The translations under genes and the position numbers were made by a program. Shown piece after piece: positions 1 through 64,000 of a stretch of DNA of 64,000 nt. The notes beneath the pieces were generated by a model. It was not told the origin of the DNA. It saw only the letters and a program-made list of their open reading frames with translations, and made no database searches. The stretch's first letter is position 1. Each line of letters begins with the position of its first letter. Source of the stretch: Nitrosopumilus sp. (lineage in GTDB: Archaea; Thermoproteota; Nitrososphaeria; Nitrososphaerales; Nitrosopumilaceae); contig OZ245003.1 in assembly GCA_965223425.1 (NCBI GenBank), forward strand, positions 2,240,001 through 2,304,000, read 5' to 3'.

Positions 1-740
1 CATTAGAGGAAGCTGGAAAATTTGCATATGAGAATGCGTTAGACTTTATTGCGCTGGGTTTCAGACCAGAAAAAACAAAAATCATCATCAACACGAAAAA
101 CATTCAAACCTTATACCCAATTGCAGCTCAAGTGGCAAAAAAAATTAATTTTTCAAACACAAAGGCAACATTTGGATTTACAAATGAAACAAATCTTGGT
201 ATGATTTTTTACACATCACTACAGTCAGCACCATGTTTTATTGAAGACAAACCAGTTTTGATTCCATTAGGAGTAGACCAAGATCCCCACTTTAGGTTAA
301 CAAGAGACATTGCACCAAAGATTGGAAAGCCAAAACCAGCACTAATTCACAACATAATGACTCCGGCCTTGGAAGGACCGGGTGGAAAAATGTCAGCTTC
401 GGATGAAAACGGTACGGTATACACAACTGATGCGCCAGATGTAGTAAAAAAGAAAATCAACAAGTATGCATTTTCAGGTGGTCAGCCAGATATTGAAGAG
501 CATAGAAAGCTTGGAGGGAATCCAGACATTGATGTTTCATATCAGTATCTAAGAATATTTTTTGAGCCAGACGACAACAAACTAAGATCAATTTATGATG
601 ATTACAAATCTGGAAAACTACTCTCAGGGGAACTAAAAGCAATTCTAATTGAAAAAATTAACGAGTTCCTTGCAGTTCATCAAGAAAAAAGAGAAAAAGC
701 AAAAAACCAGATAGGACAATTTCTTTTTGAAAATAAATGA
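1..740 (+). CDS. trpS: Tryptophanyl-tRNA synthetase, C-terminal part (starts before window)
   Basis: GVDQDPHFR and KMSAS motifs, class I aaRS C-terminus. Confidence 0.95.
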   Translation, partial: LEEAGKFAYENALDFIALGFRPEKTKIIINTKNIQTLYPIAAQVAKKINFSNTKATFGFTNETNLGMIFYTSLQSAPCFIEDKPVLIPLGVDQDPHFRLTRDIAPKIGKPKPALIHNIMTPALEGPGGKMSASDENGTVYTTDAPDVVKKKINKYAFSGGQPDIEEHRKLGGNPDIDVSYQYLRIFFEPDDNKLRSIYDDYKSGKLLSGELKAILIEKINEFLAVHQEKREKAKNQIGQFLFENK

Positions 741-1018
741 AGATTAGTGTCTCGTGCAATGACAAATATGAAGCTCAGAAACTAGCTAGTTTAATTTTCA
801 TACAGGATGGGAAAGAAACCCACATCACATCAATTCTTAACGTGGTTGAAAATGAATTGGTAATTTCGCTAAAAGACAAATCTGCCCACAGCATTGTACT
901 CAAAGATAAGGAAAATGTTGAAAACTTTGCAGACTTTATCCAATCAGTATTTGATAAGGAACACAGACTAGTTTCCACTAAAATTTCAGAGCATAGCGTA
1001 GAAATTGTGAAGGAGTGA
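737..1018 (+). CDS. Hypothetical protein
   Basis: 93-aa ORF overlapping the trpS stop, host-like codon usage. Confidence 0.7.
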   Translation: MKISVSCNDKYEAQKLASLIFIQDGKETHITSILNVVENELVISLKDKSAHSIVLKDKENVENFADFIQSVFDKEHRLVSTKISEHSVEIVKE

Positions 1019-1020
1019 AT

Positions 1021-1104
1021 CTATAACCCTAAAACAAGATAGAGCAATACAATTCCAACCATAGCAATCATAGATATTCCTAATGCCTTAAAGTCACCAT
1101 TCAT
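1021..1104 (-). CDS. Small single-TM protein (27 aa)
   Basis: Manual translation MNGDFKALGISMIAMVGIVLLYLVLGL*; TATA-like element upstream; below the ORF-track cutoff. Confidence 0.5.
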   Translation of the reverse strand: MNGDFKALGISMIAMVGIVLLYLVLGL

Positions 1105-1168
1105 GATTCGATTTCAAAATTATTATAATTAAAGTGTTAATAAATTCCCAAAGATGATTTTAATGATA

Positions 1169-2106
1169 TCATCGAGGAAAACGTCTATTCTTTTTCTGTT
1201 TAGATTTTGGTTTGTCTTCTCTTGGCTTTGATATGGGTTGTCTGATTTCGTTACAGTTCAAGCATAACACATCAAGTTCTTCCCTAGCAAGTTCCGGTTC
1301 TGAAATATATTTTCCCCAGGAAGATGCTGCCCCTCCACGTCTGATATCATCAAAAGATTCAGTGTCATATTTGTGACTGAATCCTAGGGCTTTTTCATCC
1401 TTGAATCCACAGTTAGAACAAACTTTTCCGCCTAAGATCTCAAATAATTTTTCTTTTAAAGATGCGTAGAATTTTTCTGAGCCATCAGAAAAGAAACTTT
1501 CTCGTTTTTTCAAAAATTTATCATTGGCTGATCTTCTAGGTCTAGAATCGTCTCTACTTGAACGTGAGTTCCTATCATTTCTAGAACTCCTAGAACGTCT
1601 ATCATCTCTGGAGTATCTTGAATCCCTGTCGTTTCTAGAATATCTGTCGTTTCTAGAATATCTGTCGTTTCCTGAATCTGGTTTGTTTTGTCTAAAACAG
1701 TCGCTACAATATACAGGTCTATCAGTTCTTGGAACAAATGGAACTTTGCACTCAGTACCACAGTCAGCACAAGTTACAGCTGCAGATTCTTTCTTCTATC
1801 ATCTCTGGAGTATCTTGAATCCCTGTCGTTTCTAGAATATCTGTCGTTTCTAGAATATCTGTCGTTTCCTGAATCTGGTTTGTTTTGTCTAAAACAGTCG
1901 CTACAATATACAGGTCTATCAGTTCTTGGAACAAATGGAACTTTGCACTCAGTACCACAGTCAGCACAAGTTACAGCTGCAGATTCTTTTCTTCTATCAT
2001 CTCTGGAGTATCTTGAGTTTCTAAAAGAGCGAGATGGCTCATTATCGAGATTGGGGTTTCTTCTGGATTTTTTTCTATCAGAATACTTTGATTTGTAGAA
2101 CTCCAT
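1169..2106 (-). pseudogene. CxxC-x17-CxxC zinc-ribbon repeat protein, frameshifted near 1790
   Basis: CADC-x17-CSDC motif twice; adding one T at about 1790 joins ORF 1774..2106 to ORF 1169..1513 (939 nt). Confidence 0.75.
1598..1992. repeat. 198-bp tandem duplication inside the CxxC gene, with 18-bp RYSRND sub-repeats
   Basis: Units start at 1598, 1795 and 1993; the first unit is 197 bp (one T missing). Confidence 0.9.
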
Positions 2107-2176
2107 TGTACTGAATTCTAAATTTATTGGATATAGATAGTTAGAGGTTTAATTTGTGCCTAAAACAAAAAATTGC

Positions 2177-2515
2177 TCAAACAAGGGATTTATCCATTTC
2201 AACTGACATTATCTCTTGAACTTTGAGAAAATAGAGTTTTGTTGAATATGGCATCTGGTCTAAATTATTATCAACTGCGATCATAAAGTATCTGACTGCG
2301 CGCTTTGAAATGTCCAAATTAAACTTCATTGTAAGTGTAGGATCTTGATGAACCTTGATTTTGTCCTCAAGCCAAGGTGGCGCCATCTCAATTGTCTCCT
2401 TGATAATCTTATCATGCCAAAACGAAAGATTTTCAGGTTGGAGTCCCTGTTTTAGATTTGAGACATCAGTATCAATTACTTTCATCATATGGTTGATGAT
2501 TGCCATCATGCTCAA
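2177..2515 (-). CDS. Hypothetical protein
   Basis: 112-aa ORF with host-like composition. Confidence 0.7.
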   Translation of the reverse strand: MSMMAIINHMMKVIDTDVSNLKQGLQPENLSFWHDKIIKETIEMAPPWLEDKIKVHQDPTLTMKFNLDISKRAVRYFMIAVDNNLDQMPYSTKLYFLKVQEIMSVEMDKSLV

Positions 2516-2561
2516 TTCTAGAATTCTGTTTTATTCCAATCACTCAAAGTTAGACAAGCTG

Positions 2562-3035
2562 TTAGTCAATTGATAACAAGTTTCCCTCTGTGTCAACCTC
2601 AGAGTTTTTGATGCGAGTTGTAGATATTCTTGTGCCGTCTTTGGCCAAAAACATTGGCACTGTTATAACTTTAACAGGAGGCAATTTCTTTTCTGCTCGA
2701 AGTTGGTTTAGAACATCCCCCTGATTACTTGTTTCACCGCTAACTACCAAGGCCTCCACACCTCTCTCCAAAACTGCAGGGCCAAAGTCATTATCTAGTT
2801 TGCTAATTTGAAATGAGGCGTCTGGGAACCCTTTCAAAAGAGTTTCAGTCAGGTTTTCAAGTCGCTTTTCATATTTGTTGGTTGGAATTTTTCCTTTTTT
2901 TGCAGCTAGTTCATCACTAGTTAGTCCAATTATTACTTTATCAGAAACTGCAAACGCGTCTGAAAGCAAAGTAAGATGGCCGCGATGGATGATATCAAAT
3001 GTGCCGCCGGTTGCAACCAGAGAGAATTCAGGCAT
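2562..3035 (-). CDS. coaD: Phosphopantetheine adenylyltransferase
   Basis: GGTFDxxHxGH and ISTTRI nucleotidyltransferase motifs. Confidence 0.9.
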   Translation of the reverse strand: MPEFSLVATGGTFDIIHRGHLTLLSDAFAVSDKVIIGLTSDELAAKKGKIPTNKYEKRLENLTETLLKGFPDASFQISKLDNDFGPAVLERGVEALVVSGETSNQGDVLNQLRAEKKLPPVKVITVPMFLAKDGTRISTTRIKNSEVDTEGNLLSID

Positions 3036-3069
3036 GCATTGTTATAGAATTCTTTGAAAATAAGTCCTA

Positions 3070-4137
3070 CTAGGTTACCAGAATTAAGACAAAGGGACCT
3101 TGTTCTGCTATTGGAATGTTGCTTCTATCCCAGACAAACGTCTCGATGAAGAATAGTCCCTTTTTTTCTGGAATCCAGTCTATGCTTTGAGATTCAGTCC
3201 CCGTTCCAATGAATCGTCCATCAAACTTTCCAAGATATTCAACCTTGGGGGACTGCCCGGACTCTTTGACTTGAACATAGTAGGTATATGCTGTTTCGTT
3301 GGATTTTTGGTCTGCTGCAAACTGTATCCAGATATTGCTTTTCAAGTTTACAGTAGAACCCATTTTAATTTCAGATAATTGCCGTCCCATGTTATCTTCT
3401 ACAGTAACATCAGAAATTGTAGCTAGCTTTGTAAGAATTTGAGAGGGTGGAAGTTCCACATTCACAAAATCAGAATAAAAGATATCAGATTCAGAAAACA
3501 GCAAAAATCCTACGGCTCTGGCATCAATTGGTTCATCAAACTCAAATGATACTTTGGTATCTGGTTGCACATCGCCTAGTTCAATTGTAGATACTCCCAA
3601 GATTCGCGGAGGCTCAAATCCATCATAAAAGGCAAGGTAGACATTGGTATCAAAATTTGGAGCTCCCCCATTTTGTAAAATCCCAGAAAAGTGCAATGAT
3701 GTGTCCAAAGTAACCCCGGTAGAAGATACAGTCAGTCCTTTTTCTTTTGATCCTGAAGAACCAAATCCCAGAATGGATACGGAGGCCTGAGTGATGTCAG
3801 GGTTTGGTGAGGCAGAACGTATTGCAAATGGAGACTGTCCGTTTGGCGGAATTACTTCAAGCGTTGTTCTGCCTTCATTGACTTCAAGTGGGTTAGGATC
3901 AGAGTCACCAAAAAAAATAACTTGAACCCTGACATTAGTTATTGGCGTTAAGGAATCGTTGTTTTTGACTTCGCCGACTACAACAGTATATCCTTCAGAA
4001 TCCTGATAGACAAATGGAAAGTCATTTACCAGAGATGCAGAAAGGGTTGAAACATTGTCTGAATATTCTTGAGAGAATCCCTGTGAAAATGGAATTAACA
4101 ATAAAATCAAAAATCCACTTGAAACGAATTTCTTCAT
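3070..4137 (-). CDS. Secreted Ig-like/beta-rich hypothetical protein
   Basis: Signal peptide MKKFVSSGFLILLL; VVGEVKN motif; acidic beta-rich body. Confidence 0.7.
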   Translation of the reverse strand: MKKFVSSGFLILLLIPFSQGFSQEYSDNVSTLSASLVNDFPFVYQDSEGYTVVVGEVKNNDSLTPITNVRVQVIFFGDSDPNPLEVNEGRTTLEVIPPNGQSPFAIRSASPNPDITQASVSILGFGSSGSKEKGLTVSSTGVTLDTSLHFSGILQNGGAPNFDTNVYLAFYDGFEPPRILGVSTIELGDVQPDTKVSFEFDEPIDARAVGFLLFSESDIFYSDFVNVELPPSQILTKLATISDVTVEDNMGRQLSEIKMGSTVNLKSNIWIQFAADQKSNETAYTYYVQVKESGQSPKVEYLGKFDGRFIGTGTESQSIDWIPEKKGLFFIETFVWDRSNIPIAEQGPFVLILVT

Positions 4138-4269
4138 ATGAATTTCTACGGAATGGCAGGTTAATTTTGTGTAACATACCATATAGTCAACAAGAGAGGT
4201 AACAAGGTTTCACCTATAGCTAGTACTACGTAGGGGATAATAAAAAGAGATTAAAAATAGATGTAAATT

Positions 4270-4371
4270 TTATTTTCTCTTTGCAGTGATTGCTAACCAG
4301 TAAATCAAACCTGGAGCTAAACCAACAATGAGTGGAATCCATACAGGCCATCCGTCTGCTGCGCTTACCAT
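4270..4371 (-). CDS. Small membrane protein (33 aa)
   Basis: Manual translation MVSAADGWPVWIPLIVGLAPGLIYWLAITAKRK*; TTTAAATA box upstream. Confidence 0.6.
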   Translation of the reverse strand: MVSAADGWPVWIPLIVGLAPGLIYWLAITAKRK

Positions 4372-4446
4372 AGAAGAAAACCGAAACTTATCCTATTTAA
4401 ATCCATCCAGCAATTGGAATTTCAACGTAGATCGGATAATTAAAGG

Positions 4447-4520
4447 TGGACCGGACGGAATTTGAATCCGTGACCCCCCGCGTGCAAGGCGGGTATACTA
4501 CCAGGCTATACTACCGGCCC
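4447..4520 (-). tRNA. tRNA-Ala(TGC)
   Basis: Cloverleaf GGGCCGG...CCGGTCCA, anticodon loop CT-TGC-AC. Confidence 0.95.
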
Positions 4521-4602
4521 CCCATGAAGAAGGGACAATGTGTGGATTTTAATTGTTGTCTTCTTGGCAAGGATTTTATTTGAAACCAAGACTGTTTCTC
4601 TC

Positions 4603-5157
4603 ATGGTACTTTTAGAATCTCAAGTTATGCTAAAGCCAGGAGATGCTGCTCCGGGTTTTGAACTGCTTGGAATTGACGGCAAAAAACATTCTCTAAATGA
4701 CTACAGCGAGTCCAAGGGATTTCTAATAATTTTCATGTGCAACCATTGTCCATATGTAAAGGCAAAAGCAGGTGCGCTAAATGAGCTCTATGAAAAATTT
4801 GGAAATGAGATTGCCATCGTAGGAATTAACAGCAACGACTCTACGGATTATCCTGAAGACAGTTTTGATGCAATGAAACAAACAGCAAAAGAGAAAGGGT
4901 TTGGATTTGATTATCTGGTTGATGAGACACAAGAGGTTGCCAGAAAATATGGCGCAATGTGTACTCCAGACCCATTTTTATTCAATGGCCAAAAACAACT
5001 AGTCTTTCATGGAAGAATTGACAATGCCATGAAGCCAGATGATGAAGCTACCGAAAAGACAATGATTAACAACATACAAAAATTACTGTCCGGCAAAAAA
5101 ATTGAAAAAGATTTTGACCCATCAATTGGTTGCTCAATCAAGTGGAAAGAAAATTAG
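4603..5157 (+). CDS. Thioredoxin-fold AhpC/TSA family protein
   Basis: CNHCPY and GCSIKW motifs. Confidence 0.9.
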   Translation: MVLLESQVMLKPGDAAPGFELLGIDGKKHSLNDYSESKGFLIIFMCNHCPYVKAKAGALNELYEKFGNEIAIVGINSNDSTDYPEDSFDAMKQTAKEKGFGFDYLVDETQEVARKYGAMCTPDPFLFNGQKQLVFHGRIDNAMKPDDEATEKTMINNIQKLLSGKKIEKDFDPSIGCSIKWKEN

Positions 5158-5190
5158 ACTTAAATGACTCTGGCCTAGAGAATTGTTCGT

Positions 5191-5265
5191 GGGCTCGTAG
5201 CTCAGCTTGGCTGGAGCGTTCGACTGATAATCGAAAGGTCATGTGTTCGAATCACATCGGGCCCA
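5191..5265 (+). tRNA. tRNA-Ile(GAT)
   Basis: Cloverleaf GGGCTCG...CGGGCCCA, anticodon GAT. Confidence 0.95.
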
Positions 5266-5275
5266 TTTCCGATTA

Positions 5276-6169
5276 TTATTTGATATTTTCAGATATGGTT
5301 TGAGACCACTGTAAGATGTCATCTAGTTTTTCAGATAACAAGTCAGAATCAATTTTGGTTTTTTTAGATACCTTTCCACAAAGTGCCAATTTCATACGTT
5401 TTCCAGATTTTTCTCGGATTGGATTGATCGAGTCTGCAAAAAAGTTCAGCCCCTCACCGGTTTGTGAGAACACAGCTACTACCAAAACCCCTGGTTTTTG
5501 TTTCCAAACTTTTCCAACTAATTTTTGAAAATCAAGATCAAACAAGACATTGATTACAGAAGACATATCCCCCAAATGAAAAACCTTCCAGCCATCAGAA
5601 TGATATGCAGCAGACGCAGCTTCAGAGACGAGCAAACTTTGGGCATCAGATGCAATTACAACTACATTCTTTTTTGGATCAGATACGACCTGAAGCTGAT
5701 TAAAAATTTGAAGAGATTTTGAAATTGTGGTTTTAAGGAGATTTTGCTCAGCTGTTCCAATCTTTCCCTCATCATACAAATCCTGAACAGAGTTGATGGC
5801 AGGCACAACTACTTCCAGTATCAAACGATTGGCTGTAGCCCCCGAATGTATGCAGTTACGAATTAGGGAGTAGACTTGGTCTTGGGTTCCTTTGATCAAG
5901 CCATTAAGATACTGTGACGATATTTTGAAATAGTCATCAGGAAAGTTGTAGGACTCTTGTCCTGGTTCTAAAAACCACAAAGTAATGTTTCCAATATTTT
6001 TTTGTCGTAGCAATCCTTCGGCTGCAAAAACCTTGAGATACTTTGTCATGGTAATCCTGTTGACACCGACTTTTTCAGAAATCTCAACTCCTGACATTCC
6101 TGTCTCAGAACCCTCCAGAGATGAAATCAGTTTTTGCCTAATCTCTTCAGTCGAATAGCCTCGTCCCAT
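5276..6169 (-). CDS. wHTH transcriptional regulator with B12-binding-like domain
   Basis: N-terminal HTH; LYDEGKIGTAEQ resembles the B12-binding_2 cap; Rossmann-like C-terminus. Confidence 0.7.
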   Translation of the reverse strand: MGRGYSTEEIRQKLISSLEGSETGMSGVEISEKVGVNRITMTKYLKVFAAEGLLRQKNIGNITLWFLEPGQESYNFPDDYFKISSQYLNGLIKGTQDQVYSLIRNCIHSGATANRLILEVVVPAINSVQDLYDEGKIGTAEQNLLKTTISKSLQIFNQLQVVSDPKKNVVVIASDAQSLLVSEAASAAYHSDGWKVFHLGDMSSVINVLFDLDFQKLVGKVWKQKPGVLVVAVFSQTGEGLNFFADSINPIREKSGKRMKLALCGKVSKKTKIDSDLLSEKLDDILQWSQTISENIK

Positions 6170-6288
6170 AGTGGTCTTGGACTAGGGTATCGTATAAAGA
6201 CTAATTTTCATTCACACAAACTTGCCTGTTTTTTAAAATAAAACATTATATACTTTGGTACCTTAATGTACGGTAAGGAAAAAGTAAA

Positions 6289-6675
6289 TTGCCAAAAGCC
6301 GGATTCAAATCAATCACCGTCTCAGAGACAGTCTATGATAAATTCAACGAGGTTTATCAAAAGAGTAAAGACGACTTGGCAATGAAGGGCGTCAACAGCT
6401 TTTCAGGTTATGTAACTTACATGTTAGAGGAGATGATGCAAAAGGACAAGACCTTTGCAAGATATGCTCCAAAGATAGAAAAGGTTTCTGTCGATGATGA
6501 CCGCATTATACTAAAAGACAATATCAAAAATAGAATTGCAGAAGTTGCAGTTCAGAAAGGAGAGTTGTTCTGTCAGCTCTGTGATGAGAAAGATTGCGTA
6601 CATGTTGGATTTGTCTGGTCTATACCAGAGGTCTACGAAGTTCTAAACGCTAGAGGAATCAGGCATCCAAAATAG
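6289..6675 (+). CDS. Conserved protein with RHH-like N-terminus and C-terminal Zn site
   Basis: KSITVSETVY strand-helix; CQLC-x4-CVH. Confidence 0.7.
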   Translation: MPKAGFKSITVSETVYDKFNEVYQKSKDDLAMKGVNSFSGYVTYMLEEMMQKDKTFARYAPKIEKVSVDDDRIILKDNIKNRIAEVAVQKGELFCQLCDEKDCVHVGFVWSIPEVYEVLNARGIRHPK

Positions 6676-6682
6676 TTGTGTA

Positions 6683-6802
6683 TGGAGGAGGTGGGATTTG
6701 AACCCACGAACTCCTGAGAGACAGGATCACCCATTATTTGATCTTAAGTCCTGCATGTCCAAAAGCATAGTGCTTACTTTGGCCAGGCTTGATTACTCCT
6801 CC
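6683..6802 (-). tRNA. tRNA-Leu(TAA) with two introns
   Basis: Removing about 6757..6776 (D-arm) and 6728..6742 (37/38) gives an 85-nt cloverleaf with a long variable arm. Confidence 0.85.
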
Positions 6803-6893
6803 AAAATGGTAAAAATGTGTGTGAAATTTAACAGTTTAGAGGGTTTCAGACAAGAATGAAGGATTATAAGGATTTTCTACAGGGGAAGTTTGT

Positions 6894-6967
6894 GCTTCGG
6901 TAGCTCAGCCTGGTAGAGCGTTACCTTGGTAAGGTAAAGGTCGCGGGTCCGGATCCCGCTCGGAGCT
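6894..6967 (+). tRNA. tRNA-Thr(GGT), integration target
   Basis: Cloverleaf GCTTCGG...TCGGAGCT, anticodon GGT. Confidence 0.9.
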
Positions 6968-7172
6968 TCTTAATTTCCATGTCGTCATTATGAAATTCTG
7001 TAAGTGTCTTGTAGAATTCCGTAAGATTTTGACTCTGTTCAATTAGTGGCAGTTCTGATCCTGAAAACTGTAAAAGTTTCTTCTTCTTTATTCCATGTTC
7101 AATTAGGTATTGATAGTTCTTTGAATAATTTCCATTTCCAGATAGGAATTGACGTTCTTTTTTACTAAACAA
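6921..7172 (-). pseudogene. Int(N) fragment of an SSV1-type split integrase
   Basis: ORF reads antisense through the tRNA 3' half (RAGSGPATFTLP); the same frame continues inside attR. Confidence 0.6.
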
Positions 7173-7180
7173 GGTAACAT

Positions 7181-7621
7181 TTATTCCATATTGGGTTCTT
7201 TTACTTGAACTAACATGTTATTTTGTATATTATAGATTGGATCACCATTTGCATCTCTTTTTTTAGTCCTTGAAATATTAGTAAGAGTAGATTTCATTCG
7301 AATTCGTGCTCCATCATCCAACAGGTATTCATTCCATTCCTCATGAACAATTCTGAATTTCATATCTTCTTTGTCTACACTCGCCTGAAGTTCTTTTGGA
7401 GAGTACTTTTTTGGATCAGGTATGCCTTTTAATTTAGGCGGAACTATAATGATTGTTAATGGTATTCCATCCCCACGATAGTTATTTTTTCCATTAACTA
7501 TTGAACGGTGAACAGTTTTTAGAATATATCGAGTTTTCAAAATAGATTGATCACTTAATTCGTATTTATTCCAAGGTTCATCTGCAATTTCGAAATCTAT
7601 AGATTTTTCTTTTGAAGCCAT
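7181..7621 (-). CDS. Hypothetical protein with an internally duplicated domain
   Basis: Two E.WN.Y.L.D...NG...Y repeats. Confidence 0.75.
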   Translation of the reverse strand: MASKEKSIDFEIADEPWNKYELSDQSILKTRYILKTVHRSIVNGKNNYRGDGIPLTIIIVPPKLKGIPDPKKYSPKELQASVDKEDMKFRIVHEEWNEYLLDDGARIRMKSTLTNISRTKKRDANGDPIYNIQNNMLVQVKEPNME

Positions 7622-7623
7622 GA

Positions 7624-7878
7624 TTAGATCTTGAGGGGTTTTACGTGTCTGTTACCTAACGTATCAGTTTTTGTAGGAATCCCATCTGGGTAGAGATTTG
7701 AAACTATGGGTATTTCCATTGTTTTCTGAGCATTTGTGAAAAACTGATTTTGGAACCATTTTATTTCTGCAGATTCCTCTTTTTCAAGTTTTAGCAGAAA
7801 GTTTTTGTTTTCACTAAGAGATTTGCGAAGAGCACTTTTGAATTTGCTTTGAGATGCATAAGTGATTTTGTGTCCCAT
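7624..7878 (-). CDS. Hypothetical protein
   Basis: 84-aa ORF in an operon-like arrangement. Confidence 0.55.
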   Translation of the reverse strand: MGHKITYASQSKFKSALRKSLSENKNFLLKLEKEESAEIKWFQNQFFTNAQKTMEIPIVSNLYPDGIPTKTDTLGNRHVKPLKI

Positions 7879-7899
7879 ATAGAAAATAGATTCTAGTGA

Positions 7900-8289
7900 T
7901 TATTTAATATATTGAGCTATTTCTACTCGCACAGACTCGATAGGGTATAGTCCTCTAGCAATGGCACTAGATATAACGTGTTTTTCATCCTCACTTGCAG
8001 TTAAAGTAAATCCGTTTAATTTGAGAAAGACATCTGCTGTAGTGAATCCAGTTCGTTTATTTCCATTAACAAAATATTGGTTACTAGCTAATTGATACCA
8101 CAAATAAGCGGCCTTGCCTATAATTGCATCTTTTATCGGAAGATCTTCATATTCATAAGATACACCATAAACTGCAAAATCAACTCCACCCTCATAAAGA
8201 AATCCTCTTTCAGATGCAGGTAACAAAGTATCATTGATTTCTTTAACATCGTCTTTAGTCAGATAAGCAATACTAATTTTTGTGGCCAT
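7900..8289 (-). CDS. Fic/Doc family protein
   Basis: KAAYLW...NQYFVNGNKRTG Fic motif with His replaced by Gln. Confidence 0.85.
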   Translation of the reverse strand: MATKISIAYLTKDDVKEINDTLLPASERGFLYEGGVDFAVYGVSYEYEDLPIKDAIIGKAAYLWYQLASNQYFVNGNKRTGFTTADVFLKLNGFTLTASEDEKHVISSAIARGLYPIESVRVEIAQYIK

Positions 8290-8291
8290 GT

Positions 8292-8552
8292 TTATGAGAT
8301 CCTATCCAACCATTTATCTACAAAGTTTTTTGTATCAATCTTCCCAGATTCACTCCGATCATCAATGAATTTTTTTTTTTTGTCATATCTACAACCCAGA
8401 TATTTCAAGATTGATTTAAGAACTATTTTCTCATAATCAAATGTAGGACTAGAAATTAGCTTAATCCCAGATGCAAAAACAGCACTTCTAAAGCAATCAT
8501 TCATGCCAAATTCTTTCAGAAAAGGTTTGATATGCTCAATTGTCTTATTCAA
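8292..8552 (-). CDS. Hypothetical protein, possible antitoxin
   Basis: Small ORF 2 nt upstream of the Doc-like gene. Confidence 0.45.
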   Translation of the reverse strand: MNKTIEHIKPFLKEFGMNDCFRSAVFASGIKLISSPTFDYEKIVLKSILKYLGCRYDKKKKFIDDRSESGKIDTKNFVDKWLDRIS

Positions 8553-8879
8553 AATACTCTCATAGAATGATTTTATTTTAATTTCATGTTGGCATCTGTC
8601 AATCTATGAAATTCTGTAGATTTTGTAGAAATTACATAAATCCTCTATGAGTAAAGAAAATATCTGAAAAAGGTGTGTTCTGTCTGCCTGCCAATATTTC
8701 CCTGTGCATCATAAAAACCAACTTTAAGTTTTTTATTTTCCAGATCAGTGAGATCTTCAAACAGTAGACTTTTTGTAATTATTTTGGAGGTGTAGATTAT
8801 GGCGATTCCAGAAATCGTCATTCAGTATCTGAGGGTTTGGTAAGGTAAAGGTCGCAGGTCCGGATCCCGCTCGAAGCTT

Positions 8880-9740
8880 CTAATAATTTTTAATCAATAA
8901 TTCAAAGTGTCCGGTTCTCTTTTTAGAGTTGGAGTTAATTGAACGGTTGGCCTGAATCTTGTCTACCTTCCAAGGTTTCTTTGCAAACATATCTGATACC
9001 TCTTTAGAGTCTGAATTAGACAGCAAAACTTTGCATCCCTTAGAATCTAATTTCATACAAAGTTCTGCTAGCCTACTCAAATCATCATATGTGAAATCCT
9101 TGTTTGTATAACTTGTAAAATTAGCAGTTTGGCTAACTGGTTGATACGGAGGATCAAAATATACAAGATCTCCTTTTTTTGCATCTTGTAAAACTGCCCC
9201 AAAATCACGGCATTTTATTGAGACTCTGCTTGACTGCAAAATGTCACTGACAGAACGGAGGTTGTCTTCGTTGACAATATTTGGATTTGTGTATTTTCCA
9301 AGAGGCACGTTGAATTTTCCTTTGCTGTTAACACGGTACAATCCATTAAAGCAGGTTCTATTCAAAAAGAGCAGTCGAGATGTCTTTTCAATCTCGCTTC
9401 TAGGGCTGCCATCTCTAACAGAGTAGTAGTAAGATTTTGAATTTCTTTGATAACTTTTTTCATGTACTTTTAGAGAGCTGATCAATTCATCAATTCTATT
9501 TCGGATGGTAGTATAGGCCAGTACCAAATCAGAGTTTAGATCAGAGATGCCACATTTTGGTCGCGCTTGTTCGGTGAGAATATGAAAGAGAAGCGCCCCT
9601 CCTCCCAAAAATGGCTCGTAATAGATCCCAAAGGTTTTAGGTAAATTTTCATTTAAAATTGGAATTAGCTGTCTTTTGCCTCCTGCCCATTTTACAAATG
9701 GTTTTGGGGTTCCAAGTATCTGACTGTATTGCTGCTTCAC
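8880..9740 (-). CDS. Dam-family (D12 class) DNA adenine methyltransferase
   Basis: KWAGGK, EPFLGGG and DPPY motifs; stop codon abuts attR. Confidence 0.93.
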   Translation of the reverse strand: MKQQYSQILGTPKPFVKWAGGKRQLIPILNENLPKTFGIYYEPFLGGGALLFHILTEQARPKCGISDLNSDLVLAYTTIRNRIDELISSLKVHEKSYQRNSKSYYYSVRDGSPRSEIEKTSRLLFLNRTCFNGLYRVNSKGKFNVPLGKYTNPNIVNEDNLRSVSDILQSSRVSIKCRDFGAVLQDAKKGDLVYFDPPYQPVSQTANFTSYTNKDFTYDDLSRLAELCMKLDSKGCKVLLSNSDSKEVSDMFAKKPWKVDKIQANRSINSNSKKRTGHFELLIKNY

Positions 9741-9880
9741 ATGGTACTATCACAAGATTGCATATTGTCAAAAGAGACAACAAAAGATCACAACCTGTGC
9801 AATATTTTTTAATCAAATTCAAATGGTTTAGAGAATACTCTAAGCCGAATTAATAAAATGAAAAGGAAAAGGTTGAGAGC

Positions 9881-10531
9881 TTAGTCCCACTTTGACCAGG
9901 CGGCCATCCATCTGTAAGTCCAAGTGTTTAGTTTAACACCCAGCGCAGCCATAGTGACTGACAACACCGCACCTGCACCTGCACCTAGAGCAACTGGACT
10001 GTTATAGAACTTTCCAACTTGCGGTTCTATCGGTGTCATGTATGGTGGCAATGTGGGTCTTGGATACTTGAATGCCGTTTCAAGCGGGTCTGCTACTGTT
10101 ATCAGGTTTACCATGTTGAACAATGGTAATGACATTCCTACTAGTACACCTCCAAACAGTATCAACGAGTGTTTGTTCTTCTTTGTTGCCCAGTAAACCA
10201 AGTCCAACAGCATTGCTGATGGCAGCCAAACTGGAGTTACAATGAAGTCATATGGATATCCAAGTGCAAACCATGCACCTTTTGCAATCCACGTGTATAC
10301 TGTCATTATTAGAGCGTAGTACGTTGCTGTACCTGGAACACCTGTAAACGTTAGGTAATATGTTGCACCTACTACAAGCATCAACGTTTGCGATATTGAG
10401 AATACCGTAAATGAAGTCCAAGCCCAGTCAGTGTAGAAGATGTAGTCTCCTGCATTAATTGTTAACAGTGTTGAGTTAACTGCGACTACTACTATGAACA
10501 AGTAGTGAGTACATCGTCTTAACCAGACCAT
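9881..10531 (-). CDS. amoA: Ammonia monooxygenase subunit A
   Basis: MVWLRRCTHYLF...AGDYIFYTDWAW, canonical 216-aa archaeal AmoA. Confidence 0.99.
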   Translation of the reverse strand: MVWLRRCTHYLFIVVVAVNSTLLTINAGDYIFYTDWAWTSFTVFSISQTLMLVVGATYYLTFTGVPGTATYYALIMTVYTWIAKGAWFALGYPYDFIVTPVWLPSAMLLDLVYWATKKNKHSLILFGGVLVGMSLPLFNMVNLITVADPLETAFKYPRPTLPPYMTPIEPQVGKFYNSPVALGAGAGAVLSVTMAALGVKLNTWTYRWMAAWSKWD

Positions 10532-10632
10532 ATCCTGTAGAATAATGGGTCAGTATATAAAATTTTAGAGTGTGATGAAGATCTTTGTTTTTAACCTAAA
10601 AATGAAAAAGAAGTGTCTGAAGGGGTTTCCTT

Positions 10633-10995
10633 CTAGTTACCAACATACAGGGATATCAGAATTGTACCGACTGTAACACCGGCTATAACACCGGCGACTA
10701 GGCCATTACTATTCTTGTTGGAACCTTCTTCCATGACTTTAACACAGAAGATGTAACCTATTGCCTCAATGATCGTAAGTACGATGAATGCATAGTGACC
10801 ACTTGGTGTTGGATATGCCCATGGATAATAGAAGTATCCTGCTGCGGTGCCACCAAAAGTTGCCAACCATGCGGCTATGAATGAAATGGTAATCATACCA
10901 GTCATGTTTTCAACGCGCCGTCCAATCATTCGTTCTACGTCAGCGCTAGATGATCCACCGCCACCGCCAGAACCGAATCCTTTAGGTAGAGTCAT
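10633..10995 (-). CDS. amoX: Ammonia monooxygenase subunit X
   Basis: MTLPKGFG...YYPWAYP; position between amoA and amoC. Confidence 0.92.
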   Translation of the reverse strand: MTLPKGFGSGGGGGSSSADVERMIGRRVENMTGMITISFIAAWLATFGGTAAGYFYYPWAYPTPSGHYAFIVLTIIEAIGYIFCVKVMEEGSNKNSNGLVAGVIAGVTVGTILISLYVGN

Positions 10996-11112
10996 TATGG
11001 ATTTATTCTGATGCAGAATCCTTTTAAGTCTTTCTTAAATGGCCGAGTCTAGTACGATCTAGCCACAACTAAAATAATAAAAGAGAAAAAAGTGTGCTTT
11101 TGCACTTTTTGT

Positions 11113-11688
11113 CTATGGAATTGATCTGCTGTACAATTTGCCTTCTAGGGCCATCTTGTACATTTCTGCAACATATGGGTTCTCTCCAGGAGTTTCTGCG
11201 CCTAGTTCTACGAGTCTAGCATATACCCTGACTACGTATGCAAGTGCACCCATGAATGCAACTACTACACCCATGTTAAACATCCAGTGGTTCGGAACCG
11301 CAAAGATTTCTTCTACAAACCAGAAATGCCACATCTCATTAACTCCAATTGTAAACATAGTTGCAAGGTAACCAAGGATGGTCATCTTCAAACCTGTGTT
11401 CATTGAATTGTTTGGGCCTCTGAGAATTGGAATCTTTCTATCATAGATTGCTGCTGCTCCCCATCCAAGTGGTAATGTAATGAAGTGGGAGTATAACCAC
11501 CAGTGTGCTGGTGTAAATGCACTATCTCTGATAGAGGTCTGATGTAGAGAACCATCAACGAAGTTATCTACTTCGACTGATGCTGCAGTGGATCCCATAG
11601 CAATAACGATGAGCCAGATTTTTTTTAGTCTCTGAATCTCAACTTCTTTTGGGATTAATGCGGGCATCTGTGCCATAGTTACTGTCAT
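11113..11688 (-). CDS. amoC: Ammonia monooxygenase subunit C
   Basis: EVDNFVDGSLHQ, FTPAHWW and NEMWHFWFVEEIF motifs. Confidence 0.98.
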   Translation of the reverse strand: MTVTMAQMPALIPKEVEIQRLKKIWLIVIAMGSTAASVEVDNFVDGSLHQTSIRDSAFTPAHWWLYSHFITLPLGWGAAAIYDRKIPILRGPNNSMNTGLKMTILGYLATMFTIGVNEMWHFWFVEEIFAVPNHWMFNMGVVVAFMGALAYVVRVYARLVELGAETPGENPYVAEMYKMALEGKLYSRSIP

Positions 11689-11931
11689 GTATGCTCTGAA
11701 TATAAAGTAAGAGTTTTGAATGCATTAAATTTTTATCAAAAATGTCACACGAGTTTTAGAAGATTATGAAAATAATTGATTTTTTATGATTTAAAATATA
11801 ATAATTTTAATATTTTTTGACTGCTTTCATTGTTAATCATCAATGATAATCATTGTATTAAGTATCGATCCTCGTTATGAAGGTAAAACATATAACGACG
11901 TGTATTATCTTTCAGAATATTAGGGATAACT

Positions 11932-12501
11932 ATGGTCGAAAAAAAGATTTTCGTATTCGGACTGGCTGTTGTACTTGCACTAGGAACTTTAGGTTTCAAC
12001 TGGGTTGAATCAATTCTTCCAACAGCAGATGCACACGGTGTCCAAGCACAACTTCAGAGTCGTTTCATCAGAATTGAAGATGAGACCTTTAACAGACAAT
12101 CTCTACAAACTGGCGAAACCTTGACAGTTCAAGGAACACTAGTCAGCCTTGTAGAAAGGGATCTAAGAGGATGGCTATCCATTTTCTCAGAATCTACTAA
12201 TGCTGGAAACAGATGGGAGATGCTGGCAAGAGACCCACCAGGCAATGTCTTTGACATTTCAGGAAACTCTGTCACAGAATATTCACTATCTGCAAAAGCA
12301 CTTGAAGCAGGTGTCTACCACGTACACACCCAACTCAATGTAGCACAAGTAGGTCCAGGACTCGGTCCAGGTCAAACAGTTGTAGTTGAAGGAGAACCAA
12401 TTATCAAACCAATTCCATATACCAACATCGCATACCAATCAATCATAATTGGCGTTGGATATGTAATCACGTTTGCTACACGACCCTGGCAAGTAATCTA
12501 A
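11932..12501 (+). CDS. amoB: Ammonia monooxygenase subunit B
   Basis: Signal peptide then HGVQAQLQSRF; YHVHTQ copper motif. Confidence 0.98.
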   Translation: MVEKKIFVFGLAVVLALGTLGFNWVESILPTADAHGVQAQLQSRFIRIEDETFNRQSLQTGETLTVQGTLVSLVERDLRGWLSIFSESTNAGNRWEMLARDPPGNVFDISGNSVTEYSLSAKALEAGVYHVHTQLNVAQVGPGLGPGQTVVVEGEPIIKPIPYTNIAYQSIIIGVGYVITFATRPWQVI

Positions 12502-12587
12502 ACCACCCAACCTTTTCCTTTTCATTTTCTAACTAATCATTAGTTCCCGCATGTTCAAGTTTTATTGTAGAGAACAATAATGAAAAC

Positions 12588-12902
12588 ATGCTAAGCTTCA
12601 AGATAACAAAATTAGATATTTTTCAAAGTTATTTTTTTGGCGAAGTTTCATTTCGTTCTGACAAATACAAAATCAATGTACAAAATCAGAGAAGGGGTAA
12701 AGTTCTAAAATTACCTTTTGAGATAAAGCCAAAAAATGAAAAAGTCATTGTCAGAATGACAGGCCCAGACGACTTGTTTGTTGAAGACTATCTCCCATAT
12801 AGAGGGGAGTCAGAATGGCTTGAAATTGACTCAGATGAAATAACGTATTTTCTGGCAGACCATCAAGATCAGTTGGACACTATTGAGATAATGTATGACT
12901 AA
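12588..12902 (+). CDS. Hypothetical protein
   Basis: 104-aa ORF downstream of amoB. Confidence 0.7.
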   Translation: MLSFKITKLDIFQSYFFGEVSFRSDKYKINVQNQRRGKVLKLPFEIKPKNEKVIVRMTGPDDLFVEDYLPYRGESEWLEIDSDEITYFLADHQDQLDTIEIMYD

Positions 12903-12940
12903 GAGAAAGGACTTTAAGGAATCTGGTCCAAGTCATCACT

Positions 12941-13465
12941 ATGATTTGGCCTGGAATGGGAGATCCAACAAAGCGCAAGAAAACAATAAGGTTTCTAGCA
13001 ATCACGGCAGTTATTGCAATTTCAGTAGGTGCGGCAAGTAGTCTAATTCAGGGTCAGATTAGCCAAAATGATCCTCTAAAAGTTTGCATAAATGACAAGG
13101 AGACACCATACAAGATCAAGGCAACATTGGAGCTGTTAATTGATGGTCAAAAAGCAGACATTCCAGCTAACATAGGATTGAGTGAGGGAGACTGTCATAG
13201 AACCATGTACACACTAACTAACGACGGAACGATCTATGCAGAATGGACAGAAGAATATTCATTTCAGATAGGCCACTTTTTGTGGATGTGGGATTTTCCT
13301 CTAAAAGACATGGAGCAGAGCAAATCAGCAATTTACGTCAATGGTAAAGAGTCGCCTCATTTCATCAACCATCCGTTGCAAGATGGGCATCACTACAAGG
13401 CAGAGTTTACTTCAAAGGAATATGACGAGTCAAAAGACAGTGATTTCCTTCCACCAGAAAATTAG
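12941..13465 (+). CDS. Membrane-anchored hypothetical protein
   Basis: N-terminal TM helix; IPANIG...C motif. Confidence 0.75.
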   Translation: MIWPGMGDPTKRKKTIRFLAITAVIAISVGAASSLIQGQISQNDPLKVCINDKETPYKIKATLELLIDGQKADIPANIGLSEGDCHRTMYTLTNDGTIYAEWTEEYSFQIGHFLWMWDFPLKDMEQSKSAIYVNGKESPHFINHPLQDGHHYKAEFTSKEYDESKDSDFLPPEN

Positions 13466-13564
13466 ACATTTCGGATTTTATAAAAAATCAAGTTTTCTAA
13501 ATTAATTACCAAAACCACATACAGCAAAACTGGAGATTTTAAAAATAATGAAAAGAAAGAAGGA

Positions 13565-13834
13565 TTACCAGTATTTACCGTTGTCTGGAATAAGACCGAT
13601 ACCTTCTCTTTCAAAGTGTCTGTCCAACTCGTCGACCCATCTTTCACGGTTGTCTTTGTATGCCCATCCGTGTACGCGCAACCAGAATGAGATAATTCCA
13701 AGAAGGAATACTGTGAACATGATGGTTCCGAAGATGTAAATCATTACATCATAGAATAGTGGATCATAGTTTGGTCCTAGCTGTCCTGTAATTGATGACA
13801 GGATACTTAGGAAAGTACCTACGATAGGAATCAT
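13565..13834 (-). CDS. amoY: Small membrane protein, probable AmoY
   Basis: TM helix; position between the amo cluster and rps15 matches recalled AOA synteny. Confidence 0.55.
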   Translation of the reverse strand: MIPIVGTFLSILSSITGQLGPNYDPLFYDVMIYIFGTIMFTVFLLGIISFWLRVHGWAYKDNRERWVDELDRHFEREGIGLIPDNGKYW

Positions 13835-13940
13835 GATATTTTGGCTCTATTTGTGCGATATATACATTTCCTTTATTATCAGAAATAACGAGATCAGTAT
13901 ACACTAGAAATTAGTAATAAAATAAGAGAAAAGTGGATTT

Positions 13941-14273
13941 TTATCCTCTGCCCATTGCTGCGTATTTGCCAGATCTTCCTTTAAGAAGTAAAGCTCCTGC
14001 AATACCACCAAAGACTGCAGCTGAAATAGCAGCAGCGCCAAGTACACCATCTGCGTCAAGATACGGAGTTCCTGAACCAGATGCTGGATTTGCTTCAGCA
14101 GCTTCGATTCTTCTACGTTGAATCTCAAGTGCTTCCTCTAATGTGTAAGATCCTGTTTCTCCTGCATCGCCAACGTTACCCATGTATTGGGCAAATGCAA
14201 TTGATGCTGCACCGATGGCACCGAAGAAAAATACAGAAAGCATGGTCGCCGTTAAGAGTATTCTTGTATTCAT
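13941..14273 (-). CDS. amoZ: Signal peptide plus C-terminal TM protein, probable AmoZ
   Basis: Signal peptide, helical TLEEALEIQRRRIE segment, C-terminal TM; synteny. Confidence 0.55.
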   Translation of the reverse strand: MNTRILLTATMLSVFFFGAIGAASIAFAQYMGNVGDAGETGSYTLEEALEIQRRRIEAAEANPASGSGTPYLDADGVLGAAAISAAVFGGIAGALLLKGRSGKYAAMGRG

Positions 14274-14397
14274 ACTGATTTACCTGTTCGTTTTGAAGCC
14301 AGAGACTTATTTAACTTTTATTCTAAACCCCAAATTTCGGCATTATGTACGAGATCAGTAAAGTAACGTTTAATTTTGTTCTAAAATCAGCCAAATC

Positions 14398-14847
14398 ATG
14401 GGACGAATGCATACGCACAGACATGGAAAGTCACATTCTATTAGACCTGCCACACTGCGTGCACCCTCGTGGATAACCCAAAGTCCCAAAGAAATCGAAG
14501 AACTAGTGATAAAATATTCTAAGGAAGGATTGACCCCCAGTCAGATTGGAATTAAACTAAGGGATCAGCATTCAATTCCACTAATCAAGCCAATTACCAA
14601 AAAAAGCATTGGTGAGATTTTAGAAGAAAATGATTTGAAAGCAGAGATGCCTGAAGATCTTGAAAATATCGTCAAAAAGGCAGTAGGCCTTCAAAAACAT
14701 CTCAAAGCAAACAAAGGAGACAGGAGAAACGTAAGATCTTTGGAATTAATTGAGGCCAAAGTTCACAGATTATCTGTATACTACAAAAAAATTGAAAGAA
14801 TTCCTAAAAACTGGAAATATAAATCCGTGGTTGCCCAACTAGAGTAA
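14398..14847 (+). CDS. rps15: 30S ribosomal protein S15 (uS15)
   Basis: MGRMH...PSQIGIKLRDQ...PEDL. Confidence 0.97.
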   Translation: MGRMHTHRHGKSHSIRPATLRAPSWITQSPKEIEELVIKYSKEGLTPSQIGIKLRDQHSIPLIKPITKKSIGEILEENDLKAEMPEDLENIVKKAVGLQKHLKANKGDRRNVRSLELIEAKVHRLSVYYKKIERIPKNWKYKSVVAQLE

Positions 14848-16268
14848 TGACAAAACCACTTGACGAGTCACTCTCGTTTTTCAAAGATAAAATTTCAGAT
14901 TGCATAAAATCCAGAAAATCAATTTTTGTCACAACCCATATTGATTGTGATGGACTTACATCTGGCAGCATTATTACCAAAGCTCTAATCAGGGCAGGGG
15001 CCAAATGTACTGTTAGAACATCAAAAGAATTCAGTAAAAACGTAGCAGAATCCTTCAAAACAGATTCTAGGGATTTTCACATAGTGACAGATCTGGGCGG
15101 AGGGTTTGCAAAGAATCTAGACGAGGCTTTGGGAGACAACTGGGTTGTCTTAGATCATCACCAGATACCAGATGAGGAGTTGGACAATCAAAACGTCATC
15201 AATGCTTGGAGATACGGAATTGATGGAGGAGCTGAGATTTGTGCAGGCGGAATGGCATATCTTGCATCAACTGCACTTGATGAAAGAAATTCAGATTTGT
15301 CTGCAATAGCAGTTGTTTCTGCATTAGGGGATAGGCAAGACCAGGGAGAAAGAAAGTCATTTACAGGTAAGAATTTTGAGATTGCAAACACTGCCAAAGA
15401 ATTGGGTTTGGTGGATATTGATTTGGATTTACTGCTAGTTGGAAGAGAGACAAGACCGCTCCCAGATGCACTGGCATTTACTTCACAGCCATTCATCGAA
15501 GGCCTGACCTGGAATAGAGATGCATGTCTTTCACTCCTGAGTTCATCAGGAATTCAGTTAAAGGATGGGGGGAGATGGAGGGTTCCAGCAGAACTAGACG
15601 AAGAAGAAAAAAGACTAGTGATTGAATCAATTACCAAATTCACTTCTGGAAAAAACGCCACTGAAATAATGTCAGAGTTAATTGGATATACCTACACATT
15701 CCCAAAAGAGGACAAAAGGAGCTTCCTGCGAGACGGAAGGGAGTTTTCAACCATGCTAAACTCGTGTGGAAGAATCAATCGTTCAGGTGTTGGAATGGCA
15801 GTATGTATGGGAGACAGAAACAAGATCCTAAGGGAGGGCGAGGCCATTTTAACAGATTATCGAAAGATGATTCGAGAATACATGAATATTTTGTCAAATG
15901 AGAGATGGAGGATTTCTGAAAGTGAAACCTGTGTCATGGTAAATGGTGAGGACATAGTTCCAGAAACAATGACTGGGACCATCTCATCGCTGATTGCAGG
16001 GGCGCCAAAAAATGCTGGAAAAATTGTAATTTTGAGGACCAAGGCCGAGGAAAACACAATAAAGTTCTCATCAAGAAAATCATTTGGCTGTAAATCCGAT
16101 ATCAATCTAAGCGAGCTAATGAGAACAGGCGCTGAGAAATTTGATGGTGTCGGCGGAGGCCATGATGCAGCAGCTGGGGCAAAAATAACTAAAGACAAAT
16201 TAGATGACTTTCTGAACTATCTAGAAGTAAATGTCGTTAACGTGTCAAGTGCAGGTAGTTCTCAATAA
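14847..16268 (+). CDS. RecJ-like DHH phosphoesterase
   Basis: HIDCDG, DHH and GGGH motifs. Confidence 0.92.
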   Translation: MTKPLDESLSFFKDKISDCIKSRKSIFVTTHIDCDGLTSGSIITKALIRAGAKCTVRTSKEFSKNVAESFKTDSRDFHIVTDLGGGFAKNLDEALGDNWVVLDHHQIPDEELDNQNVINAWRYGIDGGAEICAGGMAYLASTALDERNSDLSAIAVVSALGDRQDQGERKSFTGKNFEIANTAKELGLVDIDLDLLLVGRETRPLPDALAFTSQPFIEGLTWNRDACLSLLSSSGIQLKDGGRWRVPAELDEEEKRLVIESITKFTSGKNATEIMSELIGYTYTFPKEDKRSFLRDGREFSTMLNSCGRINRSGVGMAVCMGDRNKILREGEAILTDYRKMIREYMNILSNERWRISESETCVMVNGEDIVPETMTGTISSLIAGAPKNAGKIVILRTKAEENTIKFSSRKSFGCKSDINLSELMRTGAEKFDGVGGGHDAAAGAKITKDKLDDFLNYLEVNVVNVSSAGSSQ

Positions 16269-16473
16269 CATACCAAAAGAAAAGGCAGAAACTGTCAAAA
16301 AAGCATTAGAGCCTGATAATGTGAATTTTCCAGAAGGACTGAGCCTTTATGTTGAAAATATTGATAACAAGCTAGTTTTTAGTTTTGAAAGTAGGGGGAA
16401 CATGAAACAACTTATTGGTACCATTGATGAAGTGTTAGAACATGTACAGGTTGCGTTAAAGGTGATTGAGTAA
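16231..16473 (+). CDS. pcc1: KEOPS subunit Pcc1
   Basis: ALEPDN motif, size and conserved context. Confidence 0.8.
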   Translation: MSLTCQVQVVLNNIPKEKAETVKKALEPDNVNFPEGLSLYVENIDNKLVFSFESRGNMKQLIGTIDEVLEHVQVALKVIE

Positions 16474-17738
16474 TGTTAGATCCTAAATTAATCAAAGAAA
16501 AATCACAGGTTATTCTAGACATGCTCAAAGCAAGAAATGTAGACTTTGACTTGGATGCACTAATAGAATCTGATCAGAGAAGACGTGAGTTTATAATCAA
16601 AACAGATGAGCTGAGAAAAAAGAAAAATCAGGTGGCACTAGAAATTTCGCAAAAAAAGAAGGCAGGCCAGGACGCATCGTCGATACTAGCAGAAATGAAA
16701 AATGTTTCAGACAAGCTTGTAAAATTAGAATCAGAGCAAAACGTTATTGAAGCTGAATATTCAGTGTTAGCATCGTCAATTCCAAATCTTGTTCACAAGT
16801 CAGTCCCCATTGGGGCAGATGAAGGCGCCAACAAGGAAGTTAGAAAGTGGGGGGAGATTCCAAATTTTGACTTTGAGATAAGGGACCATATTGACATTTC
16901 TGAAAATCTCGATCTGGTAGACCTGGAAAGAGCCGCAAAAGTGGCAGGGGCTAGATTTTATTTTCTAAAAAACGATCTAGTAAGACTAAACCAGTCACTA
17001 ATTCATTATGCGTTAGATTTTCTTGCAAAAAAAGGGTATTTGCTTGTCCAACCGCCCTACATGATTAATCGAGAGTCAATGGAGGGGGCAGTAATTGCCG
17101 ATGATTTTGAAGAGGTCATCTACAAAGTTGAGGATGAAGATCTATACATGATTGGAACATCTGAGCATGCCATGGCAGCTATGCATTCAAAAGAGATCAT
17201 AGAGGGAAAAGATCTGCCTATCAGGTATGCCGGTGTTAGTCCATGTTTTAGAAAAGAAGCAGGGGCACACGGAAGAGATCAGAAAGGAATTTTCAGAGTG
17301 CATCAATTTGACAAAATTGAACAGTTTGTGTTTGCAAGACCAGAGGATTCTTGGGACGAGCACGAAAAGATGCTGTTAGCAGCCGAGGAGTTTTATCAGA
17401 ACTTGGAGATCCCACACAAAGTAATGTTGCTCTCATCAGGGGACATGGGAAAGGTTTCAGCAAAGACATATGACATTGAAGCTTGGATGGCAGGACAAAA
17501 CGCCTATAGGGAAATTGTGTCTTGTTCAAATTGTCTGGATTATCAAGCAAGAAGACTAAAGATCAGATTTAGAGACAAAACAAACGAGGATACGCAGTAT
17601 TTGCATACGCTAAACAGCACCCTTGTTGCCACCACTAGAGTTCTAGTCTCCATGATGGAAAACTTCCAAACAAAAGACGGCCACATTAGAATCCCCCAGG
17701 TTTTACAGAGTTACATGGAAAATCAGAAAGAGATCTAG
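16473..17738 (+). CDS. serS: Seryl-tRNA synthetase
   Basis: GTSE, FRKEAG, FRVHQF and EIVSCSNC motifs. Confidence 0.98.
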   Translation: MLDPKLIKEKSQVILDMLKARNVDFDLDALIESDQRRREFIIKTDELRKKKNQVALEISQKKKAGQDASSILAEMKNVSDKLVKLESEQNVIEAEYSVLASSIPNLVHKSVPIGADEGANKEVRKWGEIPNFDFEIRDHIDISENLDLVDLERAAKVAGARFYFLKNDLVRLNQSLIHYALDFLAKKGYLLVQPPYMINRESMEGAVIADDFEEVIYKVEDEDLYMIGTSEHAMAAMHSKEIIEGKDLPIRYAGVSPCFRKEAGAHGRDQKGIFRVHQFDKIEQFVFARPEDSWDEHEKMLLAAEEFYQNLEIPHKVMLLSSGDMGKVSAKTYDIEAWMAGQNAYREIVSCSNCLDYQARRLKIRFRDKTNEDTQYLHTLNSTLVATTRVLVSMMENFQTKDGHIRIPQVLQSYMENQKEI

Positions 17739-17770
17739 TGATATACCCTTATACGCGCCTCCACAGGGAT

Positions 17771-17902
17771 TCCGCATACGCACCTGACTGCGCAGGACAG
17801 ATGATCATGCCGGGCTTGGCGTTTGCCGTGACTGCCAAACGGCAAGGTAGTACTGGAAGGGAACCCGGACACGCAGTGAAGGCGGATCTAAAGGTTGTAG
17901 CG
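17771..17902. ncRNA. Candidate structured non-coding element (continues at 19037..19100 after the IS)
   Basis: Four nested stems TCCGC/GCGGA, ACTGCG/CGCAGT, CCGGG/CCCGG, TTGCCGT/ACGGCAA; GC-rich. Confidence 0.45.
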
Positions 17903-19034
17903 TAGTGAATTGGATTAACAATCGCTCACAAAACAGACAACATTATTCAACCACAAGATCTAGATCCCAGTGTATGGCAGAATCCGCATGAAATACAACA
18001 ATTCTGCAATACCGGCAGACAGAAGGTTCCTGTCCGGCGTCTCCAGTGCGCGCCTGCGCAGCATGCAAAAAAAGGAGACAGATCCCAGGGCCGCAGCAAG
18101 GCTGCTGGCATATGCCATGCGCAAGGAGGGCATGTCCATACGCCAGATATGCAGGGCCCTCAACAGGTCATACTCTACAGTACGGGGCTGGCTTGTGCGC
18201 GCCGCACAGCTTGGCACCTGCGGCAGGTACGACATCAAAAACAAAGGCGCGCCAAACAAGCTCGATCCGGAACAGACAAAGCAGCTGCGCGCAGACCTGC
18301 TGGCAGGCCCGCGCAGTTGCGGCTTTGAGTCCGGAGTGTGGACGGCACCGCTGCTGGCCGCACACATCAGAAAAAAGTTCGGCGTGCAGTATGCCACTGT
18401 CAGCATATATGACATACTGCACAGGATGGGCTTTTCGTGCAGAAAGCCGCGTCCAAAGCACCCAAAATCAGCCTCAGAATCAGAGAAAAAAGAGTTTAAA
18501 AAAAAAGCAGGGGAGATAATCCAGAGTCATCCAGACCATACGGTGATTACAGTTGATGAGGCCTCCTTTATCATTGGGTGGAATACCAAGAACGGGTGGT
18601 ACCTCAAGGGCAAGCCCGTCACCACTCCAGTCAGCCTGTCGCGCAAAAGGTTCTACTCGTTTGGGGCGCTGTACGACGGCGGCTTTGACTGCAGGTTCTA
18701 TGCCAAGGCCAACAGCTACAGCTTTGTGGACATGCTCGGACACCTGCATCTCAAGCACGGCAAGATCATCGTCTTTCTTGATAACGCATCATACCACAAG
18801 TCAAAGATGGTCAATGATTTTGTCGACTCGTATGACGGCGACATAGTCCTTGTTTACTTGCCCGTGTACACCCCGGAGCTGAATACCACGGAGGGGCAGT
18901 GGAGGCTGTTAAGAAGGGCCACTGCAAACGTGATGTATGAAAGCACAAAGGTGATGAAGGAATCCATATGGACAATGCTGGATAGACGTGAGGTCAAGAT
19001 AACAAGAATGAGCGGTTATTTATCCTAGTCACTA
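17903..19034 (+). mobile_element. IS630-family element A, copy 1
   Basis: TIR TAGTGAATTGGAT / ATCCTAGTCACTA; flanked by CG on both sides. Confidence 0.92.
17970..19028 (+). CDS. IS630 transposase
   Basis: HTH, VDEA, DNASYH and PELNTTE (DDE_3). Confidence 0.93.
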   Translation: MYGRIRMKYNNSAIPADRRFLSGVSSARLRSMQKKETDPRAAARLLAYAMRKEGMSIRQICRALNRSYSTVRGWLVRAAQLGTCGRYDIKNKGAPNKLDPEQTKQLRADLLAGPRSCGFESGVWTAPLLAAHIRKKFGVQYATVSIYDILHRMGFSCRKPRPKHPKSASESEKKEFKKKAGEIIQSHPDHTVITVDEASFIIGWNTKNGWYLKGKPVTTPVSLSRKRFYSFGALYDGGFDCRFYAKANSYSFVDMLGHLHLKHGKIIVFLDNASYHKSKMVNDFVDSYDGDIVLVYLPVYTPELNTTEGQWRLLRRATANVMYESTKVMKESIWTMLDRREVKITRMSGYLS

Positions 19035-19204
19035 CGCCCACAGTGGGTGCGGGTCTAAAGCAACGGTAGGAAGCGATCGGAGCGCTTGCAATACTCCTTT
19101 CCATTTTTTATCCATATTGTGACTCTTGATATCTTGTGTGATCCAAGGACGATTCTGACGCCATAATTGCAAGGTTTTTACGGTTCAACACGGTTTGAGG
19201 GTTA

Positions 19205-19924
19205 ATGCACATGTCATACACAGATGAATCGGGAGTGCCACACGGCGGAAAGAGGGAGGGAAAGTTCTTTATCCTTTCCGCGGTAATGGTAGAGGATTCA
19301 CACTGGAATGAGATCAATGCAGATATAATCAAAATCAAGCAGAAACACTTTCCAGATATTGATCCCGATGTGCTAGAAATTCACATGTATGACATTTTAC
19401 AAAGTAAAAAAGAATACGTGGGAATTACAATTGAACGGCGTGACGCATTTTTGACAGATATTTTCAATATTTTCAAAAATCATGAGTTGGCAGTGATATC
19501 CATTGTGATAAAAAAGAAAGAATTGGAAAGCAAATACGATGTGGAGCATCTGGAAAAAACTGCCTGGAAAAGCTTGGTTGAACAAATTGAAGGATTTCTG
19601 GCCTCAAGAGAAAAATATGGTACCGGGGTAATGATTGTGGATTCTAAGGGGCGATATGAAGACGCGAGAATTAACAGATATGTAAAAACAGCCAAGAAGA
19701 ACGGCATCAAAGGCACCCCCACAAGTCACTTGATTGAGGATGTTTTCTTTACCAGCTCAGATGAGCGAAATTTTGTGCAGCTGGCCGACGTGGCGGCACA
19801 CTGCACCCGCCAGCACATGTATGAACGGTCCGATATCGAAAACTATTGGAGGGTGTTTGAATCCAAGCTTTGGTGCGACGATTCGGGAGAATGTGCCGGT
19901 TTTGGTTTAAAGATCATTTCATAA
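19205..19924 (+). CDS. DUF3800 family protein (RNase H-like fold)
   Basis: YTDESG N-terminal and VQLAD C-terminal motifs; GLK end. Confidence 0.88.
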   Translation: MHMSYTDESGVPHGGKREGKFFILSAVMVEDSHWNEINADIIKIKQKHFPDIDPDVLEIHMYDILQSKKEYVGITIERRDAFLTDIFNIFKNHELAVISIVIKKKELESKYDVEHLEKTAWKSLVEQIEGFLASREKYGTGVMIVDSKGRYEDARINRYVKTAKKNGIKGTPTSHLIEDVFFTSSDERNFVQLADVAAHCTRQHMYERSDIENYWRVFESKLWCDDSGECAGFGLKIIS

Positions 19925-20469
19925 GGATCGAGAAACGCCGAGTATTCGTGACAGCTAGTCCCCACATGTCAAAATCTGGATTCATGCGTGATTTTGATCG
20001 GATTTGACACCAATCTGTTAAATATCACCAGTTGGTAGTTATGCTGGGTCAAATGATCCCGGAGCTAAGAACGGCAAGTCTGCGGTACCTGGCTTCGTTT
20101 TAATTCTCTAAAACAAGTTATTCTATATCTTTGTGCGGCACTAAAAATAACATCCCCATTCCAATCTAAAATAGAATTACGCTAAAGTTTTCATCAATCA
20201 TATAACTCAATTCACAAATGATTAAAATTTGATAATTTCCGATGAATCTTGATACTAGATTTTATGCACATCCATGTGAATTCTTTAGACATTATGCAAT
20301 TGACCCGTCAAATTTTTTTTCTACAGCGCAAGCCATCAAGATACAAAGGCAAGTAAGTCCAAAAAATAACCCCGTCTGGCACAAAATATACGATCACTCA
20401 ACAGATCCGGGAGAATTCAAGCGCATATATGCGCACCATTCCAGTGCATCATGCACCCCGTATCATACA

Positions 20470-21103
20470 TCAACAATCAAGTGACGGCCGCTTTCTTTTT
20501 GCATCCCACAGCAAACCAAAGTTCGCAAGGCCGGTACACACAACCAGCTCCTCGTGAAACTCCTCTACCGTGCCGCCATACGGGTCTGTCATCCTTGCCC
20601 ACTGCTTTATTCTTCTGATGGAGTGCTCCACCTTTACCCTCTTGGCACTGATCCTTTTGTTAGAGTCCTTTTGCCGCTGTGTCAGCTCCACTCGTGGCTT
20701 CTTTTTTTCTGGCATCTCAAGTGCTATTCCCGCGTAGTGATTGGCATCCCTGGTATCAGGCCTGCCTTGTTTGTTATTGTGGTGGTGTTAATCGTAAAGC
20801 GCTTCTTTTTGCCAGAGTACGTGTCTTTTCTTTTATCCTTGTCCTGCGGACGCTGCCTTGGCACCTCGGTGCCGTCAATTATGATGGTCTTCTTCGGTAT
20901 TAGCTCTTCTAGTTGCTCTGCAGTATTGGCATTCTTTATGAGATCAGTTATCTTATCGGCTGTCGGCAGAATCTCTGCCAGCACGGAATCTGCAAACTTG
21001 AGGTACCTGCACACAGTGGACTGGTCAATATCAAACAACACACCCAAGGCATCCTGTGTCACGTTTGAGCGCTTGCAGAACAGCGCCATGAGCAGAACAG
21101 ATC
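20470..21103 (-). pseudogene. IS5-like (DDE_Tnp_4) transposase remnant, frameshifted and truncated by IS630-B
   Basis: IIDGTE, YSGKKK and RVKVEHSIRRIK motifs spread over two frames. Confidence 0.85.
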
Positions 21104-21105
21104 TA

Positions 21106-22214
21106 TAGTCTCGAGCAAAAGTTCTTGAGATCAAATATGTTAGACAGAAATACATTTTGATCACGCCGCACCACGCATTGCAATGCCCACAGTAAAATCC
21201 GAAGACCTGAAGAAAGCGTACAAGAGGGAGAAGAACCCTCGTGTCAAGATCAGAATGGCGGCCGTAAACATGGTGTGCATGAACAATGAAAGCATTCAAC
21301 ATGTGGCAGACTCGCTCATGCAGTGCCCCAACTGGGTGTCCTTCTGGGTGGAACGCTTCAAGGAGGAGAAGGGCGGCATAGACGCCCTCCGGGATCTTCC
21401 AAAGACAGGCAGGCCGCCAAAGGTTCGGTTGGACAAGATTGCAAGGGTTGTATCAGATGCAAACAGCAGCGGCATTATTACGCCAAAAAGACTCAAAAGC
21501 GACATACAAAAAAGATTCAAAGTAAAATACCACATAACCAGCATCAGAAAGATAATGCACAAGCTTGGAATGTCTGCCAAGACGGCTCAGCGCATCCACA
21601 TCAGCAGGGCAGAAATTGACAAAATCAAAAGGTGGCAACACAATGCAAAAAGGCGGATTTCACGCCTGGAATTGAAGGGTTTTACAACTGTCGTTTTTGA
21701 CGAATCGATATTCATCGACGATCCTGCAAGTGGCGCAAAGTACTGGTCACCAAAAGGGGAGCCAATCACAACGACATACAGGGGACGGCACGGCAGGGTG
21801 GTGGTGGCATACGGCTCCATTGCGACAGACGGCAGGCAGTTCTTTAGGACATATGACAGGTTTGACAAGGAGACGGTTCTGCAATACATCAGGGAGATGA
21901 CAAGTCATTTTGGCAAGGTGACAATCATCATGGACAACGCGCCGCAGCACAAGGCAAGGATTGTAAAAGAGTTTCTTGCAGGCAACCCCGATGTCAGGAC
22001 AATATGGCTTCCGACTGCAACGCCTGAGCTCAGTGTAGTTGAGGAGTACTGGCATCAGGCAAAACGGGACGTGTCGGTATCTGAATATTACGCTACGGTT
22101 GTGCACATGCGCCATGCAATGTCAGAATATTTCAGGACAGCCCGTCCCAAGCTTGATGCGATGAAGTTTATCTGTAGAAGGTCGCTCACTCTCAAAAACT
22201 TTTGATTGACACTA
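21106..22214 (+). mobile_element. IS630-family element B, copy 1
   Basis: About 25-bp imperfect TIR TAGT...ACTA with TA on both sides. Confidence 0.92.
21183..22205 (+). CDS. IS630 transposase
   Basis: FDES, MDNAPQH and PELSVVE motifs. Confidence 0.93.
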   Translation: MPTVKSEDLKKAYKREKNPRVKIRMAAVNMVCMNNESIQHVADSLMQCPNWVSFWVERFKEEKGGIDALRDLPKTGRPPKVRLDKIARVVSDANSSGIITPKRLKSDIQKRFKVKYHITSIRKIMHKLGMSAKTAQRIHISRAEIDKIKRWQHNAKRRISRLELKGFTTVVFDESIFIDDPASGAKYWSPKGEPITTTYRGRHGRVVVAYGSIATDGRQFFRTYDRFDKETVLQYIREMTSHFGKVTIIMDNAPQHKARIVKEFLAGNPDVRTIWLPTATPELSVVEEYWHQAKRDVSVSEYYATVVHMRHAMSEYFRTARPKLDAMKFICRRSLTLKNF

Positions 22215-22377
22215 TAGTTATGTTAGGGATCTTGGGCATCACGGTATGTTGTGTCCTCGAATTGATAAGAGAATTACGAATATTAGAAGCACAAATTGAC
22301 AGATGGAGAGATAATATTACATCAGATGAAAACGAGCGATAATGTATGGCTCTAGAAATTTCCAGTCAGGTTATTAA

Positions 22378-22687
22378 TTACTTGTTTAATGATTTTTCTA
22401 TGATGTTTAACATAGGACTCAATTCGTCTCTTAATGTGGTAAAATCATCCTTGAGTTTTTGAAAAAGCTTTTGACCAAATTCGTATTCTCCTGTTCTCTG
22501 GATTTCATCAAAAGCTTTTCGTGCAATCACCATTGGTTTAGCATCATTTGATGATGTTTTTCTAATTTTCTTCATTGCGTCAGTTACCAGCTTGATTCGG
22601 TATTCATCAAAATCAGGTAATGGTGATTTTTGTGCCAATATCATAACTACTTGAAATATTATTATTTTAAATGTTTTTAATATGTCA
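22378..22687 (-). CDS. Hypothetical protein or C-terminal fragment truncated by ISH3-A
   Basis: Open frame running into the IS end. Confidence 0.4.
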
Positions 22688-23991
22688 CAGTAGTTGGGAT
22701 TGTACATTTTGGATATAGGCCAAACTGATCATTTTGAGAACAAAACACGATCAACCAGATCCAAATACAAGGCATGCTCACCCACCTTAACATGTACGAA
22801 AAAGATGGGCAAACACACCAACAGAACCAAGACATCAGGGGGTTTAAAATCTTCCAGTCCGCACTGCAGCGCCTGAACCTTGCCTTTGGCACAAGACACA
22901 ACACGCTGTACTGCCTCAGGGATGCAGCGCACATGCTGCTGGTCATGGCCAGCTCCAACGGATACGCCAACGGCGCGCGAGATCTCGGCTCTCCCGGCAT
23001 CCGCATGCCGTCGGGCAGCTGGCTGCTCAAAAAGCTGCGCATCACAAAGCCGGACAAGATGAGCTGTTTCTGCGACCAGATGATGCATGATACGGTCAAC
23101 ACGGCATGCCGCAGCATGAGGCGACGCATCAGCAACGAAACAACGGTAGCTGCAATAGACAAGCACAAGATTCCGCACCATGACAAAAACCCCGACCTCA
23201 AACACCTCATACAGTCAAAATACGAGTCAGGAACGTACAGGTTTGAGTCATACATGACATCCAAGATGGTGCAGGGCGGCAAAGAGGCCAACCTGTGCTT
23301 CAGTCCGGTCACCCGGGGTACATCCAACGGCGAGTTCGTGCGTAAAACCATCAAAAAGTGCTCCAAGCTGCACCTTGGAATCAATCTTTACCTTCTTGAC
23401 AGGGAGTTTTACGCAACAGACGTGATGCGGACTGTCAGATCGCTTCACAGGCATTTTATCATGCCGGCAAAAAAGAATGCCGGCATCAAGCGCGCCATTG
23501 TACAGCACGCCCAAGGAAAGCGCGGTGATGTCTCCAGGTACACCATAAAATCAGGCTCCGAAAAGTTCACGTTCAACCTGGTTCTGATCAGGGATGACGC
23601 CAGGAAAAAAGACGGCACCATGTTTGACAGGTATCGCGCATTTGCAACGTCGCTGCCATGCGAGAATGAAAGGGACGTTGTCAAGTACATCCCAGAGCAG
23701 TACAAAAAACGTTGGGGAATTGAAACGGGGTACAGGTCTGCAAAGAGCGTACGCGCGCGCACTGCCAGCAGGAACCCCTCCGTACGGATGCTTTTGTTTG
23801 TCTTGTCACTGGTGATAAACAACATCTGGATAGGCCTGCGTCGCACGGCGGGCAGACAAAGATATCATGTGACGCTTGCCGGTGTTTTAAACAGGATGAT
23901 CCGCGTGTTTGCAGAATATGTGTATGCCAGGTGGCCACCGCCTATCGGGTGATTTGTGGGCTGTTTTGGAACGGTACAATCCCAACTACTG
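22688..23991 (+). mobile_element. ISH3/IS4-like element A, copy 1
   Basis: Perfect 18-bp TIR CAGTAGTTGGGATTGTAC; no target duplication. Confidence 0.9.
22774..23952 (+). CDS. ISH3/IS4-type DDE transposase
   Basis: AAID, LDREF and YKKRWGIETGYR signature. Confidence 0.9.
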   Translation: MLTHLNMYEKDGQTHQQNQDIRGFKIFQSALQRLNLAFGTRHNTLYCLRDAAHMLLVMASSNGYANGARDLGSPGIRMPSGSWLLKKLRITKPDKMSCFCDQMMHDTVNTACRSMRRRISNETTVAAIDKHKIPHHDKNPDLKHLIQSKYESGTYRFESYMTSKMVQGGKEANLCFSPVTRGTSNGEFVRKTIKKCSKLHLGINLYLLDREFYATDVMRTVRSLHRHFIMPAKKNAGIKRAIVQHAQGKRGDVSRYTIKSGSEKFTFNLVLIRDDARKKDGTMFDRYRAFATSLPCENERDVVKYIPEQYKKRWGIETGYRSAKSVRARTASRNPSVRMLLFVLSLVINNIWIGLRRTAGRQRYHVTLAGVLNRMIRVFAEYVYARWPPPIG

Positions 23992-25999
23992 ACAGTATCT
24001 TCTATGATGGCCTGATTCACATCAATTGTTTCTTGATCTGATTTGCCCAAGACTTGTTCTGGAAAAAAGTTGGTTCCTAATTCCAAGAAACCAGCATACT
24101 CCCCATATAATGACATGATTAGTGATTTGATGGAAGATATTTCGCCTATTGGGAGGCCAATATCTTTTGCCTCACGTCTTGTTATCAAATATTGGTGAGA
24201 GAATCTCTCCTTTAACAATTCTTTGACAATTTTGGAATTTTTTTGCTTGTTGGTACAGTGAAATTTTAGTAGCGTATTTGCCATGTATTCTACTTGGTTT
24301 TCTGCCCTCTTTATGGCACCTAGTGTAACTGGATGAATGTTTGACGTAGTGAATTGGATTAACAATCGCTCACAAAACAGACAACATTATTCAACCACAA
24401 GATCTAGATCCCAGTGTATGGCAGAATCCGCATGAAATACAACGATTCCATAGTAATACCGGCAGACAAAAGATTCCTGTCCGGCGTCTCCAGTGCGCGC
24501 CTGCGCAGCATGCAAAAAAAGGAGACAGATCCCAGGGCCGCAGCAAGGCTGCTGGCATATGCCATGCGCAAGGAGGGCATGTCCATACGCCAGATATGCA
24601 TGGCCCTCAACAGGTCATATTCCACAGTACGGGACTGGCTTGTGCGCGCCGCACAGCTTGGCACCTACGGCAGGTACGACATCAAAAACAAAGGCGCGCC
24701 AAACAAGCTCGATCCGGAACAGACAAAGCAGCTGCGCGCAGACCTGCTGGCAGGCCCGCGCAGTTGCGGCTTTGAGTCCGGAGTGTGGACGGCACCGCTG
24801 CTGGCCGTACACATCAGAAAAAAGTTCGGCGTGCAGTATGCCACTGTCAGCATATATGACATACTGCACAGGATGGGCTTTTCGTGCAGAAAGCCGCGTC
24901 CAAAGCACCCAAGTCAGCCTCAGAATCAGAGAAAAAAGAGTTTAAAAAAAAGCAGGGGAGGTAATCCGGAGTCATCCAGACCATACGGTGGTTACAGTTG
25001 ATGAGGCCTCCTTTATCATTGGGTGGAATACCAAGAACGGGTGGTACCTCAAGGGCAGGCCCGTCACCACTCCAGTCAGCCTGTCGCGCAAAAGGTTCTA
25101 CTCGTTTGGGGCGCTGTACGACGGCGGCTTTGACTGCAGGTTCTATGCCAAGGCCGACAGCTACAGCTTTGTGGACATGCTCGGACACCTGCATCTCAAG
25201 CACGGCAAGATCATCGTCTTTCTTGATAACGCATCGTACCACAAGTCAAAGATGGTCAATGATTTTGTCGACTCGTATGACGGCGACATAGTCCCTGTTT
25301 ACTTGCCCGTGTACACCCCGGAGCTGAATACCACGGAGGGGCAGTGGAGGCTGTTAAGAAGGGCCACTGCAAACGTGATGTATGAAAGCACAAAGGTGAT
25401 GAAGGAATCCATATGGACAATGCTGGATAGACGTGAGGTCAGGATAACAAGGATGAGCGGTTATTGATCCTAGTCACTACGCCAACAGTTTGAAGATTTC
25501 TACCATATTGCGAGAGTTGATTTTTGCATCATCACGAGCTAGTTCAAAATAACCCATTACGTCCTCAACATTTATTGGAATTGGAAGTGAAGGTGCGTTT
25601 GGAATTTGTTCCTTTGGACCAAGACTATGTGTGTGGTTGATGGGTCTATTGGGCTCAACTGTCCCACCTTGGACATGAATATGTTATCAGCCCCTAGGGC
25701 AATCAGTGTTCCGGTGCTAAGGCATTTGAATGGAACTATGACTTCAAATTTATCGCAATATTCTCTAATTAAATTCACTAGTCCAAATCCTGCATTAGTG
25801 ATCCCTCCCAATGTGTACAAAATCAGAGTTATTTTCTTTTGATGACCTATTGCATCTAGATGCTCATAAAATAATGGAATAACGTCATTGCCAATTCTAG
25901 TTTCAAAATTTCTTTTATCGCCGGTAAAATAGACTATAACCCTAGAGTTGGTCTTTTCTTCTAGTTCCTGATAAGATCAAGTCTTGTCCTGTCCACCAT
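23992..25999 (-). pseudogene. SDH/ClpP-class serine protease, frameshifted and split by IS630-A
   Basis: VIVYFTGD, LYTLGG, SxGTLIALGAD, LSPIDP and IHPVTLG fragments in order. Confidence 0.85.
24347..25479 (+). mobile_element. IS630-family element A, copy 2 (transposase frameshifted)
   Basis: Near-identical to copy 1; CG on both sides; ORF split into 24414..25001 and 24988..25467. Confidence 0.92.
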
Positions 26000-26156
26000 A
26001 AAACACCATAACATCCTTGATTTTAAAAGGTTTAAAAAAAAGGAAGTGGTTTTGAAAGCACCACGATAGCTCTCTGTCGTCGTTAACAATCCAACATATT
26101 CGGATCCACTGCGGCTCCGCATACCCTTATATTTTGGGTTCAAAGGTCGATAATAA

Positions 26157-26768
26157 TTGGCACGCAGAAAAGGTCGAGTAAAAGACAAGTGGAGAGAAAA
26201 ACGCTGGGTTACAGTAAATGCCCCAGACTCGTTTAACAGCGTTCCAATTGCTTATGTTCCAATTACCAGTGATGAAAATGCACAAGGCAGAATTATCGAG
26301 GTAACGCTTTACGACATTCTAAAAGGAGATCCTTCACAACATCAATACAAAATTTACTTCCAAATTGACAATGTTGATGGAGAAAAGGCATCAACAATTT
26401 TCAAAAGATTCGAATACTCGAAAGAATTTTTGCGTAGTCTGGTCAGGCGTGGCTCGTCAAAAATTAGTTTTATTATCGACATCAAAACAAAGGACGGGTA
26501 TGTCTTCAGAATTAAAGTGATTGCCCTAACACACAGACAGCTGAACACGTCTAGAAAACACGCTCTTAGACTACTTGCAAGGGATGTAATCAACAAGACA
26601 GTTCCAGAGATGACAGTTGAACAGTTTGTACAGGCTACTTGCTACAGCAAGATCAATTCAGACATCATGGCAGCGTTCAAGAAAGTGATCAGAGTAAGAC
26701 ACGTGGGCCTTGAGAAGGTAAAACTCATCAGAACCGCAGAGAAGGAAACAGTACTGCTTGAAGCATAG
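26157..26768 (+). CDS. rps3ae: 30S ribosomal protein S3Ae (eS1)
   Basis: KDKWREKRW and LRSLVRRGSSKI motifs. Confidence 0.96.
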   Translation: MARRKGRVKDKWREKRWVTVNAPDSFNSVPIAYVPITSDENAQGRIIEVTLYDILKGDPSQHQYKIYFQIDNVDGEKASTIFKRFEYSKEFLRSLVRRGSSKISFIIDIKTKDGYVFRIKVIALTHRQLNTSRKHALRLLARDVINKTVPEMTVEQFVQATCYSKINSDIMAAFKKVIRVRHVGLEKVKLIRTAEKETVLLEA

Positions 26769-26793
26769 ATAACAAAATCATTATTTTACAATC

Positions 26794-27222
26794 ATGTTTG
26801 ACAAGATAGAAGTGACAATCGGCGTAATCGTTCATGCAACTGAAGATATTTCAAAAATATTCCAATCTTTTGACGAAACCTTAGAGATTAAGGAAGAAAT
26901 TTTTGCAGTTCGGGAGACTAGAGGACATTTTGATAACCCAATAACTGTGTTAAATGCCAAAATTGTAAAAAAAGAGGCTCGGAATTTTCTGAAAAAACTT
27001 CTTGGATCGTTATCTGATGAGCAAATCAGTAAGCTAATTGAAGAAATTGATGAGCGTACGGTAGATTCGAGATTTCACATGAGACTGGACAAACAAGAGC
27101 TAATCAAAGGAAATCTCGTATTTGGAGAAAAAGACACAGTAAAATTAAAAATTCACACCCCGATTTACAACAAAAAAGACACAGTCAAAGCATTTACAGA
27201 AATTTTTCAAATTGCCAACTAG
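26794..27222 (+). CDS. Archaeal RNA-binding protein (DUF54-like)
   Basis: VHATED, GHFDNPI and RLDKQ motifs. Confidence 0.85.
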   Translation: MFDKIEVTIGVIVHATEDISKIFQSFDETLEIKEEIFAVRETRGHFDNPITVLNAKIVKKEARNFLKKLLGSLSDEQISKLIEEIDERTVDSRFHMRLDKQELIKGNLVFGEKDTVKLKIHTPIYNKKDTVKAFTEIFQIAN

Positions 27223-27252
27223 ATTAAATAGGAATAACAGAACTGTCCAATT

Positions 27253-27323
27253 TGGGAATGAGGAAATAACAGCCGCTCCAGTCTGAGCAAAAGCTATGAG
27301 GACGCCGCGACGAACCGACCCCA
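27253..27323 (+). ncRNA. Candidate C/D-box sRNA
   Basis: ATGAGGA...CTGA...ATGAGGA...CCGA boxes, terminal TGGG/CCCA stem, upstream TTAAATA and downstream T-tract. Confidence 0.65.
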
Positions 27324-27410
27324 TTTTTGAATCGATCGCAAAATTTTGTTACAGGTTCCTACATCTTGTCATGGTATTATTTTAAATACGGATAGACGAA
27401 CCTGATTATC

Positions 27411-28868
27411 GTGACAGATTATGATGTTATAGTTGCCGGAGGAGGTCTTGCAGGTACCATCACAGCACAGGCAATTTCCCATTATTCAAATCAAAATTTA
27501 AAGATCTTAATCGTTGACAGAAATCCAGAGTTTTTACCCGGCAGAAAATCATTAGCGGGTTGGGTATGTGGTGATGCGTGTTCCAAAGAGGCAGTGGATT
27601 TTATGTCAGATGGAATTAAAGTGGAATGGACTAGGCCAGAAATCGAGCATGATGTAAAAGGAGTTATGGCACTTTCGCCAGATAGGGAAACTGCAATTCC
27701 GTTTGACGGGGCAGGATACATGCTGAACCGTCAGAAACTTCCAGAAATTCAAAATGAGCGATGCAGGAAAGCAGGGATTGAGTTTGAGTTTGAGATAAAT
27801 CTTACAGGCTTGATTTACGAAGGTCAGCAAGCAGCCGGGGTTCAAGGAGTTGACAACAAAACAAAACAGCCTTTTAAGAAAACGGCAAGGCTTGTTGTTG
27901 ACGCAACAGGGGTAACATCCGTACTTAGAAATGGACTTCAAAACTCTACCAAGGTGGAAAAAAGAATAGACAGACGAGATCTGGAATCTACTGGCAGGCA
28001 CATCATGTATTTTGATCAGGGGGAAAAAGATCTTTCAGAATTTGATCCGGATTACTGCATAATCCATTTAGACCAGGACATTGCACCTGGCGGATATGGA
28101 TGGGTATTTCCTAAAGCAGACAACAAGGTCAACATCGGTTTAGGGGTTGAAAAATCACTTTTAGAAAGGCGGAACAAAAGACTGGGTAAAAAAGACAACG
28201 TTCAGTCACTGATGGAGGAATATCTTGTCAGAAACAGGGCAATCAGGAATGCAAGGTTATCAGAAGATCCAGAAGACATCAACAACAACTCTGGAGTTTT
28301 CCAAGTTTCAGTAAGAAGACAGAACGACTGCATGGTATCAGGAGGATACATGTTAGTTGGAGATTCTGCATGGATGCCAAAACCAATTGATGCAGGCGGG
28401 ATAGGACCGGCATTAATTGCAGGGACAATTATTGGAAACAACATATCTCAAGCGTTTGAAGCAAACGATGTTTCAGAGGCAGGCCTTTGGCAATACAACC
28501 TTGATTTCATCAGAGAGTACGGATACAAAACTGCAGGTCTTGAGCTTTTTAGAAGGCTGGTGCAGCAAATGAGCAATGAGCAGATTAGTTACGGAATGAA
28601 ACACTTTTTGGGAAATCTTGATGTTGAGTCAATCAGCAAGGGTGAGCATCCTGACTTTTCTGGTTTGGGTAAGATTGGAATGATCATCAGAGGTGCAATG
28701 AACAAAACAGTGGCAGATGGCCTCAGATTTACATCAAAAGAGAACCAATGGCTGGTAGAACATTACAACAGTTATCCAAAAAACCCCTCGGGTTTTGATG
28801 AATGGAACAAGACGCTGCATCAAAGAATGGACGCAGCGTTTGCAAAAGTAGAGGCGTTTGGAGATTAG
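27411..28868 (+). CDS. Geranylgeranyl reductase family FAD oxidoreductase
   Basis: GGGLAG, CGDA, GYGWVFP and VGDSA...GGI motifs. Confidence 0.88.
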   Translation: MTDYDVIVAGGGLAGTITAQAISHYSNQNLKILIVDRNPEFLPGRKSLAGWVCGDACSKEAVDFMSDGIKVEWTRPEIEHDVKGVMALSPDRETAIPFDGAGYMLNRQKLPEIQNERCRKAGIEFEFEINLTGLIYEGQQAAGVQGVDNKTKQPFKKTARLVVDATGVTSVLRNGLQNSTKVEKRIDRRDLESTGRHIMYFDQGEKDLSEFDPDYCIIHLDQDIAPGGYGWVFPKADNKVNIGLGVEKSLLERRNKRLGKKDNVQSLMEEYLVRNRAIRNARLSEDPEDINNNSGVFQVSVRRQNDCMVSGGYMLVGDSAWMPKPIDAGGIGPALIAGTIIGNNISQAFEANDVSEAGLWQYNLDFIREYGYKTAGLELFRRLVQQMSNEQISYGMKHFLGNLDVESISKGEHPDFSGLGKIGMIIRGAMNKTVADGLRFTSKENQWLVEHYNSYPKNPSGFDEWNKTLHQRMDAAFAKVEAFGD

Positions 28869-28908
28869 ATCTAATATTAAATATTGTTGAAATCCATCAA
28901 AACATACT

Positions 28909-29703
28909 TTGGAAGAGGCACAATACCTGGATTGGAACAATTCAATTGAAATTCTAAACAAGGCATACAAAGCAGGTCTTTTTGTACTCATTATAGGGCC
29001 AAAGGGGACCGGAAAGACCTCCCTGGTCAGGGATTTTGCAAAAAACAAGAATGCAAACCTAGAATCCATTAATTTTAGCCTCAGAACCAGAGAGAGTCAT
29101 CTGGTTGGAACAAAAACAATGAGGGACGGAACTGTTAGTTTTGATGAAGGGCTTTTGATAAAATCGATGAGAGAGGGAGACATGCTTTACTTGGATGAGA
29201 TTAATTCAGCAGAAGCAGATGTTTTGCTTAGACTGGATGAGGCACTAGATGATAGGCGGCAGATTGCACTAAAAGAATCAGCAGGGGAGATGATCAATGC
29301 AAAAGAAAATTGGTTTGTAGTTGCAACGATAAATCCATTAACACATAGCGGTACAAAGGAGCTTCCGCCACAGATACTGAGCAGGTTTCCAGTACGAATT
29401 AGGTTAGAATATCCGCCAGAGGACATAGAATTGGAAATTGTAAAAAAGCATGTTGCCGGAGAGTGCGAAGCAGAAATCACCCAAGCAATAAAACTGGCAA
29501 ACATACTAAGACAGGCTGCCGCAGTTGAGGAGCTGTTTTACTCTCCTAGCTTGAGGGAAACCATCGCATTTGGAAAATTACTGGACAAAGGAATGAGTGC
29601 AAAGGACGCGGCAAATTTTGTTTTTGGAAATGTTTACACGCAGTGGGGGAACATAGAATATCAAAAGGTAAGCGACATCATCACGTCCATGTTTGGTAGT
29701 TAA
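28909..29703 (+). CDS. MoxR/CbbQ/NirQ-type AAA+ ATPase
   Basis: GPKGTGKT and LYLDEIN motifs. Confidence 0.9.
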   Translation: MEEAQYLDWNNSIEILNKAYKAGLFVLIIGPKGTGKTSLVRDFAKNKNANLESINFSLRTRESHLVGTKTMRDGTVSFDEGLLIKSMREGDMLYLDEINSAEADVLLRLDEALDDRRQIALKESAGEMINAKENWFVVATINPLTHSGTKELPPQILSRFPVRIRLEYPPEDIELEIVKKHVAGECEAEITQAIKLANILRQAAAVEELFYSPSLRETIAFGKLLDKGMSAKDAANFVFGNVYTQWGNIEYQKVSDIITSMFGS

Positions 29704-31266
29704 ATGCAGGCAATCCAACTTCAAAACGAATCCTTGGTAGAAATTGCCACCTTTCTTGTAAGAAGGTGGTCTGAAAAAGACAAAATGATCGTTGAGGTTT
29801 CAGACAAGATGGAAACAAAAACAAGGCTAAACGAAAACAAGGTTATCCTAACACCGCTTGAGAAAAGAATCGGGAACAACTTTCAGAAATACCGCCAGTT
29901 TAGAACATCGCTGTGGTACGAAGCAATGAGGGTAAGATTTTGTAAGAGGATTCTCAGCAACGATCATGCGTTTGGGTTCATTCTCAACACCATGGAGACG
30001 CAAAGAGTTGAGCAATTAGGCAGGAAGATATGGAAGGGAATGGACGATGAGATCATCTTCAACTATGCCTACATGCTTGTGGCAAGACCACAACTCCACA
30101 CGGTTTATGGAAAGGCAAGAATCGTAGAGGCATTTTATCAGTATTTTATGTTCGGTGCAATCAAGGGTGAGATCCAATCCAGTCATTTTGAAAAAATAAA
30201 AAAAGCAGCGCTATTTGCAAAAAAAAGTGTCAGGAAGGCAATTGATGAGAGTCATGACACTGATTGGCTTGAAAAAAACGTAAGTGAGATAGTCAAAATT
30301 TTGGATATTGACTCACTTCTTACAATACCAGTGTCCCTGCCTTTTATGAAAGCAGGAATGGCAATGTCTGAAGAAGAGCTGTTAAAAATTTTAAAAGTAA
30401 TTTCTAAAAACAAAGAGGGCGATTTTGGTTCAGTTGATCCTGATGCAATATCAAGAGGAGAAAATGTCTATGACGAATACAAAGTATTGCTTGATGAAAA
30501 CAAAAAAATGGAAAACAAGGGGTTGGCCCCAGAAGCAATAGGAATACGAACCCCTTCCACAAAAAATGTTAATGAGACAGCAATCTACGACATGGGCCTG
30601 ATCAACGGGTTAAAAATGAAATTTAAGGAATGGAAATCAGGTTGGAAAGAACAGCACATGAGATCCGGAGAGGAGTTTGATGAGGAAAGCTACATCGAGG
30701 GTCATGAGCCATTTTTTACAGATATAAAAAAATCCATTAAAACTAAAATTGTAATACTGCTGGATCATTCATCAAGTATCGCATCAGATGCTCTAGAATA
30801 CAAAAAAGCCACTCTAGCACTTTGCGAGGTTTTATCTTATCTCAAAGTAAAGTTTGCAGTGTATGCATTTAGCACTCAAGACAGAGCGGTAATTTGCTGG
30901 TCTATAAAACCAGATAACATAAAATGGAACAGCGTTACTGCAAAAAGGTTAGCACAGGTTGTTGCCAACGGTTCGACCCCGCTAGCAGAAGTATACGACA
31001 AAATGTTTCCAATTTTGCAGTCAAAAAGGCCGGATATTTTTTTGACATTGACAGACGGCGAGCCATCAGATCCGGATGCGGTAAGAAATACGACAAAGGC
31101 CCTCAAGAGGCTAGGAATCAGCATGGTAGCCTTGGGTTTGGGGCCAAATACAATAAGGGCCACCACCATAGCAAACAATCTGAAACACCTGGGATACGAA
31201 AAAACCATGGCAGTAAGCAGGCTAAAGGATATTCCAAGTAAAGTAATCCGTATTTTAGAAAAATAG
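29704..31266 (+). CDS. vWA domain protein
   Basis: DHSSS MIDAS, GSTP and LTDG motifs; partner of the AAA ATPase. Confidence 0.88.
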   Translation: MQAIQLQNESLVEIATFLVRRWSEKDKMIVEVSDKMETKTRLNENKVILTPLEKRIGNNFQKYRQFRTSLWYEAMRVRFCKRILSNDHAFGFILNTMETQRVEQLGRKIWKGMDDEIIFNYAYMLVARPQLHTVYGKARIVEAFYQYFMFGAIKGEIQSSHFEKIKKAALFAKKSVRKAIDESHDTDWLEKNVSEIVKILDIDSLLTIPVSLPFMKAGMAMSEEELLKILKVISKNKEGDFGSVDPDAISRGENVYDEYKVLLDENKKMENKGLAPEAIGIRTPSTKNVNETAIYDMGLINGLKMKFKEWKSGWKEQHMRSGEEFDEESYIEGHEPFFTDIKKSIKTKIVILLDHSSSIASDALEYKKATLALCEVLSYLKVKFAVYAFSTQDRAVICWSIKPDNIKWNSVTAKRLAQVVANGSTPLAEVYDKMFPILQSKRPDIFLTLTDGEPSDPDAVRNTTKALKRLGISMVALGLGPNTIRATTIANNLKHLGYEKTMAVSRLKDIPSKVIRILEK

Positions 31267-31332
31267 GTTTTCAGCAGCGCACCATCAGGATATTTTATAT
31301 GAGCAAAAAATTGATGGCATACAGAGAAGAAC

Positions 31333-32877
31333 ATGTCAGAAACTGATGTTGACAAGCCCCTGCTTGAGAAATTTGAACGGGGGATTTGGAGCAAAGTTCC
31401 ACATCTGGAGGGAGGCAAAGTAGTAGTCAATGCAACACCTCTCACTGATCTTACATCTGATCTAAAAGAATGTGCAAAAAATCTCTACAAATTAGATATT
31501 TCGGGTTTGGACTTGAAAGTGTATGGAAAATTTGATGCCAGCTTGGTATCAGGTTCAATCAAAGTTAGGCCTGCCATTTACATCATGCATGATGCAATTA
31601 AAACGGGAAAATTGAAGAGCAACCAAACAATTATTGAGGCAACATCAGGTAACTTTGGAATTGCCCTTGGACAGATGTCAAAACTCGGATTGACTGTAGT
31701 CTCACTTGTTTCAAGGAAATTGCAGGAAGGGGTCTTCAAAGAATTAAGAAATGAGAATATTCGCATCATGGATCTTGACATGGATATCTGTCCCGCTCCT
31801 GGAATGAAAGATGCTGATGCTGATGCGTTAAAAGCAAAAGCAACTGCCGGAAACATACGCTCTCAGTTAGCTGAGCTAGGTTTTGATCCTACAAAATTTG
31901 ACGAGTCCATCGAGGAAATTCAGGAACTGCTGGCAGCAGAGGACATTATCAACCTGGCAAAACTAATTGCAAAAATTTACGGCTGTTTCTGTCCGGAACA
32001 ATACGACAATGAATTAAACATCGAGGCCCACAGAACCATTACCGCAGTAGAAATTGATCAGCAGTTGCATGAAAACGGGGACTCGCTAGAAGATTACAGA
32101 ATACTTTGTTCTTTTGGAACAGGCGGCACATCTGGCGGATTAAGCAAATACATGAATGAAAAATACGGAAAGAAATCTGTGCACGTGGTATTTCCGCCCG
32201 CAGGTCAAGATGTTGCAGGAATTAGAACCAAGGCCAAGGCAGATGGGCTAAAGTTATACAATCCAGACGCATATGCAGCTCAGCACGAGGTTGATTTTGG
32301 GCAGGCAAAACATTTACTAAAATTCTTTGTAGACAGGGGCCACAACATTGGTGAAAGCACGGCACTTGCGTTGTATTCCATACTAGAAATGGCAAGTGAC
32401 GGAGAGAAGGGAAAATTCATAGTTATAGTTGCCGATGGCATAGAAAAATACAGAAAAAATCTAGAGTCAATGTCATCCAATCAACGCATTCAGGTCTCTT
32501 TAGAAGAGGCAGCATCAGGTGTCGAGGATTATGACAAAATAATATGGGTTCATACACAGTATGCCCCAAAAGAGGAAGGAATTGAGATTATTGCCAAATC
32601 GTTGGGGGTGAACAAGGAAAAAATTGCAATTCCAAAAGCAAGTACCATAAATCAGTTACTGTCAACACAGCAGGTTCCAGAGGAGCTTACCAAAGAACTA
32701 GACGGCTCCAAGGGTAAGGCACTGCTAATTTGCATGGCTGGAAACACATCACTTATGGCAACCAAGGTGCTTGCAAGCAAAGGAATAGTCACTGAGAGCC
32801 TTAATGGCGGAATAACCAATCTGCCTGAAGGGCAAGGCAAAAATCCTGGCCAATATGTTCAGACAGCCAGGGAATAG
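31333..32877 (+). CDS. PLP-dependent cysteine synthase family protein with rhodanese-like C-terminus
   Basis: GSIKVR, EATSGNFG, GTGGT and C-terminal ICMAGNTS. Confidence 0.85.
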   Translation: MSETDVDKPLLEKFERGIWSKVPHLEGGKVVVNATPLTDLTSDLKECAKNLYKLDISGLDLKVYGKFDASLVSGSIKVRPAIYIMHDAIKTGKLKSNQTIIEATSGNFGIALGQMSKLGLTVVSLVSRKLQEGVFKELRNENIRIMDLDMDICPAPGMKDADADALKAKATAGNIRSQLAELGFDPTKFDESIEEIQELLAAEDIINLAKLIAKIYGCFCPEQYDNELNIEAHRTITAVEIDQQLHENGDSLEDYRILCSFGTGGTSGGLSKYMNEKYGKKSVHVVFPPAGQDVAGIRTKAKADGLKLYNPDAYAAQHEVDFGQAKHLLKFFVDRGHNIGESTALALYSILEMASDGEKGKFIVIVADGIEKYRKNLESMSSNQRIQVSLEEAASGVEDYDKIIWVHTQYAPKEEGIEIIAKSLGVNKEKIAIPKASTINQLLSTQQVPEELTKELDGSKGKALLICMAGNTSLMATKVLASKGIVTESLNGGITNLPEGQGKNPGQYVQTARE

Positions 32878-32885
32878 CCATCACC

Positions 32886-33341
32886 TTGAAATGCCTCTCA
32901 GTTTCTCAACCGTTTGCGGATTTAATCATTTCAGGCAAAAAGACTATCGAGCTGAGAAAATGGAACACAAGTTTTCGCGGAGAGTTTCTGGTTCATGCCC
33001 CATTAAAGATCAGAACAGAGGATTGCAAAAGGCTAAAGATTAACAAAAAACTTGTTACAGGCAGAATAATTGGAAAGGCCGAACTTTATGATGTAAAAAA
33101 GTACGGTTCAGCCAAAGAAGTCAAAGCAGATCAAAAATTCCATTTGGCCTCAAAAAATTTTCATGGCAACGCCTATGGGTTTGTGCTAAAGAATCAAAAA
33201 TCATTTAGAATTCCAATCCCATGCAAAGGCAAGTTAGGGTTCTTTGAGATTGACGTACCTAAGACAAAGATCAAAAACAGGGATATAGTTGCAGACATTA
33301 TTGATGAGGAGTATCGCTATCAATGGATTGGCCATCATTGA
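32886..33341 (+). CDS. ASCH domain protein
   Basis: LSVSQPFA, GKKTIELR and GKLGFF motifs. Confidence 0.9.
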   Translation: MKCLSVSQPFADLIISGKKTIELRKWNTSFRGEFLVHAPLKIRTEDCKRLKINKKLVTGRIIGKAELYDVKKYGSAKEVKADQKFHLASKNFHGNAYGFVLKNQKSFRIPIPCKGKLGFFEIDVPKTKIKNRDIVADIIDEEYRYQWIGHH

Positions 33342-33407
33342 GCCAACTCTGATTTTTAGAAAAAATCTGGCCTAGTATATATAAAGGGCTATTTAAAGTC
33401 CCATGTC

Positions 33408-33971
33408 ATGCCCCAAACAAAGCCCATTGTTAGCGTTGAAAACGTAGTTGCATCTGCATCAGTTGATCAAAAAATTGTTCTGAATGAAATTACAGAAAAG
33501 TTTCCAGACACGGAATATCATCCTGAACAGTTTCCCGGACTTGTTTTTAGGCTAAAGGCTCCCAGAACCGCAACTCTGATTTTTAGGACAGGAAAGATGG
33601 TTTGTACCGGAGCCAAATCCGAGGAGATGGCAATCAAGGCCGTAAACACAGTAGTTCAGAAACTAAGAAAGGGAAAAATCAAAATAAAAAAGGATGCAGT
33701 AATTACAGTTCAAAATATAGTTGCCGCAATCAATCTTGGCGGAAAAATTCATTTAGAAAAGGCGGCAAGAACACTACCGCGAAGCATGTACGAACCAGAA
33801 CAATTTCCAGGACTCATTCACAGAATGCTTGATCCAAAAACTGTGATATTGCTATTTGCATCAGGAAAGCTGGTGTGTACCGGGGCAAAAAAAGAGTCAG
33901 ATGTCTATCGTTCCGTTCACAACCTGCATTCGTTATTAGAAGAGAAAAATCTGATGATTTATGACCAGTAA
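33408..33971 (+). CDS. tbp: TATA-box binding protein
   Basis: Two NVVAS/NIVA and YxPEQFPGL repeats. Confidence 0.98.
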   Translation: MPQTKPIVSVENVVASASVDQKIVLNEITEKFPDTEYHPEQFPGLVFRLKAPRTATLIFRTGKMVCTGAKSEEMAIKAVNTVVQKLRKGKIKIKKDAVITVQNIVAAINLGGKIHLEKAARTLPRSMYEPEQFPGLIHRMLDPKTVILLFASGKLVCTGAKKESDVYRSVHNLHSLLEEKNLMIYDQ

Positions 33972-34003
33972 TTTGAATTCAATATTTTAAAAAAAATCAG
34001 AAA

Positions 34004-34225
34004 TTGGCTGAAGATATTTTTGAAAGAGAAAAGAACAATCTGACACCTGAGACGGGATTTGATTTGGTTGGAATAGATTACTTTGCAGAGCCGGGAAACC
34101 AATTGTATGTCGTTGAACATTTTGAGATGTATCAGGATGCCTTGAATGCTAAAAAAGACAGGAAGAATCCAGAAGAGTATTTTGTTTTGTACAAGGGGAC
34201 AGGAGGGGAATTTTTCTGCAGATAA
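34004..34225 (+). CDS. Hypothetical protein
   Basis: 73-aa ORF with host-like composition. Confidence 0.65.
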   Translation: MAEDIFEREKNNLTPETGFDLVGIDYFAEPGNQLYVVEHFEMYQDALNAKKDRKNPEEYFVLYKGTGGEFFCR

Positions 34226-34245
34226 AGCAGAAAAATAGTTTAACT

Positions 34246-35925
34246 GTAACTATTCGGATTTGTGGAGTTGTGGGGGATTTATTTTGACAGACAAATCACG
34301 CCCCGTTATATCGTGACAGTTCAAAATCGGCAAAAACGCCGCTCAGCCCCATACATGTGTGCGCGATGTTGCGGCGTTTTAGGCACAGACACACTTTACT
34401 GCCGCAGCTTTGTCCGGACAAGCCATGGGAATCCCGTCGGTTCTGCGGCCGTCAAGGCATTCCAGGATAAAACTGTACGGGTTTGCACCGCGCATCCTGC
34501 ATGTGGCGTATATGCTTGCCAGCGTCTCTGTGATGTACATGCCCTTCTCGGATCTGCTGCCGTAGCTGACCTTGCGCATGGTGGCAAACATCCTCAGGGC
34601 CCTCTCGCTTTTGTTGTTGTGGTATTCCACGCCGTGCTCTAGAAACGTCAGCAGCTGATCCCCCTCCCTTTTGAGCCTTTTTGCGTACCTCCGGCAGTCC
34701 GCATCGTCGTATGACTGCCGTGCCAGCGCGTCTATCCTGTCCTGCAGCCTTTGTGTGACGTCTGCTGGAACCGCATTACTGTCGTACTTTTCCCGTGCGT
34801 CTATGGCATCCCTGAGTATGCCGTGCAGTCTCTTGAAGAATGTGGCAAACTCGTTACTGCAGCTCTCCTCCAGGGTCTTGTACATGTCCCTGAAATAGTG
34901 CAGCAGGCACTTTTGGTGTAGCAGGCCTACGGCACTCCATGCCAGATACGAGTCCGATATTACAATTCCGTCAAACTCACCTGCCAGTGCCTCTGCCACC
35001 TGCTTGCTGCGCGTCGATGATATGTGGTATATCACGCCGTGCGTGGAGACTAGAACCCATACCCAGTAATGCAGTCCGTTGAGAAACCATCCGGTCTCGT
35101 CCCCGTATATGGCGCGAGCCCTGTGAATCATCCCTGCAAGCAGTCCGTCGTAGACGGGCCTCATCTGGCATGCCGCCTTTTCGCACATGGAGACCAGCGT
35201 TGAACCCGGGATTTGTATCCCGTATATCATGTCAAATAGGTCAGTTATCCTTTCAAACGGTATGCCCATGCAACGCATCAGCACTACCTGGGAGATTATC
35301 GTGATTCCATACTGAGAGCCGGACAGGGTGCCGGGTATGCGTGCGGAGTGTGACGTTTTACAGTTCCTGCAGTAGCGGCGCGCCACGCTCCATCTGATGC
35401 GGCGCGCCCTGCCGTCCTGTATGTCTGTTATGTCACGGTCGTAATCGGTACTGCTGTCTGCAAGTCTGAGACCGCATCCGGGACAATATGAAATGTCTGC
35501 GTCCCTGTGATCTGTGACTGGGATGTCAGTCTTCTGTTCCCTGCCGCGCATCCCGGTATTTTTGTCGCTTTTTGGCCGCGGATATTCCTTGAATTTTCTC
35601 ACATTGTAGCTTCTTGCCTTCCTGGCCGGCTTTTGGGTTGCGGATCCTGTCCTTAGCTGCCTGTTCTCTTCTTCCAGCTGCCTGATTGTGTCATTTTGCT
35701 GCTTGATTGTATCATTTTGCTGCTTGACTTTTTCTTCCAACGACTTTCTCTCTCTTCTCTCCTGATCAAACACTGATTTGAAATGCTTAAAGAGATAGTT
35801 TGTGTCTTGGTTGTCCCAGTCTACGCGGGTAGGATCAAACTCCGCCGGCATCACATGTGTGTTCTAGCCGTGATCTTTATCTCTTTCGGCACCCCAAAAT
35901 TCACTCCAGAAATCCGAATTGTTAC
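34246..35925 (-). mobile_element. IS66-family element (single-ORF type)
   Basis: TIR GTAAC(T/A)ATTCGGATTT; 8-bp TSD GTTTAACT at 34238..34245 and 35926..35933. Confidence 0.95.
34379..35854 (-). CDS. IS66 transposase
   Basis: Coiled coil, CPGC/CRNC zinc finger, GDETGW, QKCLLH and NNKSERALR. Confidence 0.93.
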   Translation of the reverse strand: MMPAEFDPTRVDWDNQDTNYLFKHFKSVFDQERRERKSLEEKVKQQNDTIKQQNDTIRQLEEENRQLRTGSATQKPARKARSYNVRKFKEYPRPKSDKNTGMRGREQKTDIPVTDHRDADISYCPGCGLRLADSSTDYDRDITDIQDGRARRIRWSVARRYCRNCKTSHSARIPGTLSGSQYGITIISQVVLMRCMGIPFERITDLFDMIYGIQIPGSTLVSMCEKAACQMRPVYDGLLAGMIHRARAIYGDETGWFLNGLHYWVWVLVSTHGVIYHISSTRSKQVAEALAGEFDGIVISDSYLAWSAVGLLHQKCLLHYFRDMYKTLEESCSNEFATFFKRLHGILRDAIDAREKYDSNAVPADVTQRLQDRIDALARQSYDDADCRRYAKRLKREGDQLLTFLEHGVEYHNNKSERALRMFATMRKVSYGSRSEKGMYITETLASIYATCRMRGANPYSFILECLDGRRTDGIPMACPDKAAAVKCVCA

Positions 35926-35983
35926 GTTTAACTTTACTAAATTTTGCAGGCTATCTTATCATCAAGTTAAAAATTCCAAAATT

Positions 35984-36571
35984 ATGGGGACTAGAACAAA
36001 TGAACTGGTCGATACTTTATACGCAAAAGAAGACATGATAAAATCAGACCAGAATTCAAAGCAAGTTATCCGCAAGAGCCCAAAGGCAAAATATCAGATT
36101 TTTGACAAATCAGAATTTACTCGTGGAAGGGAGGTTTTAGGAGATCTGATTGTACACGGAATGGTAGCCTCAGGCGGAACCGACATAGATTGGCTTGTTG
36201 AGCACAATGGAGGCTTTGTCATCTTGGAATTCAAGGGGTTTCACAACGATAGGATCAATATTCCAAAAGGCCAAATGATTGCATATGAAAAACTGCATGA
36301 AAAACTGAATCAGTCAACAAAATGTTTTCTTTATGTCGTGGGCTGTGATGACATTGATTTTTCAAATCCGGATCCAACGATATGGGTTTTTGAGATGAGC
36401 CAATGGAGATCAGGCGCAATCCCAAAAAACACTAACGACATTTATGGTGAGTATTCAGGCAGAGAAAATAAATTCATAGTGTATCGCGAGTATATGGAAG
36501 AGATTAGTGTGGAGAAACTCAGAGAAGTAATCGATTCCCACTGGAAGGGATTTGAAGAGGTTACGCAGTGA
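35984..36571 (+). CDS. Putative PD-(D/E)xK nuclease-fold protein
   Basis: DIDWLVE...ILEFK...GQ pattern. Confidence 0.55.
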   Translation: MGTRTNELVDTLYAKEDMIKSDQNSKQVIRKSPKAKYQIFDKSEFTRGREVLGDLIVHGMVASGGTDIDWLVEHNGGFVILEFKGFHNDRINIPKGQMIAYEKLHEKLNQSTKCFLYVVGCDDIDFSNPDPTIWVFEMSQWRSGAIPKNTNDIYGEYSGRENKFIVYREYMEEISVEKLREVIDSHWKGFEEVTQ

Positions 36572-37265
36572 ATGAAAACGTATCGGATGCTGCCTCTACG
36601 CCATTATCTACCTTGATTGTATAAGTGCCAGAAGTTTCCCATCCTGCTCCACCAGCTATGGCTAATGTAGAATATCTCCCATCATTTTTTAGGGAAACCT
36701 GTTCTTTCCATACAAGCTCGTTGTTTTTATTTTCAATTGACAGAGACACGGTTCCGTCAGTATCAGATACGCCGCTAATTGAGATGATATCTTTTGCAGC
36801 ATAAGATGATAAATCAGTCTGGATTGACAGTCCGTCTGAAATCGGATTAGTTGGTGCTGTAACATTGGGGGGGTTTGTATTAGAGGCACCGCTAAAAGAG
36901 ACGGCTATTGCAATAATTACTATCAAAGCAACACTGCCAATACCTGCCATCTTTTTCAAATTTTTGGGTTTAGAATAGGTAACTCGTGGCAGTTTGGGCT
37001 GAACTGTCTGGGTGTTCTGAATGGTTGGGATTTCAGGCAGTATTACATCTGGGACTATTGGCTTTTCCTCAAGGGGGGGCGGGGTTTGAATAATTTCCGG
37101 TCTTTTTCCCAGGTGTTCTTCTGCTAGTTTTTTGACATAATTTCTTTCATAGTTACTGATGACCTCATCATTCTCACATGCCCTGCAAATTTGCTTTAAA
37201 ATGCGATCGTCTCCAAAATCCTTCTCTAAAAGGGCCTTTACGTCATCTAGTAATGGGTCAGCCAT
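36561..37265 (-). CDS. Membrane-anchored hypothetical protein with Ig-like C-terminus
   Basis: Central TM helix; GTYTIKV strand. Confidence 0.7.
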   Translation of the reverse strand: MADPLLDDVKALLEKDFGDDRILKQICRACENDEVISNYERNYVKKLAEEHLGKRPEIIQTPPPLEEKPIVPDVILPEIPTIQNTQTVQPKLPRVTYSKPKNLKKMAGIGSVALIVIIAIAVSFSGASNTNPPNVTAPTNPISDGLSIQTDLSSYAAKDIISISGVSDTDGTVSLSIENKNNELVWKEQVSLKNDGRYSTLAIAGGAGWETSGTYTIKVDNGVEAASDTFSFTA

Positions 37266-37373
37266 GTGTATTTTATCCCCTATGATTATTTATGAATAGC
37301 CTTGTTTAAGATTTCTAGTGATTTCTTTTAAAAAAAGAGTTTAAAGCCAATTTTTTAAACAAATCAAAAAAAT

Positions 37374-37550
37374 CTATTTTGAGCAGATTTTTTGGGCTTG
37401 TATAATGACTGTTCGGATATAGTCCCTTGCAGTAGAATCAGAGACCCCCATTTGTTTGGCTCTTTGATAGAGATCATTTTCTTTAGGATTTATCAGGTAA
37501 CACTTCAAAAGATAGTTTAGTCGATGGGATCTTTTTTCATCACTCTTCAT
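37374..37550 (-). CDS. Small HTH-like hypothetical protein
   Basis: MKSDEKR...AKQMGVSDSTARDY. Confidence 0.6.
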   Translation of the reverse strand: MKSDEKRSHRLNYLLKCYLINPKENDLYQRAKQMGVSDSTARDYIRTVIIQAQKICSK

Positions 37551-37672
37551 AGTTTTACTTTTTTTTAATACTAAAAAGGTCACAGGATTATGAAATAACC
37601 TATGCATAGTATCATAGAAATTGAATAAAAACATATAATCTCTTTTAAACAATATCAAAAAAATTAATGAAA

Positions 37673-38012
37673 ATGAAACGAATTGAAGCGACCATTCAGG
37701 GAAACAAGGCAGGAGTCGTTTCTGCAGCAATCAATGATTAGTTGGAGGGCTTGCCATTCTAGAGGGAAACGGAAGAGGTTCTGGGGAAAGACAAACCATC
37801 AGAGCGGGAAGGGGGACAGATACCTTTGTAGCAGAATACAACAAAGTTGCAACGATCATTACAGTTGTAGATGACTCAAAAGTGGAAAAGGTTTCTGCAG
37901 CAATTGTAGATGCAGCTTGTACGGGAAAAGAGGAGACGGAATCATAGTTGTGTCCAATGTTGATAGCGTTCTAAATATTGCATCAAAAAAGACTGACTCT
38001 GAGGCACTCTAG
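37673..38012 (+). pseudogene. glnB: P-II nitrogen regulatory protein with two single-base deletions
   Basis: MKRIEATI...GRG...RAGRG...TG-GDGIIVVS; frameshifts near 37739 and 37930. Confidence 0.85.
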
Positions 38013-38185
38013 CCATATCTTGCTCTCATCAAAGAACCAACGGCAAAATAATTTAATTGGTAATTACTACTGAGAGGGCGTCACTACTCCCCTCAGTGCG
38101 GTATCCCTTTGGGGGACATATTTTTTTTTTTTGAAGGGTTGATATGTATTGCAATTTGAGTATAAAAGCGAAGGATTTTGTAGAA

Positions 38186-38425
38186 TTATTGTTGTCCTTC
38201 TATGCCCATCAAGGTCAAGGTGGATCTGATTTTTGGAATTTTTCTTATCTTCCAAGTGATAGTTTCACGTAGCGCCTCAACCTGACTAGATTCTACTTTG
38301 GCTAAAACATCATATGCGCCAAACGTGCCATGTACTTCAACTACACCTTCAATTGATTTGAGTTCTGATATTACGGCTTCTTCAGAGCCCAGCTCACAGT
38401 TGATGAGAACATAAGCTGTTGCCAC
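38186..38425 (-). CDS. Lrp/AsnC ligand-binding (RAM) domain protein
   Basis: AYVLIN...GAYDVLAKV...STLTL. Confidence 0.9.
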   Translation of the reverse strand: MATAYVLINCELGSEEAVISELKSIEGVVEVHGTFGAYDVLAKVESSQVEALRETITWKIRKIPKIRSTLTLMGIEGQQ

Positions 38426-38564
38426 TATGGTTTAACTCCTTTTTTCATATAGAAAATGTCATCTTGAATTATATAAGAATGGTCTAACTGACCTAAAAAT
38501 ATAACATGGATTTTGATTAAATACTGAACAAATGTAAAGGAATGTCTGGCAGTCTAGCAAATTT

Positions 38565-39527
38565 TTAAGAGGAATCATATGCGCTATTCATAATTTTTTC
38601 TAGTTCTTCAATATTTTTAGAAAAAGTGATTCTCAAACGCAGTTTAGAGCCTCCCTTCATGCCTTTTGTGAATCGAATTGCCTGGCTTTTGATATTGGCA
38701 AATTTGATTTTGTATTGGTTTGTCAGATGCAGATAATCAAAAAAAGAGTTCAATCTGTCTTTGAAAGAGTATTCATGATAAGAGTTGGTTTTTAGATAAT
38801 CATTTATTTGTTCAAACAAGAATGGGTTTCCCATTGCGCCACGGCCTATCATTACATAATCACAACCGGTTTTATCAATCATAGTTTTAGCATCCTCGGG
38901 AGCCGTAATATCACCATTTCCAACAACTGGAATGCGGGATATTTCTTTTAGTTCTTTTATCATGCTCCAATCTGCATTTCCAGAATATCCTTGACTGACA
39001 GTTCTAGGATGAAAAGTAATCATTTGGATTCCCTCATCTTCTGCAATTTCTGCAATCTCTCTAAAAAGGAATTTACTGGCATCAGTTACTCCGGAACGAA
39101 TTTTTAAGGTTACAGGTTTTTTTACGGCATTGACAAGAGTGTTAAAGATTTGTTGGGTGAGGTTGACTTCTTGCAAAAGAGCACCGCCGGCCATTTGTTG
39201 GGTGATGTGGGGTGCAGGGCACCCCATGTTATAATCAATAATATCAAAATACGGCTCTACAATCTTTGCAGCTTTTTCTAACGCAAGAAGATCAGAGCCA
39301 AATAATTGAACTGAAAGAGGACGTTCTTCTTCAGAGTATTCAATGAATTCTTGAATTGTTTTAGCATTTTCTCCAAGTTGCTTTTCTTTGGCAATTATAC
39401 TGTGAATGTTGGTAAATTCAGTAACAACAAGACCTGCCCCTTTTTGTTTACATTGTAGACGAAGGGCAGGATCACTTACGCCAGCCATGGGTGCTAAAAA
39501 TGCCCTACTAGAAAATTTTGGAAGCAT
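38565..39527 (-). CDS. dus: tRNA-dihydrouridine synthase
   Basis: LAPMAG, NMGCP, GNGDI and MIGRG motifs. Confidence 0.93.
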   Translation of the reverse strand: MLPKFSSRAFLAPMAGVSDPALRLQCKQKGAGLVVTEFTNIHSIIAKEKQLGENAKTIQEFIEYSEEERPLSVQLFGSDLLALEKAAKIVEPYFDIIDYNMGCPAPHITQQMAGGALLQEVNLTQQIFNTLVNAVKKPVTLKIRSGVTDASKFLFREIAEIAEDEGIQMITFHPRTVSQGYSGNADWSMIKELKEISRIPVVGNGDITAPEDAKTMIDKTGCDYVMIGRGAMGNPFLFEQINDYLKTNSYHEYSFKDRLNSFFDYLHLTNQYKIKFANIKSQAIRFTKGMKGGSKLRLRITFSKNIEELEKIMNSAYDSS

Positions 39528-39575
39528 ATGAAAAGTCCATAATTTGAATATATTTACTATGCCAAAAATTTAGGC

Positions 39576-41747
39576 TTAATTATCTGGGCAGCCGTCTGCA
39601 TCTCTGTCTCCATCATAATCTTCAGGATCAAGAGGGCACAAATCCATATCATTGATGATGCCATCTAGGTCATCATCGTGGACAAATCTCTGTTGTTCTG
39701 GAACAGAATCAGGACAGCCGTCATGATCATTGTATTTATTCCAAGTTTCAGGACTTGTTGGGCAGGAATCTACGTTATCTGTATATCCATCAGCATCAGA
39801 GTCAAGATTAGTTGGTGCAGTAGATTCTGCTCCAGGTACGTCTGGACAGCCGTCCCAGTCTAGATATCCATTGTAGTTTTCTCGCTCATCAACACACGAG
39901 TCCCATCTGTCTTCAATTCCATCACCGTCAGTGTCTGGGAATTGATATTGTGACGTAATTGCATCAACGGTGTCAGGACAGCCGTCGTCGTCTTGGAACA
40001 TGTTGTAAGTTTCAGGGTCTGACGGACATGCATCCAAAGTATCAGAGAGTCCATCTTGATCGCTGTCGACTAAAGCAGAGACGTCATCTGGACAGCCGTC
40101 TTTATCATCAACGCCGTTGAATGTTTCTGGCTGGTTTGGACACAAGTCGATATAATCGTGGATGGCATCACCATCAGAATCAGCAGCTAACTTGTTATCT
40201 GCTATAAAGTCAGGGCAGCCGTCTAGATCAAGATATCTATTGTAAGTTTCTCTAGCATCAGGACATTTGTCAACATTATTGGCAATTCCATCAAGGTCAG
40301 TATCTCCAAGTGAATCAGAAGGTATAGAGTCAGGGCAACCGTCTTCATCTTGGAATTCGTTGTATCTTTCAGCTAATGTTGGGCATTGATCCAAGTGATC
40401 TGGTATTCTGTCATAATCAGTATCAGGTAATGCAGGTTTTGAGAATCCTGGAACATCGGGACAGCCGTCTTGGTCAAGATAATCATTGTAGTTCTCTTGC
40501 TCATCAATACATGCATCCCATCTGTCATCAATTCCATCACCGTCAGTGTCTGGGAAGACATAAGATGAAACAACAGAGCCGGTTGCATCAGGACAGCCGT
40601 CACCATCTTTGAAAAAGTTGTAAGTTTCAGGTTCTAATGGACAAACATCAGAGATATTGATAATGCCATCTGCATCAGAATCGGTTGTAGAATCATAGTT
40701 ATCAGGACAGCCATCTCTGTCTTGGAAACCATTGAATGTCTCTGGCTGGTTTGGACACAAGTCTAGATTATCAACAATTCCATCAGAATCAGAGTCATAA
40801 GTAACAGGATTATCTGCAACAAAGTCAGGACAGCCGTCGTCGTCTTGGAATTTGTTATAGGTTTCTTTTGAATAAGGACAGGCGTCTAAACGATCTGAAA
40901 TTCCATCACCGTCAGAATCTCCTGTAATTGAAAGTTCAAGATTGTCTGGACAGCCGTCGTCGTCTTGGAATTTGTTAAAATTCTCACGGTCTGACGGACA
41001 GGCATCAATAGAATCTGGAATACTGTCATAATCAGAATCAATTAAACCAGAAGACATTACACCAGATACGTCTGAACAGCCGTCCCAGTCTAGATATCCA
41101 TTGTAGTTTTCCTGCTCGTCAACACATGCATCCCATCTGTCATCAATTCCATCACCGTCAGTGTCTGGGAATTGGTATTGTGGCGTAGTTGCATCAACGG
41201 TGTCTGGACAGCCGTCGTCGTCTTGGAACATGTTGTAAGTTTCAGGGTCTGACGGACATGCATCCAAAGTATCAGAGAGCCCATCTTGATCGCTGTCGAC
41301 TAAAGCAGAGACGTCATCTGGACAGCCGTCTTTATCATCAACGCCGTTGAATGTTTCTGGCTGGTTTGGACACAAGTCCAGATAATCTGGAAAGCCATCA
41401 CCGTCAGAATCGGCAATATTTTTCGTGTCATAAGATGACAAATCAGGACAGCCGTCTTCATCCTGAACTCGGTTATATGTCTCCTTTACAGTTGGACAGT
41501 TATCAACATGGTCTTGTATTCCATCGTAATCAGCATCATACCATGGAACAAAATCTGCAGGACAGCCGTCAATATCATTACCATATTGCGGATCATAATC
41601 CTCTAGAAGATGAGGGCAAAAATCAACACTATTTGGAACGCCATCACCGTCAGAATCGATTGAGTCGTTTGCATAAACACTGCTTGGTAGCATACCAATA
41701 GTAGAGGTAAGTAAAAGCAAAAATCCTAAAATGTAATGTTTTTTCAT
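39576..41747 (-). CDS. Secreted thrombospondin type-3 repeat protein 1
   Basis: Signal peptide then repeated DxDxDG..D.CP...E..N...D.DGCPD units. Confidence 0.9.
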   Translation of the reverse strand: MKKHYILGFLLLLTSTIGMLPSSVYANDSIDSDGDGVPNSVDFCPHLLEDYDPQYGNDIDGCPADFVPWYDADYDGIQDHVDNCPTVKETYNRVQDEDGCPDLSSYDTKNIADSDGDGFPDYLDLCPNQPETFNGVDDKDGCPDDVSALVDSDQDGLSDTLDACPSDPETYNMFQDDDGCPDTVDATTPQYQFPDTDGDGIDDRWDACVDEQENYNGYLDWDGCSDVSGVMSSGLIDSDYDSIPDSIDACPSDRENFNKFQDDDGCPDNLELSITGDSDGDGISDRLDACPYSKETYNKFQDDDGCPDFVADNPVTYDSDSDGIVDNLDLCPNQPETFNGFQDRDGCPDNYDSTTDSDADGIINISDVCPLEPETYNFFKDGDGCPDATGSVVSSYVFPDTDGDGIDDRWDACIDEQENYNDYLDQDGCPDVPGFSKPALPDTDYDRIPDHLDQCPTLAERYNEFQDEDGCPDSIPSDSLGDTDLDGIANNVDKCPDARETYNRYLDLDGCPDFIADNKLAADSDGDAIHDYIDLCPNQPETFNGVDDKDGCPDDVSALVDSDQDGLSDTLDACPSDPETYNMFQDDDGCPDTVDAITSQYQFPDTDGDGIEDRWDSCVDERENYNGYLDWDGCPDVPGAESTAPTNLDSDADGYTDNVDSCPTSPETWNKYNDHDGCPDSVPEQQRFVHDDDLDGIINDMDLCPLDPEDYDGDRDADGCPDN

Positions 41748-41834
41748 TCTTCCTGACTTCGCTATTATCAAGTATTTATTAAGTCTCACGTTAAATAGAT
41801 TCTTCCAGACAAATTAAAATCATAAGAAGCTAGT

Positions 41835-44800
41835 TTATGGATCAGGACAGCCGTCATCGTCTCTATCCCCATCATAGTCTTCAGGATCTAGAGGACATTG
41901 GTCTTCGCTATTAATGATATTATCTAGGTCATTATCGTGGACAAATCTCTTTTGTTCTGGAATAGTATCAGGACAGCCGTCATGATCAAGATACTTGTTC
42001 CAAGTTTCGGGACTTGTTGGACAAGAATCAGTGGCATCTGGATATCCATCAGAATCAGAATCAGCATATACAGGAATAGTAGATTCTGCTCCAGGTACGT
42101 CTGGACAGCCGTCCCAGTCTAGATAATCATTATAGTTTTCCTGCTCGTCAATACATGCATCCCATCTGTCTTCAATTCCATCACCGTCAGTGTCTGGGAA
42201 TTGATATTGTGACGTAATTGCATCAGTAGTGTCTGGACATCCATCATCGTCTTGGAACATGTTGTAAGTTTCAGGGTCTGACGGACATGCATCCAAAGTA
42301 TCAGAGAGCCCATCTTGATCACTATCGATTAAGGCAGAAACATCATCTGGACAGCCGTCTTTATCATCAACACCGTTGAATGTTTCTGGCTGGTTTGGAC
42401 ACAAGTCCAGGTTATCTGGAATGCCGTCGCCGTCAGTATCAGCAGTCAGTTTGTTGTCTGCCACATAATCAGGACAGCCGTCTAGATCAAGATATCTATT
42501 GTAAGTTTCTTTAGCAGTTGGGCATTCATCTATATCATCATAAATTCCGTCACCGTCAGTATCGCCAACTGTTTGGAAATCAATGCTGTCAGGACAGCCG
42601 TCGTCGTCTTGGAATCCATTGTATCTTTCAGCTAATGTTGGACATTGATCTAAATGATTTGCAAGGCCGTCATAGTCAGTATCAAGCATGTCACCTGCAG
42701 TGGTGCCCTCAACGTCTGGGCAGCCGTCCCAGTCTAGATATCCATTGTAGTTTTCCTGCTCGTCAACACATGCATCCCATCTGTCTTCAATTCCATCACC
42801 GTCAGTGTCTGGGAATTGGTATTGTGACGTAGTTGCATCAACGGTGTCTGGACAGCCGTCGTCGTCTTGGAATCCATTGTAATTCTCACGGTCTGATGGA
42901 CATGCATCAGAGGCATCTAGGATGCCGTCCATATCTGAATCAAGTTTGAATGAGTATTTGTCAGGACAGCCGTCTTTATCTAAAAATCCGTTGAGTGTTT
43001 CTGGCTGGTTTGGACACAAGTCTGAATTATCTGGAATGCCGTCGCCGTCAGTATCAGCAGTCAGTTTGTTGTCTGCCACATAATCAGGACAGCCGTCTTC
43101 GTCTTCAAACATATTATAAGTTTCAGGACTGAAAGGGCAAGAATCGTTTGGATCTAAAATGCCGTCGCCGTCAGAATCGCCTATTATTTGGTAATCAACA
43201 GTGTCAGGACAGCCGTCATCGTCTTGTAATTTATTGTAATTCTCACGTTCTAATGGACAAGCATCAGAGGCATCTGGAATGCCGTCATAATCAGCATCAG
43301 GTGCATCACCTGCAGTGGTGCCCTCAACGTCTGGGCAGCCGTCCCAGTCTAGATATCCATTGTAGTTTTCCTGCTCGTCAACACATGCATCCCATCTGTC
43401 TTCAATTCCATCACCGTCAGTGTCTGGGAACTGGTATTGTGACGTAGTTGCATCAACGGTGTCTGGACAGCCGTCGTCGTCTTGGAATCCATTGTAATTC
43501 TCACGGTCTGATGGACATGCATCAGAGGCATCTAGGATGCCGTCCATATCTGAATCAAGTTTGAATGATTGCTTGTCAGGACAGCCGTCTTTATCTAAAA
43601 ATCCGTTGAGTGTTTCTGGCTGGTTTGGACACAAGTCTGAATTATCTGGAATGCCGTCGCCGTCAGTATCAGCAGTCAGTTTGTTGTCTGCCACATAATC
43701 AGGACAGCCGTCTTCGTCTAAGTAAAAGTTGTGAGTTTCTTTAGCAGTTGGACAATAATCCAGGTTATCAAAAATACCATCAGAATCAGTATCTACAACG
43801 GCTCGGAAATCAACGGTGTCAGGACAGCCGTCATCGTCTTGTAATCCATTGTATCTTTCAGCTAATGTTGGACATTGATCTAATAGATCTGGTATGCCGT
43901 CATAATCAGTATCAAGCATGTCACCTGCAGTGGTGCCCTCAACGTCTGGGCAGCCGTCCCAGTCTAGATATCCATTGTAGTTTTCCTGCTCGTCAACACA
44001 TGCATCCCATCTGTCTTCAATTCCATCACCGTCAGTGTCTGGGAACTGGTATTGTGACGTAGTTGCATCAACGGTGTCTGGACAGCCGTCGTCGTCTTGG
44101 AATCCATTGTAATTCTCACGGTCTGATGGACATGCATCAGAGGCATCTAGGACGCCGTCCATATCTGAATCAAGTTTGAATGATTGCTTGTCAGGACAGC
44201 CGTCTTTATCTAAAAATCCGTTGAGTGTTTCTGGCTGGTTTGGACACAAGTCTGAATTATCTGGAATGCCGTCGCCGTCAGTATCAGCAGTCAGTTTGTT
44301 GTCTGCCACATAATCAGGACAGCCGTCTTCGTCTTCAAACATATTATAAGTTTCAGGACTGAAAGGGCAAGAATCGTTTGGATCTAAAATAGCATCATAA
44401 TCAGCATCGCCAACTATTTGGTAATCAATGGTGTCAGGACAACCGTCGTCGTCTTGGAATTTATTGTAATTCTCACGGTCTGATGGACAAGCATCAGAGG
44501 CATCTGGAATGCCGTCATAATCAGCATCAGGTATCTCTAGAGAATCAGTTCCAGACACATCTGGACAGCCGTCCCAGTCTAAACTACCATTGTAGTTTTC
44601 CTGCTCGTCAACACATGCATCCCATCTGTCTTCAATTCCATCACCGTCAGTGTCTGGGAATTGGTATTGTGACGTAGTTGCATCAACGGCGTCTGGACAT
44701 CCGTCACTGTCTTGGAACATGTTGTAAGTTTCAGGGTCTGACGGACATGCATCCAAAGTATCAGAGAGTCCATCTTGATCGCTGTCGACTAAAGCAGAGA

Positions 44801-45236
44801 CATCGTCTGGGCAGCCGTCTTTATCATCAACGCCGTTGAATGTTTCTGGCTGGTTTGGACACAAGTCCAGATAATCTGGAAAGCCATCACCGTCAGAATC
44901 GGCAGTATTTTTCGTGTCATAAGATGACAAATCAGGACAGCCGTCTTCATCCTGAACTCGGTTATATGTCTCCTTTACAGTTGGACAGTTATCAACATGG
45001 TCTTGTATTCCATCGTAATCAGCATCATACCATGGAACAAAATCTGCAGGACAGCCGTCAATGTTGTTACCATATTGTGGATCATAATCCTCTAGAAGGT
45101 TTGGACATTGATCAACATTATTTGGAACACCATCGCCATCAGTATCGATTGAGTCGTTTGCATAAACACTGCTTGGTAGCATACCAATAGTAGAGGTAAG
45201 TAAAAGCAAAAATCCTACAAGATGGTATTTTTTCAT
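41835..45236 (-). CDS. Secreted thrombospondin type-3 repeat protein 2
   Basis: Same repeat unit; 615-bp internal tandem blocks. Confidence 0.9.
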   Translation of the reverse strand: MKKYHLVGFLLLLTSTIGMLPSSVYANDSIDTDGDGVPNNVDQCPNLLEDYDPQYGNNIDGCPADFVPWYDADYDGIQDHVDNCPTVKETYNRVQDEDGCPDLSSYDTKNTADSDGDGFPDYLDLCPNQPETFNGVDDKDGCPDDVSALVDSDQDGLSDTLDACPSDPETYNMFQDSDGCPDAVDATTSQYQFPDTDGDGIEDRWDACVDEQENYNGSLDWDGCPDVSGTDSLEIPDADYDGIPDASDACPSDRENYNKFQDDDGCPDTIDYQIVGDADYDAILDPNDSCPFSPETYNMFEDEDGCPDYVADNKLTADTDGDGIPDNSDLCPNQPETLNGFLDKDGCPDKQSFKLDSDMDGVLDASDACPSDRENYNGFQDDDGCPDTVDATTSQYQFPDTDGDGIEDRWDACVDEQENYNGYLDWDGCPDVEGTTAGDMLDTDYDGIPDLLDQCPTLAERYNGLQDDDGCPDTVDFRAVVDTDSDGIFDNLDYCPTAKETHNFYLDEDGCPDYVADNKLTADTDGDGIPDNSDLCPNQPETLNGFLDKDGCPDKQSFKLDSDMDGILDASDACPSDRENYNGFQDDDGCPDTVDATTSQYQFPDTDGDGIEDRWDACVDEQENYNGYLDWDGCPDVEGTTAGDAPDADYDGIPDASDACPLERENYNKLQDDDGCPDTVDYQIIGDSDGDGILDPNDSCPFSPETYNMFEDEDGCPDYVADNKLTADTDGDGIPDNSDLCPNQPETLNGFLDKDGCPDKYSFKLDSDMDGILDASDACPSDRENYNGFQDDDGCPDTVDATTSQYQFPDTDGDGIEDRWDACVDEQENYNGYLDWDGCPDVEGTTAGDMLDTDYDGLANHLDQCPTLAERYNGFQDDDGCPDSIDFQTVGDTDGDGIYDDIDECPTAKETYNRYLDLDGCPDYVADNKLTADTDGDGIPDNLDLCPNQPETFNGVDDKDGCPDDVSALIDSDQDGLSDTLDACPSDPETYNMFQDDDGCPDTTDAITSQYQFPDTDGDGIEDRWDACIDEQENYNDYLDWDGCPDVPGAESTIPVYADSDSDGYPDATDSCPTSPETWNKYLDHDGCPDTIPEQKRFVHDNDLDNIINSEDQCPLDPEDYDGDRDDDGCPDP
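42119..44773. repeat. 615-bp periodic blocks within TSP3 gene 2
   Basis: TCACCTGCAGTGGTGCCC at 42691, 43306 and 43921. Confidence 0.9.
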
Positions 45237-45249
45237 TTTAAGGTAACTA

Positions 45250-47688
45250 TTATTGGTCAGGGCATCCATCAGCATCTCTGTCACCGTCATAATCTTCTGG
45301 TTCTAGAGGACACAGATCGTAGTCATTGATAATATTATCTAAATCAGCATCATGTTTGTATCTTGATTGTTCTGGAATAGTATCAGGACAGCCGTCATGA
45401 TCATTATATTTATTCCAAGATTCTTTTTCATTTGGACATAAATCAACATCATCATTTATTCTATCGTCATCACTGTCAATTGTAATATTTCCAGTTGGCA
45501 AGTAATCCGGACAGCCGTCATAATCAACATATCTGTTCCAAACTTCGCTTTGTTCTGGACACATGTCCATCACGTCTGGAACGCCATCACCATCAGAGTC
45601 AGGCTGAGTATCATCAACATCAGGACAGCCGTCGTCGTCTTGGAATCCATTATAGTTTTCAGAAACTAGCGGACAATCATCATAAACATCATCAATACCA
45701 TCATTGTCAGTGTCAACAACAGATGATTCTGCTATAAAGTCAGGACAGCCATCGTCGTCTTGGAATTTATTGTAGGTTTCTTTGGCAGTTGGACATGCAT
45801 CAATTGCATCTGGAATTCCATCTAAATCACGATCATTTTTTGAGAGATAGTTATCTGGACAGCCGTCTCTATCAAGAATTCCATTATAGGTTTCTGGTTG
45901 GTTTGGACAATTATCATTGTAATCATTAATTCCATCATTGTCATTATCTGGAGTTCCTTTGTTGTCTGCTACAGAGTCAGGACAGCCGTCGTCGTCTTGG
46001 AATTTATTGTAGGTTTCTGGAACTAGTGGGCATTGATCTAATTCATCAACAAGTCCGTCAAAGTCAGAATCTGAGCTGGTAACAAAGTCAGGATAATCTG
46101 GACAGCCGTCGTCGTCTTGGAAGTTGTTGTAACGTTCTCGATCAGCAGGGCATTGATCTACAGAATCTACAATACCATCAAAGTCAGAGTCAGCTTCTAA
46201 TGGGCTATCAGGGCAGCCGTCTGTATCAATATATCTATTCCAGGTTTCTGCAGTCTCAGGACATTGATCTAATGTATCTCTAATTCCATCACCATCAGAG
46301 TCTACAACTAGATCATCTGGACAGCCGTCTGCATCTAGATAACCGTTATACACTTCAGGTTCAAGTGGGCAATTGTCGTTTAAATCAGGAATTCTATCAC
46401 CATCAAAGTCTGATGCAGAATATCCAGATATATTATCAGGACAGCCGTCGTCGTCTTGGAATCCGTTGTAAGTTTCTTTAGCAGTTTGACATTGATCTAG
46501 ATCATCAGGAATTCCATCTAAATCTCTGTCTGTTGCGTTTGCAGTATCAGGACAGCCGTCTCTATCAAAAACACCATTGAATGTTTCTGGTTGTGTTGGA
46601 CACAAGTCTACATAATCATTGATGCCATCATTGTCAGTATCTGGAATTCCTTTGTTGTCTGCTACAGAGTCAGGACAGCCGTCGTCGTCTTGGAATTTAT
46701 TGTAGGTTTCTTTTACTTCGGGACACTGATCAACACTATTTAATATTCCATCAAGGTCCGAATCATCATCACTGGAATAAGGAGGAATGTCAGGACAGCC
46801 GTCGTCGTCCTGGAACCCGTTGTGTCTTTCAGGATCTAGTGGACATGCATCATCAGCATCCATAATTCTATCACCATCTGCATCATCTAGCGTACCGGTA
46901 AATGATGGAAGTGTGTCTGGACAGCCGTCATAGTCAGCAAATCTATTGTAAGTTTCTGCATCATTAGGACAAATGTCAAATTGATCTGCTATTCCGTCAC
47001 CATCAGAATCTGTAAATGAAGAATCTAGTGAGGCGTCTGGACAGCCGTCTGCATCTAGATAACCGTTATACACCTCAGGTTCAGTCAAACACAAATCAAT
47101 TGTATCTGGAATACCGTCATTGTCACTGTCAGAATAAGTAGAGTCACTTGTAGAATCTGGACAGCCGTCGTCGTCTTGGAATTTATTGTAGGTTTCTGCA
47201 CTTAGTGGACATGTGTCAATTGCATCTGGAACGCCGTCTCTATCTCTATCACCGGAGTCAAAATCATCTGGACAGCCGTCTCTATCAGAAACACCATTGA
47301 ATGTTTCTGGTTGGTTTGGACACAAGTCTACATAATCATTAAAACCATCACCATCACCATCAGGAACTCCACCTGCACCATCTCCAGGAAGGGTATCAGG
47401 ACAGCCGTCGTCGTCTTGGAATTGATTGTAATTTTCTCTAAGACTTGGACATTGATCAATATGATCTTCTATTCCGTCAAAGTCTTCATCGTACCATGGA
47501 ACAAAATCTGAGGGACATCCATCAATTGCGCCTTTATTGTCTTCTTGTAAGTTTGGACATGCGTCCATCGAGTCTTCAACACCGTCATTATCCAAGTCGT
47601 TATCAGCAGCAAAACTGTAGTTTACAGGCATGCTTGTTAATGTGGTTAAAAGCAAAACTAGGAATGGTAAAATATGTATTTTTTTCAA
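45250..47688 (-). CDS. Secreted thrombospondin type-3 repeat protein 3
   Basis: Signal peptide and the same repeat unit. Confidence 0.9.
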   Translation of the reverse strand: MKKIHILPFLVLLLTTLTSMPVNYSFAADNDLDNDGVEDSMDACPNLQEDNKGAIDGCPSDFVPWYDEDFDGIEDHIDQCPSLRENYNQFQDDDGCPDTLPGDGAGGVPDGDGDGFNDYVDLCPNQPETFNGVSDRDGCPDDFDSGDRDRDGVPDAIDTCPLSAETYNKFQDDDGCPDSTSDSTYSDSDNDGIPDTIDLCLTEPEVYNGYLDADGCPDASLDSSFTDSDGDGIADQFDICPNDAETYNRFADYDGCPDTLPSFTGTLDDADGDRIMDADDACPLDPERHNGFQDDDGCPDIPPYSSDDDSDLDGILNSVDQCPEVKETYNKFQDDDGCPDSVADNKGIPDTDNDGINDYVDLCPTQPETFNGVFDRDGCPDTANATDRDLDGIPDDLDQCQTAKETYNGFQDDDGCPDNISGYSASDFDGDRIPDLNDNCPLEPEVYNGYLDADGCPDDLVVDSDGDGIRDTLDQCPETAETWNRYIDTDGCPDSPLEADSDFDGIVDSVDQCPADRERYNNFQDDDGCPDYPDFVTSSDSDFDGLVDELDQCPLVPETYNKFQDDDGCPDSVADNKGTPDNDNDGINDYNDNCPNQPETYNGILDRDGCPDNYLSKNDRDLDGIPDAIDACPTAKETYNKFQDDDGCPDFIAESSVVDTDNDGIDDVYDDCPLVSENYNGFQDDDGCPDVDDTQPDSDGDGVPDVMDMCPEQSEVWNRYVDYDGCPDYLPTGNITIDSDDDRINDDVDLCPNEKESWNKYNDHDGCPDTIPEQSRYKHDADLDNIINDYDLCPLEPEDYDGDRDADGCPDQ

Positions 47689-47826
47689 TGCCTAAAATTA
47701 CCTTGAGGATCCAGTTATTAAACCTCACTCTAAAATCGACTCAGAATCATAATAGATTTGAGAAAAATTTCCATGTTAGACAAAAAACTCGATCAATTTA
47801 AGTAAACCAAAACAAGATTTGAACTA

Positions 47827-48867
47827 ATGAGTTGTTCGGGGGAAACAGTCGAGGAGGAGGAGGAAGAAAATCGTTTAATCCAGATAAAGCCAGCAATATC
47901 TGAGCAATTGAAAAAGGCAAAGTATGGCGTTGCTGATCACTCCACGGTAGAACTGTGCCATTGGACAAAAAAATCATTCAAGCATGAGGGAAATTGTTAC
48001 AAGCACAAGTTTTACGGAATTTCAACTCATAGGTGTATGGAGTTTTCTCCAGCTGGTATGCACTGTGAAAATCGATGTGTATATTGTTGGAGACCAATGG
48101 AATTTTACGAGTCGCTAAAAATGGAGCCAGAACGAGTTGCAGAACCTGAAGAAATACTAACAAAGCTGATGGCTGAGAGAAAGAAACTGATCAACGGGTA
48201 TTACGGGGATTCAAGAAATGACAAACAGAGGTTAGATGAATCATTGTTGCCAAGTCATTATGCAATTTCACTTTCTGGCGAACCAACAATGTATCCAAAG
48301 CTGCCAAAACTAATCAAATATCTAAATTCACTTGAAGCAACAAAGTCAATCTTTCTTGTAACTAATGGTCAAGAACCAGACATGATTCAAAGATTACAAG
48401 ACGAGGATGCATTGCCAACACAGCTGTATCTGTCGACGAATGCAGCAGACTATGAATCATTTATCAGGATAAACAAACCAAAATATGATGATTCTTGGGA
48501 AAGATGGAACAGAACTCTGGACATGTTAAAGCATTTGAAAACAAGAACAGTGCTAAGAATTACTCTGATTAGAAACTATAATGACAGAAAGGAAATGATT
48601 CCAGCGTTTGCAGAAATGTTTAGAAAAGCAAGTCCGCACTTTATTGAGATAAAATCATACATGCATATTGGCCGTTCAACTAACAGGTTAGAACATTCAG
48701 ACATGCTGGAAATGGACGAAGTGAGAAGTTTCAGCCAACAAGTATCAAAACACAGTAAGATATTTTCAGTGATGGACGAAAGTTTTGTTTCAAGAATTTC
48801 AATTTTGCAGAATAATGAACGGTTTATTGATCGCTGGATTACTGCTACTTGTGCAAATACCAACTAG
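47827..48867 (+). CDS. tyw1: Radical SAM 4-demethylwyosine synthase
   Basis: CYKHKFYGI, CxxxCxxC and SLSGEPT motifs. Confidence 0.93.
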   Translation: MSCSGETVEEEEEENRLIQIKPAISEQLKKAKYGVADHSTVELCHWTKKSFKHEGNCYKHKFYGISTHRCMEFSPAGMHCENRCVYCWRPMEFYESLKMEPERVAEPEEILTKLMAERKKLINGYYGDSRNDKQRLDESLLPSHYAISLSGEPTMYPKLPKLIKYLNSLEATKSIFLVTNGQEPDMIQRLQDEDALPTQLYLSTNAADYESFIRINKPKYDDSWERWNRTLDMLKHLKTRTVLRITLIRNYNDRKEMIPAFAEMFRKASPHFIEIKSYMHIGRSTNRLEHSDMLEMDEVRSFSQQVSKHSKIFSVMDESFVSRISILQNNERFIDRWITATCANTN

Positions 48868-49402
48868 AGAATTTTTTTAGTGCATTGTATCTATGCGACA
48901 AATCGTTTTTGTTATTTAGCTGGGCAAATGTTTTCTTTGTATTTTTTGGAATAAAGATTGGATCATAGCCCCAGCCCTTTCCTTTTTGCAAATATGATAT
49001 AGTACCGTCAATCTTTGCATCAAAGGATTGTAAGACTTTTTTGTCACAATAGCTAATAACAGAAACAAATTTTGCTGATCTATTATTTTTGAGAAGATTG
49101 AGAATTCCCTTGTTTCCAATTGTTTTGAAAACGTACGATGAGTACGGACCTGGAAATCCATCAAGTGGATCAATGAACAAGCCATCGTCTTCAATCAGAC
49201 AAGGTTTTTTGCATTTGGAAAACGCTTCTCTTGCTTTCTTTGATGCTATGTCTTTTAATGAATCTGATTGAATTTCTTCTAATTCAGACTTGAAAAAACC
49301 AAGATTTATTCCAAATGAATCTAAAATTTTTTTTGCCTCTTGATATTTGTGACGATTTGAAGACACAAAGAATAGATCAAATGACCGTTGCATATCTACC
49401 AC
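48845..49402 (-). CDS. rdgB: RdgB/HAM1 non-canonical purine NTP pyrophosphatase
   Basis: EDDGL, GFPGPYS, GYDPIF and SHR motifs. Confidence 0.92.
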   Translation of the reverse strand: MVDMQRSFDLFFVSSNRHKYQEAKKILDSFGINLGFFKSELEEIQSDSLKDIASKKAREAFSKCKKPCLIEDDGLFIDPLDGFPGPYSSYVFKTIGNKGILNLLKNNRSAKFVSVISYCDKKVLQSFDAKIDGTISYLQKGKGWGYDPIFIPKNTKKTFAQLNNKNDLSHRYNALKKFSSWYLHK

Positions 49403-50012
49403 GACTCTCTATATCTAGAACCAGTTTTGTAGTTTTAACATAATTTGAGTTTCCAACAATGGATTTGTAGCCAACAAGAAAGTTTCTCCAAGCAGGAACC
49501 ATAATTTCTGCATGAGCACTGTTGAGAATTTCTTTGATTAGTCTCAGATCAACTGCATGATCTTCAGGTTTTATTGTATTTTGAGACAGTCCAAAATCAA
49601 TGACAAAAACGGTATTTTTGAATGATATGAAGTTAGATGTTGTCAAGTCTCCATGCATCACGCCGTTTTTATGTAGTGTTCCGACTAATTTTCCAATTTG
49701 TTTGGACAGTGCAATAATTTTTGACTCAGGTAAATCATGAACGGGGGTTCCAGGAATTTCTTGCATGATAATTGATGATTTTTTCAAATTTACAAAATAA
49801 ACAAGCGGTGCTGGAATTCCAAATGATTTTACATGAGACAACATTTGGGATTCTTTAATTGTTCTTTGTTTGCGTATTTTTGAATCAAGGGAGGGATTGC
49901 GATAATTTTTTGTTTTTCTAATTTTGAGAATTGCGATAGAATTTTGCCAGTCAGTTTGATATATGTCAGCTTCTGCCCCTTTTTTTCGTAACTTCATTAA
50001 CATTATATCCAA
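49377..50012 (-). CDS. bud32: KEOPS kinase Bud32
   Basis: GAEA, HGDLTTSN and IDFGL motifs. Confidence 0.93.
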   Translation of the reverse strand: MDIMLMKLRKKGAEADIYQTDWQNSIAILKIRKTKNYRNPSLDSKIRKQRTIKESQMLSHVKSFGIPAPLVYFVNLKKSSIIMQEIPGTPVHDLPESKIIALSKQIGKLVGTLHKNGVMHGDLTTSNFISFKNTVFVIDFGLSQNTIKPEDHAVDLRLIKEILNSAHAEIMVPAWRNFLVGYKSIVGNSNYVKTTKLVLDIESRGRYATVI

Positions 50013-50034
50013 AGGAATTCAATAAAAATTAATC

Positions 50035-50361
50035 ATGGAAGAAGGTGAAAGGAAAATAAAACAAGAAGATTGTAGCGAAGACAGTCTAGGTTCGGGAATT
50101 CTAACATTAACAAGCAAGAGGTTGGCATTTGACAAAACAAAGTCACGAATGATGGATTTTTCCAAGCATATGGGGGACACAATACTGGATGTTTCATTAG
50201 ATGACGTGATTAAAACTTGGAAAGAGGGACTACTAATGAAGAAAGTATGTTTTTCTGCCAAGACTGGGCAAGGAGAACAGACCTACAAGTTCGGGGTTTT
50301 CAATACAGGGAGTTGGGTTGACAGTATTGAAGACGCCATAAATGATGGTAAGGATCAATAA
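50035..50361 (+). CDS. PH/GRAM-like hypothetical protein
   Basis: GILTLTSKRLAF pattern and C-terminal W..I helix. Confidence 0.65.
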   Translation: MEEGERKIKQEDCSEDSLGSGILTLTSKRLAFDKTKSRMMDFSKHMGDTILDVSLDDVIKTWKEGLLMKKVCFSAKTGQGEQTYKFGVFNTGSWVDSIEDAINDGKDQ

Positions 50362-51338
50362 TCAACCTTTACTGAATCTAGTCTCCAAGATTGTGTAATC
50401 AAAGTGTCTTTTAGCGGAGTGCCTTGTTTTACTTGGGATTCTAAAAGTCCAGTCCAGCATATTTGACTTCCGCAATCTCCTGCGTATCGTAACGGAACTA
50501 CAAAGAATTTACATCCGTGTCGCCTACATGCATCTTGGAGCATTTCGGATAATCGTTTGTTAGCTGCAACACCGCCAACTATCATCAATTCTTTTTTACC
50601 TGTGAATGACAAGGCACGTTCTACAACTTCACTAATCATAGCAAAAGCAGTTTCTTGAAGTGAGTAACAGGCATCAATTTTATTTTTCTTTGCGGCAGAT
50701 TTTGTTGCAGATAACAAGCCGGAAAAAGAAACATCGTTTCCTTTTACTGAATATGGCAATGCAACATAGTTAGAAGATCTGGATGCCAGTTCCTCGATGT
50801 TTTTTCCACAGGGGGAGGCAAATCCAATGGATCTTCCAAACTGATCAAGTAATTGGCCCAATGTGATATCCAGGGTTTCACCAAAAACTCTCCACTGTTT
50901 ATTGAGAAATGCAAGAATCATTGTGTGTCCTCCAGACACCAAAAGTACCAAGGGGTTAGTTGCACCAGTGAGAAGTTTCCCCAATTCAATATGGCCAATG
51001 GCGTGATTGACAGGAAAGATTGGAATTTTGTAAAAAGAAGACAAAGATCTGGCAACAACTGCGCCTACTCGCAAACACGGGCCCAATCCCGGACCTGCGG
51101 CATAAGAGATCAGATCTAAATCCTGTATTGCGGTATTTGCCTCTCTTAGACAGTCGGCCAACACCAAAGAACTGTTCTCAACGTGATGACGTGATGCCTC
51201 CCGCGGATGAATCCCTTCTCCGTCCTCAGGACGGTAAATTTTTCTTACATCAGAGAGAATCTTGCCTTTTTTTCCTTTTTTTTCAATTACGGCGCAAGAA
51301 AATGTGTGTGCGGTGCTTTCAATTCCCAGACCTAGCAT
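50355..51338 (-). CDS. kae1: KEOPS t6A synthase Kae1
   Basis: GIESTAHT, GPGLGPCL, VNHAIGH and VSGGHT motifs. Confidence 0.95.
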   Translation of the reverse strand: MLGLGIESTAHTFSCAVIEKKGKKGKILSDVRKIYRPEDGEGIHPREASRHHVENSSLVLADCLREANTAIQDLDLISYAAGPGLGPCLRVGAVVARSLSSFYKIPIFPVNHAIGHIELGKLLTGATNPLVLLVSGGHTMILAFLNKQWRVFGETLDITLGQLLDQFGRSIGFASPCGKNIEELASRSSNYVALPYSVKGNDVSFSGLLSATKSAAKKNKIDACYSLQETAFAMISEVVERALSFTGKKELMIVGGVAANKRLSEMLQDACRRHGCKFFVVPLRYAGDCGSQICWTGLLESQVKQGTPLKDTLITQSWRLDSVKVDY

Positions 51339-51339
51339 G

Positions 51340-52536
51340 TTATCCCCTACTCAGCGTGGATACAATTTTGATCACATCGCCATCTTTTAATTTCTGCTCA
51401 CCGCTGATTCTTTGTTTGGTTTTACAGTCAATTGCGTGTAGGAACCCCCTGGCAATGTCTGCATGAATCAAACCCGCTAAATCTTTTGCAGTAGAGTTTT
51501 GGGGGAGTAGTTTGGAATCAGGTAGAATGACACCGTCCTTGTTGGTTAGTTTCGCTTCATCTTCTACAGGATATACAACAATAAATTTCAAAGAATCAAA
51601 AACAGCACTGTTTAAGATTTTTTGAATTCCAGTAGACGTGATTTTAGAAAATACTGATTTCACCAAATCCAGTGCTTTTTGTTGGGGGGGCAGAACTTCT
51701 TGTCCTTCAATTATTTTAAAACCCTCATCGCCTGGAGAATAGGCTACAATCCCAGCTTTTGATGCCTTGCGCAAAAGCAATTCTGTTTCTGCACTGCAAG
51801 GAATCACAGGATCAGAGATTTTTTTAAGAATGTCAAGATCTTGGCAGAGATCGGCTTTGTTTGCGGCAACAATCATTGGTTTGGTATTTTTTCTTAATTC
51901 TTTAACAAAGGTTCGGATATCAGAGTCTTCCCATTCTTTTGGATTTTTAGAAATAAGACCCAGCTTTTGCAACACCTCACGTACTTTGTAATCTTTGATC
52001 CCCAATCCTGTGAATCGTTTTGCAATGCCATCAGTAAGCTTGGCTCTTTTCTGATCGATTTCTCGGGTAATTTTATCCCATTCCCTTTTGAGAATGTCTG
52101 CAAACCATTGATCAAACTCGTCTTGAACAAACATTACATCTTCTAGAGGATCATGGGTTCCGGTTGGAACAGGCTGTCCTTGGATGTCAGTAGTTCCAGC
52201 AATATCTACCACATGAATCAGGACTTCAGCTTGTCGTGCATCATCAAGAAACTGGTTTCCCAATCCCTTTCCTTCGTGTGCGCCCGGAACCAGTCCTGCA
52301 ACATCAATTAGTTTAACTGGAATGAGACGGGTTCCATTAACGCATAGCGTGTTTTCATGTTGAATATCAAAATGTTTGCAGGCACAATCTGCCTTGACAT
52401 AGGCTACGCCAACATTGGGCTCAATCGTGGTGAAAGGAAAATTGCCTGATGCCACAGGGGTTTCTGTTGCAGCTGAAAAAAACGTAGACTTGCCAACATT
52501 TGCTTTTCCCAATAAACCAATTTGCACTATTGTCAA
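51340..52536 (-). CDS. ychF: YchF/Obg-family translation-associated GTPase
   Basis: GKANVGKS, FPFTTIEPN, DVAGL and TGS domain. Confidence 0.92.
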   Translation of the reverse strand: MTIVQIGLLGKANVGKSTFFSAATETPVASGNFPFTTIEPNVGVAYVKADCACKHFDIQHENTLCVNGTRLIPVKLIDVAGLVPGAHEGKGLGNQFLDDARQAEVLIHVVDIAGTTDIQGQPVPTGTHDPLEDVMFVQDEFDQWFADILKREWDKITREIDQKRAKLTDGIAKRFTGLGIKDYKVREVLQKLGLISKNPKEWEDSDIRTFVKELRKNTKPMIVAANKADLCQDLDILKKISDPVIPCSAETELLLRKASKAGIVAYSPGDEGFKIIEGQEVLPPQQKALDLVKSVFSKITSTGIQKILNSAVFDSLKFIVVYPVEDEAKLTNKDGVILPDSKLLPQNSTAKDLAGLIHADIARGFLHAIDCKTKQRISGEQKLKDGDVIKIVSTLSRG

Positions 52537-52744
52537 AAACCCAATTCTACTTATTAGTATTGCAGAAATCGGTTCTGTGAAGTTATCGGGGGTTATATGT
52601 CAATTCCCAAAATGTACAAGCCTCCAAACCGCAAGATATTCGCTGAAAGCGATAAAGTCAATATCACAGAAATATGCGCCGAACTCTGATCTAATGGATA
52701 TGGCGGCTACATTCACAAAGATGGTCAATCATTGCATCAAGATA

Positions 52745-53850
52745 TAGTCTAGAGCAAAAGTTCTTGAGATCAAATATGTTAGACAGAAATACATTTTGAT
52801 CACGCCGCACCACGCATTGCAATGCCCACAGTAAAATCCGAAGACCTGAAGAAAGCGTACAGGAGGGAGAAGAACCCTCGTGTCAAGATCAGAATGGCGG
52901 CCGTAAACATGGTGTGCATGAACAATGAAAGCATTCAACATGTGGCAGACTCGCTCATGCAGTGCCCCAACTGGGTGTCCTTCTGGGTGGAACGCTTCAA
53001 GGAGGAGAAGGGCGGCATAGACGCCCTCCGGGATCTTCCAAAGACAGGCAGGCCGCCAAAGGTTCGGTTGGACAAGATTGCAAGGGTTGTATCAGATGCA
53101 AACAGCAGCGGCATTATTACGCCAAAAAGACTCAAAAGCGACATACAAAAAAGATTCAAAGTAAAATACCACATAACCAGCATCAGAAAGATAATGCACA
53201 AGCTTGGAATGTCTGCCAAGACGGCTCAGCGCATCCACATCAGCAGGGCAGAAATTGACAAAATCAAAAGGTGGCAACACAATGCAAAAAGGCGGATTTC
53301 ACGCCTGGAATTGAAGGGTTTTACAACTGTCGTTTTTGACGAATCGATATTCATCGACGATCCTGCAAGTGGCGCAAAGTACTGGTCACCAAAAGGGGAG
53401 CCAATCACAACGACATACAAGGGACGGCACGGCAGGGTGGTGGCATACGGCTCCATTGCGACAGACGGCAGGCAGTTCTTTAGGACATATGACAGGTTTG
53501 ACAAGGAGACGGTTCTGCAATACATCAGGGAGATGACAAGTCATTTTGGCAAAGTGACAATCATCATGGACAACGCGCCGCAGCACAAGGCAAGGATTGT
53601 AAAAGAGTTTCTTGCAGGCAACCCCGATGTCAGGACAATATGGCTTCCGACTGCAACGCCTGAGCTCAGTGTAGTTGAGGAGTACTGGCATCAGGCAAAA
53701 CGGGACGTGTCGGTATCTGAATATTACGCTACGGTTGTGCACATGCGCCATGCAATGTCAGAATATTTCAGGACAGCCCGTCCCAAGCTTGATGCGATGA
53801 AGTTTATCTGTAGAAGGTCGCTCACTCTCAAAAACTTTTGATTGACACTA
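52745..53850 (+). mobile_element. IS630-family element B, copy 2
   Basis: TAGT...ACTA ends with TA duplication; near-identical to copy 1. Confidence 0.93.
52822..53841 (+). CDS. IS630 transposase
   Basis: DDE_3 motifs as in copy 1. Confidence 0.93.
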   Translation: MPTVKSEDLKKAYRREKNPRVKIRMAAVNMVCMNNESIQHVADSLMQCPNWVSFWVERFKEEKGGIDALRDLPKTGRPPKVRLDKIARVVSDANSSGIITPKRLKSDIQKRFKVKYHITSIRKIMHKLGMSAKTAQRIHISRAEIDKIKRWQHNAKRRISRLELKGFTTVVFDESIFIDDPASGAKYWSPKGEPITTTYKGRHGRVVAYGSIATDGRQFFRTYDRFDKETVLQYIREMTSHFGKVTIIMDNAPQHKARIVKEFLAGNPDVRTIWLPTATPELSVVEEYWHQAKRDVSVSEYYATVVHMRHAMSEYFRTARPKLDAMKFICRRSLTLKNF

Positions 53851-55006
53851 TAGGGTTGAAAGAAGACACTCACAATATGAAGAGGCTGTCCATGTTATGT
53901 TATCATGAATTACGTAACTATGACATTTTATCAACATACAAACTAAATGCAATATCAAGAGCTGCAGGCACATTATCAAACAGAAAACAATCAGTCAAAC
54001 GAGGTGTCAGAATAAGAGACCCAATAGTCAAAAATCCCTTTATGACAAACTGTTACGGCATAAAACACAACGGTGCACTACTAACAATCCCATACAAGAA
54101 ACATAACCCAATCAACATTTTACTCAACGATCACACCCAAAAAATCCTGTCTGATCCCGCCTTGACGGTGCGCTCGTTTTCACTGACTGCCCTCAACATC
54201 AGTCTTTGTGTTTCAAAAAAAGTACAAGAGATAGAGTGCACCAAGAAAGTTGGAATAGACAGAAACCTAAGAAATGTGACGTGTGGGAACGAGGAAGAGG
54301 TGACAGTCTACAAGACAAACAAGCTGCTATCCATAAAGGAGAACACAATACACGCCAGGGCAGGCTTCCACAGAAATGACCGCAGGAAGAAAAATCAGTT
54401 CTACAAGGAAAAACAGAGAAGACTGACTGACAGAGCAAAGCAGTACATCCACAGAATCTCAAAGGATATAGTAGACAACGCAGTCAAAAACAAGACTGCA
54501 ATCGTCATGGAAAACCTGAAAGGAATAAGAAAATTGTACCGAAAAGGAAATGGTCAGGGCAACAAGTACAGGCGCAGATTGAACGGGTGGCAATTCTACG
54601 AGCTGCAACGCCAAATAGAATACAAAGCCCGATGGGTCGGGCTCCCTCCAGTCGAGACAGTAGACCCAAGAAACACGAGCACGCAGTGTCCGCAATGCGG
54701 AAAGAGACTCCAAGAGGACATGCAACAGCATCGTAAACTGTCGTGTAATAATTGCGGTTTGTTTATGGACAGGGATATTGTCGCTGCCATGAACAACATA
54801 TCACGCAAGCTGCCCCCTAGGTTTAGGGGCAGTAGAGATGACATATGTGAAGCGCAGTCCGGCACTTTTGAGCCGGCGATGACGGAATCCGGCACACCAT
54901 TGGTAATCCGAATAGTCGATATGTCAAAGTCGAGTTATAGGGGTTAACTCCCGATAACTTCACAGAACCCAGAAATCGTTTAATGCAGTATTCACGATTT
55001 TATAGC

Positions 55007-55555
55007 ATGTCAATAGTGATTACCGGAAGTCCGGGAGTTGGAAAGCATACCATAACACAGGAAATTGCTGAAAAACTCAGATTGCCCGTAATTGACATTA
55101 ATAGTGTGGCAAAAGATGCCGGATTATTTGAGAAAAATGGCGATACAAACGAGGTTGATACTTCAAAATTAGGAAAAATTCTTGAACAGGAAACTTTGGA
55201 GAAATGTGTGATTGTCGGGCATTTGGCACCTTATGTTTTAGACAAAAACAAAATAAAAATAATGATTGTTTTGAGACGAAGTCCTTATGACTTGATTCCC
55301 ATATATGAGAAGAGAGGATACACGGACAAAAAAATCACAGAGAATACCGGCAGCGAGATACTAGGCATAATTGCACATGATTCATCAAGTAAATTTCAAG
55401 AAAAAGTGTTTCAGGTAAACACCAGTGAAAAAAGTATTCCAGAAGCAGTGGAAAAGGTAATGACTGTAATCTCCACCCACAAGGGCGGCGAAGAGGTAGA
55501 CTGGCTTGACTTGGTTACAAAAAACAGTGACTTGAAAAAATTTTTTGCTGATTGA
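55007..55555 (+). CDS. Archaeal adenylate/NMP kinase (AK6/Fap7-like)
   Basis: ITGSPGVGK P-loop, VGH and RGY..KI.EN motifs. Confidence 0.85.
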   Translation: MSIVITGSPGVGKHTITQEIAEKLRLPVIDINSVAKDAGLFEKNGDTNEVDTSKLGKILEQETLEKCVIVGHLAPYVLDKNKIKIMIVLRRSPYDLIPIYEKRGYTDKKITENTGSEILGIIAHDSSSKFQEKVFQVNTSEKSIPEAVEKVMTVISTHKGGEEVDWLDLVTKNSDLKKFFAD

Positions 55556-55568
55556 TTAAATAACGCCC

Positions 55569-57098
55569 TTGATTTTTGGTAGTTACTTGTTTGAAATTTC
55601 CAAAACAGACCTGGCAGGAAGAATCGGTACTCTCCACACCAACCATGGAAAGATTGAAACGCCGGCATATGTTCCTGTTATTCATCCAGTAAAACAAACA
55701 ATCCCATCAAAAAAAATTCAATCCATAGGTTTTGATCTAGTAATTACAAATGCATACATTACAAGAAATAATTTTGGCGATGAGGCTGTAAAAAAAGGAA
55801 TTCATAAAATCATAGATTTTGACGGTGCAGTCATGACAGATTCTGGGGGTTATCAAGTTCTAGAATACGGAGATCTCAAGGTGCTGCCGCCAGAGATGGC
55901 AGATTTTGAAAAAGGAATCCTGACTGATTTTGCAATTCCGCTTGACAAACCAACGGGATTCGGGCTGCCATTAGAAAAAGCAGAGGCATACGTCAATCAC
56001 ACTCTCAAAGTTTCAAAACAAACACTTGACAACAGCAAAGACAATGGTCAGATCTGGATTGGCCCGATTCAGGGCGGAGAACATTTTGAGCTTGTCGCAA
56101 AATCAACGAAGAAGCTGGTAGATGCCGGTTTTCAGATGCTAGCTTTGGGAAGTCCAGTCGAATTCATGGAGTCATACGAGTACAGGCTGCTGGCACAGAT
56201 GATTGTGGCTGCAAAAAAACAGATGCCTCATTCTATTCCCTTACATCTCTTTGGGGCAGGACATCCTCTGACAATACCACTTGCAGTAGCTTTGGGATGC
56301 GACACATTTGACTCTGCATCATACATGCTTTATGCCAAACATTTGAGATACATCACAGGTGATGGCACGCGCCACCTAGCAGACATTACCGTATTTCCAT
56401 GTAATTGTGAAGTATGCTCAAAATATGCGCCAGACGAGCTGCGTCAGCTAGAGACTGCTGAAAAAATCAATCAGCTGGCAATCCATAATCTCTATGCAAT
56501 CAAACTGGAAGTGGACAAAGTAAAGCAGGCAATCTATGAAGGAAGATTGTGGGAATACGTAATGAAAAAGGCACGAGCCCACCCTAGGCTGTTTGAAATG
56601 ATTGAAGTGATGACAAGCAACCACGAATTTCTTGGTGCCACTACGCCAAAATTCAAAGAAAGGGCCATTTTTCTCTATGACAAAGAGGATCAGTTTCGTC
56701 CAGAGGTTCAAACGTATCACAACATGGTTAGAAAATTCAAATCAACAAAAAAGAAACTTCTCATTACCAAAGAGTCAGGTACAAAGCCAGGATACTTGTC
56801 CCATGAATATGCCGTACTGGAAAAAAAATTCAAGGATTTTGACTCGATACAAACGTGCCAATACAATCCACAAATGGGATTAATTCCAATTGAAATTTCA
56901 GACATCTTTCCAGCTGCGCACCATGAGACTGCTAGGATGGGTTTTGAGCCAAAAGAATTTCCTGCATTTGAGGAGACATGGAGGCGCTTCTTTGACAACA
57001 ACAAGTTTTCAGAGATTCATTATGATAAAAAAGACAAATTCTTGAAGCATTTTATAAAAACACTGCCAAAGGGCATCAAGAGAAAATCTTTTTCGTAA
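55569..57098 (+). CDS. tgtA: Archaeosine tRNA-guanine(15) transglycosylase
   Basis: MTDSGGYQ, HLFGAGHP, DTFDSA and CxCxxC motifs. Confidence 0.95.
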   Translation: MIFGSYLFEISKTDLAGRIGTLHTNHGKIETPAYVPVIHPVKQTIPSKKIQSIGFDLVITNAYITRNNFGDEAVKKGIHKIIDFDGAVMTDSGGYQVLEYGDLKVLPPEMADFEKGILTDFAIPLDKPTGFGLPLEKAEAYVNHTLKVSKQTLDNSKDNGQIWIGPIQGGEHFELVAKSTKKLVDAGFQMLALGSPVEFMESYEYRLLAQMIVAAKKQMPHSIPLHLFGAGHPLTIPLAVALGCDTFDSASYMLYAKHLRYITGDGTRHLADITVFPCNCEVCSKYAPDELRQLETAEKINQLAIHNLYAIKLEVDKVKQAIYEGRLWEYVMKKARAHPRLFEMIEVMTSNHEFLGATTPKFKERAIFLYDKEDQFRPEVQTYHNMVRKFKSTKKKLLITKESGTKPGYLSHEYAVLEKKFKDFDSIQTCQYNPQMGLIPIEISDIFPAAHHETARMGFEPKEFPAFEETWRRFFDNNKFSEIHYDKKDKFLKHFIKTLPKGIKRKSFS

Positions 57099-57136
57099 TC
57101 AAAAATAAGAAAAAAGAATGTGCTAAAAGACTCAGC

Positions 57137-57439
57137 TTATAGTGCTGCGTCTTCTGCCCAACCTTTGATGAAGACGCCGTTTTTGTGAAGAGGTACTGGT
57201 TGTCCAGCAGTGTAATTCATTGGTCTCATCCAGAAGATTGATTTTGTTGGACATACGCCGATGCATGCACCATCAGAAATACATCTTTCTGGATAAAATA
57301 CAAATGCTTTACCTCTCTTCCAGCCTTCAACTGGTTTTACTCTAAGGACATCCGGACCAAGAGTTGTACAGATTTCTACACATAGTGCACATCCGATACA
57401 TCTTTGTTCGTCAATGTCTGGAAGTATTGCTATTGGCAT
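57137..57439 (-). CDS. 4Fe-4S ferredoxin
   Basis: CIGCALCVEIC and CISDGACIGVCP. Confidence 0.92.
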   Translation of the reverse strand: MPIAILPDIDEQRCIGCALCVEICTTLGPDVLRVKPVEGWKRGKAFVFYPERCISDGACIGVCPTKSIFWMRPMNYTAGQPVPLHKNGVFIKGWAEDAAL

Positions 57440-57577
57440 TACAGAATCAATACTGCCTGATGACTATTTAAACCATGATTGAAATTCATAACCCTGTTAT
57501 GAAACTGATCGAGCTAAAGCGTGCGCAAAAGGGCGGTTAAAAAAATAAAAAACAAAAAGATAACGTGTTTTGCACGT

Positions 57578-57790
57578 TTATTTTCTCATTGCGTCTATTT
57601 GACCGGAGGTAACCCAGTCAAGTAATTCTGCAGAAGAAGGATTTAGATCTGCTTTCTGATTCATCAGATTGTTAACCCAAATCCAGTTAATTTGGTTAAG
57701 GAGTGGTTTGTTTGCTTCGTCACCAGCACGTGTTTTAGCGACGACGGCTTGATCTTGTTGTCCTAACCATTCTTGGAAGCTTCTTCCCAT
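57578..57790 (-). CDS. Small hypothetical protein
   Basis: 70-aa ORF with its own TATA and biased codon usage. Confidence 0.7.
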   Translation of the reverse strand: MGRSFQEWLGQQDQAVVAKTRAGDEANKPLLNQINWIWVNNLMNQKADLNPSSAELLDWVTSGQIDAMRK

Positions 57791-57902
57791 GAGGATCGGA
57801 TCTTAGCTTACACTAATTAAAGCTTTTGTAGATTCTATAATAGGCACAATGATTAGCCGACTTTAAGAAGGTTTTAACGTCGCTGAAAATTCATCTTAAT
57901 TC

Positions 57903-59168
57903 TTGGATGTCAAGGTTTTAGGAGCTGCAAACGAGGTTGGCAGATCTGGTTTTTTGGTCAATTGTAATGGAACAAAGCTCCTGCTTGATTATGGGGTATT
58001 GTTTGGTAAAAGGGGAACGCCCCCGCAATATCCACTTCATGTTAAACCAAAAGATTTGGATGCAGTCATAATAACTCATGCTCATCTGGATCATTCAGGT
58101 AACGTTCCATCTCTTTTTGTTAGCGGAAATACTGATGTTTATGCCACACCGCCAACCTTTGATCTCTCAAAGTTATTGATAGAAGACATGCTAAAAATTG
58201 AAAAGAACTCACATCCGTTTGATCTGCCCGAAGTAAACAACATGATGAAAAATGCCAAGGAGATTGGGTTTAAACAGAGGATTGCCAAGGGAAGCGCGAC
58301 TTTGGAATTAAGGGAGTCAGGCCACGTAATTGGAGGGAGTACCGTTTTGGTAGAGTCAGAAAAGAAGCGTCTTTTCTATACCGGCGATGTTAAAACAAAC
58401 GGCTCGAGGATGCTGCGCGAGATGGATTTGGATGTGGGGGAGATTGACTTGCTAATTACGGAGAGCACGTATGCTAAAACAGAACAGAAGCCAAGAAAAG
58501 AGTCTGAGAGGGAATTAATAGAGTTTGCAAATGAGGTAATGGATAGAAAAGGAATATTGTTTATTCCGTCATTTTCAGTGGAACGCTCTCAGGAGATGGC
58601 CTGCATACTAAAGAGTGCAAATTTCAAACACAAAATCATCATGGACGGAATGGCACTCAAGGTAAATGAGATAATGTTTAGGCATCCAGAATACCTAAGG
58701 GATCCAAAAACATTTTCAGATGCAATCAACGGGGCAACTGCAATTAGGGGGCACTCTGAGCGAAAACGTGCGATGGGCAAACCGTGCGTTGTAATATCGC
58801 CGGCTGGAATGCTGGTTGGAGGCAACGCAGTATACTATTTGCAACAGCTGGCATTTGACGCCAAGAATGGCATTGCACTGGTATCATACCAAGGAGAGGG
58901 AACTCCGGGCAAAAAACTACTAGAAACGGGAACAGTTTCAACCAGAGGAAAGGATCTCAACGTTACAGCAGAGGTAAAACAGTTTGAGTTTTCAGGACAT
59001 GCAGATAGAAACGAGCTGTTTGATATGATCAAAAAAATCAGAGGAGATCCCAAAGTGCTGACAGTTCACGGGGACTCTGAATCATGCAGCATGTTTGCCC
59101 AGGAAATTCACGAAAAATTCGGTTTGGAGGCATGTGCCCCGGCAGTTAATGAGACAACAACTGTGTAA
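57903..59168 (+). CDS. Beta-CASP metallo-beta-lactamase ribonuclease
   Basis: EVGRS, THAHLDH, ESTY and FSGH motifs. Confidence 0.92.
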   Translation: MDVKVLGAANEVGRSGFLVNCNGTKLLLDYGVLFGKRGTPPQYPLHVKPKDLDAVIITHAHLDHSGNVPSLFVSGNTDVYATPPTFDLSKLLIEDMLKIEKNSHPFDLPEVNNMMKNAKEIGFKQRIAKGSATLELRESGHVIGGSTVLVESEKKRLFYTGDVKTNGSRMLREMDLDVGEIDLLITESTYAKTEQKPRKESERELIEFANEVMDRKGILFIPSFSVERSQEMACILKSANFKHKIIMDGMALKVNEIMFRHPEYLRDPKTFSDAINGATAIRGHSERKRAMGKPCVVISPAGMLVGGNAVYYLQQLAFDAKNGIALVSYQGEGTPGKKLLETGTVSTRGKDLNVTAEVKQFEFSGHADRNELFDMIKKIRGDPKVLTVHGDSESCSMFAQEIHEKFGLEACAPAVNETTTV

Positions 59169-59169
59169 A

Positions 59170-60027
59170 ATGCAAGATAATTACGTTGCCGCTGCCGCTG
59201 CCATAAACGTAGGGGATTCAATTAACAGCGGCCAGGTATTCTTATGGAAAAAAGATGATAATTTTTGGTATGGGATAGACGGTCAAAATGTGCTCAGAAT
59301 CAGCAGCTCGGGGGAGATCAGGTCGCACCGAAATACCAAGACAGATTTTTTGAGAAAAGATGACGACATGGAAAAAATAATCAGATCAATCTCAAGGGAC
59401 AAGACTACGAGCAGGGCTGTAAAAAAATATCCGGGACTTCGGCTGCTCAGACAAGATCCTTTCCAATGCCTGATCTCTTTTATTGTTTCCTCAAACTCCA
59501 ATATTCAAAAAATCAAGATAAATTTGGAAAAGCTGTCAAAAAAATTTGGGGAGAGAGTCGAGTTTGACAACCAAGAGTTTTTTTTGTTTCCAAAACCAGG
59601 AAGACTTGCACGGGCCCCCGCACGTGAAATTCTAAAATGTGGGATTGGGTATCGCTCAAAGTTTGTCAGACAGGCGGCAAAAATGATTGCCTCAAAGAAA
59701 ATAGATTTAGAGAGTTTAAAAAAGATAGGCTATTTTGATGCGAAAAAAAACATTTGCTTGATTCCCGGCGTAGGAAACAAAGTTGCAGACTGCATAATGT
59801 TATTTTCACTAAATAAATTAGAAGCAGTGCCGCTAGACAGATGGATGATTAAAATTTTAGAAAAGTATTATCTTGAAAAATTTGCGTTAGAGACAAAAAC
59901 GATTACAGAAAAACAATATGACATTCTTCATGAAAAAATTGTAAATCATTTTGGGCCATATGCAGGATATGCACAGCAGTTTCTCTTTAAAATGGAAAGA
60001 GACAACTATCAAAAAAAGTGGCTGTAA
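59170..60027 (+). CDS. ogg: 8-oxoguanine DNA glycosylase (OGG1 family)
   Basis: SGQVFLW, GLRLLRQD, HhH PGVGNKVADC and YAGYAQQFLF motifs. Confidence 0.9.
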   Translation: MQDNYVAAAAAINVGDSINSGQVFLWKKDDNFWYGIDGQNVLRISSSGEIRSHRNTKTDFLRKDDDMEKIIRSISRDKTTSRAVKKYPGLRLLRQDPFQCLISFIVSSNSNIQKIKINLEKLSKKFGERVEFDNQEFFLFPKPGRLARAPAREILKCGIGYRSKFVRQAAKMIASKKIDLESLKKIGYFDAKKNICLIPGVGNKVADCIMLFSLNKLEAVPLDRWMIKILEKYYLEKFALETKTITEKQYDILHEKIVNHFGPYAGYAQQFLFKMERDNYQKKWL

Positions 60028-60060
60028 ACCCTTAAAATAGTAACTAACTGCTAGGTTTTT

Positions 60061-60135
60061 GGGCCCATAGCTCAGCATGGATAGAGTGTTGGACTTCTAA
60101 TCCAATGGTCAAGGGATCGAAGCCCTTTGGGCCCG
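60061..60135 (+). tRNA. tRNA-Arg(TCT)
   Basis: Cloverleaf GGGCCCA...TGGGCCCG, anticodon TCT. Confidence 0.95.
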
Positions 60136-60139
60136 TTTA

Positions 60140-60305
60140 CCTACCTCAAGGTACTACTAGATGTTTTCAGCAGACAGTACCAATACCAGCTTAGATGAGA
60201 TTACAAAAAAAGACATTGTAGAGTTTCTAGACAAGAGAAAAAAGCCAATTGAGGTTGATCCTGAGAAAAAATTGGAGAGGACATAGAATGACTACCTTGC
60301 TTATG
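60140..60305 (+). pseudogene. Remnant of a tyrosine-integrase N-terminal domain
   Basis: EITKKDIVEFLDKRKKPIEVDPEKKLERT*NDYL resembles the recalled thaumarchaeal integrase motif FLD..K...DP.KKW..TWNDYL. Confidence 0.5.
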
Positions 60306-60435
60306 GGAGGCGTATCTGGGAAATCGTGATTGGAATGCGCTGCCTACTCATCCTCACATGCGTGGTTCCTGTTATTTTGAACCGTGCCCAGTCTTCGTAC
60401 ATGTCTAACAATAATACCAAGATCTCTTGCTATGT

Positions 60436-61800
60436 CAGTAGTTCCCAGATGTAGATTTGTGCCCAGATGTAGGTTTATGCCCAGATGCCGGTGCGTTACC
60501 GCATATTGCAATGCAAAGATCCAGATTAGGTTACGGTGTGCAAGATGTCATGAGCACTCAAACACACGACGATCTGATCGCACACCAGTACGACATAGCA
60601 TCAAACCGGTTTAAAATCTTGCGCTCGTCGTTTCAAAAGCTTGGCATGCCAATGTCTGAGAGGCACAACGCCGTATACGGATGCAATGACATACTGGACG
60701 TGCTAATCAAGGCGTCTGAGAGAAACACGTTTGTAGAATCCCTCGTACGGCACAACAGGCTTCAAGACACGGGTGCACGTACGCCTGATGCAGACCTGGT
60801 CATGTCTGCAGTCCGTGGCGTCAAACCGGCAGACGTGCAGGCCTGGTGTGCAAGGACGCTGGCACGCACGGTGCGGCACGCCCGCCATACAGGAATGCTG
60901 CAGGACATCGACGCCATTGCAATAGACGTTACGGACATACCATACCATGGAGAGCAGCTGCAGGAGCATACAAGAAAGTCGCGTCCAAGGGCAGGAACAT
61001 CCACGTTTCTCTCGTATGTCGCAGTGCACGGAGTCGGCAGGGACTCCTCGCAGATTGTCCTGGAATCGAAGCTACTACCGGCAAAGGAAAAACTGGCCGA
61101 TTTTATAGCCAAAACACGCACGAAAATCCTCAGAGGGGGCGCACACTCAAAGACTGTGTTCCTGTACGACCGCGCCTTTTACAACGTTGACTGCATGACA
61201 GAGGCAGGAAAGGGCGGGTGCCGCTACATTATGCCTGTCATCATGAACTCCAAGATCAAGAGGATAGTCAAGATGTACAAGGACGGAAAGGCAAGCCAGG
61301 TATCGCAGCAGTCAATGACCAACAAAGACGGCGTAACTGTGACCTACAACCTTGTAATTGTCAAAAGAGACAGGAAGAAGAAGAAAAAGGGGGAGGGGGA
61401 GGGGGAAGAGGAGCAATACATTGCGTTTGCAACAAACATTCCCATCAGGAGCGCCAGAGCCATGACAGGCATCATACCGGAGCAGTACCGCAAGAGATGG
61501 GGCATCGAGACGGGGTTTCGCGTCATAAAGGAGATCATGGGCAGGACATGCAGCAACTCCCTGTCTGTGAGGCTGCTGATGTTTTACCTGCCGCTGCTGC
61601 TGTACAACCTGTGGAGGATTGCCAGGTTCTGCCTTGATGCGGGAAAGAGGCATGGAAGAGTGTCTTCTGCGGGAAAAAAACTCACCATGGCGTTGTTTAT
61701 CGTGTACATTACAAGCAGAAACGAGTTGTTTGTCAATGATCGAGGCAAGTAGAACCGATGCCAGTTGCGGTTGCGGTAAATCTACATCTGGGAACTACTG
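60436..61800 (+). mobile_element. ISH3/IS4-like element B
   Basis: 23-bp perfect TIR CAGTAGTTCCCAGATGTAGATTT; 4-bp TSD ATGT. Confidence 0.92.
60457..61752 (+). CDS. ISH3/IS4-type DDE transposase (true start probably further downstream)
   Basis: AIDVT, YDRAF and YRKRWGIETGFR signature. Confidence 0.88.
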   Translation: MCPDVGLCPDAGALPHIAMQRSRLGYGVQDVMSTQTHDDLIAHQYDIASNRFKILRSSFQKLGMPMSERHNAVYGCNDILDVLIKASERNTFVESLVRHNRLQDTGARTPDADLVMSAVRGVKPADVQAWCARTLARTVRHARHTGMLQDIDAIAIDVTDIPYHGEQLQEHTRKSRPRAGTSTFLSYVAVHGVGRDSSQIVLESKLLPAKEKLADFIAKTRTKILRGGAHSKTVFLYDRAFYNVDCMTEAGKGGCRYIMPVIMNSKIKRIVKMYKDGKASQVSQQSMTNKDGVTVTYNLVIVKRDRKKKKKGEGEGEEEQYIAFATNIPIRSARAMTGIIPEQYRKRWGIETGFRVIKEIMGRTCSNSLSVRLLMFYLPLLLYNLWRIARFCLDAGKRHGRVSSAGKKLTMALFIVYITSRNELFVNDRGK

Positions 61801-62111
61801 ATGTGAGGACATTGCTCCATTCTTGCGCTGTCTGATCAGGTATTGTTGGACTTTTCTGCAGTCTTTTTTGCATGATTTTTCGTGATCGGTATAGTCTAAA
61901 ATAGTCCGTTACTGTTCTTCAGATCCTAGGCGGAACTACTTTTCGTACAAGAGAGATATTTCAAGATGTTGAATATGATTTGTTCTAGGTATGTATTGAC
62001 ACAGCAACAAAGAATGAATCAAACACGTATCTATTCTAAGCTTTCCACCAGTATCATCTTCATCCATTCGTTAGGTGAAACTGTAGTTATAGTAATAGAA
62101 GTATATCTCAT

Positions 62112-62520
62112 TTAGTTTGATTCATTGATAGTTTTATTCCAGTCTGAAAATCGTTCATAGAGATTAGCATATGCACCAGTTTTATCTTTCTGCACGGCAT
62201 TCTTATTTGCATTCATTAATTTCTCCAGAAATGTTGTAATTCCATGAGTATTAATTTCTTCCAACTCTTCAATTCGTTTCAACAGGAAGTGTTTTCCAGT
62301 TAACTCTAATTCTCGACCTTCAGTGTGTGTATTCGTTAAAATATCACAATATGTACAATTACATTTTTTTAATTTCAATGCATTTTCAACCTCTTCTACC
62401 CTTGTCAGTGGAATTTTTGAATATAGATATGGTTGATAAAATCTAGTGGTGGAACCCCCACCTCCGGTAGAAAATGGACTTTTGTGTTCTCCATAACAAA
62501 TTGAATGTGAAACTCTAGTA
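62112..62520 (-). pseudogene. C-terminal fragment of a hypothetical gene disrupted by ISH3-A
   Basis: GGGG..RFY.P, CNCTYC and HFL..R motifs; probable N-terminus at 63826..63985. Confidence 0.5.
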
Positions 62521-63825
62521 CAGTAGTTGGGATTGTACATTTTGGATAGCCCAAACTGATCATTTTGAGAACAAAACACGATCAACCAGATCCAAATACA
62601 AGGCATGCTCACCCACCTTAACATGTACGAAAAAGATGGGCAAACACACCAACAGAATCAAGACATCAGGGGATTTAAAATCTTCCAGTCCGCACTGCAA
62701 CACCTGAACCTTGCCTTTGGCACAAGACACAACACGCTGTACTGCCTCAGGGATGCAGCGCACATGCTTCTGGTCATGGCCAGCTCCAACGGATACGCCA
62801 ACGGCGCGCGAGATCTCGGCTCTCCCGGCATCCGCATGCCGTCGGGCAGCTGGCTGCTCAAAAAGCTGCGCATCATAAAGCAGGACAAGATGAACCGCTT
62901 CTGCGACCAGATGATGCATGATACGGTCAACACGGCATGCCGCAGCATGAGGCGACGCATCAGCAACGAAACAACGGTAGCTGCAATAGACAAGCACAAG
63001 ATTCCGCACCATGACAAAAACCCCGACCTCAAACACCTCATACAGTCAAAATACGAGTCAGGAACGTACAGGTTTGAGTCATACATGACATCCAAGATAG
63101 TGCAGGGCGGCAAGGAGGCCAACCTGTGCTTCAGTCCGGTCACCCGGGGTACATCCAACGGCGAATTCGTGCGTAAAACCATCAAAAAGTGCTCCAAGCT
63201 GCACCTTGGAATCAATCTTTACCTTCTTGACAGGGAGTTTTACGCAACAGACGTGATGCGGACTGTCAGATCGCTTCACAGGCATTTTATCATGCCGGCA
63301 AAAAAGAATGCCGGCATCAAGCGCGCCATTGTACAGCACGCCCAAGGAAAGCGCGGTGATGTCTCTAGGTACACCATAAAATCAGGCTCCGAAAAGTTCA
63401 CGTTCAACCTGGTTCTGATCAGGGATGACGCCGGGAAAAAAGACGGCACCATGTTTGACAGGTATCGCGCATTTGCAACGTCGCTGCCATGCGAGAATGA
63501 AAGGGACGTTGTCAAGTACATCCCAGAGCAGTACAAAAAACGTTGGGGAATTGAAACGGGGTACAGGTCTGCAAAGAGCGTACGCGCGCGCACTGCCAGC
63601 AGGAACCCCTCCGTACGGATGCTTTTGTTTGTCTTGTCACTGGTGATAAACAACATCTGGATAGGCCTGCGTCGCACGGTGTGCAGACAAAGATATCATG
63701 TGACGCTTGCCGGTGTTTTAAACAGGATGATCCGCGTGTTTGCAGAATATGTGTATGCCAGGTGGCCACCACCGCCTACCGGGTGATTTGTGGGCTGTTT
63801 TGGAACGGTACAATCCCAACTACTG
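62521..63825 (+). mobile_element. ISH3/IS4-like element A, copy 2
   Basis: Same 18-bp TIR as copy 1; no target duplication. Confidence 0.9.
62605..63786 (+). CDS. ISH3/IS4-type DDE transposase
   Basis: Near-identical to 22774..23952. Confidence 0.9.
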   Translation: MLTHLNMYEKDGQTHQQNQDIRGFKIFQSALQHLNLAFGTRHNTLYCLRDAAHMLLVMASSNGYANGARDLGSPGIRMPSGSWLLKKLRIIKQDKMNRFCDQMMHDTVNTACRSMRRRISNETTVAAIDKHKIPHHDKNPDLKHLIQSKYESGTYRFESYMTSKIVQGGKEANLCFSPVTRGTSNGEFVRKTIKKCSKLHLGINLYLLDREFYATDVMRTVRSLHRHFIMPAKKNAGIKRAIVQHAQGKRGDVSRYTIKSGSEKFTFNLVLIRDDAGKKDGTMFDRYRAFATSLPCENERDVVKYIPEQYKKRWGIETGYRSAKSVRARTASRNPSVRMLLFVLSLVINNIWIGLRRTVCRQRYHVTLAGVLNRMIRVFAEYVYARWPPPPTG

Positions 63826-64000
63826 ATGCTACATCCGCACCAAATACATATGTGTGAGGATCAATTACGTATGGTCGCTTTAATTTTACTAGCATAGAAG
63901 TGATTCTTTTTGTTATACCTTCTATGATATGACTTGATACAATAACGTCACAGTTTTTTAAATCACTGTTCTCTAACCATGCCATCTCTCTACTGATGTT

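Follow-up and report, generated by a model that had tools for sequence, protein, structure and literature searches.

TnpB biology has been worked out in IS200/IS605 and IS607 elements, with scarless excision and with insertion beside a fixed motif that doubles as the TAM. To our knowledge, TnpB has proved to be an RNA-guided nuclease in every case tested so far. IS6 elements are generally regarded as replicative movers that do not excise, and the published "restorative" role of TnpB is therefore not directly applicable to a TnpB carried between IS6-type ends.

According to the available sections of the review PMC13565253, the IS200/IS605 family has asymmetric hairpin ends and makes no duplication. 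TnpB has also been published in DDE elements with terminal inverted repeats, namely in IS630 (available text of Altae-Tran et al. 2023, PMC10691335) and in ISL2, IS630 and IS1031 (same part of the review). The former work distinguishes DDE-associated TnpB branches, DDE-1 to DDE-6; as far as the available text goes, TnpB of such branches is said to be co-encoded with the transposase, and solo TnpB ends are nearly identical to the ends of transposase-bearing elements, which suggests mobilisation in trans. For Fanzor elements, the 5' duplication is counted towards the TAM in the review (PMC13565253, available sections). No published report of TnpB in IS6 elements was found, PMC10691335 being covered outside its supplementary tables.

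Here we describe a deep and widespread TnpB lineage of ammonia-oxidising archaea that is carried on elements with IS6-type ends. The window is a stretch of 64,000 nucleotides of Nitrosopumilus sp. (contig OZ245003.1). At 52563-54977 it contains an element of 1291 bp, once a nested IS630 of 1106 bp is subtracted. Features of the locus are listed below, with strand where one applies.

51340..52536, minus strand: flanking ychF/Obg-like GTPase gene, outside the element
52560..52562, plus strand: TTG, TAM-like motif abutting the left duplication on its 5' side (motif counts, empty sites of relatives)
52563..52570: left copy of the target-site duplication, CAGAAATC (exact 8-bp direct repeat, empty sites)
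52571..52595, plus strand: left terminal inverted repeat, GGTTCTGT... type (repeat search)
52577..52744, plus strand: 5' fragment of tnpB, codons 1-56 of a 420-codon open frame (tblastn, ORF list)
52745..53850, plus strand: nested IS630-family element (transposase ORF 52822-53841)
53850..54947, plus strand: 3' part of tnpB, codons 56-420 and stop, with RuvC D-E-D and CxxC..CxxC zinc finger
54752..54969, plus strand: structured region resembling an omega RNA, which covers the tnpB 3' end and extends over the right repeat
54752-56/54804-08, 54765-68/54787-90, 54809-15/54827-33 and 54839-45/54920-26: helices of the proposed RNA
about 54932-43/54948-61: terminal hairpin of the proposed RNA
54945..54969, minus strand: right terminal inverted repeat (repeat search)
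54970..54977: right copy of the target-site duplication, CAGAAATC; predicted guide nucleotides 1-8 (inferred role)
54970..54989, plus strand: predicted guide region, the duplication and about 12 nt of flank (length assumed from other TnpB systems)
54983..55555, plus strand: flanking adenylate-kinase-like AAA_18 gene, outside the element

The tnpB frame begins with a GTG codon located within the left repeat, and its stop codon TAA (54945-54947) coincides with bases 1-3 of the right arm. Both arms (52571-52595 and 54945-54969) are 25 nt long and complementary at 24/25 positions (96%). A 20-nt pattern of these ends, allowing at most 3 mismatches, has 23 forward and 23 reverse matches genome-wide against 0 and 0 for the reversed control, thus the inverted-repeat ends exceed chance. 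This anatomy agrees with the first-pass annotation, made from the letters alone, which had proposed 25-bp repeats around tnpB with 24/25 identity, an exact 8-bp target duplication, a stop codon flush with the inner border of the right repeat and a unit of 1291 bp after removal of IS630. The repeats were found again at the same positions, the duplication is real as judged from the empty loci of relatives (see below), and 8 intact copies at other sites of the genome are 1291 bp long as well.

The nested IS630 (52745-53850) is bordered by a TA duplication at 52743-44 and 53851-52. Its transposase scores 158.9 bits with the NCBIfam IS630 model (cut-off 100), and 7 full-length IS630 copies with at least 99% identity are present in the genome. 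Contigs of 4/4 sequencing runs connect 52741 to 53850, omitting 1108 bp. Since IS630 is inserted after tnpB codon 56, the window copy is unable to make full-length TnpB; it is a copy of the tnpB element inactivated by the nested IS630. The RuvC triad and zinc finger, initially annotated as intact, are thus present as residues in a gene that is split. The 3' RNA region of the window copy is intact despite IS630.

The genome holds 14 full-length copies of the tnpB element with differing 8-bp duplications, exact (8/8) in 8 of them. Eight copies are intact at 1291 bp, none of which has a stop codon (dN/dS 0.37), and the proteins of copies within this genome include some that are 94-100% identical. 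At all nine loci of relatives (L160-L168) the ychF-like and adk-like genes are adjacent and the element is missing; exactly one CAGAAATC is found at 8/9 of these empty loci and CAGAAATT at 1/9. Further tnpB copies with other duplications and an empty ychF-adk intergenic site, both proposed as checks in the first-pass annotation, are thereby at hand, and none of the nine loci displays what it had named as a counter-indication, i.e. both CAGAAATC copies without the element. In the four sequencing runs, contigs across the empty site were not found.

Similar organization is widespread in the order. In other Nitrosopumilales genomes and metagenomes, 101/159 related loci have paired GGTTCTGT-type ends and 43/159 a verifiable 8-bp duplication. 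For genome loci (n=79), paired ends were detected in 51 and a duplication of at least 7/8 in 30; for metagenome loci (n=80), the ends were paired in 50, one end was found in 27 more and a duplication of at least 7/8 in 13. More distant loci (n=40) have paired ends in 21 cases, which makes 122/199 loci over all sets, with protein identity of 29-100%. Exact 8/8 duplications flank 29, 10 and 3 delimited elements elsewhere (genome, metagenome and distant sets, respectively). Ends of GGTTCTGT type, rather than of IS605 type, thus persist in homologues down to about 30% identity. The tnpB elements measure about 1.25-1.45 kb, the 122 delimited ones about 1.2-1.7 kb. They help to explain the repeat load of these genomes: this genome has 14 full-length copies, and a single related genome accounts for 31 of the 79 genome loci. 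Relatives were not found among viral contigs.

TnpB of this element matches Pfam PF07282 (72 bits, cut-off 26.3) and NCBIfam NF040570, guided_TnpB (110.1 bits, cut-off 100), and its closest solved structures are Cas12f and TnpB. In an alignment of 14 sequences with 51-88% identity, the RuvC triad (D192, E276, D364) and the zinc-finger cysteines (C335, C338, C354, C357) are invariant; the D-E-D residues are also present in the window copy. Compact size, guided_TnpB match, D-E-D triad and zinc finger liken the protein to TnpB of the IS1341 group and of the ISDra2 TnpB/reRNA system. The element's TnpB is predicted to perform TAM-dependent RNA-guided cleavage, whose footprint in the sequence would be the TR directly 5' of the duplication (see below). 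Proteins of the clade are archaeal and roughly 395-420 aa long. As in Fanzor elements, a TnpB-type RNA-guided nuclease is the cargo of a DDE/TIR element with target duplications and a guide that would be read from the flank; differences are the archaeal hosts and the prokaryotic TnpB size of the proteins.

The last ~220 nt of the element form a conserved, covarying RNA structure that continues into the right repeat, as expected of an omega RNA. Under the structure proposed, 98% of cells are paired, compared with 75.6% in shuffles and 35-47% when partners are slid. Compensatory changes occupy 113 cells, where 47 are expected and none of 500 shuffles reached this number, and covariation was observed in 13/23 pairs. 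Synonymous divergence is 0.012 over the final 210 nt, down from 0.064, and the fold z-score of the region is -3.55. The right repeat itself is base-paired into the conserved RNA: its inner half builds a hairpin specific to the right end (-10.9 kcal/mol, compared with -4.4 kcal/mol for the mirrored left end), which is stabler than its left mirror in 29/32 elements. Structured RNA that overlaps the tnpB 3' end and abuts the right end of the element is likewise typical of ISDra2-like systems. Search of the region against Rfam matched no family, the sole hit being a human lncRNA model (E 0.064) that was dismissed as spurious. The 3' RNA is presumably transcribed. One metatranscriptome run (Logan contigs) covers part of the stretch, with depth rising toward the tnpB 3' end, and one RNA-library contig crosses 54969/54970 into the flank of another copy, a weak observation. 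Since neither ends nor strand nor level can be read from contigs, and the library may contain DNA, this run is not counted as support.

The elements depart from the IS200/IS605 family in several respects. They have terminal inverted repeats (24-25/25) and exact 8-bp duplications, and a hairpin is found at the right end only. Moreover, whereas IS200/IS605 elements are mobilised by a Y1 HUH TnpA and IS607 by a serine recombinase, this genome (99.99% complete) gave no match to either (PF01797, PF00239) at E<=0.01, control genomes being matched by the same search. On the contrary, the GGTTCTGT ends and the 8-bp duplication resemble those of the IS6 family (IS26, IS257/IS431, IS1216 and archaeal members). 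Repeats of tnpB elements begin with GG(T/C)TCTGT, as in the IS6 family, and the first 8 bases of the IS6 inverted repeat printed in the available part of PMC2920175 are identical.

IS6-like transposases reside in the same genome. They match Pfam PF13610 (44.8 bits, cut-off 27), possess an IS240-type DDE domain and have IS6 as best NCBIfam match, at 111.2 and 102.8 bits, below the equivalog cut-off of 125. These archaeal transposases differ from the IS6 family also by being longer (345-378 aa, with N-terminal zinc fingers). The elements encoding them have GGTTCTGT ends and 8-bp duplications, so IS6-type genes bearing the end family in question, as sought in the first-pass annotation, do exist. 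Repeat arms of IS6-like and tnpB elements have mean best identity of 20.1/25, compared with 15.6 when inner bases are shuffled, and one IS6 end in this genome matches the arm of a tnpB element of another genome at 24/25. TnpB thus lies inside an element with symmetrical inverted ends shared with DDE transposase elements, as in the DDE-associated branches, and the clade may already be within one of the unnamed DDE branches of PMC10691335. What differs from these branches, and from IS6 elements proper, is the lack of a transposase gene in tnpB elements. At about 1.2-1.7 kb, the 122 delimited elements offer no room for one beside tnpB, as judged by length and not by transposase search, and 0/25 transposase loci searched hold tnpB within the same repeat pair. 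This makes the element a non-autonomous IS6 derivative at most. We infer that tnpB elements are mobilised by the IS6-like transposase. The annotated non-autonomous DDE element of IS6 type is upheld by its ends, 8-bp duplications, copies and empty site; the "unusual partnership" seen in it has to be tempered, as precedents are published.

Distribution of the transposase in the order is uneven. By a cross-tabulation compiled by hand from two separate genome surveys, PF13610 matches at E<=1e-8 occur in 29/46 tnpB-positive and 89/205 tnpB-negative genomes. The remaining 17/46 tnpB-positive genomes gave no match at this threshold, and 4/5 rechecked tnpB-rich genomes gave none even at E 1e-3. These transposase-negative tnpB-rich genomes consist of 9-240 contigs, and their tnpB copies are located at contig ends.

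Analysis of flanks revealed that all 51 duplication-verified elements (37/37, 1/1 in the distant set and 13/13 in the metagenome set) carry T at -2 and A or G at -1, directly 5' of the duplication. In these 51 it lies only on the side upstream of tnpB; over all recognisable ends it is found at 74/94 left sides, as opposed to 16/126 mirrored right sides. Empty sites of relatives already carry it. Among IS6-transposase elements that have exact duplications (14 elements, from other transposase sub-lineages), it is on 5/28 sides, near chance, so that the orientation-specific TR sets tnpB insertions apart from transposase-bearing elements. The TTR asymmetry in tnpB insertions is a new finding here. 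TR is absent from 2/14 copies in this genome, both sharing an altered left end and left flank, and in more distant relatives (29-36% identity) it is at the expected place in 1/5 duplication-verified elements. One 141-bp MITE without the RNA region, a single case among about 5 MITEs with verifiable duplications in this genome, has TTG on the corresponding side.

Judging from its position, TTR next to the duplication would be the TAM of TnpB, and the duplication with the right flank the guide. A short T-rich motif on the left flank, where a TAM would be, is shared with ISDra2-like systems. As distinct from the IS1341 group, the motif is parted from the element by the duplication, whose 8 nt would open the presumed guide. 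It differs from the Fanzor arrangement in the same way, the motif lying outside the duplication and the duplication being the would-be guide seed. For archaeal TnpBs of this size class, the data thereby offer an RNA scaffold as well as a natural read-out of the TAM.

Taken together, the anatomy and number of copies, the empty site, conservation across the family, covariation of the RNA and the TTR asymmetry make it probable that this is a non-autonomous element of IS6 type, with a homing module of TnpB and omega RNA as its cargo. Resident IS6-like transposases would act in trans on the common ends, giving a new insertion with its 8-bp duplication. Transcription of the 3' RNA would run out through the right repeat, by which each copy would gain a guide of its own, composed of the right-hand duplication and the adjoining flank bases. 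TnpB with this RNA would recognise the unoccupied allele, in which 5'-(T)TR precedes a single 8-bp target followed by the same flank, and cut it, and repair off the occupied copy would reinstall the element (homing, or drive). The occupied allele is expected to be immune to TnpB, because its left junction has the TAM but only 8 matching bases, and the match at its right junction is complete but follows the repeat end ...ACC.

The question raised is whether the cargo nuclease imposes its TAM on insertions of a transposase that the element does not encode by such homing drive or by steered integration. A twofold gain through homing alone can hardly explain 51/51 motif-adjacent insertions. It is conceivable, if rather unlikely, that TnpB, with or without its RNA, helps to choose the target, the DDE transposase inserting beside TTR and homing being secondary or absent. 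The IS6-like transposase and TnpB/omega-RNA would then cooperate at integration, with an 8-bp staggered cut exactly beside the TTR read by TnpB, a step to which we give equally modest credence. The presence of the motif at every verifiable simple insertion, copies with 94-100% identical proteins included, the start of the duplication exactly at +1 from the motif and the unbiased flanks of tnpB-less IS6-transposase elements (5/28 sides) are in its favour, and so is the TTG beside the MITE that has no RNA region, a single case. Against this, no coupling of such kind is known for IS6 or TnpB, and homing both requires and explains the identical geometry; the MITE controls (about 5) are too few to separate the two. 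Should integration be directed in this manner, every new copy would be born with a valid TAM and with its own duplication as guide seed, i.e. a self-reprogramming TAM-directed transposon, unlike CRISPR-associated transposons and IS605-type restorative homing. Improbable in our view is a target preference, asymmetrically read, of a dedicated IS6-like transposase with differing ends, in which TnpB would be irrelevant. DDE transposases in general can show target preferences, and the controls are just 14 elements from other sub-lineages. Nevertheless, same-end transposase elements have the motif on 5/28 sides, close to the 13% of the mirrored side of tnpB elements, the bias strictly follows tnpB orientation although the repeats have diverged widely, and the motif occupies the exact place required of a 5' TAM for a read-through guide.

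Two further explanations concern the origin of the ends. TnpB, having an RNase-H-like RuvC fold, could itself be the transposase, with IS6-like ends convergent or borrowed; the 17/46 tnpB-positive genomes without IS6 match at E<=1e-8, some with many tnpB copies, would suit this. However, the IS6-negative genomes are fragmented, with contigs broken at the repeats, every tested TnpB we are aware of is an RNA-guided nuclease, its solved relatives are Cas12f and TnpB, and co-resident IS6-like elements have the same ends and 8-bp duplication, which leaves this explanation very improbable. Hardly any weight is left for chance nesting of an IS200/IS605-type tnpB-only element (IS1341 group) inside an unrelated MITE, its repeats being foreign to tnpB. 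The idea owes its origin solely to the classical association of TnpB with IS605 and IS607; evidence in its favour was not found, and it was rejected owing to the paired ends at 122/199 loci across 29-100% protein identity. The first-pass annotation had named such nesting as the alternative to its own reading. Since in all families the ORF starts within the left repeat or close to it and ends at the inner border of the right one, tnpB is not nested in a MITE by chance; also, the right repeat is paired into conserved RNA and this genome lacks a Y1 transposase match.

Finally, two inverted copies of the element, 126 kb apart, were found to have exchanged flanks. This arrangement fits homologous recombination and intramolecular replicative transposition alike.

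The window tnpB gene lies between 25-nt inverted arms, outside which the same octamer occurs on both sides. This agrees with the first-pass annotation, which had described inverted repeats and a target duplication around tnpB. The parts of the element are listed below, with the source of each assignment in brackets.

52560-52562, TTG motif (window sequence)
52563-52570, left 8-bp duplication CAGAAATC (window sequence)
52571-52595, left 25-nt arm, beginning with GGTTCTGTGAAG (repeat comparison)
52745-53850, nested IS630-family element (TA duplication; transposase 158.9 bits, NCBIfam cut-off 100)
54945-54969, right arm, reverse complement of the left arm at 24/25 positions (repeat comparison)
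54970-54977, right copy of the duplication CAGAAATC (window sequence)

The arms enclose the first 56 codons of tnpB, a complete IS630-family element and the other 365 tnpB codons. Contigs from 4/4 sequencing runs contain the junction 52741-53850, with 1108 bp missing, and come from copies of the tnpB element devoid of IS630. Without this insertion the window unit measures 1291 bp. When the 20-nt end was used as query (up to 3 mismatches), 23 + 23 matches were detected in the genome and 0 + 0 with a reversed control pattern.

The 1106-bp IS630-family element was evidently active recently, since seven full-length copies with at least 99% identity are present in the genome, two of them inside the window (52745-53850 and 21105-22213). 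In family A of the tnpB copies, codon 23 is CTG (window 52577-52645 and all family-A copies of this genome) at the position of the Met start of homologues; the sole common start codon upstream in frame is GTG, formed by bases 7-9 of the left repeat.

In relatives, ychF-like and adk-like genes are found side by side and divergent in 11/11 loci. The intergenic region was confirmed to be without the element in the nine loci inspected. At eight of these empty sites CAGAAATC occurs a single time, behind TTG or, at one of them, TTA; the ninth reads CAGAAATT. The duplication of CAGAAATC arose on insertion.

Further copies with different 8-bp duplications, for which the first-pass annotation had suggested a search, were found: the genome (2.64 Mb, two contigs, 99.99% complete) contains 14 full-length tnpB elements. 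Eight of them are exactly 1291 bp long with an open 420-codon frame, and eight, including the window copy, possess their own 8-bp direct repeat. Within family A the duplication is exact in six copies and matches at 7/8 positions in copy 1025392. Two sub-family copies (1290 and 1328 bp, about 82% protein identity) differ in the inner part of the repeat and each have a duplication of their own. The inverted copies G000:C1:1325308-1326598 and 1451399-1452689, located 126 kb apart, have exchanged their right 8-bp flanks; the segment between them is therefore inverted, via recombination or replicative transposition.

DDE transposases encoded in this genome lie in elements with the same type of ends. 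These proteins (340-345 aa) match Pfam DDE_Tnp_IS240 with 44.8 bits (cut-off 27). Their best NCBIfam match, over the whole profile, is the IS6 equivalog, with 111 and 103 bits under a cut-off of 125, and they are thus termed IS6-like. Their elements end in GGTTCTGT-type repeats, are flanked by 8-bp duplications and often carry passenger genes. For example, the 2983-bp element G000:C1:915423-918405 (duplication CAATAGAG) encodes a 345-aa transposase and, as passenger, a 446-aa protein in which a DNA methylase is joined to an HNH nuclease domain. Further IS6-like elements, in relatives, measure 2.5-4.6 kb and must hold passengers too. None of the 14 transposase elements delimited with exact duplications in this and related genomes was found to contain tnpB. 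Mean best identity between transposase-element and tnpB-element arms is 20.1/25, compared with 15.6 after shuffling of the 17 inner bases; the likeness reaches past the 8-nt core. The arm of one transposase remnant in the genome is identical at 24/25 positions with a tnpB-element arm from another genome, and a published IS6 repeat opens with the same GGTTCTGT (PMC2920175). Neither a Y1 HUH transposase nor a serine recombinase was found in the genome. The existence of IS6-type transposase genes with matching ends supports the original proposal of a non-autonomous IS6-type DDE element with tnpB.

IS6-like transposases occur in 118 of the 251 sampled genomes of the order (E<=1e-8; this tally includes one unpublished genome, G112, which contributed to no other result), and the tnpB clade in 46 of the same 251. 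Cross-tabulated by hand, the transposase is present in 29/46 tnpB-positive versus 89/205 tnpB-negative genomes, an only modest enrichment among related genomes that are not independent. Even at E 1e-3, no transposase match was obtained in 4/5 rechecked tnpB-rich genomes, whose assemblies comprise 9-240 contigs with tnpB copies at contig ends. This missing or modest co-occurrence speaks against a strict need for a resident transposase.

Out of 3696 candidates scored, 1433 are relatives of the TnpB protein at E<=0.001; those named belong to Nitrosopumilus, Nitrosarchaeum, Nitrosotenuis, Nitrosotalea and 'Thaumarchaeota', and no relatives were found in the viral collection. Paired GGTTCTGT-type ends were counted at no fewer than 14 or 15 of 25 matching positions and duplications at 7/8 or better. 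Among 79 loci of species-representative genomes (46-91% identity), 51 have paired ends and 30 a duplication (29 exact), most of the others either keeping one end or being cut by a contig end. Corresponding values are 50 (plus 27 with one end) and 13 for 80 metagenome loci (42-65% identity), and 21 and 6 for another 40 loci (29-49% identity) that belong to other families within the order. Delimited tnpB elements are about 1.2-1.7 kb long, so that a second gene would not fit. The architecture of inverted repeats and 8-bp duplication is a property of the whole TnpB lineage.

With tnpB on the plus strand, the left duplication is directly preceded by a short motif, a putative TAM. In 37/37 duplication-verified elements, of which 7 are copies in this genome and 30 lie in other genomes, T occupies position -2 and A or G position -1; T is also found at -3 in 29/37, and one locus with CTA keeps the T-then-R pattern. 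The motif is present in 13/13 metagenome rows (TTA 6, TTG 4, ATA 3), among which one insertion is counted twice and one row probably repeats a genome locus. Copy 2033639, outside the set of 37, also has TTG, and a 344-bp derivative of the RNA region displays TTG and duplication on the expected side. Without a duplication filter, the motif occurs on 74/94 distinct left versus 16/126 mirrored right flanks. As a control, IS6-transposase elements have it on 5/28 sides when duplications are exact, and on 1/4 sides in two elements with 7/8 duplications. Of five more distant tnpB elements (29-36% identity), one has it; the motif of this group may be a different one. This association of TTR with the duplication is a new observation. 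Twelve of the 14 genome copies carry the motif. The remaining two (G000:C1:654737-656024 and 783913-785206), with a common left flank and a left end altered from GGT to ACG, look like one damaged variant, duplicated.

For 20 elements, the terminal 240 nt and the adjoining 20 nt of flank were aligned. Four helices emerged, in which 13/23 pairs are altered on both sides with pairing kept. Standard pairs account for 98.0% of cells, compared with 75.6% in 500 shuffles and 35-47% when partners are slid by 1-3 columns. Double changes occur in 113 cells (expected 46.9; reached by 0/500 shuffles). The covariation is largely one switch between two sub-clades (10 vs 10 sequences), and thus comprises few independent events; eleven pairs switched in concert with pairing intact. 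Among the genome's eight intact copies dN/dS is 0.37, and synonymous divergence drops from 0.064 (first 984 nt) to 0.012 (last 210 nt). The last 210 nt of the window copy fold with -71 kcal/mol (z -3.55). A terminal hairpin forms between the right repeat's inner half and the sequence immediately upstream; mean stability is -10.9 kcal/mol versus -4.4 at the mirrored left end (32 distinct ends), the right being more stable in 29/32. Decayed copies retain the right end oftener than the left, and no Rfam family matches the region. Alignment and folding point to an omega-RNA-like structure in the last part of the element, right repeat included.

Taken together, the element appears to be a module for homing, or drive, on a non-autonomous IS6-type transposon. 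A read-through RNA ending past the right repeat would have the right duplication and its flank as guide. In the empty allele, the sequence matching this guide is directly preceded by TTR, as expected of a 5' TAM. Once the allele is occupied, neither junction is a full target: the left one has the motif with only 8 matching bases, and the right one has a full match preceded by ...ACC. TnpB must have shaped the existing set of insertions, because the motif is tied to tnpB orientation and is not seen in transposase-only elements. In our main reading, TnpB would do so by converting empty alleles, either on a sister chromosome or after cells have exchanged DNA, whereby only TAM-adjacent insertions would spread; in a rival reading, which would be novel, it would steer integration itself.

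TnpB in DDE/TIR elements is already known. Altae-Tran et al. 2023 describe six branches of TnpB that are DDE-associated and have inverted terminal repeats, as well as solo TnpBs with ends common to transposase-bearing elements; IS630 is the sole IS family named in these passages (PMC10691335). A 2026 review names ISL2, IS630 and IS1031 and regards DDE-OMEGA pairings as rare in prokaryotes (PMC13565253). No report of a TnpB-IS6 pairing or of this archaeal clade was found in the article texts searched; the published tree may already include the clade without a name. The elements described here are of IS6 type and always non-autonomous, and their duplication is the predicted guide seed with the TTR motif beside it. 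It is this IS6-type form that is new.

Several other repeated structures were observed. Between its repeats, the 344-bp derivative (G000:C1:1199933-1200276; duplication GGATAATT) has kept nothing of the tnpB element except the final ~260-300 nt, the RNA region; it may represent an RNA-only rider. A 6853-bp unit (G000:C1:1201385-1208237; duplication CATTATTC) has ends from the same repeat family (24/25) and comprises two IS630-type transposase genes, an IS110-like gene and a methylase-HNH gene; it appears to be composite or heavily nested. A repeat of ~143 bp, found in the window at about 23850-23992 and 63683-63826, has more than 20 genome copies (85-99% identity), one of which sits within the 4085-bp IS6-like element G000:C1:256390-260474.
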